Notes under the pieces: generated by a model | Databases searched by the model: none | Told to the model about the DNA's origin: nothing | Seen by the model: only the letters and a program-made list of their open reading frames with translations | Made by a program: the position numbers and the translations under genes | From: an uncultured Holosporaceae bacterium | Lineage (GTDB): Bacteria > Pseudomonadota > Alphaproteobacteria > UBA3830 > CASESI01 | Length of the DNA stretch: 64,000 bases | Direction: 5' to 3' | Assembly (NCBI GenBank): GCA_949290705.1 | Contig: CASESI010000014.1 | Location: 37,802 to 101,801 of the forward strand | Shown here: positions 1 through 64,000 of the stretch, in pieces | Numbering within the stretch: position 1 is the first letter of the stretch | Layout of the letters: every line of letters begins with the position of its first letter

Positions 1-11200: not shown

Positions 11201-11626
11201 ACCATAATACAATTTCAATCCATCTTCCAATGAATTACGCATTTTTTTAGCTTTGAGTATACGATTATTTATTTTTTTAATTTCCTCTATATCTTTTTTA
11301 GGAATCAAAAACTTGTAATTTTGTTGTAATGCGGAATTATCATCTATATTTGCATTTCGATGAGAAACAATATTTTCATTTTTTGTTGTTATTTTGTTGG
11401 GTAATATTTTTATATTCTTTATATCATAATGCTTGAGATTAATTGTATATCTATATTTGTACTTCTGGTTATGTATTCTCCTGATTTTTTTATGAATTCT
11501 TTTTATCAAGTACTTTGTTTTAACTATCAAATCCTGTAATTGTTTTTTTTCAAAATCGAACGATTGTGTATATGCTGGACGAATTAGCATTAAAACTACT
11601 AGAATTATTACAGATATACACTTCAT
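2267..11626 (-). CDS. giant (3119 aa) secreted/surface coiled-coil repeat protein, function unknown
   Basis: Uninterrupted 9.36-kb ORF. N-terminus MKCISVIILVVLMLIRPAYTQ is signal-peptide-like. Long K/E/N/Q-rich heptad-like tracts, internal repeats and Gly/Ala hydrophobic segments. No catalytic motif recognised. Confidence 0.8.
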   Translation of the reverse strand: MKCISVIILVVLMLIRPAYTQSFDFEKKQLQDLIVKTKYLIKRIHKKIRRIHNQKYKYRYTINLKHYDIKNIKILPNKITTKNENIVSHRNANIDDNSALQQNYKFLIPKKDIEEIKKINNRILKAKKMRNSLEDGLKLYYGDDWRKKIYQNKEHVKNLQALLNIEYKNAQRIKVFLISNMIDNKNARNYYTIRYSKLLHDVELSRQQLDLALNEEQRNVGKIRYLQAVLKNRKYDVETFEQNFTSMVINNDPLGTTATEISKIQQRINQLNKEKSEIQKQIEDEQNKENPNQNKLEELNERLQNTKSEIVKNEATLTEIQNTGVIQENNDNADLESERKKELITKLNEAVEKEDIVRNDLVSTVIQDPNNDGKIDAAKQKFDEAKSEREKVADEVKKQYNDPFNNHNEGDSSQNNIPADSQNVNNPLDIFKKNLNFGKESPQETLNGSSKNDRPQNTSIPNSSGTESGYVNGNAKGSLTGTNGSKSIFDKAKEALSGLFRTKTSQKRLSQKLDDITPNNSKGQQGRGPNIIDKFATHSSSIPQSSTPKSESWLQGIKNFFSGGRGDTNSRQRTRQQKKLQKLEDQLKIFKVQEQIKEVQKKLKDQKTEVTPTVINAPEQENPKRETQYNDVAEQILQEKANQLDHDTSDTQNQAEAPYEEKADGPIVTTYKMSKVNNPFVTMDSKITTLDDIVDSNLEDIGVLQNDLDDLNNLKRRIMELESLLKNITDPSEREELQKDIDTAKRIYEDKESALKNKHGVSSGADVGEALTEKIDKKQGVVDKAVIAKAGIVGGPAAEQSARESIAKRDEENDKQKKKNLKDEIKRCEAIISNPKASNAERTKAIENKSRAELEKVKLNLKDKKAKIDSIKSELSNPDTTNERKQILLFDLENAIKEYNKLAEQYGQEPIQNTLAEEKIINDAGNSVKGLEEKSSPKDTESSTNSKTIDGNNQRSNTPVLLKDVEQEITAKAEMEKTQEEIDTKKKEIAETRAEQGRIESDINRSKSKIADIESDMKKLSNLEKRIMDCDTSNKSGQKKLLELTKQQMALQGTLAEKYSCDPSDLKNEMKSQLKVEKNNQKKLQNQRRTTSKTLNQLEQELSDMTTAQMAAVRTNSKVTKSTTHDQQEPITSHQIETNDTSKSNPTEIQEQESSDKQQKKRIVSLSDVEEEAKSTEKEDSKSNSSKVTLDDVEKTASEKSSKWDTVKEKLSNAGSAISTAAINVGAGISNAASSTKNFVTNNASTIATATGIAATVVAGAAVAGGVAAVASNWDDIKEKANDVKDAIGDNVSDIKSSIGEKITTVKDIVGGKVSDIKDSFTEKANSVKDVISDKVDDIKENVSESVNNVKEKLSDIKDNISDKVNDVKESISDKVEAAKNTVNNIKDIVSDKVNTVKEALSPIANAVKTVASSTAGLAGATLGLAGTAIATGSNLLASGADALNDKLSGNTNNTNAEELKNTSNNNVGGALLNLAGSALGLTGTAMAAGSGLFANITDGLSDKINALTNKINGTEVVNNDMLNPNTISSNMHNASGSNVKLGSKEIAQNADNIKQQLTETAKSILANKELTGRLEFQTDSKGNRINVAALLGTVAAGGVLSAADIDILNDPKIKSAIEVLENEYNVLGLVGKGIADVLNEGTKTVNDIKSEIETKAFLNSSSMDDSAKYKGQLKSIDFTIDGKTISMFDIVSKIADGSATPEEMKALASNNEALKIINQLDFNSGTNVGNFINNAFSKNGIEPSEEIYKAPTITENVGDNIVNKDGIQEEKVNIVEKDVSKVIKQYSDKADKILNTSVIGDCLKEIDKTQPEGVKITDLLTRISNGEKILQTEINVVIKDPGVINSIKDMEKLYGVSVIGLLTEYASKYDLVEPAKHATLANEKITLTEDYKTFGDISLKNILTCIEEGRVSDINPEHLQKLLDGTSNGLKSKVQEIEVKYDVKIIDALEQASSKLLEEKISNAKNTAVSISKSEIQEKLKEENTKIQSRNNEILDQYNKKVEEQKSVLKNVSGSINNILENHADLFDSVGYSSANKSALEDLSSMLDKLQRETDQDKREKLTSELHSFMEENHNLLVAVNQEFPGTVNMTLIKMNSTFEKEPILEQLKTEDEIEKEIRENSSPYDLNITVGKLNDDKVQIGVQESTLNDTKELLSAINDDKELTHQQEEKLKNLLSNKSELKVIEHSTGSAIIDHLENKYNQVKKLESEKQEFYKHINEIKEKETESTNSINKSFGYGKNGNQLFEKIKNIDFESSNRVNIKNLMEKIANSETVTKKEVDMILSDKELVEKIKNVEKEENVKIIDKLEKSVNNGVNYSISAKAKNINDKLTIEMSNSYFGGIDVKDIISKIENGEFSKINHDDLKILLTPASEGGLKDQLSAVEKELNINITDVIENANGIKISEKVEEFKTEKSKYQSLMKNDTEESSKHLERLENSPYNTQNILDKLSVEPKVNSYSENTKRMIEENNETKSRNKVKKKEYENAKDLQKKFVKSTVINLQSISEDTNNFTKDESSKLSEIVDALKELNDNGDIDDAKGKIGEFITTSPELVEKVEAIYGDKLGFENLYSNLNEIKEPEYEELHQIENLQSEGYDKDLLETKEKIKDIFEAEHSGKELSEEQKDFVKDLYQNNRELITEIENKYDVKIGDYFSYINSRIDENWNSKNINEANNSKPREAKFIDTTKKSIENISNQAKTLVTHEFTHDALKSLEKKYPTKISISKVLDKIKNGEEISKEVVNNIFADSTITSEMHNIENKTGVKILDMISEYASEYTTKPIRESAKSDLIKVSDGALHVYIGDTKIKDLLSDIASGNDISKYKEYIEELNSNEAKQKGLQLLETECGIDIKSKLEFVSNEIKTKELHVLHNNVQSAISSINKTAIDELLNSDHADINISKEEAVSVAEALNAIENGESLEKYKEAIRPLYESGRLESLDEKLGLPISECMKYVSMVDENTYRGNKVIVSEQIGMSDLVGKEKISRNDMLNRKENGIQENSSHPINNMITQFTDYINEKMELLNNKMKEVDKKIATFEEMKNSMQQEEIHTAEKDGGHTNIAVNEEEIKDERIPTEEAILGKEHKVDIHFEEKNGSSHEAARHGFKTNVKTQTFSQAS
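7430..7810 (-). repeat. about 12 tandem 33-nt (11-aa) coding repeats inside the giant gene
   Basis: Protein reads DDIKEKANDVK DAIGDNVSDIK SSIGEKITTVK DIVGGKVSDIK DSFTEKANSVK DVISDKVDDIK ENVSESVNNVK and so on. The DNA shows a recurring ttatcagaNat...tccttaatat pattern. Confidence 0.8.
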
Positions 11627-11771
11627 CTGAAAAATCTTTATTAAACAACTTTAAGAAATTATATGTACATTTTATTAACATAAAGCTAATTAATACTATT
11701 TTTTACGAAATTATTATTTCAGTAATTGATTTTACATCCAACAAAATGCTAAACTATGAATAGAGGGTTTT

Positions 11772-12239
11772 ATGAGTAAGGATGCTTCTTTTTTTAATAA
11801 TCCGTTTTTTCTTGGATTTGAACATTTGGAAAAATTACTTGAAAATGTAGCTAAGTCGTCAGATTCCTATCCACCTTACAACATAGAGGCACTTGGCGAT
11901 CATGGATTTAAAATTTCACTAGCAGTTGCTGGATTTGATATTGACGACCTATCAGTTGAACTTGAGGATAATAAATTAATTATCAAAGGGAAACAATCAA
12001 AGGACGAAGAGACAAAAGTTTACCTTTATAAAGGAATTGCAAAACGACAGTTCCAAAAACATTTTGTTCTTGCGGAGGGGGTCCAAATAGTTGGTGCTGA
12101 TTTTGATAAAGGACTTTTGAATATTCATCTTTTAAAACCAAAATCCAATGTGAATAGTAAGAAGATTGCCATTACCGATTTATCCAAATCTGATTCTGTG
12201 GCAAAGAAAGCTTTAACTTATGATATCGAGATTCAATAA
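11772..12239 (+). CDS. ibpA: small heat-shock protein (Hsp20/alpha-crystallin family)
   Basis: YPPYNIEALGDHGFKISLAVAGFDIDDLSVELEDNKLIIKGK is the classic IbpA/Hsp20 core. GAGGG Shine-Dalgarno upstream. Confidence 0.85.
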   Translation: MSKDASFFNNPFFLGFEHLEKLLENVAKSSDSYPPYNIEALGDHGFKISLAVAGFDIDDLSVELEDNKLIIKGKQSKDEETKVYLYKGIAKRQFQKHFVLAEGVQIVGADFDKGLLNIHLLKPKSNVNSKKIAITDLSKSDSVAKKALTYDIEIQ

Positions 12240-12478
12240 TGGTGTGTATGTTTCGTAGAAGATTTTTGAATACTGTAACTGACAAAAAATTTAAAAAATT
12301 ATCACGGTCGGATTTCAGGTTGCTCGGGGAAATGGAAGTTGCATACGTAAAACAGATAACAGAAGATGGTTTTTTAATTCACTCCGCAGACGGCACACCG
12401 ATAGGATTCAGTGATAGTCGTGACTTGGCTGAACTTGCAATAAAAGAAAATGATTTAATGGTTGTAAATTTACAATAA
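12239..12478 (+). CDS. DUF1150-like small protein
   Basis: TAATG-coupled to the hsp20 gene. VAYVKQI...FLIHSADGTPIGFSDSRDLA resembles the small conserved partner found next to hsp20 in alphaproteobacteria (from memory of the family). Confidence 0.55.
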   Translation: MVCMFRRRFLNTVTDKKFKKLSRSDFRLLGEMEVAYVKQITEDGFLIHSADGTPIGFSDSRDLAELAIKENDLMVVNLQ

Positions 12479-12501
12479 GGAAATGAAAAAATATTTTTAA
12501 A

Positions 12502-14034
12502 TTAGTCTTGTCCTAGGAGAGGTTGTTTTTTGGCTGCTTTTGCTGCTTTTTTTGACGCTTTACGATTTTCCATTTCTTGTTTATATGCATTGGTTTCGTT
12601 TCTCCATTTTACCTGAGTGTTCCTGGTATCTTTATCTTTCATAATTTCATCAATAGTAGTTTCAGAGTTTTTATAATCTTCGCTATTAATGATTGTTTTA
12701 TACTTGTCCTCAGAAATTCTCATAACGTAAAATGCCTTTTCTTTCGTAGTACTTTGTACAATTGCAACTCCTTTACCGGTCAATTCATCACTAAAGAATG
12801 GAGTACATATAGGGTCATGCAATTTTGAATAAAACCAATTTTTTGTGCCTCTATGTTTTGCAACAGTTGTACCTTTTGCAATACCATTTATATCGTCAGT
12901 AAGTTCCCTGCTATCCCAACTTTTTTCTTGATACTTCGCACCCCATCCTTTCTTCCACTTTCCAAATAGAGAAGCTTTCATTATATAAAATCCAACTAAA
13001 TGATCTTTATCCTTTAACTCTTTATGATAGAAGTAAAATAATCCACTATGTGTCATTGCATTTGTAACTTTATCAAATAACCAATCTCCCACTTTGGTGT
13101 TATATACACCTAAATAATCCATATACCTTGGCTTGTAGACCTTTGTACCATAACCATTACCGGCATATTTACCCTTTATGTTATTCAATACAGCTAAGTC
13201 GTAAAGTTCTTCCCAGTCTCCGTCATTAAGTGGATTTTCTTTTTTATCCAAAAAACGTTCAATTCTCATACGAGCTTCTGCTTTACTTGTTGTACCATCT
13301 GCATAAACTCTATATGTTAACTTTTTCATTGTATCATTTGGTTTAACAAGAACAAAACTTATATCACCTCTACCGGTACCCTTATCGTACTTGGCAATAT
13401 TCGTCAGACCATTATGCGCATTGTTATACATATATAATTGTCCCAGATGTGCTTGTTCATAACCTTTCCAAAAGAAGTTTTTTATCCCAGACGTATAACT
13501 TTGAATCTTAATGACTGGATTGATAGTTACATATTGTCTAGAATGGGCGCTATAGAAGTTTTCTAATTTTTGAAGCAAATCTTTATTCTCTTGGACGTCT
13601 AAATCAATTCCGTATTTACTCAATAAATCGTTTATAACTTTTTGTAAATTTAATGCCAACTGTTTAGCATATGGTTTCATTCGCGTAGATAGCATGGTAT
13701 CAAGTGACTGCTCACTAGTTGAATTGGAACTATAACACGATCCTATTGTAATTTTATCTCCTTTTATATGATTTAAAATATCCTCTTCCATCATCTTATC
13801 AGTACGCAACAACGCCCTAATAATTTTTGTGGCATAATCCCCCTCATAATCAACACCATCATTTAAATTAATCAAGGCATTTCTCTTATCATCAATTTCC
13901 TTATTCGTGATTTTAATAACCCCATCGTATGTTTTTGCACCTGATTTCGTCACTTGATCACTTTTTGCTGACGCATAAGCATCAACAATGCCCATTCCGC
14001 CAAACATTAAACTTAATAAAATTAATTTTTTCAT
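12502..14034 (-). CDS. hypothetical secreted protein (510 aa)
   Basis: MKKLILLSLMFGGMGIVDAYA is signal-peptide-like. The body is W/Y/K-rich and the tail is Lys/Ala-rich (KASKKAAKAAKKQ). No family recognised. Confidence 0.6.
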   Translation of the reverse strand: MKKLILLSLMFGGMGIVDAYASAKSDQVTKSGAKTYDGVIKITNKEIDDKRNALINLNDGVDYEGDYATKIIRALLRTDKMMEEDILNHIKGDKITIGSCYSSNSTSEQSLDTMLSTRMKPYAKQLALNLQKVINDLLSKYGIDLDVQENKDLLQKLENFYSAHSRQYVTINPVIKIQSYTSGIKNFFWKGYEQAHLGQLYMYNNAHNGLTNIAKYDKGTGRGDISFVLVKPNDTMKKLTYRVYADGTTSKAEARMRIERFLDKKENPLNDGDWEELYDLAVLNNIKGKYAGNGYGTKVYKPRYMDYLGVYNTKVGDWLFDKVTNAMTHSGLFYFYHKELKDKDHLVGFYIMKASLFGKWKKGWGAKYQEKSWDSRELTDDINGIAKGTTVAKHRGTKNWFYSKLHDPICTPFFSDELTGKGVAIVQSTTKEKAFYVMRISEDKYKTIINSEDYKNSETTIDEIMKDKDTRNTQVKWRNETNAYKQEMENRKASKKAAKAAKKQPLLGQD

Positions 14035-14206
14035 GTCATTTTCTCCATTTTATGGTAAATTTATAGTAACAAAAAAAGGTTAATATTATGTTAATTTTCA
14101 ATATTTTTTATGTCATTTTGTAATATTTAGTATCTGCGAAAAAAAGCATCAACTTTACAATTCCTAATTTTTATAATAAAATCTCGTGGTTGATTTTTTG
14201 ATTCTG

Positions 14207-15490
14207 ATGAAAAAAATTGGGTTTATAGAAGTACTTGCTTTGGTTATTGGGAACATGATAGGCGCTGGATCATATATGATGCCTACTACACTCGCAAAAT
14301 ACGGATTTTATGCCGTTATAGGATGGGCTATTACGAGTATAGGAGCAATATTCCTAGCCGTATTATTTTCGAAAATGTTTGTCCTTGACCCAACTGAAGG
14401 AGGCCCATATATATATGCGCAGAAAAAATTTGGGAAATTTATCGGATTTCAAATGGCCCTTGGATATTGGCTTATGTGTCCAATTGGAAGTGCAAGCCTT
14501 GTTATAAGTATCATAAGTAATTTATGTGTATTCTTTCCGTCACTAGAAACGAATACTGTTTTGTCGGTACTAATAAGTATCTCCATAGTGGGATTATTTA
14601 CGTACATCAATTTAAAAGGAATTCATGATGCATTGTTTGTACAAGTACTTGTCACAATTTTAAAATTAGTTCCATTAATCGTGTTTTCTGTTTTTTCTAT
14701 TTTTTACTTTGATACAGGCAAGTTGTTTGCAAACAAAATATTGATTACAGACATATCTCCATGGAATGCTATCCTATCGAGTGCTTCAGTCACTATATGG
14801 ACATTTATCGGACTTGAATCCGCCACGATTCCAAATGGGATTAATACGAATATTATCACGAAAGCAACTATCATTGGTGTTACAATCACCGCTGTACTAT
14901 ACATTGTATCTTTAATAGGAATAATGTGTATAATGCCAAACCAAGTGCTATCGGAATCGTTCTCTCCATTTGGAGATAGCACCAGGACATTGTTCGGGGG
15001 ATTTTTAGGGAATGTAATAACAATAGGAAGTTTAATATGCTTTATAGGCTCTTTGAATGGGTGGATTTTAATTCAAGGACAAGTTGCATACCAAGCATCC
15101 TTAAGTGGATTATTTCCGAAAATTTTTCAAAAACATAACAAAAATGGAGCTCCGATATATGGAATCATGATAGGAAGCGTGATTATTATTGCTATGGTGT
15201 TATGGCAGCAATCAAATACACTATCAGAACAATTCGAACAAACAATCTTATTAGCATCATTTGCAACTTTAATCCCATATATATACTTCTGTGCAGCAGC
15301 ATACATTACGTTTTATTCATCAAAAATTCCAAATTACAACTGGATGTCAATTTCGATAATTGCATTCTTATTCAGTATTTGCGTGATGATAGGGGCAGGA
15401 AAAGATACTATAGCAATTGGCAGTGTAGTATTTTTGCTAATTTCCCCTTTGTACATTTTTGTAAGACAGACTAAAAAAAATATTAAATAA
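14207..15490 (+). CDS. APC-superfamily amino acid/polyamine antiporter (PotE/AdiC-like)
   Basis: Multi-pass hydrophobic protein with GNMIGAGSYMMP near the N-terminus. It is a clear paralogue of 50349..51656. ATG 14207 is preferred over the GTG at 14186 by alignment with the paralogue. Confidence 0.75.
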   Translation: MKKIGFIEVLALVIGNMIGAGSYMMPTTLAKYGFYAVIGWAITSIGAIFLAVLFSKMFVLDPTEGGPYIYAQKKFGKFIGFQMALGYWLMCPIGSASLVISIISNLCVFFPSLETNTVLSVLISISIVGLFTYINLKGIHDALFVQVLVTILKLVPLIVFSVFSIFYFDTGKLFANKILITDISPWNAILSSASVTIWTFIGLESATIPNGINTNIITKATIIGVTITAVLYIVSLIGIMCIMPNQVLSESFSPFGDSTRTLFGGFLGNVITIGSLICFIGSLNGWILIQGQVAYQASLSGLFPKIFQKHNKNGAPIYGIMIGSVIIIAMVLWQQSNTLSEQFEQTILLASFATLIPYIYFCAAAYITFYSSKIPNYNWMSISIIAFLFSICVMIGAGKDTIAIGSVVFLLISPLYIFVRQTKKNIK

Positions 15491-15714
15491 TTACCAAAAA
15501 TATTATAGCACCAATATTTTACTGTTTTATAGTCGTCAATTATAAATGAGCTTTTCATGATGTATATTTTTGGCTAAATATGTATTCATTCCTATTTTTT
15601 TATTAATGCTCTTAAAATTTTCTTAATAGTATCATAATTTTTTATAATCCTTTTTATAAAAAAACCTTGCCTTATAAAAATAATCTTGTTATCCTAATGT
15701 AAAAAGGAGTAAAG

Positions 15715-16530
15715 ATGTCTACTGACAATTTTAGAGATGATAATTTGGCTGAAGAAAAAATTGGTATTAAAAAAAATGTGATTACGCATTTAAAATATTT
15801 GAGAAAACGTAGCGCATTAACGCTTGAGAATTTATCACAGCTGACTGGAATATCAGTATCTTACCTTTCAAGACTTGAGTCCGGGGCAAGAAGGCTGAAT
15901 ACAGATTTGATCAAGAGGCTGTCGCAAGCGTTAGATTGTGATCCAGCTGAATTGTTACAAGATACTGTACATGATGAAAATGCTTTTGTTTCCTCAGCAG
16001 AAATAAGAAAAATTAGAACATTAAACTTTGCCCGTGAAAAAAATAGAAGAGAGGCAAGAACGGAGGTACGATTTGATTTGCCAATGTATGAACTGGAATC
16101 GTCAAATTCTGATTATCCAACGATTGATTTGGAGCAGAAAGCTGGATTCAGGAATAGACCTGTTGAATTAACTAATGAAAAGGATTCTATTTGTGTAATT
16201 TCTGATAAAAGTTTTGAGAATTTATTTCCAGAAGGAACTCATTTATTTTTAGTAAGTAAGAAGAATTATTCTCCTGAAACTACTGTTTTTATAATAACAA
16301 ATGATGATCGTGTAATGTTGAAAAAAATATGGAGTGTTACTCCTAACAGCATACAATGTTGTGATATTGATAAATTTGCAATGTTAAAAGGAAATGATAT
16401 TACTATTGCTTCTAACGCTGTAAATGGTGGTAACGTTGTTTCATTTGATAATTATTCAACAGGACTTATAGAAGTGAAGAATTCCGACGTTAAAAACATA
16501 TATCAACTAGTCGGATATATGATTCACTAA
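15715..16530 (+). CDS. XRE-family HTH regulator with LexA/CI-like (S24-like) C-terminal domain
   Basis: HTH LTLENLSQLTGISVSYLSRLESGARRLNTDLIKRLSQAL. The C-terminal part (ISDKSFENLFPEGTHLFLV ... DDRVMLKKIW) resembles the GDSMxP...K dyad region of S24 peptidases. AGGAG Shine-Dalgarno upstream. Confidence 0.6.
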   Translation: MSTDNFRDDNLAEEKIGIKKNVITHLKYLRKRSALTLENLSQLTGISVSYLSRLESGARRLNTDLIKRLSQALDCDPAELLQDTVHDENAFVSSAEIRKIRTLNFAREKNRREARTEVRFDLPMYELESSNSDYPTIDLEQKAGFRNRPVELTNEKDSICVISDKSFENLFPEGTHLFLVSKKNYSPETTVFIITNDDRVMLKKIWSVTPNSIQCCDIDKFAMLKGNDITIASNAVNGGNVVSFDNYSTGLIEVKNSDVKNIYQLVGYMIH

Positions 16531-16569
16531 TTTTTTTTCTTTTATCTATTTTGTTTTGGTTTTTACAGT

Positions 16570-17904
16570 ATGAGTGGGTTGTTTGTTAAAAATTATGGCT
16601 GCCAGATGAACGTGTATGATACGAACAAATTGTTAGATTTGTTATCATCATATAATTATAAAGAAACTCAAAGTATAAAAGAAGCTGGTTTAGTTATATT
16701 AAATACATGTCACGTGCGTGAAAAAGCTGTTACAAAGTTGTACTCCGATCTTGGAAGAATAAATATAATTAAGCAATCATATAATCCAAATATGCTTATT
16801 GCAGTGATAGGATGTGTAGCACAAATTCAGGGAAATGACCTAATAAAAAGATTTCCTTATGTAAATTTTGTACTTGGAACCCAAGCTATTCAGAATCTAC
16901 CTCAACTCATAAATGAATTAAAAGGAAAAACATCTAAAAAATTGCATTCTGTAGATACAAGATTTCTGACTGATGAAAAATTTAAAATATTGAACATTAA
17001 CACTTATGTTCATCAAAAAATTTCAGCATTCGTCACAATCCAAGAAGGTTGTGATAATTTTTGTACGTATTGCTCTGTTCCAAACTCCAGAGGAAGAGAA
17101 TATTCAAGGGATTTTCATCTTATAATTGATGAAATAAAATATTTGGCTGAACAAGGAATAAAAGAAATAATGCTCTTAGGCCAAAATGTTAATTCTTATA
17201 AATTTGTTTCTGATGCTAAAACTTACTATATAGAAGATATATTTTCTGAAATTGACAAGATCGGTGGGATAGAGAGAATACGGTATCTTTCTCCTAACCC
17301 ACAAGGAATGCGTGATGATCTGATTGAATCGTACAGAAGTATAAGAAAATTAATGCCATTTGTACACCTTCCTCTGCAATCAGGATCAAACCGCATTTTA
17401 AAAATGATGAATAGACCTTATACGACTGATGAATACTTAAAAATGGTAGAAAAATTTAGAAATGTAAGATCTGATATGATGTTCTCTACTGATTTGATTG
17501 TTGGATTCCCGTCTGAAACAAATGGTGACTTTGAAGATACAATTAACATGGTTAATATAATGCAGTATCCTAACGGATTCTATTTTAAGTACAGTCCAAG
17601 ACCTCATACTGTTGCGGCATCTATGCCTAACCAAATTGATGACAAAATCAAAAACCAACGCTTTCAAGAGCTACATGAATTAATGCTAAAGTACAAGGAA
17701 AAATCAAATTCATCCTTCATAGGGCAAGTTGTAAATGTTTTATTCGAAAATCATGGAAAATTTTTAAACCATATAACTGGAAAAAGTGAATATTTTCAAA
17801 ATGTATTTGTTAAAAATGGCAATGAAAATGATATAGGAAAAATAAAAAAAGTACGCATAAAATCCTTCAATGCATCTAACCTTGAGGGGGAGATTATCGA
17901 CTGA
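16570..17904 (+). CDS. miaB: tRNA-i6A37 methylthiotransferase
   Basis: N-terminal YGCQMNVYDT, radical-SAM motif EGCDNFCTYCSVP, and a C-terminal TRAM-like end. Confidence 0.85.
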   Translation: MSGLFVKNYGCQMNVYDTNKLLDLLSSYNYKETQSIKEAGLVILNTCHVREKAVTKLYSDLGRINIIKQSYNPNMLIAVIGCVAQIQGNDLIKRFPYVNFVLGTQAIQNLPQLINELKGKTSKKLHSVDTRFLTDEKFKILNINTYVHQKISAFVTIQEGCDNFCTYCSVPNSRGREYSRDFHLIIDEIKYLAEQGIKEIMLLGQNVNSYKFVSDAKTYYIEDIFSEIDKIGGIERIRYLSPNPQGMRDDLIESYRSIRKLMPFVHLPLQSGSNRILKMMNRPYTTDEYLKMVEKFRNVRSDMMFSTDLIVGFPSETNGDFEDTINMVNIMQYPNGFYFKYSPRPHTVAASMPNQIDDKIKNQRFQELHELMLKYKEKSNSSFIGQVVNVLFENHGKFLNHITGKSEYFQNVFVKNGNENDIGKIKKVRIKSFNASNLEGEIID

Positions 17905-19549
17905 TTTTTATAAAATATTTTTCTATCAATTTTATTTCATTTTTATCTGCATATCTGCTCAATATAATTTTCGATAATTCGTAATAATCGTTGATCCATT
18001 TTATTTCCCCATCGGTAAGTAAATCTACATCAATTAATCTATCGTCAAATGGTATGTAATCTATTGTTGTAAATTTGAAAAAGTTGGAATCATTATCTTC
18101 CTCAACAAGCACTGCATTTTCTATACGGATACCTATTTTGTTTTCAATATACACACCAGGCTCATTCGACATAATCATACCTGGATATAGCACTGTACTG
18201 GATTTCGTACCAATTGAAATATACGGCTCATGCACATTTAAAAAACATCCTATCCCATGCCCAAATCCATGCTTGAAATCTAAATGTTTATTCCAAAGTG
18301 CGGATCTTGCCATAGCATTTAATTCAGATCCAGTTGTACCTCGCGGATAAACCAAGGATGCAAATGATATATGAGATTTTAAGACCATCGTGTAATAATA
18401 TTTAGCATATTCTGGGATTTTTACATCACTTAACGTAATACACCGAGTAACATCCGTAGTTCCATCTAAATATTGCGTTCCTGTATCTATCAACACCATA
18501 AAATCAATCTTATCATTCTTATTTTCTGGAGAATAATGTATACTTGCAGCATTGACTGAATTCGCAACTATACTATCAAAACTTTCATCAAAGAAATTCT
18601 TTCTGCATTTTTTTAATTCTAAAATTTTGTGTGATACATCTAACTCTCCTAATTTATGATTGCAAATTTTAATCCAATCAATCAAACGTAACCACATAAG
18701 AGATTCTCTTATATAAGCTGTCTTCATGTTCAAAATTTCCATGTCAGTTTTTATTATTTTTAGTGACATAATGATATCTTTTATTTTATGCACAGAGTTA
18801 TTTTTCGATATCAATTCTACTATTTGATAAGGAATAAATTTTGCATCAAGTCCTATTTTTAATCCTTTAATCTTCTTAATACATTCCTCAAACTGTCCAT
18901 TTAGAATATTATCTGGATAAAATTTTCTGAAATTACCATCATTAAACAATATTACAAAACCTACAGAAATAGGATAATTTTTAATTGCATTACTTCTCTC
19001 ATTGAAAACCCAAGACAAAGATTCAGAACCAAATAAATATGCATCCAAATTACTTTTACGCATATACTCCGTGACTTTTTTTAATTTCTTATCTATATCG
19101 TCTCCATACTCATCTTTAAACACTGATATATAGGAAAAATCAGCATAACTAAAAATTGAGTTTATAAAATTTGGCACAGCATTAAATCTAATATGATCAG
19201 CAAATCCTGTTATATCTGACTCTATCGCAAACATTGGATCAAATCCTACATGTACAACATTTTGCAATTTTGAAATTTCGGATTTATAGTTCCATAAAGA
19301 AATATCTACTTCCTCACTTACTTCATTTTTTACCCTTATTGCATACCTTGGATCTGTAAAAATATGCACATCATGTCTTGTTACCAAAAGGACCGCGTAA
19401 CTTCCAGAAAAATTAGATACATTCCTAATAGCATCTGTTTTTTCAAAACAAAATTCTCCTCCAAAAGGATCTCTTTTAAAAAAAATAAATCCATCCAACT
19501 TATTTTGAACTATGTACTCTCTCACACATTCTAAATAATTATTTTTCAT
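17894..19549 (-). CDS. pepP: Xaa-Pro aminopeptidase (M24B family)
   Basis: M24 metal-ligand motifs HGFGHGIGCFLNVHE, SNEPGVY and IRIENAV. Long N-terminal creatinase-like region. Confidence 0.75.
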   Translation of the reverse strand: MKNNYLECVREYIVQNKLDGFIFFKRDPFGGEFCFEKTDAIRNVSNFSGSYAVLLVTRHDVHIFTDPRYAIRVKNEVSEEVDISLWNYKSEISKLQNVVHVGFDPMFAIESDITGFADHIRFNAVPNFINSIFSYADFSYISVFKDEYGDDIDKKLKKVTEYMRKSNLDAYLFGSESLSWVFNERSNAIKNYPISVGFVILFNDGNFRKFYPDNILNGQFEECIKKIKGLKIGLDAKFIPYQIVELISKNNSVHKIKDIIMSLKIIKTDMEILNMKTAYIRESLMWLRLIDWIKICNHKLGELDVSHKILELKKCRKNFFDESFDSIVANSVNAASIHYSPENKNDKIDFMVLIDTGTQYLDGTTDVTRCITLSDVKIPEYAKYYYTMVLKSHISFASLVYPRGTTGSELNAMARSALWNKHLDFKHGFGHGIGCFLNVHEPYISIGTKSSTVLYPGMIMSNEPGVYIENKIGIRIENAVLVEEDNDSNFFKFTTIDYIPFDDRLIDVDLLTDGEIKWINDYYELSKIILSRYADKNEIKLIEKYFIKISR

Positions 19550-19611
19550 AACCTAATTATACCAAGTAGTTAATAGATTTTTGATATTTTATATTATATA
19601 ATCCTAACACT

Positions 19612-21006
19612 ATGTTTTTGAAAAATTCCCTATCTGGAAAATTAGAAGAATTTATTCCAATTAACTCAGAAGATGTTCGTATGTATGTTTGTGGACCGAC
19701 AATTTATAACAGCCCTCATATAGGAAATACAAGGTCTATTATTGTCTTTGATTTACTGTATAGAATTTTAAAATTCTTGTATCCAAAAGTTACTTATGTA
19801 CGCAATATTACAGATGTAGACGACAAAATTATAAAAAAAGCAAAAGAATTACACGAATCAATTGATAATCTCACATCAAGGGTTTTAAGAGATTTCAACA
19901 ATGACATTGAAATGCTTGATATATTGCACCCAACTTTTGAACCTAAGGCAACTGAACATATAAAAGACATGATTGATATGATTCAGATTCTAATTGCAAA
20001 AAGATATGCATATGTTGCCAATGATCATGTACTTTTTAGGATAGAAAAGGATTTTGATTATGGGTGTTTATCAAAAAGAAAGTTACAAGATATGATTCCT
20101 GGCAAAAGAATCGATCCTGCACCTTATAAAGAAAATCCACTGGACTTTGTACTGTGGAAACCTTCTTCAAATAATGTCGGCTGGGACAGCCCGTGGGGAT
20201 TTGGTAGACCTGGATGGCATATAGAATGTTCTGCAATGAGTAATAAATATCTTGGATCCCACTTTGATATTCACGGTGGAGGGCAAGATTTAATTTTTCC
20301 GCATCATGAAAACGAAATTGCTCAAACAAGAGGATTTTCCGGTTGTAATGTCATGGCTAATTATTGGATACATAATGGAATGTTGACAATAAATGGACTT
20401 AAAATGTCAAAATCTAAGGGCAATGTATTTTACCTAAAGGATGTGTTACAGAAGTACTCTCCAGCTGTCATCAGATACTTCTTTTATGCATCACATTATT
20501 CAAAACAATGTAATTGGTCTGATGAAAATCTTAGATCTGCAGAAAATAACATACGAAATCTCTCAATTGCAATTGACGGCATAGATGAGATAAAGCAAAC
20601 GATTACCGAAAATTTTGATAAAGTAAAAGAAATTGTTAAAAATAGAAATGAATTCATTGATAAGGAGTTTTTATCAGCACTTGAAAACGATATGAATACT
20701 CCACTTGCACTAAATAGATTGAATGAACTTTCAAAAATGATTCTAAAAGAAACATCTCAAAATAAAAAATTTGAATTAAAATATATCCTTTACCAAAGTG
20801 CTGAATTGATAGGTATTCGTTTACAACAAAATCAAGTATCAACATCATTATCAGAGAACGAAATTAATACACTGATTGAACAAAGAAAAATTGCTAAACA
20901 AAACAAAAATTTTAAACTCGCAGATGATATAAGAAATACTCTTCTTGCTCAAAATATTATCTTAGAAGATTCAAAAAACGGAACAACGTGGAAATTTAAA
21001 TCATAA
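19612..21006 (+). CDS. cysS: cysteine--tRNA ligase
   Basis: Class I signatures PHIGN (HIGH) and KMSKSKGN (KMSKS), plus the WHIECS zinc-site motif. Confidence 0.9.
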   Translation: MFLKNSLSGKLEEFIPINSEDVRMYVCGPTIYNSPHIGNTRSIIVFDLLYRILKFLYPKVTYVRNITDVDDKIIKKAKELHESIDNLTSRVLRDFNNDIEMLDILHPTFEPKATEHIKDMIDMIQILIAKRYAYVANDHVLFRIEKDFDYGCLSKRKLQDMIPGKRIDPAPYKENPLDFVLWKPSSNNVGWDSPWGFGRPGWHIECSAMSNKYLGSHFDIHGGGQDLIFPHHENEIAQTRGFSGCNVMANYWIHNGMLTINGLKMSKSKGNVFYLKDVLQKYSPAVIRYFFYASHYSKQCNWSDENLRSAENNIRNLSIAIDGIDEIKQTITENFDKVKEIVKNRNEFIDKEFLSALENDMNTPLALNRLNELSKMILKETSQNKKFELKYILYQSAELIGIRLQQNQVSTSLSENEINTLIEQRKIAKQNKNFKLADDIRNTLLAQNIILEDSKNGTTWKFKS

Positions 21007-21140
21007 TCATCTTTTATAGATATTTATATAATTAATTTTAATTTTTCTTTTTTATTTTCAAAATTTTTTTCAATAAATAACTAAATTTTAACTTCATTCT
21101 AATATATTAAACCTAATCGATAAAACACGGAGGTTGTCAC

Positions 21141-22493
21141 ATGAATAAATTTTTACAAATTATGATGATTTCTGCAAGTATATGCATGATTTCATCACTC
21201 AACGCAAGAACAAAACCTAGCGTTGCAACATACGGATTATTGCAAGCAACAGGGATGTTTGGCAAACAAGATCTAGACTTTAATAAAAAATGTAAAATGT
21301 TCTCAGTGCTAGGATCATATGTAATAAAAGCAGCAGCACATAATGGACGAGCAAGAACAACATTTTCTGCAAATTTTGATTTATCAGCTGATATGAGCAC
21401 AGCTGTACAAGGATTACCGATATATAACTCAGTATATGTTTCTGCAACAGGTCCATTCGGTAACGTAAAAATTGGAAACATGTTCACAGCAGCTATGTCC
21501 AATTACATTGATGGATCATCCTTAATGGGGGGAGACAGTGGAATATTTGGTGTAGGGCTTATGAACATGCATAACCCAGCTGTTTATGCATCCGTTACAA
21601 CAGGTGTATTTTATGATCCTGGATACGCATCTTCCATCTCATACGAATCCCCAAATATGAGTGGATTACACTTCGCAATATCTTATACACCTAACTCTCA
21701 ATCTATGGGTCTTCTTCCTGCAAATGACGAGGTTTCAAGGCATGATTACGATGGTGTCTCAACTGAAGCTCCACAATGTACAGATAAAACTCTACATCCA
21801 TGCAATGCATTAGTCCCTAGTACATGTATGATACATCCAGAAGCTAATTCGTGCACAACTGATCACTATATTAAAGGTATTGATTTAATGGCATACGGAT
21901 CAGGCGGCTTCACAACAGACGTTGTAACAGCAGCTTTGTGGTACGATGGAGGAGTTCCTCACCATTGGAATTACTCTGTTGCTGTTGCATATTGGGGAGG
22001 AAAGTCAAATTTCTGTAACAAATATTCTGATCATGACTTTAAAATCAGGAATTTAAGCGCATATTCCGTTGGATTTAAAATAGGATATAAACATATCAAA
22101 TTTGGAGCAGGATACGTTGATGAAGGTAAGTCATGCCTACCTAAAGAACACGATAATACAGAATATGAATTCGTAGATGGCGCAAATGCAGGAAAAAAAT
22201 ATACAGCTGTCCTTTCGTACATTTTAAATAGAAATATGAAACTATCAATAGGTGGTATGTATGCAACACGCAAAATGTCGGAAAACAAACAAGATAAAGT
22301 ATCTACTAAAGCTGGCTCTGTTGCCCTTGATTATAATATAACAAACGGTGTATCTGTATATTGCGGAATCAACCATGCAAAAACATCGACCTGCGAACGT
22401 GCAAAAAATATAGCAACAGCCTCAGGCGCATGCGCCCCATTTGACGATAACAAAATTACATATGTTACATTTGGATCAAAAGTGAGTTTTTAA
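21141..22493 (+). CDS. outer-membrane porin (beta-barrel)
   Basis: Signal peptide MNKFLQIMMISASICMISSLNA, alternating beta-strand-like pattern, Gly/Tyr-rich, C-terminal ...TFGSKVSF ending in Phe. GGAGG Shine-Dalgarno upstream. Confidence 0.6.
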   Translation: MNKFLQIMMISASICMISSLNARTKPSVATYGLLQATGMFGKQDLDFNKKCKMFSVLGSYVIKAAAHNGRARTTFSANFDLSADMSTAVQGLPIYNSVYVSATGPFGNVKIGNMFTAAMSNYIDGSSLMGGDSGIFGVGLMNMHNPAVYASVTTGVFYDPGYASSISYESPNMSGLHFAISYTPNSQSMGLLPANDEVSRHDYDGVSTEAPQCTDKTLHPCNALVPSTCMIHPEANSCTTDHYIKGIDLMAYGSGGFTTDVVTAALWYDGGVPHHWNYSVAVAYWGGKSNFCNKYSDHDFKIRNLSAYSVGFKIGYKHIKFGAGYVDEGKSCLPKEHDNTEYEFVDGANAGKKYTAVLSYILNRNMKLSIGGMYATRKMSENKQDKVSTKAGSVALDYNITNGVSVYCGINHAKTSTCERAKNIATASGACAPFDDNKITYVTFGSKVSF

Positions 22494-23770
22494 TCCTCAT
22501 TTTGATCCTTAGAATTACCAACATCCTCTGTTTTAAATAATCTTAAAGAAACTATCATGTTTCTTTTCCTTTTCAATATTTCTGCCGAAACATCTGATTT
22601 GATTTTTACAATATCACCTTTCTTAGGTATTTTACGTTCTTGGTATATTATAAGTCCCCCTATCGTTGTTGCGTCTTCCTCTATTTCTAAATCAAACTCC
22701 CTATTAATATCACGAATAGGTACACTTCCATCTACGATTACGCTGCCATCTTTTTGTTTTTCAATATCTTTTGATACTTCATCATTTTCATCCAATATTT
22801 CCCCAACTATTTCTTCTAAAATATCTTCCAACGTTAAAATCCCAGTGATGGCCCCATATTCATCAACGGATAACGCAAAATGCTCTCTTTTATTTTTGAA
22901 TGCCTGCAATTGTGTAATTACTTTCGTAGTTTCTGGAATAAACCATGGTTTTAGTAAGATTGTGCTTATATCAAATTTCTTATTTTTTGCATACGCTTTG
23001 AAAAAAATTTTTGAATGTAATATACCTATAATATTTTCAGGCGTCTGAAACCAAACAGGAACACGCGTATACTTACTTTGTAACAACTCCTCATTAATTT
23101 TATCAAGTGTCAAAGATGAATTAATCTTAAATATTTTCTGTCTAGGTGTTATGATCTGACTAACCTCAAGGTCATTTAAATCAAGAATACTATTCAACAT
23201 TACCTTTTCATGTTTTGATTTCGTTTGAGCAGTATGTATATCAATAACCCCTCTTACCTCCTCATCTGATATAGTTTTTGAAATATTTGATTGGTGCTTA
23301 ATCTTTAAAATTCTCAATGTAAAATGTGCGACACTTTCTAACAACGCAACAACCCTTCTTAGTATAAACAATACGATCCTTAAAAATTTGGCAATTTTTA
23401 GTAAAAAAGACTCAGGATAACTAACAGCTAAAATTTTAGGAAGTATCTCCGTATACGTAATAAAAAATAAACTTGTCACCGCTGTTAGTAAAAGCAATGT
23501 AGATTCCCCAAACAAATTTATTATTAACCAAGACATAATCGTTGAAATAAAACAATTAATTAATTGGTTAGCTACCACTATCGTACTTATCGTAGAAAAA
23601 TTCTGCTTTAAATCCTTGACAATATCTGCATTTTTAGTTTTCTGCTTTACAAGCATGTGTATTCTTGCATCAGAAGACCCAGTTAATGCTGTCTCAGCAC
23701 CTGAAAACAGCGCCGCTATAAACGCAAGAAAAATTATACTTATAAATGCAATATAATATAGGGTATCCAT
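22490..23770 (-). CDS. tlyC: HlyC/CorC-family (DUF21-CBS-CorC_HlyC) membrane protein, TlyC-like
   Basis: N-terminal multi-TM DUF21-like region, a CBS pair region, and C-terminal EYGAITGILTLEDILEEIVGEI. Confidence 0.8.
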   Translation of the reverse strand: MDTLYYIAFISIIFLAFIAALFSGAETALTGSSDARIHMLVKQKTKNADIVKDLKQNFSTISTIVVANQLINCFISTIMSWLIINLFGESTLLLLTAVTSLFFITYTEILPKILAVSYPESFLLKIAKFLRIVLFILRRVVALLESVAHFTLRILKIKHQSNISKTISDEEVRGVIDIHTAQTKSKHEKVMLNSILDLNDLEVSQIITPRQKIFKINSSLTLDKINEELLQSKYTRVPVWFQTPENIIGILHSKIFFKAYAKNKKFDISTILLKPWFIPETTKVITQLQAFKNKREHFALSVDEYGAITGILTLEDILEEIVGEILDENDEVSKDIEKQKDGSVIVDGSVPIRDINREFDLEIEEDATTIGGLIIYQERKIPKKGDIVKIKSDVSAEILKRKRNMIVSLRLFKTEDVGNSKDQNED

Positions 23771-23800
23771 AAAAAAATTCTCAGAATATAATATAATTAT

Positions 23801-25087
23801 TTAATGTAAAACACAAATTAATACTAATGATAGTAAATTAATAAACAAAATTATTGGCGTCATTAACGCCCAATGGTAATGTATACTGCCATTTTTGATA
23901 TTAAGAAATTTTGCAACCATCACAATCATAAAAGACAAAATCACATTACAAAATGTACTTAATGATGTTAATATTCCTCCAGAAACACCTTCTATAGATG
24001 TTACTACTCCTAGAACAATAATTGAAATTATAACGGCATTCGTGCAGACAGATCCCAATGGCTTTACAAGAACTTCCAATGAAAAATCTGAAGCTTTTAA
24101 ATTACTCAAAATTGTATACCAAGTATAAGCAAATGATAGCGGTACAATCGCTATGAATGGAAGTAAACTCCGATTATCAACTTTATTTGTAAAGGAATAC
24201 ACAAAATATATTATACATGCACTCACACATGCTAACAAATTCATTGGAAAATATTTAACACTATTTTCTATAAATGTTAACGTTTCAGTATTATCATTAC
24301 GCTTCAATAACCTCTTTTGAGCTTTAGTTAAAACATCAACAGCCGAAATAGTCCCTATTAATTTATTTTTAGAATCTAAAATAACGACAAAATCAAGATT
24401 ATTATCTGAAATTTTTTGCACCAAGTTTGCAACTCCACAATTCTCTATATTAGCACTTGCTATGTTATAATTTACAATATCGTTTAGAGTGGAATCGTCT
24501 TTAGCCACCAACAGCTCAGAAATCACAACGTATCCAATAATTTCCAATTTTTCATTCGCAACTAAAATTTTATAATTGCAATTGTAATATCTTGAGTCTT
24601 TAGCAATTAGCTCTTTCGCCCTCTTCACTGTCCAAAAAAGTGGAACAACAAGATAATTCAAAGAGATAATATCCCCTATCTCAAAATTAATATATTTTTT
24701 CTTGATATGTATTGCTCCAGCATCTTTTACCATTATAAGAGACAATATTCTTTTCTGAGTTTCATGTGAAAGGCAAGTATAAATACTGAACAACTCATCA
24801 TACGATAATTTATTCAGCATTTTTTTCAAATTTTCATTTGATATAGCATTAAAAAGATCATTTTGTAAATCTGAACTAAAATTTCGAAATAAATTATATT
24901 TAATGAAATGAGGAAAAATATTTACAAGATGTTGTAACTTTTCAAATGATAATTTTTGTATCACAATTCCAAGCTCTTTTGAATCCAAAGAATTAATCAA
25001 CTCACTTAATTTATCATAATTATTAGTTTCCAAAAATCCTTCCAAAGACTGACGCACATTATGGTACTTTAACAAATTAGACAACAT
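23801..25087 (-). CDS. mgtE: magnesium transporter MgtE
   Basis: Soluble N-domain, CBS-like middle and a C-terminal 5-TM block, which is the typical MgtE architecture. Confidence 0.7.
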   Translation of the reverse strand: MLSNLLKYHNVRQSLEGFLETNNYDKLSELINSLDSKELGIVIQKLSFEKLQHLVNIFPHFIKYNLFRNFSSDLQNDLFNAISNENLKKMLNKLSYDELFSIYTCLSHETQKRILSLIMVKDAGAIHIKKKYINFEIGDIISLNYLVVPLFWTVKRAKELIAKDSRYYNCNYKILVANEKLEIIGYVVISELLVAKDDSTLNDIVNYNIASANIENCGVANLVQKISDNNLDFVVILDSKNKLIGTISAVDVLTKAQKRLLKRNDNTETLTFIENSVKYFPMNLLACVSACIIYFVYSFTNKVDNRSLLPFIAIVPLSFAYTWYTILSNLKASDFSLEVLVKPLGSVCTNAVIISIIVLGVVTSIEGVSGGILTSLSTFCNVILSFMIVMVAKFLNIKNGSIHYHWALMTPIILFINLLSLVLICVLH

Positions 25088-25153
25088 AAATATTATATTA
25101 ACAAATAACTACTTCCATAACTATCATTTTCCTATTATAATGGTTAAAAAGTT

Positions 25154-25768
25154 ATGAACAATTCGCTTAAAGGTTATACCATTCAGAGGCGTGGCCGTAT
25201 ATTCGTGATTTCAGCGCCATCGGGAACTGGGAAGACATCTATAATAAATGAAATATTAAAATTAAAGAAGAATATAGTATTATCTGTTTCATATACCACA
25301 AGAGAGAAACGCCATTCTGAAGTTCATGGAAAAGATTATGTGTTTACCTCAAAGGAGAATTTTGAAAAACTGATAGATGATAACTTTTTTATAGAGTACG
25401 CAAATATATATGGAAATTACTATGGTATTCCGCAAATTGATACAAACAATGTATTATCTTCTGGAGTGAATGCTATATTCATAGTTGATTATCATGGATT
25501 TAAAGTATTAAAAGGCATTTATAAAAGTGATGTTGTGGGAATATACATCCTTCCTCCTTCTGTCAATGAATTAGCTACGAGATTGCAAGTGCGTGCGTCT
25601 GATAACAATATTAATGAAAGAATAAACGATTTCAGCAATCAGCTAAGAGTGGTATCTAAGTATGATTATTTGATAATTAACGATAATTTAACCTCTGCAG
25701 TGGATAATTTAATAGCGATAATTGATGCTGAGCAGTTGTCCATGAAGAACTCTATTTTTACATATTAA
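25154..25768 (+). CDS. gmk: guanylate kinase
   Basis: P-loop ISAPSGTGKTSI, a YTTREKR motif, 204 aa. Confidence 0.85.
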   Translation: MNNSLKGYTIQRRGRIFVISAPSGTGKTSIINEILKLKKNIVLSVSYTTREKRHSEVHGKDYVFTSKENFEKLIDDNFFIEYANIYGNYYGIPQIDTNNVLSSGVNAIFIVDYHGFKVLKGIYKSDVVGIYILPPSVNELATRLQVRASDNNINERINDFSNQLRVVSKYDYLIINDNLTSAVDNLIAIIDAEQLSMKNSIFTY

Positions 25769-25772
25769 ACTT

Positions 25773-26708
25773 ATGAAAAATTTATTCAAAACTATTACTC
25801 TTTCAAATAATATGAGAGGTATTGTAATAATGTCTCTCGGACTATTATGCTCTATATGTGCTGATTTTTTTGTTAAAACGTTGGTATTGATTTACCCCGT
25901 TTCTGAGATCACATTTTTAAGATCTCTAACTCGCGTAATAGTTGTTGGAACGATAATTTTATCCACTAATAGAAAAATGTTTAAATCATCGCATTACGGC
26001 ACTCATTTACTAAGAGCTGTTTTCAGTGTGTTAACCACTATATCATTTTTCTACGCATATCAATACAACAGCTTTACTGAAATTTACACAATAAGTTATT
26101 CTTCTGTCATGTTTAATATAATTTTTTCTGTACTAATTTTGAAAGAGAAAATATCTAATAAATTTTTCATAGCTGTAATGTGTGGAATTACGGGAATATT
26201 TTTCGCTATGAAACCAGATGCGAGTAAAGTGTTCCAAATTTTTTCACTGTTACCTCTATGTGGTGCTATCTTGGCTGCATTAAATCGGGTATTTGTTAAA
26301 AAATTAACTTTTAATGATCATCCTTTTACAATTGCGTTATATTCAAGCATTGTAACTGTCTCCATAATGCCGTTTTTGGGAATGTACAAAGGAGAAGTGT
26401 GGACATTAATAACGGACCATAAACACTTAGTATACCTTGCCTTTATGGGGGGGCTTTCTGTGCTTTCTCAATTTCTGATTATCAATGCCGTCAAACATTC
26501 CAAAAACGCATTCCTAGCACCTTGTGATTATTTCACTTTCATATTTGTTGCTATTGCAGACAATATTATATGGGGATACAGTATCACAGCTGATGTTTTT
26601 ATCGGAGCAATGTTTATCATAGTAGGAAATTCATACATAATATTTAATGATTACAAACGTAAAAAAATGGTACGGACAAATCGAGAAGAAGAACCTGAAT
26701 TAATATAG
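25773..26708 (+). CDS. EamA/DMT-family transporter
   Basis: About 10 predicted TM helices in two similar halves, as is typical for EamA. Substrate not inferable. Confidence 0.6.
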   Translation: MKNLFKTITLSNNMRGIVIMSLGLLCSICADFFVKTLVLIYPVSEITFLRSLTRVIVVGTIILSTNRKMFKSSHYGTHLLRAVFSVLTTISFFYAYQYNSFTEIYTISYSSVMFNIIFSVLILKEKISNKFFIAVMCGITGIFFAMKPDASKVFQIFSLLPLCGAILAALNRVFVKKLTFNDHPFTIALYSSIVTVSIMPFLGMYKGEVWTLITDHKHLVYLAFMGGLSVLSQFLIINAVKHSKNAFLAPCDYFTFIFVAIADNIIWGYSITADVFIGAMFIIVGNSYIIFNDYKRKKMVRTNREEEPELI

Positions 26709-26717
26709 TATTGTTTT

Positions 26718-27464
26718 TTATAATTGAGATGATAATATAAAACTCTTAACTAACTCATCGTCAGACGTTTTGAATTCTGACTTCGTTCCATACCAACATA
26801 TCTTCCCATCTTTTAAAACAGCAATTTTATCTGAGATATAGTTTGCCGCATTTATATCGTGCGTAATTGTCATAGAGGTAATTTTAAGATCTTTAACAAC
26901 ATTTTTAATCAACTTTATTATCATAGCTCCAGTTATTGGATCAAGCCCTGATGTCGGTTCATCAAACAATATTATTTCCGGTTTTTGAATAATTGCTCTA
27001 GCAAGCGCAGCACGTTTTTGCATCCCTCCAGACAACTCAGAAGGATAAAGAGACATAACCGCCTTATTAAGCCCCACTCTTTCCAATGTTTTTTCTGCTT
27101 CTCTGTATGCAATATTACGATCTATACCTTTTTCAATTAGTTTAAATATAATATTATCAGCAATTGTCATAGAATCGAAAAGTGCTGAGTTCTGAAACAA
27201 CATACTGAACTTCGAAATATACTCACAATGCATACTTACATCATTGACACTGATTCCTGAAACTTTAATATCGCCTTTATCTATAGGAATTAGCCCTAAT
27301 ATGGTTTTAAAAAGCACTGATTTCCCTTCACCAGATTTTCCAAGAATCACTAATGACTCATTATCATTAACGGTAACATTAATACCATTAAGGATAGCTT
27401 TATTCTTAAATGACTTGTATACATTTTTAATTTCTAGCATATCACCTCTACAACTCTCTTTCAC
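26718..27464 (-). CDS. mlaF: ABC transporter ATP-binding protein, MlaF-like
   Basis: Walker A GKSGEGKS, signature LSGGMQKRAALARA, Walker B ILFDEPTSGLD. Immediately downstream of the MlaE-like permease. Confidence 0.8.
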   Translation of the reverse strand: MKESCRGDMLEIKNVYKSFKNKAILNGINVTVNDNESLVILGKSGEGKSVLFKTILGLIPIDKGDIKVSGISVNDVSMHCEYISKFSMLFQNSALFDSMTIADNIIFKLIEKGIDRNIAYREAEKTLERVGLNKAVMSLYPSELSGGMQKRAALARAIIQKPEIILFDEPTSGLDPITGAMIIKLIKNVVKDLKITSMTITHDINAANYISDKIAVLKDGKICWYGTKSEFKTSDDELVKSFILSSQL

Positions 27465-27468
27465 ACAC

Positions 27469-28296
27469 TTAAAAGAATACCCATGTTAATAAATAATTTA
27501 AAACTAATACTGTGATACATGATGCAACAACTGATTTTGTAGTAGCATTACCGACAGCCTTTGATCCAATAGTGGCAGAAAGACCGTAATAACACCCAAA
27601 AAGAGTAGTAGCAACACCGAATGACAATGTCTTGACTAGACCAACCAACAAATCAAAATTTGTTAAATAATTCATAATATTGTCTAACAAAATCATTTTT
27701 GAAAGATCCAAAGATCCGACAGATACCCAAACTCCCCCTAAGACACCTAAACTGTCAGCAATAAAAATTAAAACCGGCATAGCAAGGACCGCACCTAGAA
27801 CACGTGGTGCAACCAAAAACCTAAAAACATTGACATTCATTGTCTTTAATGCGTCCACTTGTTCCGTTACAACCATAGTACCAAGCTCAGCAGCAATCGA
27901 GGAACTTACTCTACCAGCAAACATTAACCCTGTCATAACAGGCCCTAATTCTCTTGCTATACCTATTGCTAAAACCTTTGCAATACTTGATTCATCAGCT
28001 AAATCCGCAAACCCTGAATAAGTCTGTAATGCTAAAACCATACCACTAAACACTGCCGTCATAGCTATGACAGGTATTGAAAAAAAGCCTATCGAAAAGA
28101 ATTGATGATAAACCTCTCTGACATACCACTTACAAAATAGTGCTTTAACAGAATTAAAAAAAAATACAGCTAAATTTCCAACAAAAGTGCACACCCCAAG
28201 AAAAGATACACCAATTAAATTCACAAATCTCAACATAAAACTTTTCTCTGATATATCAATAACCTGTTTTAATACTCTCAATTTTTCCATCTTCAT
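27469..28296 (-). CDS. mlaE: ABC transporter permease, MlaE-like
   Basis: RELGPVMTGLMFAGRVSSSIAAELGTMVVTEQVDALKTMNVN matches the conserved MlaE/YrbE core. Confidence 0.8.
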   Translation of the reverse strand: MKMEKLRVLKQVIDISEKSFMLRFVNLIGVSFLGVCTFVGNLAVFFFNSVKALFCKWYVREVYHQFFSIGFFSIPVIAMTAVFSGMVLALQTYSGFADLADESSIAKVLAIGIARELGPVMTGLMFAGRVSSSIAAELGTMVVTEQVDALKTMNVNVFRFLVAPRVLGAVLAMPVLIFIADSLGVLGGVWVSVGSLDLSKMILLDNIMNYLTNFDLLVGLVKTLSFGVATTLFGCYYGLSATIGSKAVGNATTKSVVASCITVLVLNYLLTWVFF

Positions 28297-29422
28297 GAAA
28301 ATAAATTTTATTTTTCATTGTACTAAAAAAATGGTTAACTAATTCTAACGATCCAACATTAATAGTTGCAGCCATTTGATTTAACGAAATACCATCACCA
28401 ATTACCGTTACTATATCTCCTTCATGGACATTATTTATTTCAGAAATATCGCACATAGTGTATTCCATTGAAACTCCACCAATAACTTTAGCTTTTCTTC
28501 CGTTAATTATGAACCAAGATCTATCTTTACACAGAGTGTGATATCCCTCCGAATACCCTATTCCTATCACTGCAATTTTTCCATCTTTTGGAACTATATA
28601 CGATGCTCCATAACCAACAGCCTCACCTTTCACAACATTTTTCACTTGTAAAACTCTAGAATAGATGGAAAATACCGGTTCAAGACCAATATCGCTATAA
28701 ATTTGATTATTTAATAGTGAGTCTGTCTCTCCATAAATCAAACGGCCAACTCTAACCATATCAAATTGCATTGGTCTGTCAAAAAATATACTGTAAGAAT
28801 TACCAAATGTTACTGGAATTCCAGGAAAGGTATCAGAAATTTGCTTCATGTTATTATATTGAAATTCATTAAAATCACTATTCAGGTAATTTGCTGAACT
28901 CATATGACTCATAATATATTTTACATCTAAAAATTTCAGTGGATTTAAAGACAGTAATTTAGTAATTTCGTATGGCTTGATACCAAATCTATTCATCCCT
29001 GTATCAAATTTTAAAACACAAGGAAGTTTCTTCTCACTCTTAACAGAACAATCAATCCAACTTTTAACTTCATTCAAAGTACGCAAAACAGGAATATATC
29101 CACGTTCAATAATCGTCTCAAAGTTCTGATTAACGGCAGGAGACAAAATAAAAATATTTACATCATTAATACATAGTTCTAAAGCTATATCCCTTATTAA
29201 ATTAGCCTCTGAAAGGTAAGTAACAAAAATATTTCTACAACCTTCCTGCATTATGACAGGAGCTATATGTTTAATACCGAAGCCATAAGCATTAGACTTC
29301 AATACACTCGCAACTTTCACATCCTTACTTATATGCTTTAAAATCTGTCTGTAATTATTCCTCACTTTAGTAAGATCAACTTTCAAAAACGAATTACTCA
29401 CTGCCAAATCAATGTCCAACAT
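28256..29422 (-). CDS. alr: alanine racemase
   Basis: PLP-lysine motif ASVLKSNAYGFG and a C-terminal YGAS...GYSEGY pattern. Confidence 0.75.
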   Translation of the reverse strand: MLDIDLAVSNSFLKVDLTKVRNNYRQILKHISKDVKVASVLKSNAYGFGIKHIAPVIMQEGCRNIFVTYLSEANLIRDIALELCINDVNIFILSPAVNQNFETIIERGYIPVLRTLNEVKSWIDCSVKSEKKLPCVLKFDTGMNRFGIKPYEITKLLSLNPLKFLDVKYIMSHMSSANYLNSDFNEFQYNNMKQISDTFPGIPVTFGNSYSIFFDRPMQFDMVRVGRLIYGETDSLLNNQIYSDIGLEPVFSIYSRVLQVKNVVKGEAVGYGASYIVPKDGKIAVIGIGYSEGYHTLCKDRSWFIINGRKAKVIGGVSMEYTMCDISEINNVHEGDIVTVIGDGISLNQMAATINVGSLELVNHFFSTMKNKIYFHEDGKIESIKTGY

Positions 29423-29500
29423 TTTAATTTGCCTTTTAATATTTTTTTAAACCAAATGTCTTATTATATAAAATGGAACATTGATAAAAAAGGATTTTTT

Positions 29501-29683
29501 ATGAAATTTTCGAATGAATCGATAGAAATGTTGCTAGATTTAGTAGAAATAAAAATTAGTAGTTTGTTTGTATATGATAAAGACGACTCCAAAGAATTAA
29601 AAAAATTGAAAAAATGCAGAAGTGAGTTGTGTAAACAAATACTTGAAAATCAAAAAAAAGACGAAAAAGTAGAAACAAATTAG
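29501..29683 (+). CDS. small hypothetical protein (60 aa)
   Basis: ATG at 29501 is preceded by AAGGA. Charged helical sequence with no recognised family. The track start at 29429 is upstream and less convincing. Confidence 0.3.
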   Translation: MKFSNESIEMLLDLVEIKISSLFVYDKDDSKELKKLKKCRSELCKQILENQKKDEKVETN

Positions 29684-30660
29684 GCACTCACAATATTCGA
29701 AACAGATGCTATATAATTCTGATTTGAGGCGGCTTTATGCTTGAAATCGTTAAAAAATGTGATTTTATTCACATCAACAAGGTATTCAGCATCCTTTATA
29801 TACACGTATTTAACACCACAACTTAATTCAATAGTATCTTCAACGAAGTCATTTATTCTACCAGCATACTTGGATACTTCATATAACGGAATAGTTAATA
29901 TCTTCGTACCTTCAATTAACTTTTTAAACAATTCAGGATCAATATAATTTCTGATAGCATTATACTTAGAAGAAATGTAACTCTTGTCATAAACAAAAAC
30001 CGCTGAAATCTCATTATACTGGTTTATAAAAATAAAACTTCCATTTTCATCCAACGCATAGTACTCTATTACGTTGTTTTCTCGTACCATATCATCAACT
30101 AAATCTCTGACATCATCTTTTACATAAATATTACAATTAAAAGTCTTTCCTAATGTTACATGACGATTTGTAATCCCCTCGAATAGCAACCTTTTACCTT
30201 TTAGAATACTGTTTTCCATAGAAGACGTAAAATCAAAATCACTTTTCCTTATAAAATCATCGATAAGGCCATCCTTCATCATGGATACAGCCAAAGCATT
30301 AGTTGCAATCCCTGTCAACATAACTTTGTGTAAATCAATTGATCTTAATCTTTGAAAAAATTCTACTCCACTTATTATCGGCATTTCATAATCAGAAATT
30401 ACGGTAGTAACAGTAACAAATCGTAAAGGATTATACACCTGACTTAATGTTGAAAAATATACATTATCTTCATCTAGACTTATAAAAAAATCGTTATCAT
30501 CCAAATCACTAACACTCCTTAAATGATTTACAGCTAGCGTAGGATTTTCATAAGGAATATAATAACAATCCCTCATATTGACCAACGCCATCGTAGATTT
30601 CAAAAAATTAACGTTATCATCAACCAACACCAAAGTCGTTGGATGCATAAATGTATACAT
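29680..30660 (-). CDS. response regulator (receiver domain) with uncharacterised C-terminal domain
   Basis: REC hallmarks LVLVDDN (acidic pair), VISDYEMPIISGVEF (phospho-Asp), KVMLTG and DDFIRKS (Lys). A ~190-aa C-terminal part has no recognised motif. Confidence 0.6.
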   Translation of the reverse strand: MYTFMHPTTLVLVDDNVNFLKSTMALVNMRDCYYIPYENPTLAVNHLRSVSDLDDNDFFISLDEDNVYFSTLSQVYNPLRFVTVTTVISDYEMPIISGVEFFQRLRSIDLHKVMLTGIATNALAVSMMKDGLIDDFIRKSDFDFTSSMENSILKGKRLLFEGITNRHVTLGKTFNCNIYVKDDVRDLVDDMVRENNVIEYYALDENGSFIFINQYNEISAVFVYDKSYISSKYNAIRNYIDPELFKKLIEGTKILTIPLYEVSKYAGRINDFVEDTIELSCGVKYVYIKDAEYLVDVNKITFFNDFKHKAASNQNYIASVSNIVSA

Positions 30661-30746
30661 GGTCTCTCAATACGTATTATAAAAAACTCAACCCACTATC
30701 TGCATTTTATTAATAAAAAAGCAAAAATTAAATAAAAACTTAACAA

Positions 30747-32366
<1,620 letters not shown>

Positions 32367-32723
32367 TTAATTACAACCTTTACAAGAACAACAAGAGCCA
32401 GGACATCCAATAATCTCAGAATTACTGTAATCCACGCCAAGAATATCAGACTGTTTCATAAGTAAATATTCTTCTCCATCCAACTTGATTTCTGTACCAC
32501 CCCATTTTGTGAAAATTACCTTATCACCAACATTTACATCATTTGGAACCAATTTTCCGTCATTATCTTTTGCACCATCTCCAACAGAAACCACAATTCC
32601 TGACTGTGGTTTTTCTTTTGCTGTTTCTGGAATTATAATCCCACCATTTGTTACACTGCTATTTTCTATCTTCTTTACCAAAATACCATCACGCAACGGT
32701 TTAAACTTTTCTACCTCGGACAT
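32367..32723 (-). CDS. groS: co-chaperonin GroES with Cys-rich C-terminal extension
   Basis: MSEVEKFKPLRDGILVKK...GGIIIPETAKEKPQSG...GDKVIFTKWGGTEIK is canonical GroES. The true ATG at 32721-32723 was verified. It has an extra ~22-aa tail ending GCPGSCCSCKGCN. Confidence 0.9.
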   Translation of the reverse strand: MSEVEKFKPLRDGILVKKIENSSVTNGGIIIPETAKEKPQSGIVVSVGDGAKDNDGKLVPNDVNVGDKVIFTKWGGTEIKLDGEEYLLMKQSDILGVDYSNSEIIGCPGSCCSCKGCN

Positions 32724-32831
32724 TACAAGACTCCATAAAATTAAACTCATTAAATTATAACATATCAAAAAATGAACGTGAATTCTTTTAATGATAAATA
32801 CACAGTAAATAACTATTGATAATTTTTACAA

Positions 32832-32860
32832 CTTATAACATATTAACGCTATGGGTTCAA
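32832..32860 (-). promoter_or_regulatory. candidate sigma70-type promoter for groES-groEL
   Basis: The minus strand reads TTGAAC-N17-TATAAG about 110 nt upstream of the groES ATG. Such matches are frequent in AT-rich DNA. No CIRCE element was seen. Confidence 0.25.
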
Positions 32861-33066
32861 CTGCAGATAATATGACGTAATTGGGTATAAAATACTTTTT
32901 GTTGCCGAATTGAGTTTTTCTATTCGCTAAAAAATGTAATATGTAACGATTTTAAATGAAAAGTTACGAAAAAATTAATTTTTTTCGAAAGTTTTACTGT
33001 TTTATTTGCATTGTTACTAATTTTATATTATTCTTAACAACGTATTATGAAAGTTGCATAAAAAAT

Positions 33067-33504
33067 ATGGAAAAAGATAATGAATATAGCATAAATGCTT
33101 ATATCGGTCTCAAGTTGAAGAATAGGAGGACCGAATTGGGATTCACACAACAAGAACTTGGTGACACTTTGGGGATTTCATTTCAGCAGATCCAAAAGTA
33201 TGAGAAGGGAGTTAATAAAATTAATGCTTCCAATCTATTCGAATTAGCAAAAGTGTTAAAAGTACCTGTCTCATATTTTTTTGACGGATATGATTCATTC
33301 TCTGGCACCGTTATACTAACTATGAACGAAGTTAACTCGACTTTTGCACACGAGGATGTATTTTCTTCAATCGAAACACTTAATCTACTGAATTATTATT
33401 ACAAACTTAACAACACGAAATTAAGAAAAAAGATACTGGATTTGGTAAGGTTCATAGCTGTCGGTGAACAACAAGATGGCGAATCTGATATCGATACAAA
33501 ATAA
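33067..33504 (+). CDS. XRE-family HTH transcriptional regulator
   Basis: IGLKLKNRRTELGFTQQELGDTLGISFQQIQKYEKGVNKINASNLFELAKVLKVPVSYFF. The ATG at 33067 fits better than the hydrophobic upstream extension in the track ORF. Confidence 0.65.
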   Translation: MEKDNEYSINAYIGLKLKNRRTELGFTQQELGDTLGISFQQIQKYEKGVNKINASNLFELAKVLKVPVSYFFDGYDSFSGTVILTMNEVNSTFAHEDVFSSIETLNLLNYYYKLNNTKLRKKILDLVRFIAVGEQQDGESDIDTK

Positions 33505-33602
33505 CCTACATCCTTCATTTTTTACTTCTATAACACACCTTCACCCATATCTGGCTTACCAGAAAAAAAGTAAAAATTGGAATGAATCAACTGTTCATCG
33601 CA

Positions 33603-34301
33603 CTAATCTCTTCTATCTCCAAATAATCTTAACAAATATAAGAACATATTAATAAAATCCATGTAAAGATTTAATGCTGAAAATATAGCCATCTTCTTGA
33701 TTGTATCCCCAGCAAGCCCAGTTGAATACATGTACTTTGCTTTCTGAGTATCATATGCTGTCAATCCTGTGAACAGCAAAACACCAATTATGGAAATACA
33801 AAAATCCAGCATCGAACTTCGCATAAAAATATTAACTAAAGAAGCTATTATTATTCCAAACACTCCCATAATTAGGAACGATCCAATTCCAGTTAAATCT
33901 TTTTTCGTCGTATACCCGTAAATACTCATCGATAAAAATGTAGCAGCAGTAATAAAAAACACACGAGCAATACTTGTACCTGTGTATACCAGGAATACGA
34001 ACCCCAAACTTACTCCCATCAATGCGGAAAAAACATAAAAGCAAGTTGTCGCCGCCTCAGCTGTCATTTTCCCAATCTTCATTGAAAAAATTAACACAAA
34101 AACAAATGGAGCAAATGAGACAATTAAGTTCATTACAAAATTTCCATAAATAAAATTTGCTAAGGCAATATTATGTGCAACAATAAACGCAACAAAACCC
34201 GTTAAGCACAGACCAGATGCCATCATATTAAAGACCGATGTCATATACGACTGCAACCCTCGATCTACAGACTGCGTCCTCACATTCTCATTAAAATTCA
34301 T
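33603..34301 (-). CDS. BAX inhibitor-1/YccA-family membrane protein
   Basis: N-terminal RGLQSYMTSVFNMMASGL, 7 TM helices, and a charged C-terminal end (RLFGDRRD) typical of the family. Confidence 0.8.
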   Translation of the reverse strand: MNFNENVRTQSVDRGLQSYMTSVFNMMASGLCLTGFVAFIVAHNIALANFIYGNFVMNLIVSFAPFVFVLIFSMKIGKMTAEAATTCFYVFSALMGVSLGFVFLVYTGTSIARVFFITAATFLSMSIYGYTTKKDLTGIGSFLIMGVFGIIIASLVNIFMRSSMLDFCISIIGVLLFTGLTAYDTQKAKYMYSTGLAGDTIKKMAIFSALNLYMDFINMFLYLLRLFGDRRD

Positions 34302-34455
34302 TTCCCATCCTCACCAAACACTCCATGATTCTAACACATTTATAGTAAAAAAACAATTTATCACTTTTTAATATTTTCCATACTCTCTTTATTCATTGCA
34401 AAATCTACTGTATCTTGTTAGTATTACCAGTCTATTGTTTTTACATCGATAAAAA

Positions 34456-36012
34456 ATGAGGCATTTCATCGAACTAATAAAAAATAATAACGTGAGATAT
34501 TTTTTTATTTTTGCAGCATTTCCTATTTTGTGTAATTCATTACTTTCATTGATCGTATTACACTCATTTCAAACGATAATAGAATTCACTTCATCATTAA
34601 TTTTTTTATATATAATCACTAAATTATTTTCTATTACAAAAGGAAGTTATATCTTTTTTCTATTATGGATATTCATAATATATCCAATATGCTTGATCAG
34701 TATTCTATTTACAATCAATTTTTGTGGGGATTTTTCTCAATCCGTAATTAACAGTATTTTAGAAACTAACATCAATGAAGCTTTTGAAGTACTCTCAAGA
34801 GAGTTCTCTATAACAAATTTACTAATAACATTGTGCTTTTTTCTATTTGCTGTTCTATCATACAAAAAATATCTTTTATTCAAACAAACATCTTCATCGA
34901 ATTTATTTCCCAAACAAAAACGACTCAAACAATTTAAATATATTAGCTTCTTAGCATTGTATGTATTTATTCCAAAATCTCTCTCATGTAAACCCCTATA
35001 CTCAATTAAATCATGTTTAACATGGTATAAAGAGCATAAAAATATTCAAAGATACTTCTCTTTTGATGATCTCAAATGTTTTCAAAATTTTTCAGATGTA
35101 ACCTTACTTTCAAAACAGAATTCACAAACTTTTATTTTTGTTATAGGAGAATCTGTAGATAGGAAACATATGGGAATTTATGGATACACGTTTAATAATA
35201 CAACCCCTCGATTTAACAATATGCAACATGAATTATATGTATTTAATAATGTAACATCTTGTGATATATGGACTTCTTCTGTATTAAGTAAAATTTTTGT
35301 TTTTGATAAATTCAAAAACGGTAATATTATTTCCTTGTTTAAACAAGCTGGATTCAAAACGTATTGGATTTCTAATCAGTATTCCACAGGAAAGTACGAC
35401 ACAACGGCTTCTTTTCTATCTAAATTATGCGACTCTTGCATATTCATAACAAACTCTGATGCATTATGGTTTTTAAAAAGTAATTATGATGAGAATTTGT
35501 TACCTCATATAGAAGACGCTCTAAATGATAAAATAGATAAAAAGGTAATATTTGTGCACCTTATAGGATCACATACAAATTATAAAAATAGATACCCAAA
35601 GTCTTTTAAAGTTTTTAAAATGCATGATATAAAATATTCAGAAAAAAAAGCAAAAACAGTTGCAGAATATGATAATTCCATACTATACACGGATTATGTT
35701 TTAACCGAGATCTTAAACTTATTAAAATCACAAAACACTTATTCTGCTATGATTTATATGTCAGATCATGGAGAAGATGTATATGACACAAAAGAAAGTA
35801 TTTGCGGAAGATCGTCTAATAAAACAAACAATATGGACGAAATCCCTTTTGTAATTTGGGTATCTGAACAATATAAAAATGATAATATAAATTTTATAAA
35901 AAATTGGAATTTCGATAAGAAATATAGTTCTGAAAATTTTGCTCACTCAATTTCCGATTTGTTTAGAATTTCACATGAAAAATTTAATGCATCAAAAAGT
36001 ATATTTAGGTAG
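34456..36012 (+). CDS. eptA: phosphoethanolamine transferase (EptA/sulfatase-fold family)
   Basis: N-terminal 5-TM domain plus a periplasmic sulfatase-like domain with VIGESVDRKHMGIYGY, HLIGSHTNY and MSDHGE motifs. Confidence 0.7.
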   Translation: MRHFIELIKNNNVRYFFIFAAFPILCNSLLSLIVLHSFQTIIEFTSSLIFLYIITKLFSITKGSYIFFLLWIFIIYPICLISILFTINFCGDFSQSVINSILETNINEAFEVLSREFSITNLLITLCFFLFAVLSYKKYLLFKQTSSSNLFPKQKRLKQFKYISFLALYVFIPKSLSCKPLYSIKSCLTWYKEHKNIQRYFSFDDLKCFQNFSDVTLLSKQNSQTFIFVIGESVDRKHMGIYGYTFNNTTPRFNNMQHELYVFNNVTSCDIWTSSVLSKIFVFDKFKNGNIISLFKQAGFKTYWISNQYSTGKYDTTASFLSKLCDSCIFITNSDALWFLKSNYDENLLPHIEDALNDKIDKKVIFVHLIGSHTNYKNRYPKSFKVFKMHDIKYSEKKAKTVAEYDNSILYTDYVLTEILNLLKSQNTYSAMIYMSDHGEDVYDTKESICGRSSNKTNNMDEIPFVIWVSEQYKNDNINFIKNWNFDKKYSSENFAHSISDLFRISHEKFNASKSIFR

Positions 36013-36021
36013 AATGTTGAT

Positions 36022-36357
36022 ATGAAAAAGTTGTTCTGTGCTTTTAAGAATTCATTATCTGGAATTAATTTTATTATCAAAGAACGGGCTTTTCTAGAGG
36101 AACTACTGCTTTTTATATTAACTGGAATTTCACTGGTATATATAGACATTTCTCTCATAAAAAAAATGTACATTACTTCTTCGATATTCATCATACTAAT
36201 AACAGAGGCTATAAATTCGTCAATAGAGACAACTATAGATAGAATTTCAAAAGAAAAAAACATTTTATCAAAAAAAGCAAAAGACATCGCTAGTTTCGCT
36301 GTTTTACTGTCATTAATCCACTTCGTGGTGGTGTACATTATCTTCGTCGTATTTTAA
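36022..36357 (+). CDS. dgkA: diacylglycerol kinase
   Basis: 111-aa 3-TM protein with ERAFLEEL and TEAINSSIETTIDRIS (DgkA E..N..IE..VDR motif). Directly follows the eptA-like gene. Confidence 0.75.
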   Translation: MKKLFCAFKNSLSGINFIIKERAFLEELLLFILTGISLVYIDISLIKKMYITSSIFIILITEAINSSIETTIDRISKEKNILSKKAKDIASFAVLLSLIHFVVVYIIFVVF

Positions 36358-36361
36358 TCCT

Positions 36362-36898
36362 TTAATCCTTTTTACGCAAATTTTTAAAAAATCCAGATAT
36401 CAGTGATTCACACATTTTTTCGTGAATTCCTCCTATTACTTCTGGTTTATGATGAATTGACGTACTTTCAAAGACCTTCGGTCCATGAATAACTCCTCCA
36501 CTCTTTACGTCATATGCCCCAAAATACACTCTTCGAATTCGAGCATAAGATATAGCAGCAGCACACATTACGCAAGGTTCTAGTGTTACATACAAATCGT
36601 AGTCATCTAAATATGTAGTATTATTTTCTTTACACGTTTCCCTTATAGCTATTATTTCAGCATGTGCTGTAGGATCGAAGTCCTTATATACAGAATTTGA
36701 AAATGATCTGTATTGAAGTGTTTTATAATTCACAATCGTCGCAACAACTGGGACATCCAGCCCATCACTGCTCTCAAACACGTTATTCGCTATTTCTACC
36801 GAAAGTCTAATAAAATCAGTACCCACAAGGCCACTATACAAAAGAATTGTTAAAACTTTTAACCAGTATTTTTTACAATATCTTACGTTAACGTCCAA
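36362..36898 (-). CDS. tadA: tRNA-specific adenosine deaminase
   Basis: Deaminase zinc motifs HAEIIAI and PCVMCAAAI. The exact start is uncertain because the N-terminal ~30 aa look non-conserved. Confidence 0.8.
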   Translation of the reverse strand: MDVNVRYCKKYWLKVLTILLYSGLVGTDFIRLSVEIANNVFESSDGLDVPVVATIVNYKTLQYRSFSNSVYKDFDPTAHAEIIAIRETCKENNTTYLDDYDLYVTLEPCVMCAAAISYARIRRVYFGAYDVKSGGVIHGPKVFESTSIHHKPEVIGGIHEKMCESLISGFFKNLRKKD

Positions 36899-37820
36899 TC
36901 CTCAAAAATCTCTGTTCTCTATGTGAAATGTAATCAGAAACTTTTGACAACTTTGATAACTCTTCAATAATCGCTGTCTTCAAAAGAGAAGCTGCTTCTT
37001 TATAATTCTTATGCGCCCCACCTTTTGGTTCTTTTATAATTCTATCAATTACACCTAATTTCAAAAGATCAGGAGCAGTAATTCTCAAAGCTTCAGCGGC
37101 ATCTTTAGTAAATGATACATCTTTCCATAATATTGAAGCACACCCTTCCGGAGAAATAACTGAATACACAGAATATTCCAACATCATGACAGTATTTGCA
37201 ACACCTATTGCAATAGCTCCGCCACTTCCACCTTCACCTATGACAACAGAAATTACAGGAACATTGTAATTAAAACCTGTCTCTAAACACTTTGCGATAG
37301 CCTCTGCTTGTCCTCTTTGCTCAGCCTCAATCCCAGGAAAAGCTCCAACAGTATCAATCAATGTAATTATAGGAAGATGTAAACGTGCAGCCATATCCAT
37401 AATTCGCATAGCCTTCCTGTAGCCTTCTGGATTTGGCATACCAAAATTGTGTTTAACTTTTTCCTGTGGTTCTCTTCCTTTCTGATGACCAACTATCGCA
37501 ACACCTTTACCATTTAAAAGTCCAATGCCTGCCACTATCGCTTGATCATCCCCAAACAATCTATCCCCTGCCAAAGGAATAAAATCAGTAATAATCTCAC
37601 CAATATAGTCCATAGATTGTGGTCTTTCTGGATGACGAGCCATTTGTAGCTTATTCCAAGGTGTTAAATGAGAATACACGTCATCAGAAATCCTTGCAAG
37701 CTTTAACTCAAGCTTCCTAATTTCATCTGTTAGCTTTATATCACTAGAATCTAAACTCTTTAAATCTTTAATCTTAGCTTCAAGCTCAAAAATGCTTTCT
37801 TCGAAATCAAGAACTACCAT
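36888..37820 (-). CDS. accA: acetyl-CoA carboxylase carboxyltransferase subunit alpha
   Basis: LDFEESIFELEAKIKDL N-terminus plus GEGGSGGAIAIGVAN and RHPERPQ motifs. Confidence 0.9.
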   Translation of the reverse strand: MVVLDFEESIFELEAKIKDLKSLDSSDIKLTDEIRKLELKLARISDDVYSHLTPWNKLQMARHPERPQSMDYIGEIITDFIPLAGDRLFGDDQAIVAGIGLLNGKGVAIVGHQKGREPQEKVKHNFGMPNPEGYRKAMRIMDMAARLHLPIITLIDTVGAFPGIEAEQRGQAEAIAKCLETGFNYNVPVISVVIGEGGSGGAIAIGVANTVMMLEYSVYSVISPEGCASILWKDVSFTKDAAEALRITAPDLLKLGVIDRIIKEPKGGAHKNYKEAASLLKTAIIEELSKLSKVSDYISHREQRFLRIGR

Positions 37821-37854
37821 AATTTGGTATTATACCATCATATCTGTTAAATAC

Positions 37855-38718
37855 CTAAATTTTTTGTTCAATAACCCAAACATTATTTTCTTTTTCAAAG
37901 AAGTTTATTCCTTCTTTATCAAACATAGATTTAAATTTGTCTAAATCATCTTCTTTGACATGCAAAAGCAACTTAATCCTATTGTCATCAAAATTAATAA
38001 TTTTATAGTTATCTAAAACCCTATTTGCTTTATCTTTATAAAAATACATCCATTCCGCAAATGAAGATCGAAAATAACAAACAACTTTAACATCAAATTC
38101 GCTACATTTGTTATCACGTACAAATTCTTCATCCTGAGTATCATGCTTGATATTATTTTTTAACTCAACAATAACATCTCCATCTACTCTAGCTTCATCA
38201 AAAATGTTATTTGCATCAGATCGCTCTTCTTTTGCATATATGTCGTTTGTCTCCAGTCTTCGCGATGTTCTTGAATCCGTTTTTTTCATAATTTTACTCA
38301 CAATAGAAAATGCCCATGCATTAAACTTATCATCCAAAATTTTGAAATTAAATTTCGCTTGATAATCATCAAATGAGATCTTTTCTTCAGAAATTGAAAA
38401 TGATTCTATAAAACCTGAAAATAATTCCAAAATTTTTTCTTCAGTTAATTCCTGATTCAAAGCATTGCCAACATCATTTGTATTAAGCCCTTTCTCACTT
38501 AATAAATCTTCTGCAATTTTGATATACGCATCCCTAATTGCTTTTCTCTTTGCAGACACAGCATTCTCAGAATTAGTCGCCCTTATGACAACTGACCTGT
38601 CGACCAAAACCCCATCTCCAAAGCAATAAAAAACAATTAACGCTAGAACAACAAAACAATATCTCATAATTCCAGTATAAAAATACCACAAAGATAATAA
38701 AGAAAGAATGAATATCAA
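37855..38718 (-). CDS. hypothetical membrane-anchored protein
   Basis: Hydrophobic N-terminus (CFVVLALIVFYCF) followed by a charged soluble domain. No family recognised. Confidence 0.45.
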   Translation of the reverse strand: MIFILSLLSLWYFYTGIMRYCFVVLALIVFYCFGDGVLVDRSVVIRATNSENAVSAKRKAIRDAYIKIAEDLLSEKGLNTNDVGNALNQELTEEKILELFSGFIESFSISEEKISFDDYQAKFNFKILDDKFNAWAFSIVSKIMKKTDSRTSRRLETNDIYAKEERSDANNIFDEARVDGDVIVELKNNIKHDTQDEEFVRDNKCSEFDVKVVCYFRSSFAEWMYFYKDKANRVLDNYKIINFDDNRIKLLLHVKEDDLDKFKSMFDKEGINFFEKENNVWVIEQKI

Positions 38719-38725
38719 AAATTAT

Positions 38726-39139
38726 TTATAAAAGTTCTAATCCTGAAAAGAAAAATGCAATTTCATTTGCTGCATTTTCATCAGAATCTGATCCGTGGAC
38801 GGCGTTATCATCAATAGAAACTCCGTACAGCTTTCTAATTGTTCCATCTGCAGCCTTCAAAGGATCTGTAGCTCCCATTATTTCTCTATACTTTAATACA
38901 GCATCACTTCCACCCTCAAGAACCTGCACAACAATTTTCCCTGAACTCATGTAAGAACATAAATCCCCATAAAAGGGCATATTTTTATGAATCTCATAAA
39001 ACTTCTCAGCAGCCGTTTTTGTGATTGCAATCATCTTTTGGGCAATAATCTTGAACCCGGCAGATTCAATCATTGCATTAATCTTACCGATATTATTCCT
39101 AGCAACAGCGCCAGGCTTTATAATAGACAAAGTTAACAT
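38726..39139 (-). CDS. ndk: nucleoside-diphosphate kinase
   Basis: [12 protein letters not shown]...NAVHGSDS (active-site His). ATG at 39137-39139 verified. 137 aa. Confidence 0.9.
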
Positions 39140-39316
39140 AATTCTCTCTGATAATACTACTTTAGTGTACACCAAAAACCTATGATTTTCCACTATATTT
39201 CTTATTGACTCATGTCACAAAATTTACCAAAAAGTCATCAGTAGCAATTTATATTGAATATTTTGCACTAAATTAACTTTTTTTTAATATTTTAATGCTA
39301 GAATTTTTACTATATC

Positions 39317-41284
39317 ATGAGGAAAACAACTATGAAAAAAATATTATGGAAACCTTCAGAAGAAAGATTTAATTCTTCTAATATAAAAAAATATATGGAT
39401 TTTTTACATATAAGGTACAATCTAAACTTTGATGATTATAATTCGTTATACCAATGGTCTGTAGATGACAATCTTGCCTTTTGGAATACATTTTGGTACT
39501 TTTCTGGAATCAAAGGGGAAAAAGGAGAGATTATTCTTGACAAACAAAAAGAATTTTATAAATCAAGATTTTTTACTGATTCGAAATTAAATTTCACTGA
39601 AAACCTTTTAAAGAGACGTGATGATGGTGATGCTATTGTATTCTGGGGAGAAGATCAACTAAAAAAGAGAATATCATTTAAGCAACTCTACGAATACGTT
39701 GTCAGGACAGCGATGGCATTACAAAAACTTGGTGTAAAAGAAAATGATATAGTTGGTGGATATACTGCGAATACGCCTGAAACTACAATTGCCGCTCTTG
39801 CAACCGCAAGTATAGGTGCTATTTGGTGTTCTTGTTCACCTGATTTCGGTATAGATGGCGCATTTGATAGGCTTGGACAGGTAAAACCAAAGGTCTTATT
39901 CGCTACAAATGGATACTACTATAGGGGTAAAACATTTGATAATACCTCAAAAATTACCGAAGTTGCAAAGAAACTTGATGGACTTGAAAAAGTTGTAATT
40001 TTACCTTATGCAGAAGTTGGATTACCAAGAAATCTTGGCAGAAAAGTAGTTGATATTTATGACTTTATGTATAAAGGCGATATATCCAAATTTGAATTTA
40101 AAAAATTTGAATTCAATCATCCACTGTATATATTGTTCACATCTGGGACAACAGGTGTTCCAAAATGTATCGTTCATGGCGCAGGAGGAACATTAATTCA
40201 ACACTTAAAGGAACATAAACTTCATTGTGATATAAAACCAAATGATAGAGTCTTTTACTTCTCAACATGTAGTTGGATGATGTGGAACTGGCATACATCT
40301 GTCCTTGCATCTGATGCAACATTGCTTTTGTACGATGGGTCTCCTTTGAATCCAACTCCAGAGGTACTATTTGACTACGCAGATGCTGAAGGCATGACAT
40401 TATTTGGAACATCCGCAAAATATCTGGATATTATAGCTAAAATGGGTGTAAATCCATCAAAGACTCATAACTTAAAAGAATTAAGAACATTGGCATGTAC
40501 AGGATCTCCTTTAAGCCCTGAAAACTATGATTACGTATATTCAAGCATAAAATCAGATATACATTTGAATTGTTTCTCTGGAGGAACTGACATTGTCTCT
40601 TGTTTCATAACAGGAAATCCTATTTCTGATGTCATAAGTGGAGAAATGCAAAGTATAGGACTTGGTATGGCTGTGAAAGTTTTTGGTGACGATGGAAAAG
40701 AAATGCCTAAAGGAAAACAGGGTGAACTCGTTTGCGTTAAAAATTTCCCATCTCAACCAAATTGTTTCTGGAATGATGCAGAAAATAAGAAATTCAAAAA
40801 ATCTTATTTCGAGAAATATCCAAATGTTTGGTGCCATGGAGATTGGATCGAAATTACACAAAATAACGGCGTCATTATTTCAGGACGTGCAGATGCCGTA
40901 TTAAATCCTGGTGGTGTTAGAATTGGAACAGCTGAGATTTACAATCAAGTGCAAAAGATCCCTGAAGTTCTTGAAAGCGTTGTTGTAGGACAAAAATGGG
41001 ATAATGATGAAAGGGTTATTCTTTTCGTGGTGCTTAAAGATGGATTAACATTAAACGATGACATAAAAACAAGAATTAAAAAAGTAATTCGTGAAAATGC
41101 AACGCCTCGCCATGTTCCGGATAAGATTATCCAGATGAGAGCTATTCCAAAAACCAAAAATGGTAAAATTACAGAAATTGCTGTCAAGTATGTGATTCAA
41201 GGCAAGGAGATTTTGAATAAAGATTCTCTCGAAAACCCTGAAGTACTTGAAGAGTACAAAAACTTGCCTGAATTACAATGTTAA
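39317..41284 (+). CDS. acetoacetyl-CoA synthetase (acetoacetate--CoA ligase)
   Basis: ANL-family AMP motifs YILFTSGTTGVPKCIVH and GDW...GR.D, with the long N-terminal LWKPSEERFNSSNIKKYMDFL region typical of acetoacetyl-CoA synthetases rather than Acs. Confidence 0.75.
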   Translation: MRKTTMKKILWKPSEERFNSSNIKKYMDFLHIRYNLNFDDYNSLYQWSVDDNLAFWNTFWYFSGIKGEKGEIILDKQKEFYKSRFFTDSKLNFTENLLKRRDDGDAIVFWGEDQLKKRISFKQLYEYVVRTAMALQKLGVKENDIVGGYTANTPETTIAALATASIGAIWCSCSPDFGIDGAFDRLGQVKPKVLFATNGYYYRGKTFDNTSKITEVAKKLDGLEKVVILPYAEVGLPRNLGRKVVDIYDFMYKGDISKFEFKKFEFNHPLYILFTSGTTGVPKCIVHGAGGTLIQHLKEHKLHCDIKPNDRVFYFSTCSWMMWNWHTSVLASDATLLLYDGSPLNPTPEVLFDYADAEGMTLFGTSAKYLDIIAKMGVNPSKTHNLKELRTLACTGSPLSPENYDYVYSSIKSDIHLNCFSGGTDIVSCFITGNPISDVISGEMQSIGLGMAVKVFGDDGKEMPKGKQGELVCVKNFPSQPNCFWNDAENKKFKKSYFEKYPNVWCHGDWIEITQNNGVIISGRADAVLNPGGVRIGTAEIYNQVQKIPEVLESVVVGQKWDNDERVILFVVLKDGLTLNDDIKTRIKKVIRENATPRHVPDKIIQMRAIPKTKNGKITEIAVKYVIQGKEILNKDSLENPEVLEEYKNLPELQC

Positions 41285-41300
41285 TCCATTAACATTTCAT

Positions 41301-41711
41301 CTAATTCAATTTTTTTATATTTTTAATTTCATCAAGCATATTTTGCTCTTTTTTGTCGGCTTTCTTTTTGATTTCTAACTTTTTGTTTTTAATAATTATT
41401 TCTATTTTTTTTACATTGGCAAATTGTTCTGCAATAATACCTTGTTTCTCTTCTATAATTTTGTTTAATTGATCTATTTTCTCTTGTAAATTTGAGAGCT
41501 GATTTTTTACAAAGTTACTGTAATTTTGAAATTGCATTATACTAAAATTATCTAGCATAGAAGAATTCGTATTCATCTTATAGTCATACTCTACTTTTGT
41601 TTTTTGATGCTCTAAGTTGTTCAACTCTACTTTAACAATATTTATATCATTGATATATTCATCCAGTTTATTTTTTTCTATCTTTAAAATAGAATCAAAT
41701 CTAGTTTTCAT
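41301..41711 (-). CDS. fliJ: flagellar export chaperone-like protein FliJ
   Basis: 136-aa all-helical protein with FliJ-like landmarks (DY...FQNYSNFV...L...I, C-terminal KKEQNMLDE). ATG at 41709-41711 verified. Confidence 0.55.
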   Translation of the reverse strand: MKTRFDSILKIEKNKLDEYINDINIVKVELNNLEHQKTKVEYDYKMNTNSSMLDNFSIMQFQNYSNFVKNQLSNLQEKIDQLNKIIEEKQGIIAEQFANVKKIEIIIKNKKLEIKKKADKKEQNMLDEIKNIKKLN

Positions 41712-42444
41712 ACTCCACCTCACGAATATCTTCTGATATACTCTTTGTAACCTGAAACATCCGAACAAACTGATATGCAGTTTTATGAAATTTGAAGAAA
41801 TCATCTGGATACAAATTTGAGAAGCACAATTTCTTATTTTGTATGTTGTAATCAAAAACGTCTAAAACCAATAAATACCCTTCTCCCTCTGGAATTTTAT
41901 ATCTTAATTTTTCAAGTTTATAAAAATCAACTGACGAATTATAGTTTTCAAATTTTTCTGAAGTTTTATTGTATGTTAAATTTTTTTCTACATCTATGTG
42001 CTCTGCTCGAAATAGTATTTTATTGGTCACAATGGCATCCGAGGTTAATTTTATAAATACTCGCCATGGAATTGTAATTCTATAATTATTACCTTCTTTG
42101 GAGGATTCAACAAGTGTCCAACACAATACCAATTTAGGAAAATTATTTTTTGTAATATCATTCGAATAAGTGTAAAAAATCAACTTAGACGCATTAATAA
42201 TTGCAAGCAACATATTTTTCGCATCTATGTGATCATAATTGCTTAAATTAGTTGGATTTTCTGCATCATAAATCTGCTTCAGTTTAGTTGGTAAATTTAC
42301 AGTATTTTTGGTAATTTTTTCTATCTCTTTCGAATAGCTTACGTAAGTCGCTAAATCTTGTACAGCGTATATTAATACTATAAGAATCGGCAATACAATT
42401 GCGAATTCAACCAAAACCGAACCTTTCTGATTTTTTAGTATCAT
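41701..42444 (-). CDS. TadE-like (Flp-pilus pseudopilin-like) protein
   Basis: N-terminus KGSVLVEFAIVLPILIVLIYAV is the TadE-like signature (G..vEFA..lP). The remaining ~210 aa are unassigned. Its stop overlaps the fliJ start by 11 nt. Confidence 0.5.
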   Translation of the reverse strand: MILKNQKGSVLVEFAIVLPILIVLIYAVQDLATYVSYSKEIEKITKNTVNLPTKLKQIYDAENPTNLSNYDHIDAKNMLLAIINASKLIFYTYSNDITKNNFPKLVLCWTLVESSKEGNNYRITIPWRVFIKLTSDAIVTNKILFRAEHIDVEKNLTYNKTSEKFENYNSSVDFYKLEKLRYKIPEGEGYLLVLDVFDYNIQNKKLCFSNLYPDDFFKFHKTAYQFVRMFQVTKSISEDIREVEYEN

Positions 42445-42515
42445 TTAGTGAATTTTTCATATACAATACGACACTGATGTTATTATTAAAATATTAATAA
42501 ACTCTAAATTTTGAT

Positions 42516-43847
42516 ATGCAACAAGAAAACAAAAATGTACTGATTCTCTCTGGAACCGATGAAGCGTTTTTTATAAACAAAAAGTATAAATACTGGAGAA
42601 AGAGAATCCTGGCATCTATCATAATTGGATATGCAATGTTTTATTTTCTAAGACAGAATTTTTCTGTAGTAACAGTTGCATTGCAGGATTTTTTTAATAT
42701 ATCTAAAACTGAAATCGGAGCAATCTTAACATTACATGCAACGGTATATGGAATTGGCAAAGGTATATGGTCAATTGTAAGCGACAAAAGTAATGCCAGG
42801 TTATTCATGCCTATAGGACTATTAGGAGCGTCATTAGCTAACATTATTACCTCCTTTTCTGACAACATAACGATGATAGGAATATGTTGGGCTATAAATG
42901 GATGCTTTTTATCTATGGGAGCTGCACCATGTATAAAATTAATTACATATTGGTTTACTAAGAATGAACGCGCTACCAAATGGGCTCTTTGGAATGCTTC
43001 CCAGCAGATAGGAGCTGCAAGTACCGTATTGATTTGTAGCCATTTACTTACTAGATATGGATGGAGGACTGTTTTTCTACTTCCAGGAATACTTGGAATA
43101 TTTATGGCAATTTTTCTTTTGTTCCGGCTTCGGGACACTCCGAAATCCATAGGGCTCCCAACGATTGAAGATTTTAAAGGGATTGACGATGTAACATTAA
43201 AGATTGACGAAACTCTTTCTATGAAAGAAATTATTTTTAAGAAACTTATTAAGAATAAAATTTTATGGTTATTATGCTTGGCAAACTTGTTCTTCTATCT
43301 CTTCAGAATGGGAATATTGAATTGGGCTCCAACTTTTTTAATGGAATTTAAAGGAAGCTCTCAAAAACTCGCTGGATTTCAAACGTCGCTTATGGACATT
43401 TCTTCTGTGTGTGGTGGAATTTTCGCAGGATATATTTCGGACAAGGTATTACACGGTAAACGTACTCCATTATGTATTTTATCTATGTTATTGCTAGCAT
43501 CAATGATGTTTATATTATTATATATTCCTCAAGAAAATAAATTTTTACAATCTCTTGTGATGTCAATAATTGGCGTTTTAATCACAGCGCCTCAAATTCT
43601 TGTTGGAGTAGCCGCAACAGATTTTTCATCAAAAAAAATCGCTGGAACTGCGAATGGATTAACAGGAAGTTTTGGATACCTCGGGGCATCAATTGCTGGC
43701 ATCGCAATAGGAACACTTGCAGAGGGATACGGTTGGCATTCTGCCTTTGGCTTGATAATATCATCAGCATTAATAAGTGCATTATTGTTTTTTGTGATTT
43801 TCTTAACAAACAAATGGTCAAGTCGTAAAAATTTATTAAATAAATAA
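42516..43847 (+). CDS. MFS organophosphate:phosphate antiporter (GlpT/UhpC family)
   Basis: YWRKRILASIIIGYAMFYFLRQNFSVV N-terminus is typical of GlpT/UhpC. 12 TM helices. Confidence 0.75.
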   Translation: MQQENKNVLILSGTDEAFFINKKYKYWRKRILASIIIGYAMFYFLRQNFSVVTVALQDFFNISKTEIGAILTLHATVYGIGKGIWSIVSDKSNARLFMPIGLLGASLANIITSFSDNITMIGICWAINGCFLSMGAAPCIKLITYWFTKNERATKWALWNASQQIGAASTVLICSHLLTRYGWRTVFLLPGILGIFMAIFLLFRLRDTPKSIGLPTIEDFKGIDDVTLKIDETLSMKEIIFKKLIKNKILWLLCLANLFFYLFRMGILNWAPTFLMEFKGSSQKLAGFQTSLMDISSVCGGIFAGYISDKVLHGKRTPLCILSMLLLASMMFILLYIPQENKFLQSLVMSIIGVLITAPQILVGVAATDFSSKKIAGTANGLTGSFGYLGASIAGIAIGTLAEGYGWHSAFGLIISSALISALLFFVIFLTNKWSSRKNLLNK

Positions 43848-43946
43848 TTCACACTAAAATACTTTGTAAGTGAAAATAAAACTCAAAATGTTGCTGATCT
43901 ATTAAAAAAGTGATAGCATCTCAATAATTAATTTTGGGATAATGTA

Positions 43947-44582
43947 ATGGAATTTTTTTTAGACTCCAGCAGCTTAGAGGAAATATCTGAATTTTCAGAA
44001 TTTATAGATGGTGTTACAACAAATCCAACTTTGTTATCAAAAGTTGATAAGCCATACAAAACAATTGAAAAAATCACAGAAATAATCTCAGGTCCTGTTA
44101 GCTTAGAAGTAATTTCTACGACAAAAGATGAAATCATAAATGAAATCGATAATATTTCGAGAATTGCAAAAAATATAGTTGTAAAAATTCCTCTTACAAC
44201 CAATGGATTAATCGCATTAAAATACGCAACTTCAAAAGGAATAAAAACCAATCTAACATTATGTTTCTCTGAAACACAGGCGGTATTTGCTGCTAAATTC
44301 GGGGCAACATACGTATCTCCTTTTATAGGTAGATTGGACGATCTTGGGCTTGATGGTATTAATTTAATTTACAATATATGCGAGATTTTTAACAATTATA
44401 ATTTCAACACTAAAGTTTTATCGGCATCTGTGAGATCTACTGCTCATGTTGTTGCAGCGATGAAAGCTGGGTCTGACGCAATTACTGTTCCTGCAAAAAT
44501 CTTAAAACAAATGTTATATCACCCATTAACAAATATAGGGCTTGATACATTTTTGAAGGATTGGAATAAGTCGAAAAAATAG
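43947..44582 (+). CDS. tal: transaldolase type 3B / fructose-6-phosphate aldolase-like
   Basis: MEFFLDSSSLEEI...GVTTNPTL...IVVKIP (Schiff-base Lys). 211 aa. Confidence 0.85.
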   Translation: MEFFLDSSSLEEISEFSEFIDGVTTNPTLLSKVDKPYKTIEKITEIISGPVSLEVISTTKDEIINEIDNISRIAKNIVVKIPLTTNGLIALKYATSKGIKTNLTLCFSETQAVFAAKFGATYVSPFIGRLDDLGLDGINLIYNICEIFNNYNFNTKVLSASVRSTAHVVAAMKAGSDAITVPAKILKQMLYHPLTNIGLDTFLKDWNKSKK

Positions 44583-44586
44583 CCTT

Positions 44587-45318
44587 ATGAAACATATTCC
44601 TCGAATTTTAGTCGAACAAAAAATCGGATTAACGTTTCATGTAAATGAGACGATAAATCTCGATGCATTCGATACAAACCATTTAAAAAATGTTTTAAAA
44701 ATTCGAAATAAAGAACATGTTATCGCATTTAATGATCTTGAAGAATGGGAATGTGAGCTAATTTACGATGCCAAAATATCTAAAATATTAATGATAAAAA
44801 AATTACGAGAAAAACAAGGTAACTGTAAATGTAAATTTCATATCTTTTTCGCATTATTTAAAAAACAAGACTTGTTGATAGAAAAAGCAACAGAAATTGG
44901 AGCGGATTATTTTCATCCAATTGTTTCTGATTTTACGAATTTCAAAGGCTTCAACTCTGCCAAATATGAGAAAATTGCGAAACAAGCTCTTGAACAAAGT
45001 AACAGAATAGGATACATAAAATTTAATTCTCCTGTTTCATTATCTAGTATTTACAACACGACCTTTCCAATTTTCACATGCGTAGAAAGATCAAATGCAC
45101 CATCAATATCAATGAATGTAAGACTCTTAGGCGAAAAAATCCCACAAGACGTTGGTATTTTAATAGGACCTGAAGGTGGTTTTTCTGCTAATGAAATTTC
45201 CTCTATTAAAAATTATAAAAATTTTATATCATCATCCCTAGTGGATAATATACTAAGATCTGAAACTGCAGGAATTTGCGCTCTTAGTATTTTAAAAGAT
45301 GCTCTTAATAATCGATAA
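44587..45318 (+). CDS. rsmE: 16S rRNA (uracil1498-N3)-methyltransferase
   Basis: C-terminal IGPEGGFSANEI and LRSETA motifs of RsmE. Confidence 0.8.
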   Translation: MKHIPRILVEQKIGLTFHVNETINLDAFDTNHLKNVLKIRNKEHVIAFNDLEEWECELIYDAKISKILMIKKLREKQGNCKCKFHIFFALFKKQDLLIEKATEIGADYFHPIVSDFTNFKGFNSAKYEKIAKQALEQSNRIGYIKFNSPVSLSSIYNTTFPIFTCVERSNAPSISMNVRLLGEKIPQDVGILIGPEGGFSANEISSIKNYKNFISSSLVDNILRSETAGICALSILKDALNNR

Positions 45319-45325
45319 AAAGCAA

Positions 45326-46414
45326 ATGATTAGTAATAAATTAAATATTCTCGTTGTCGCTGGCGGATCTGGAGGGCACATTTTCCCAGCACTAGAAACA
45401 ATGAATCGTTTATCTAACGTGAAGAACGAGTTACATGTAATTGATACCTGTTTTATCACAGACGAAAGAGGCGCTCGATTTATACCAAATACAACGAAGA
45501 AACTGATAATATTAAAAACTATCACTGTAACCTTAAAATCTGTTTTGGCATATTTTAGTAATTTTTTTAAACTCTTATATATTTTTTATAAAATCCGTCC
45601 CAATATTTTGATCGGATTTGGCGGAATCACAACTATCATTCCAGCATTTGTTGCTTGGATTTTTGGTGTACGTATTTTCATACATGAACAAAACGCAATT
45701 ATAGGAAAAGCTAATAGGTTTATATTAAAATACTTCAATGCTAAATGTTTCTTGTCTTTCAAAAATACAAAAGGAATATCTGATATGAGATTGGCGTCTT
45801 ATATAAATTTTCCTGTAAGATCAAATATAAAACAAAAAGATGCAATAATAGATTATGCCACCAAAAATGAAATAGGTATTTTGATAATTGCCGGAAGTCA
45901 AGGAGCTGATTTTTTCGACAATAATATTCCAAACATAATTTCAAAAGTATTTTCTGAAAATCCTAATATCCTATCTTCTATAAGGATCAAAATTTACGAA
46001 CAGGTGCATATTGAAAATCGAGAAAAGGTCAAAAATATTTACTCTAAATTAGGTATTGACGTTGAAATACAAACTTTTTTTGATAACATAGACGAATACA
46101 TTTCAAAGAGTGATTTAATGATCGCAAGAGCTGGAGCTAGCACAATATTTGAAATACTGTCCTCAAAAATACCAAGTATATTAATACCTCTTAAAAATTC
46201 TGCTGACAATCATCAATATCTTAACGCTGTGGAATTCTCAAAAATTCAAACAAAAATACAATTCATTGAAGAAGATGCAATTGGTAACTTATGTGATATG
46301 CTAAAAGAGGTATTTACATCTAAAAAATTGTTAATTGATGCGCAAAAGGAACTGCTAAATTTTAAAAGTAATATAAACTCAAACATAGAACAAAATGTTT
46401 TAAAGGTGTTGTAA
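45326..46414 (+). CDS. murG: UDP-GlcNAc:lipid I N-acetylglucosaminyltransferase
   Basis: VVAGGSGGHIFPAL N-terminal motif and ARAGASTIFE C-terminal motif. The ATG at 45326 avoids the overlap with rsmE that the track start at 45299 implies. Confidence 0.85.
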   Translation: MISNKLNILVVAGGSGGHIFPALETMNRLSNVKNELHVIDTCFITDERGARFIPNTTKKLIILKTITVTLKSVLAYFSNFFKLLYIFYKIRPNILIGFGGITTIIPAFVAWIFGVRIFIHEQNAIIGKANRFILKYFNAKCFLSFKNTKGISDMRLASYINFPVRSNIKQKDAIIDYATKNEIGILIIAGSQGADFFDNNIPNIISKVFSENPNILSSIRIKIYEQVHIENREKVKNIYSKLGIDVEIQTFFDNIDEYISKSDLMIARAGASTIFEILSSKIPSILIPLKNSADNHQYLNAVEFSKIQTKIQFIEEDAIGNLCDMLKEVFTSKKLLIDAQKELLNFKSNINSNIEQNVLKVL

Positions 46415-46417
46415 CAA

Positions 46418-47827
46418 ATGATTAATGATCTTAATGAAATTCTAAAAAGTAATGGCCTTGTACATATCTCTGGGATTGGAGGTATAGGAATGAGTGGGAT
46501 TGCTATACTTTTAAAAAATTTAGGATTTAATATTCAAGGAAGTGATACTTGTTTTAATGCTAATATTTCTAAATTAGAATCTCTTGGAATTAAAATATTT
46601 TTAGATCAATCAGCGCAAAATCTATATGGTGTAAACATATTGATAAAATCAACTGCAGTGCCTCCATCAAATCCAGAAATAAAATATGCATCGGACAATA
46701 ACATTTATATTATGTCCAGAGCCGAGGCACTGGAATTCTTAATGGCGAAAAAAATCTCAATTGCTGTAACGGGTGCACATGGAAAAACAACTACATCTGC
46801 TATGATGGCATCCTTACTTCTACATGCGAAAAAAGATCCATCCGTCCTTGTTGGTGGAATATTGAATGGAATCGGAACGAATGCTATTTCTGGAAAAAGT
46901 AATATCTTTGTAGCTGAATCTGATGAGTCTGATGGAACAATGAACAGCCTAACGCCAACATATTCAATCGTGACAAACATTGATCACGAGCATATGGATT
47001 ATTACAAAACTTACGATCACTTAAAAGAATGTTTTGCAAATTTTATATCAAAGACAACACAAATATCGTATGTTTTCAGAGATCAACCTGAATTATATGA
47101 ATTATCGAAAACCATAAACCATGTCGTATATTATGGAGAACATGAAAATGCTGATATACGACTTTTAAATTACAGTATGTCCAGTCATGGATCAGTATTT
47201 GATTTTGCAATTCATGATCAAATTTACAGCAATTATAAATTATCAAGACTTGGAAAACATAATATTTTAAATGCACTCCCTGTAATTGCGCTTGCAAAAG
47301 AACTCAACATAGATGATTCTATTATCAGAGAATCCTTGGAAAAATTTGCAGGAGTTGCTCGTAGATTTTCAATAATCCCAAACGATCTTGGAATTACGAT
47401 CGTTGACGATTACGCCCACCATCCAAGCGAAATTAAGGCCGTACTGGAAACTGCGAAACTTGTAACAAAAGGTAGAGTTTTTGCTGTCATACAACTTCAT
47501 AGATTTTCAAGATTTAATAACCTGTTTAATGATTTCTGCAAAATTGCTTCTATCCCTGATTATTCATATTTTACGTCAATTTATGCAGCAGGAGAACATG
47601 AAATTCAAGGATTATCCCATTACAATTTAATAGCAAATGTAAGAAATTCTGGGTTTAGCAATATAGACGACGCTGCAAACGTGATTGATCTTTCAAGCAA
47701 GATCGCTTCTAAAATTACCAGAGGTGACACTGTAATATTTTTGGGAGCTGGCAATATAACAAAATGGGCCGCAGAATTTCCTGCATTTTTAAAATCTGAA
47801 CTTGGGGAAAATGCTTTGCATGCATAA
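46418..47827 (+). CDS. murC: UDP-N-acetylmuramate--L-alanine ligase
   Basis: GIGGIGMSGIA, the GAHGKTTT P-loop, and DDYAHHPSEI. Confidence 0.9.
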   Translation: MINDLNEILKSNGLVHISGIGGIGMSGIAILLKNLGFNIQGSDTCFNANISKLESLGIKIFLDQSAQNLYGVNILIKSTAVPPSNPEIKYASDNNIYIMSRAEALEFLMAKKISIAVTGAHGKTTTSAMMASLLLHAKKDPSVLVGGILNGIGTNAISGKSNIFVAESDESDGTMNSLTPTYSIVTNIDHEHMDYYKTYDHLKECFANFISKTTQISYVFRDQPELYELSKTINHVVYYGEHENADIRLLNYSMSSHGSVFDFAIHDQIYSNYKLSRLGKHNILNALPVIALAKELNIDDSIIRESLEKFAGVARRFSIIPNDLGITIVDDYAHHPSEIKAVLETAKLVTKGRVFAVIQLHRFSRFNNLFNDFCKIASIPDYSYFTSIYAAGEHEIQGLSHYNLIANVRNSGFSNIDDAANVIDLSSKIASKITRGDTVIFLGAGNITKWAAEFPAFLKSELGENALHA

Positions 47828-47915
47828 AAATCTTGATAAAAAGTAAAAAAAAATGTATAATTCATGTAGTGGTTTTGTTTTTTATATTTTTGTTATATAA
47901 TTAGGACAATTGAGA

Positions 47916-48428
47916 ATGAATTTAGATAAGGAAGCCATAACTCTTCTTGCACAAATCTTGAAAGAAACTGGACTTAGTGAGATAGAGTACGAAAGAGACA
48001 ATCTCAGGATAAAGGTCTCTTCTAAGCAAGGATATATCCCTGCGGGTCAGGTTGTATATTCGGAAAATTACAATGCTGGTATGTTGAATGGAACGACTAA
48101 TTTTCCTGTTGCTCAGCCATCTGCAATACCTGTTCAGAATGTGATGCAGGAACAAAATTCTGAGGACAATGTTGTTGATTTTAACAAGTCCAATCCTAAT
48201 GCTGTAAAATCTCCAATGGTCGGCACCGTGTATTTATCACCTTCGCCAAACGAACCTACTTTTGTGAAAGTTGGGGACCCTGTGAAAAAAGGGCAAACCC
48301 TTTTAATCATCGAGGCGATGAAGGTGTTGAATATGATAAAATCGCCAAGAGACGGTGTTGTGAAAAAAATCTTGGTAAATAACGAAGATCCTGTTGAATA
48401 TGATCAGCCATTGGTAATAGTTGATTAG
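47916..48428 (+). CDS. accB: acetyl-CoA carboxylase biotin carboxyl carrier protein
   Basis: Biotinylation motif IEAMKVLN in the C-terminal lipoyl-like domain. Pro/Ala/Gln linker. Confidence 0.85.
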   Translation: MNLDKEAITLLAQILKETGLSEIEYERDNLRIKVSSKQGYIPAGQVVYSENYNAGMLNGTTNFPVAQPSAIPVQNVMQEQNSEDNVVDFNKSNPNAVKSPMVGTVYLSPSPNEPTFVKVGDPVKKGQTLLIIEAMKVLNMIKSPRDGVVKKILVNNEDPVEYDQPLVIVD

Positions 48429-48466
48429 TTTTTATTTTTCTCTTTTTGGTATTTTGGATTATTGGT

Positions 48467-49819
48467 ATGTTGTTCAGAAAAATACTTATCGCAAATCGTG
48501 GAGAAATCGCGTTGCGTGTTCTAAGAGCTTGTAAAGACCTTGGAATTAAGACTGTTACTGTATACTCCACTGCTGATGCTTACTCTAAACATGTTTTATT
48601 GTCTGATGAGAGTGTTTGTATAGGTCCCCCTGCCTCTAAAAACAGTTATCTGAATATGCAATCGATCGTTTCTGCCGCTGTTATTACTGGTGTTGACGCT
48701 ATACATCCTGGAATTGGCTTCTTAAGCGAGAATGTTGATTTCGTTAATATAGTAAAAGAACATGGATTGCAATTTATAGGACCATCTGCACATGATATGG
48801 AATTAATGGGGGATAAAGCACGCGCAAAAGAAACAGTAAAAACTTTCGGAATTCCTGTTGTTCCAGGATCAGATGGAGAAGTCAAATCTGTTGAAGAAGG
48901 TGTTAAAATTGCATCTGAAATCGGATTTCCTGTTCTTATAAAATCTGTCGGAGGTGGCGGAGGAAAAGGTATACAAGTCGCTCACAATGAACAAGAATTC
49001 CGTGAGCTATTCAGTATTGCAAAAACAGAAGCTGGAAATGCATTTGGGAATGATGCGCTTTATGTAGAAAAATTTCTGAAAAACCCAAGACATATAGAAG
49101 TTCAAGTGCTGGCTGATGGATATGGAAATGTCGTACACCTCGGGGAGAGAGATTGTTCTATACAAAGACGCAGACAAAAAGTGTTCGAAGAAACCCGCTG
49201 TCCTATTTTGACTGATGCTCAGCGTGAGGAATTATATTCCGTTGTCACGAATGCGATCAAAAAAATTGGGTATCTCGGCGTTGGAACGTTGGAATTCTTG
49301 TATGAAGACGGAAAATTTTACTTTATCGAAATGAATACCAGACTTCAAATTGAACACACTATAAGTGAAGAAATCACTGGTATCGATTTGGTAAAGGAAC
49401 AAATCCTGGTCGCATCAGGGGAAAAATTATCATTCACACAAGATCAAATTAAATTCGATGGACACGTTATTGAGTGTAGAATAAATGCTGAAAACCCAGA
49501 AACCTTTATCCCATCGCCTGGATTAATTCAAAATTATCATCAACCTGGCGGAATAGGTGTAAGGGTCGATGCGAATGTGTACAGTGGATACAGGATTCCT
49601 CCATATTATGATAGTTTGATAGCAAAATTGATAGTGAAAGGAAAAGATAGGAAGGAGTGTTTAATGCGAACATCAAGGGCTCTTTCTGAATTTTTGATCG
49701 AAGGTATTGATACATTGATACCATTCCACCAAAAACTTATAGAAAGACCAGAAATACAAAACGCTGATTATAACATTAACACTCTTGATAAGATTATCGC
49801 TTCTGAAAAAAATAATTAA
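48467..49819 (+). CDS. accC: acetyl-CoA carboxylase biotin carboxylase
   Basis: MLFRKILIANRGEIALRVLRAC..., an ATP-grasp domain, and EMNTRLQIEH. ATG at 48467 verified. Confidence 0.95.
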   Translation: MLFRKILIANRGEIALRVLRACKDLGIKTVTVYSTADAYSKHVLLSDESVCIGPPASKNSYLNMQSIVSAAVITGVDAIHPGIGFLSENVDFVNIVKEHGLQFIGPSAHDMELMGDKARAKETVKTFGIPVVPGSDGEVKSVEEGVKIASEIGFPVLIKSVGGGGGKGIQVAHNEQEFRELFSIAKTEAGNAFGNDALYVEKFLKNPRHIEVQVLADGYGNVVHLGERDCSIQRRRQKVFEETRCPILTDAQREELYSVVTNAIKKIGYLGVGTLEFLYEDGKFYFIEMNTRLQIEHTISEEITGIDLVKEQILVASGEKLSFTQDQIKFDGHVIECRINAENPETFIPSPGLIQNYHQPGGIGVRVDANVYSGYRIPPYYDSLIAKLIVKGKDRKECLMRTSRALSEFLIEGIDTLIPFHQKLIERPEIQNADYNINTLDKIIASEKNN

Positions 49820-49869
49820 ATTTTTTCTTTTTTAATATTTTATTTACTTTTCTGTACGAAACTTCGTAT

Positions 49870-58464: not shown

Positions 58465-60130
58465 CTGAGGATCTTTGTCACCCAGGCATTTCGCGCAAAA
58501 GCTATTCGAAAATTTGACTGCCTCATCCATGCTATGCGTGAGTTTTCCGTACAAATTCTCGTGCTTGTAATCTATGTGGTCCAAATACTGGTACGTATAA
58601 TCCGTAAGGTTCGTAAGCACCACCGGAATCCCGGATTTCTGGACCACCTGGCGAATCAATCGCGCACCAGTGGCATCAATCAGCGGTACATGTTCGAAAT
58701 TCAGGATCAGCACACGTTCATCACCGACACGTTTCAAAACGTTATCCACCGCAGGCGCAACCCAGAAAAACAAGGGACCATTGATATTCACACAATGCAC
58801 GCCATACTTCGAAGGGTCACCCCCCTCAAACCGGTTCGAAATCTCGGAAATATTAATCTCCGTCTTTTCAAGCAACCTGTGCACAAAAAGTAACATTGCC
58901 GTAATCACGCCAATCTCAACCGCCACCGTGATATCCACCACAACCGTCAAAATGAAGGTCACGAGAAACACCAACGAATCACTCTTTGACGCCCTGAAAA
59001 TATACGTACATTGGCGGAAACCAATCATATTCCAAGCAATCGTCAACAGCATCCCGGCAAGACACGCAAGCGGAATAAACTTCATATAATCCATGAAAAA
59101 GCACATAAAGCTTAACACGAACAACGACTGAAAAATTCCAGACAGCGGCGAAACGGCACCTGCCTTAATATTTGCAGCAGTCCTTGCAAGTGCCCCAGTC
59201 GATGGCACGCCACCAAACAGCGCAGCCACAATATTCGCCATTCCTTGCCCAATCAACTCAGCATCTGATTTATGCTTTGTCAACGTCAAGCCATCCGCAA
59301 TCGTCGCACACAGCAACGACTCTATCCCCGACAAAAAAGCAATCGTCAGGGCAGACGGCAGCAAGGTCTTTACCAATTTAAAATTCACCTCTGGTAAAGA
59401 AAAGTGCAACCCATTCCATTTTAAATCTGCAAATCGTGTCCCAATTGTATCAAAATATTCAGGGAACCAAAACGTTGCACCAACACCAATCGCAATCGCG
59501 ATCAGAAATCTTGGGGTAGTTTGGCCTAAATTTTTGTAATAAAAAAATCATGCCAGCCAAACCAAAGGCTAAGACGAAAGTTGCAACAGACATATCGTCA
59601 ATATGTTGTCACACGAATTGAATTCGGCCCCAAAAACCCCCCGAATTATCCTCAGCAACAATGCCAAACAGGTCATGTAATTGCGTGGACAAAAGTGTCA
59701 CACCAATCCCGGCTGTAAAACCCGCCGTCACAGTGTACGGCATATATTGGATTATTTTTCCAATCCTTAAAAAACCTGCTATCATCAAAAAACAGCCAGC
59801 CATCAAGCTTGCAACCAACAAGCCATTGACCCCATGCACAGCGACAATGTTAAATATAATCACAACAAAAGCGCCCGTAGGTCCACCAATCTGGAACTTG
59901 CATCCACCAAAAATAGATGTGAATGCCCCAGCAACAACCGCGGTAATAAGCCCCTTTTCCGGGGACACACCAGATGCAATCGCCAACGCCATCGCAAGTG
60001 GAAAAGAAATGATCGCCACAATAAAACCGGCATATAAATCCTTTGCAATATTTTGCACAGTATACTTTTCAGGATCCATTATTTGTGGTCTGATCGCACA
60101 AAAATACTCCCTCGCTTTATCTAAACGCAT
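58453..60130 (-). pseudogene. SulP-family anion transporter with STAS domain, disrupted
   Basis: N-terminal fragment 59609..60130 (GFIVAIISFPLAMALAIASGV...) and C-terminal fragment 58453..59409 (TM region plus a STAS-like tail). They are joined only by reading 59,410-59,608 in two other frames: TGA at 59609-59611 and a frame change near 59,500-59,520. Confidence 0.8.
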
Positions 60131-60261
60131 TTTAATTTTTCCAAAAACTCGAACTAAAAAGGTACCTATTATATCATATTTTGATATTTATGTCAAGCGT
60201 TTTTGAAAAAAATTTTTCTCCGGAGTTAATATATTTTTAACATAAAAAAATAAAAAATGAA

Positions 60262-61815
60262 TTATAGGTTTATTTTCGAGGCAATTAAATCCTGGAACTT
60301 TCTAACCCCATAAATCTTTATAAATGAACCAATTTTTGGTCCTTCTTTACTTCCGAATAACACCTCGTAAATGCAGGCAAACCAAGCCTTTAAGTTATCT
60401 TCAAAGTATTTTTTTCCAACCTCAAAAACAACATTTTGCAGATCCGCCGCAGTCTCACGATCATCGCATGCATCAAGTTCAGTAAACAAATCCTTTAACG
60501 CATTCGATTCAACATCGGTCGGGGCGCGGAAACTCTTTGTCGGCTTCACAAATTTTTGATAATACTTCACACTCGATTCGACAAGCTCCTCCAGCATTTT
60601 ATCACGCCTGTAATTCGGGTCGAAATACTTCTCCAAAAATCCCCACATAATATCGCTATTCTCGGCCGAAGCAGCACTTGCGAGATTGATCAGCAAATTA
60701 TACGTAATATCAAAAGTCTTCACAGGCACAACACCGTGATGAATATGCCAACAAGGATTATCCTTTGACAGGTTCGTTTCATATCGATCGAGATTTGAAA
60801 GGTATTCATCCACCTGGCGCGGAATCACGTTAAACGCCAATTTCTTCGCAGCCTTTGGAGTTTGGAACATGTAATTTGCCAAGCTTTCTTTCGGTGCAAA
60901 ATCCAACCAATCATCAAGCGAAATGCCGTTTCCTTTCGATTTCGAAATTTTCTTACCATCGTTATCCAAAAACAATTCGTAAAAGAAAGTCTCTGGCCCT
61001 TCGGATCCCAAAACGCGACATATTTTTTTCGACAATTTTGCAGAATCGATCAAATCCTTACCAAACATCTCGTAATCCACTTTCAGTACATGCCAACGCA
61101 TTGCCCAATCGACCTTCCATTGAAGCTTACAATTTCCGCCAGTGACAGGCACCTCGACAAATTTTCCTTCGTGATCCTTAAACACAACCGTTCCAGCATC
61201 CACGTCGTATTTTTCCATCGCAACCTGCATCACCTCGTTCGTTACAGGGTGAATCGGCAAGAACGGACTGTAGGTCGAGGACCGCTCCTCCCTTAATGAC
61301 GGTAACATGATCTCGAGAATTTCCTCGTGATGCTTTAAGATTTTCAAAAGCGCCTCATCAAAAAAGCCACTTTGATACATCGCCGTTGAACTTATGAATT
61401 GGTAATCAAACCCAAACTGATCAAGGAATTCCCGCAGTTTGCTGTTGTTATGCTCACCAAAACTTTGATGACATCCAAACGGATCAGGCACCGATGTCAG
61501 CGGACGATTCAGGTTTGCGGCAAGCAATTCCTTATTCGGAACGTTGTCCGGCACCTTACGAAGGCCATCCATATCATCCGAAAACGAGATCAAACGAGTC
61601 TTGCGGCCAGGGTACAGATACTCAAACGCGCGCCTCACAAACGTTGTCCGCAAATTTTCACCAAACGTGCCGATGTGCGGAAGCCCAGACGGACCATACC
61701 CAGTCTCGAACGTTATCACGTCACTTTTGCGGTTTTGCAACTTTCTCGCCTCCTCAAAAGGCCAAGATTTTAAATTTTCATTATCACAATTATTTTTAAT
61801 TTCACTATCAAACAT
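60262..61815 (-). CDS. lysS: lysine--tRNA ligase, class I
   Basis: SWPFEEARKL...ETGYGPSGLPHIGTFGE (class I LysRS HIGH region) and KISKSKGNG (KMSKS). 517 aa. Confidence 0.9.
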   Translation of the reverse strand: MFDSEIKNNCDNENLKSWPFEEARKLQNRKSDVITFETGYGPSGLPHIGTFGENLRTTFVRRAFEYLYPGRKTRLISFSDDMDGLRKVPDNVPNKELLAANLNRPLTSVPDPFGCHQSFGEHNNSKLREFLDQFGFDYQFISSTAMYQSGFFDEALLKILKHHEEILEIMLPSLREERSSTYSPFLPIHPVTNEVMQVAMEKYDVDAGTVVFKDHEGKFVEVPVTGGNCKLQWKVDWAMRWHVLKVDYEMFGKDLIDSAKLSKKICRVLGSEGPETFFYELFLDNDGKKISKSKGNGISLDDWLDFAPKESLANYMFQTPKAAKKLAFNVIPRQVDEYLSNLDRYETNLSKDNPCWHIHHGVVPVKTFDITYNLLINLASAASAENSDIMWGFLEKYFDPNYRRDKMLEELVESSVKYYQKFVKPTKSFRAPTDVESNALKDLFTELDACDDRETAADLQNVVFEVGKKYFEDNLKAWFACIYEVLFGSKEGPKIGSFIKIYGVRKFQDLIASKINL

Positions 61816-62559
61816 AAATCCTCCTTAAAAAAATAAGATTAATTTTTTCTAAAAAACAGACCACCCGAAGTGATCGAAAATGTCACGAAAACATTATCGT
61901 TTTCGAAATTCGTTATTGCGACGATACATGAATACTGATGATTATTTTTTTATTGTATCACAAAAGTTTTCAAATGTCAAGTACTTTTTTAAATTTTTTT
62001 AAGATTTTTTTAAAATTTGTGATGAAGCGAGGAATTCTGTGGGTTTGAGAATGATTTTCTGGATCGAGTATGTTTATAGAGGCTGGTGCGTAATTTTTAA
62101 AATTGTTCCTTAACCTCAAGCGCGGTTGTATGTAGACGTGAGGATGTTATATAGGTTGCGCCAAGATTTTATGGTGAGTACCAGAACCATGGAGAGGTGA
62201 AGTTGTATTGCTATACTCTTTCTAATAACGAGTGTAAAATCCGAAGTCGAAGGCAGAGGCAGATTTCTTTGGCGAAAAGCGAAGTTGTATAGAAATTCTA
62301 ATTCTCGTGCGACTGATCAGTTTTCGGGATTTGACACGAACGCGAAAGTGTAAAAACTTTCTCGTTCCATTAGTAAAACAATTGTAGTAAAGACCGCGTG
62401 GGGTGTTCCCGTGCCCTCTTTGCTACAAGGAGTGCCTGTATTATGCATTGAAAAATAAAAAATGTCAAATATTATTTGTTGCTGCAAGTTTGGTCATGAA
62501 TTTTGGTGCTGGTGTGCGCTGTAAAAACTTTCACCTCTATGCAAAATGTCAATAATTTT

Positions 62560-62716
62560 TTGTCAAAATTAACCATTATTTAACCATTTTGTGGTAAAGT
62601 AAACATAATAGGATTTTGTCCTATGTTTTTTAATAGAGGAAACACAATGAAGAAAATATTATTATTAAGTGCATTGTTTGGCGGATTCGTTTTGAACAAT
62701 GGATATTGTTATGATG
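62560..62716 (+). repeat. duplicated 5'UTR + signal-peptide module, copy A
   Basis: About 157 nt, nearly identical to 63577-63732 (a few substitutions). It spans the upstream region, the AGAGGA Shine-Dalgarno and the first ~23 codons. Confidence 0.85.
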
Positions 62717-63099
62717 CAAAAGATGAATATTACGAACCATTCCTACAAAAGACAGAAGAATCAATAGATCAAAATCAAAGGAATCTGCGAAAAATTGGGA
62801 CTAGTATTTTGCAACATAGAATGAAAGCAGGAAAATATAGAGGACAAAGAATAAGCGAGTTGCTATCTAGAAACTTGGTCAAAAATGATGCCGCAAATGT
62901 TATAAATGAACTTAGCCCAAGCGGTTTTTTGTCAGGTTTGTTAAATAAGTTTTCTCAAGTGAAAATAGAGGGCTCTACTATCACTCTTGTAACGAAAGAT
63001 GGCCATAATATAACAGTACAACTAGAAGGTAAATCAGCTTATAAAATTAAAGGATACGGAAGGGAGGTATGTGTTTTTGATGATGATCTCTCAAAATAA
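62647..63099 (+). CDS. hypothetical small secreted protein (150 aa)
   Basis: MKKILLLSALFGGFVLNNGYC signal peptide behind the AGAGGA Shine-Dalgarno. The mature part has no recognised family. Confidence 0.55.
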   Translation: MKKILLLSALFGGFVLNNGYCYDAKDEYYEPFLQKTEESIDQNQRNLRKIGTSILQHRMKAGKYRGQRISELLSRNLVKNDAANVINELSPSGFLSGLLNKFSQVKIEGSTITLVTKDGHNITVQLEGKSAYKIKGYGREVCVFDDDLSK

Positions 63100-63170
63100 T
63101 ATAAAAAGTATTAACCTTTCTTTAATTTTTTCATTTTACAATTTATAGACTTTATTCAGAGTAGTATTTA

Positions 63171-63575
63171 ATGAAGTTAAATATTCTTGCTGTAAGTTTT
63201 TTCGTAATCGCATGTCATTATCCAGAAAATTTTTTACAAAGTGAAGCAAACTCGACCAACACGGTGTATAACGATATGATCTATACCAACGTAAAGCAAG
63301 ATTTTGATGAAATACTAGACACTTGCTGGGACGAACACCTTGTGAGAAGATCTTTTATATGTTACGCCAAACATAATATCCCGTATACCGAGCGATATTT
63401 AACCGAAATAACCCCATGTTATTTAGAGCAATTGATATTCGAATTTCGGTCTCTTCTTAATAATTTCAGACATGATAGCCCTATCGAAGATACATTGCTT
63501 TTCGCCAACAAAACCTATGATTTAAAACTTAAATGCTATATAGAAATGGATTATACTGTAAAAACTTTTAGATAA
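63171..63575 (+). CDS. hypothetical lipoprotein-like protein (134 aa)
   Basis: MKLNILAVSFFVIAC has a lipobox-like VIAC. Cys-containing mature part with no recognised family. Confidence 0.45.
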   Translation: MKLNILAVSFFVIACHYPENFLQSEANSTNTVYNDMIYTNVKQDFDEILDTCWDEHLVRRSFICYAKHNIPYTERYLTEITPCYLEQLIFEFRSLLNNFRHDSPIEDTLLFANKTYDLKLKCYIEMDYTVKTFR

Positions 63576-63576
63576 T

Positions 63577-63732
63577 TTGTCAAAATTAACCATTATTTTA
63601 CTATTTTGTGGTAAAGTAAACATAATAGGATTTTGTCCTATGTTTTTTAATAGAGGAAACACAATGAAGAAAATATTATTATTAAGTGCATTGTTTGGCG
63701 GATTCGCTTTAAACAATGGATATTGTTTTGAT
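63577..63732 (+). repeat. duplicated 5'UTR + signal-peptide module, copy B
   Basis: See copy A. The encoded signal peptide MKKILLLSALFGGFALNNGYC differs by one residue. Confidence 0.85.
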
Positions 63733-63885
63733 GAAGAGCATAAAATTACTAGGAACACTATAAACAACACGTATAACGAATCCGGTCTTAAAAGTTTTGT
63801 AAAAGATCTTTTGAATTCCACAATTGATGGAAAAAGAGTTGTTGATTTGTTACATCAAAAAAAAAACTTGATGTTAGTATGCTAA
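63664..63885 (+). CDS. hypothetical small secreted protein (73 aa)
   Basis: Same signal peptide as 62647..63099 but an unrelated mature sequence (FDEEHKITRNTINNTYNESGLK...). Confidence 0.5.
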   Translation: MKKILLLSALFGGFALNNGYCFDEEHKITRNTINNTYNESGLKSFVKDLLNSTIDGKRVVDLLHQKKNLMLVC

Positions 63886-64000
63886 AAAAATCTGCGATGA
63901 TTCCATGCGCAGCACGACCTTATCGGTATCGGATAATGTTATAATGTTTGATACACCTATTATAACATATAGAACGTTATATAACAGAATAAAAATCACA

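Follow-up and report, generated by a model that had tools for sequence, protein, structure and literature searches.

The chaperonin operon analysed here raises the question of why the co-chaperonin GroES of an alphaproteobacterium should end in five closely spaced cysteines, and whether this end is real, is shared by relatives and has a function. By the window we mean the whole stretch of DNA that was analysed, with its length of 64,000 nucleotides.

A GroES with a cysteine cluster at its end

The features of the operon in the window are the following:

32754–32782, minus strand: putative sigma-70-like promoter TTCACG-17-(TG)TATAAT, 5' of groES, by consensus match only
32367–32723, minus strand: groES, 118 amino acids plus TAA stop; Cpn10 domain at residues 6–97 with the mobile loop intact (…NGGIIIPETAKEKPQ)
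32406–32432, minus strand: linker DYSNSEIIG, residues 98–106, from alignments and codon alignment
32370–32405, minus strand: cysteine cluster CPGSCCSCKGCN, residues 107–118, from invariant columns, codon variation and rarity
32367–32369, minus strand: TAA stop codon of groES, its position shared across 18 contigs from independent assemblies
30747–32351, minus strand: groEL, 534 amino acids, 15 nt after the groES stop, with a GGAGG ribosome-binding site

Read on the minus strand, groES runs in frame through ...MKQSDILGV into DYSNSEIIGCPGSCCSCKGCN and then to TAA, and the protein begins with MSEVEKFKPL at the ATG at 32723. A mechanical list of open reading frames gives a TTG at 32768 as the start, which we rejected in favour of the ATG because of a GGAG ribosome-binding site, the start of the homologues (all begin with MSE[VL][ED]KF) and the position of the promoter between the two candidate starts. 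A CIRCE operator was not found within the 64-kb window. Pfam Cpn10 (PF00166) matches the protein with 114.3 bits against a cut-off of 21.1, and both this match and the alignments with PDB GroES chains, including 1AON, cover residues 6–97 only, so that residues 98–118 are an extension of 21 amino acids with five cysteines. The mobile loop (…TNGGIIIPETAKEKPQ) is conserved in the aligned relatives. Judged by its Cpn10 profile, its mobile loop and its partnership with groEL the window protein is a GroES, and it is genuine, in-frame and of the alphaproteobacterial type.

A preliminary description of this DNA had already reported an in-frame C-terminal extension with five cysteines. We could confirm it with its coordinates and its codon reading, the reported 32367–32435 corresponding to V97–N118 plus the stop codon. 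The position of the stop codon also holds as far as assemblies can show: the identical 118-residue protein with the same neighbours recurs in independent ENA and Logan assemblies, on 18 contigs in all, which excludes a sequencing artefact, and ten near-identical variants in the same 90% cluster of GroES all have the same end. The assumption that a canonical GroES stops at about 95 amino acids stood for most GroES from GTDB genomes, 50 of 59 ending three residues past the ILG motif, but did not stand in the sense that extensions as such would be rare in the class. The other nine continue for 4–12 residues past ILG, none of them with a cysteine, and Ala/Lys-rich tails (for example EGTSTAARKAA) are present on many alphaproteobacterial GroES. 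As such tails are common, the unusual part is the cysteine cluster and not the extension itself.

Of the 18,695 residues encoded by the 46 window ORFs taken as genes, 1.08% are cysteine, and five cysteines within 12 residues would be expected by chance about 0.002 times in the window. The second-densest stretch of 12 residues in the window has three cysteines and belongs to a radical-SAM enzyme. No cysteine-rich C-terminus other than that of GroES was found among the real ORFs of the window, and among the called genes of the fetched clade loci only GroES and GroEL have one; the sole other match to a cysteine-rich end in these loci is a 62-residue ORF in L098, which matches no called gene.

Concatenated tails used as a tail-only query yielded 70 word-sharing candidates among 5.8 billion proteins, and all matches with E ≤ 10 were Cpn10 proteins of the window's clade, with no Helicobacter protein at E ≤ 10. 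A scan of GTDB genomes with the GroES protein, which was dominated by generic GroES patterns, gave a best match of 64% identity and no tail in any genome. In three loci whose matches run past residue 97 (L047, L019 and L070), non-coding sequence follows an ordinary GroES. A profile of the C-terminal 45 amino acids found only ordinary GroES fragments among 50%-identity representatives, in which the window clade is collapsed into tail-less representatives, and a scan of metagenome contigs for MKQxD[IV]LG[IV]DY returned a single contig that was already in the set.

Conservation and variants of the tail

The preliminary description had left it to related taxa to decide whether the tail is conserved, and homology search, cluster look-up and alignments gave a strongly positive answer. 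The pattern C-x3-C-x2-C-K-G-C together with a fifth cysteine is kept in 18 of 18 distinct full-length tailed sequences, of which those aligned are 67–93% identical to the window GroES. The invariant aligned columns are D, C, C, C, K, G and C; in window numbering C107, C111, C114, K115, G116 and C117 are invariant and S110 is nearly so, while the fifth cysteine lies at position 112 or 113, between the second and the third invariant one. Between core and cluster there is a linker of 5–10 residues with variable sequence except for a leading D-Y-S/T, and linker and core vary among the lineages while the cysteines stay.

At the codon level, four of the six invariant positions, namely the third and fourth invariant cysteine, the lysine and the glycine, show synonymous variation (GGT/GGA/GGG for G, AAA/AAG for K and TGT/TGC for the two cysteines), and serine positions beside invariant residues switch the codon family. 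The synonymous changes at invariant residues point to purifying selection on the amino acids and not to recent common descent. These data bear on the idea that the extension is a read-through, a frameshift or a functionless lineage tail. Non-functional C-terminal tails of various lengths do exist on other alphaproteobacterial GroES, but the identical protein recurs on contigs from independent assemblies, the cysteines are invariant with synonymous codon changes although the cores differ by up to 33%, and the chance expectation given above is very small. We therefore regard a neutral or artefactual origin as extremely improbable.

Beyond the window the tail comes in several forms:

Subgroup 1 (window, L098): DYSN[SA]EI[IVLF]GC[PS][GS]SCC[SG]CKGCN
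P0005 lineage (P0005, L089, L104): DYSKSSSVNSCSGSCCSCKGC
Subgroup 2 (L087, L092, L095 and others): DY[ST]xxC(x3-4)C[SD]CCKGCC
Subgroup 3, a deeper branch (L101, 4023–4379): …ACASASCGSCPSGCSC (…SCGSCPSGCSC)
Subgroup 3 (L102, 4613–4963): …SCGTCPEGCHC, with one histidine

The two subgroup 3 tails come from the contigs of P0151 and P0152, the most distant of the metagenomic GroELs considered (69–70% identical), whose GroES have 118 and 116 amino acids and end in …ILGIVLDGACASASCGSCPSGCSC and …ILGIVNEGTSASCGTCPEGCHC. Subgroup 2 GroES have an additional, terminal sixth cysteine. In subgroup 3 the spacings are C-x2-C-x3-C-x-C and C-x4-C-x2-C-x3-C-x-C, so that the number of cysteines is kept while their spacing drifts, as in metallothioneins. 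CC pairs occur once in the window tail, twice in subgroup 2 (CCKGCC) and not at all in subgroup 3. Thus, the tail is clade-wide and has at least three motif variants, with changes of spacing being tolerated but not the loss of cysteines. The GroELs of the tail carriers form one group apart from named Alphaproteobacteria in a neighbour-joining tree, which was calculated without bootstrap and in which low-GC attraction is possible, and judging from these sequences the tail probably goes back to the ancestor of a lineage in which the GroELs now differ by about 30%.

The spacing of the invariant cysteines also suggests another function, in which the four would ligate a [4Fe-4S] cluster or a single, rubredoxin-like iron and GroES would act as cluster carrier, scaffold or redox partner. 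The idea has its appeal for subgroups 1 and 2, as their invariant C-x3-C-x2-C-x2-C is also the spacing of the ferredoxin maquette Ac-KLCEGGCIACGACGGW and of the minimal peptides CGGGCGGCGGC, which with their 11–16 residues assemble [4Fe4S] in vitro (PMC10946529, Table 1; PMC6374738), and the glycine before the last cysteine is found in the maquette peptides as well. Maquettes are synthetic peptides, whereas natural ferredoxins use CxxCxxCxxxCP in a folded domain, and compared with this motif the order of spacings in the tail is reversed (x3, x2, x2). An iron–sulfur site would moreover leave the fifth and sixth cysteines as well as a CCC end of GroEL (see below) unexplained, a cluster fully exposed to solvent on a disordered tail would be labile, the tail has no Fer4-type Pfam match, and the operon is not linked to isc, suf or nif genes. 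Because subgroup 3, with its other spacings, does not keep the maquette arrangement, we consider iron–sulfur ligation unlikely.

The partner GroEL and the genomic neighbourhood

The window GroEL has an acidic C-terminus without (GGM)n repeats. Its closest named relatives are GroELs from Azospirillum and Rhizobium (68–70%), and metagenomic GroELs with 70–100% rank above them. The same repeats are missing from every GroEL of the clade, although P0151 ends in …HPGMM, and in the sister branch the GroELs paired with subgroup 2 GroES end in …D(K/H)…DDKCCCSK. GroELs with the end …DDKCCCSK were located at:

L087, 8363–9982
L092, 6399–8015
L094, 1703–3319
L096, 1508–3124
L097, 653–2269

As far as the sequences tell, this CCC end is a second, independent addition of cysteines to the same machine. 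The C-terminus of GroEL sits at the floor of the folding cavity, and the tail classes described for it are Gly-Met-rich, His-rich, Gln-rich and pattern-free (PMC11978752); an end of the KCCCSK type is not among them. GroELs without a Gly-Met tail are usually additional, specialised paralogues, and bacteria with several chaperonins reportedly keep a Gly-Met-tailed copy (PMC11978752). Within the 64-kb window there is no second groES or groEL. If the genomes also encode a canonical groESL, the cysteine-tailed operon would be a specialised paralogue; if they have no canonical copy, the essential chaperonin runs with a cysteine-tailed lid and a GroEL without GGM repeats. Contigs with groES of the P0005 type from three samples (L089, L090 and L091) all break at codon 292 of groEL, in a conserved segment, which could reflect a collision with other GroEL genes during assembly or, alternatively, hint at paralogues. 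The cysteine in …TTEC… of GroEL was dropped as a special feature, as E. coli GroEL has the same cysteine (C519).

Cysteines on both partners could also form a redox element, meaning a sacrificial or reversible thiol buffer or an oxidative switch that is possibly loaded with zinc like the Cys4 centre of Hsp33. The cysteines of the tail are vicinal or closely spaced, and the CCC end of the sister-branch GroEL would add thiols inside the cage. In HspA, the GroES of Helicobacter pylori, the four cysteines form the disulfides C94–C111 and C95–C112, which give its domain B a lasso-like shape (PMC5116745), and Zn(Cys)4 sites in chaperones are known oxidant sensors (PMC6021785). Against such a role, thioredoxin, peroxiredoxin or other redox genes are not linked to the operon, the tail, with its invariant K-G and with at least four cysteines always kept, resembles a chelating site more than a simple thiol buffer, and nothing ties the activity of GroES to the state of the tail; a redox element is thus conceivable, if rather improbable. 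With Hsp33 and DnaJ the tail shares the setting of a Cys4 zinc site on a chaperone, that of Hsp33 being C-terminal and a redox switch, but their sites are located in folded domains (CxC…CxxC and CxxCxGxG repeats, respectively) and have no homology to the tail.

The neighbours of the operon differ between the branches. In subgroup 1 it lies beside a gene for an XRE-type HTH protein, alr and mlaE; subgroup 2 and the P0005 lineage have dnaG and rpoD there, and subgroup 3 has rsmI, lipB and a gene of the PBP5 type. Neither a maturase, a transferase nor another accessory gene is conserved beside the operon across the branches, and in no branch is it linked to genes for metal transport, metalloenzyme maturation or metal regulation. 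In the window the XRE-type HTH gene (32956–33504, plus strand) is divergent from groES, a position that is conserved in subgroup 1 (L001–L006, L098–L100), and its product is a possible local regulator. Directly 3' of groEL lies the gene for a 326-residue protein with a faint resemblance to receiver domains (FixJ-like, 32 bits; 29680–30660, minus strand), whose position is likewise conserved in subgroup 1.

According to a further explanation, the cysteines would serve as a handle for covalent modification or localisation, be it S-acylation or prenylation (if the protein gets into a eukaryotic host), a RiPP-like thioether or tethering to a membrane or a partner. C-terminal cysteine motifs such as CC and CxC are lipidation signals in eukaryotes, and moonlighting GroES and GroEL are known from cell surfaces. 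Domain B of HspA mediates binding to TLR4 (PMC5116745). No modifying enzyme is conserved beside the operon, though, and the window looks like that of a motile bacterium with cell wall and fatty-acid synthesis and not of an obligate intracellular one, so that a handle of this kind is very unlikely. Two specific forms were rejected, a CaaX/Rab-type lipidation signal as the register of the last cysteine varies (…GCN, …GCC, …GC, …CSC and …CHC), and a RiPP-like precursor as no maturase is linked.

The window itself is ordinary chromosome with a GC content of about 31%, encoding flagellar hook proteins, mur genes, acetyl-CoA carboxylase, aminoacyl-tRNA synthetases, transporters and Hsp20. Among its other features, a SulP/DauA-family transporter is spread over two ORFs (58456–59409 and 59612–60130, both minus strand, covering profile positions 272–559 and 13–172) and probably represents a disrupted gene. 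The stretch from 56 to 60 kb has a GC content of 0.41 compared to about 0.31 and adjoins a tRNA-Arg(TCT) at 56780–56856. An ORF of 3119 amino acids (2267–11626, minus strand) belongs to no family and shows only a sub-threshold apolipoprotein-like (coiled-coil) match, and the long opposite-strand ORFs inside it are probably spurious. The lysyl-tRNA synthetase (60262–61815, minus strand) is of class I (PF01921), the less common form in bacteria. A text search for the sample accessions returned nothing on the habitat. Contig labels (such as XIAO16-1 and LIUQ22-1) and the JGI sample identifiers hint at an animal gut, and our conclusions do not lean on this hint.

A putative metal-binding appendage and its relation to HspA

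The conservation pattern points to a function that needs at least four clustered thiols, tolerates changes of spacing, is tied to the chaperonin and requires no dedicated neighbour gene. A metal-binding appendage fits all four properties, although redox buffering, Fe-S binding or other tasks of clustered thiols would suit the sequences as well. With moderate confidence we propose by analogy that the GroES tail is a flexible, outward-pointing and thiolate-rich metal-binding appendage, functionally similar to domain B of HspA. As the tail is clade-wide, has motif variants and is accompanied by the CCC end of GroEL, we find a generic thiolate-rich function that belongs to the chaperonin more plausible than one rigid site.

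In an AF2 model of the monomer, the β-barrel core of GroES is confident, and residues 102–118 have a pLDDT below 50 and no secondary structure. The metal-free tail is accordingly predicted to be disordered, which is expected for a tail that folds only around its ligand and gives no positive information. At the rim of GroES the C-terminus of one subunit is near the N-terminus of its neighbour, and Cpn20, the tandem GroES of plants, fits this geometry with its two head-to-tail matches to the query. For H. pylori GroES, SAXS revealed seven radial protrusions that were assigned to the C-terminal extensions (PMC5116745).

In the model that we propose, each GroES subunit would bear five thiols in a cluster of 12 residues, joined to the core by a flexible spacer of about nine. 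If the arrangement is as in Helicobacter HspA, the tail would stand out radially at the rim of the dome formed by the heptamer, where it would hinder neither the mobile loops that dock to GroEL nor the folding cavity. The thiolates could chelate soft metal ions, either in one tetrathiolate site per tail or in multinuclear clusters shared between tails, with Zn(II), Cu(I), Ni(II), Fe, Cd, As(III) and Bi(III) as candidates. Abundant and stress-induced, GroES would then become a cytosolic metal buffer, store or donor, and its metallothionein-like appendage might fulfil the role of HspA domain B using cysteines alone. What we infer here are the metal binding, the outward geometry, which metal is bound and what the tail does in the cell.

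The only tail of this type on a GroES in the literature searched is that of HspA, as the preliminary description had stated, and its extension has been described as "absent from non-Helicobacter bacteria" (PMC4671568). Domain B of HspA serves in nickel sequestration and hydrogenase maturation, with a Cys-Cys motif as metal anchoring site (PMC4671568), and binds two Ni per monomer (PMC5116745). Like HspA, the window GroES has a complete Cpn10 domain plus a C-terminal extension with vicinal cysteines (about 20–27 residues), is encoded in a groES-groEL operon and would form a heptamer with seven tails. The two differ in composition, domain B having eight histidines and four cysteines (PMC5116745) and the window tail five cysteines and no histidine. 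Two vicinal pairs (CC…CC) frame the HspA domain; of such pairs the window tail has one, subgroup 2 two and subgroup 3 none. No similarity of the tail to domain B could be detected, and Pfam searches with E values up to 1 returned only Cpn10 and neither a metallothionein nor a ferredoxin (Fer4) match. They differ as well in the host, which is an alphaproteobacterium and not a member of the Campylobacterota, and a nickel enzyme context was not seen. Given this host the tail arose independently of HspA; a common descent with the Helicobacter tail was not found, core and partner GroEL both being alphaproteobacterial. The window GroES may work like HspA, yet it fails as a member of the HspA family.

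In the literature searched for cysteine-rich GroES or GroEL tails, only work on Helicobacter and on mycobacteria came up. In mycobacterial GroEL1 the C-terminal tail is replaced by a His-rich sequence that binds metal and is linked to copper handling (PMC10170517; bioRxiv 10.1101/766162). The sister-branch GroEL resembles it in having a different C-terminal tail, KCCCSK, instead of (GGM)n, but in GroEL1 the ligands are histidines and sit on the GroEL of a dispensable paralogue, whereas here they are cysteines and mainly on GroES. A further parallel exists to the bacterial metallothioneins SmtA/BmtA and MymT, which likewise combine dense cysteines in CxC, CC and CxxC motifs with a disordered apo form and a variable spacing at a fixed count. 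Metallothioneins are free-standing small proteins with 6–9 or more cysteines, in contrast to the tail as a 12-residue appendage on an essential-type chaperone.

A more far-reaching version would be a "metallochaperonin", in which the cysteines at the GroES rim and those in the cavity of the sister-branch GroEL (KCCCSK, 21 thiols per ring) hold metal ions or Fe-S clusters and pass them to encapsulated, folding clients, in what is maybe the only groESL of the lineage. We regard this as quite unlikely. If true, the insertion of cofactors would be coupled to chaperonin-assisted folding, and if the operon is the sole groESL of the lineage, it would be an exception to the reported rule on GroEL paralogues and their Gly-Met tails. 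Independent of this, a clade without (GGM)n raises a question on GroEL tails in general, as these repeats have been reported to be functionally important. The 12-residue motif with its natural variants (CPGSCCSCKGCN, CSTSCSCCKGCC and SCGSCPSGCSC) offers a clean system for asking which metal or redox task goes with GroES/GroEL.

In the literature the HspA tail is explained by the unusual nickel need of a pathogen and stands as the sole metal-binding tail of a co-chaperonin. An independent, all-cysteine tail across a deep alphaproteobacterial lineage changes this HspA-only picture, and together with the cysteine end of GroEL its clade-wide occurrence suggests that fitting the abundant chaperonin with ligand-rich tails is a solution that evolution has found repeatedly.
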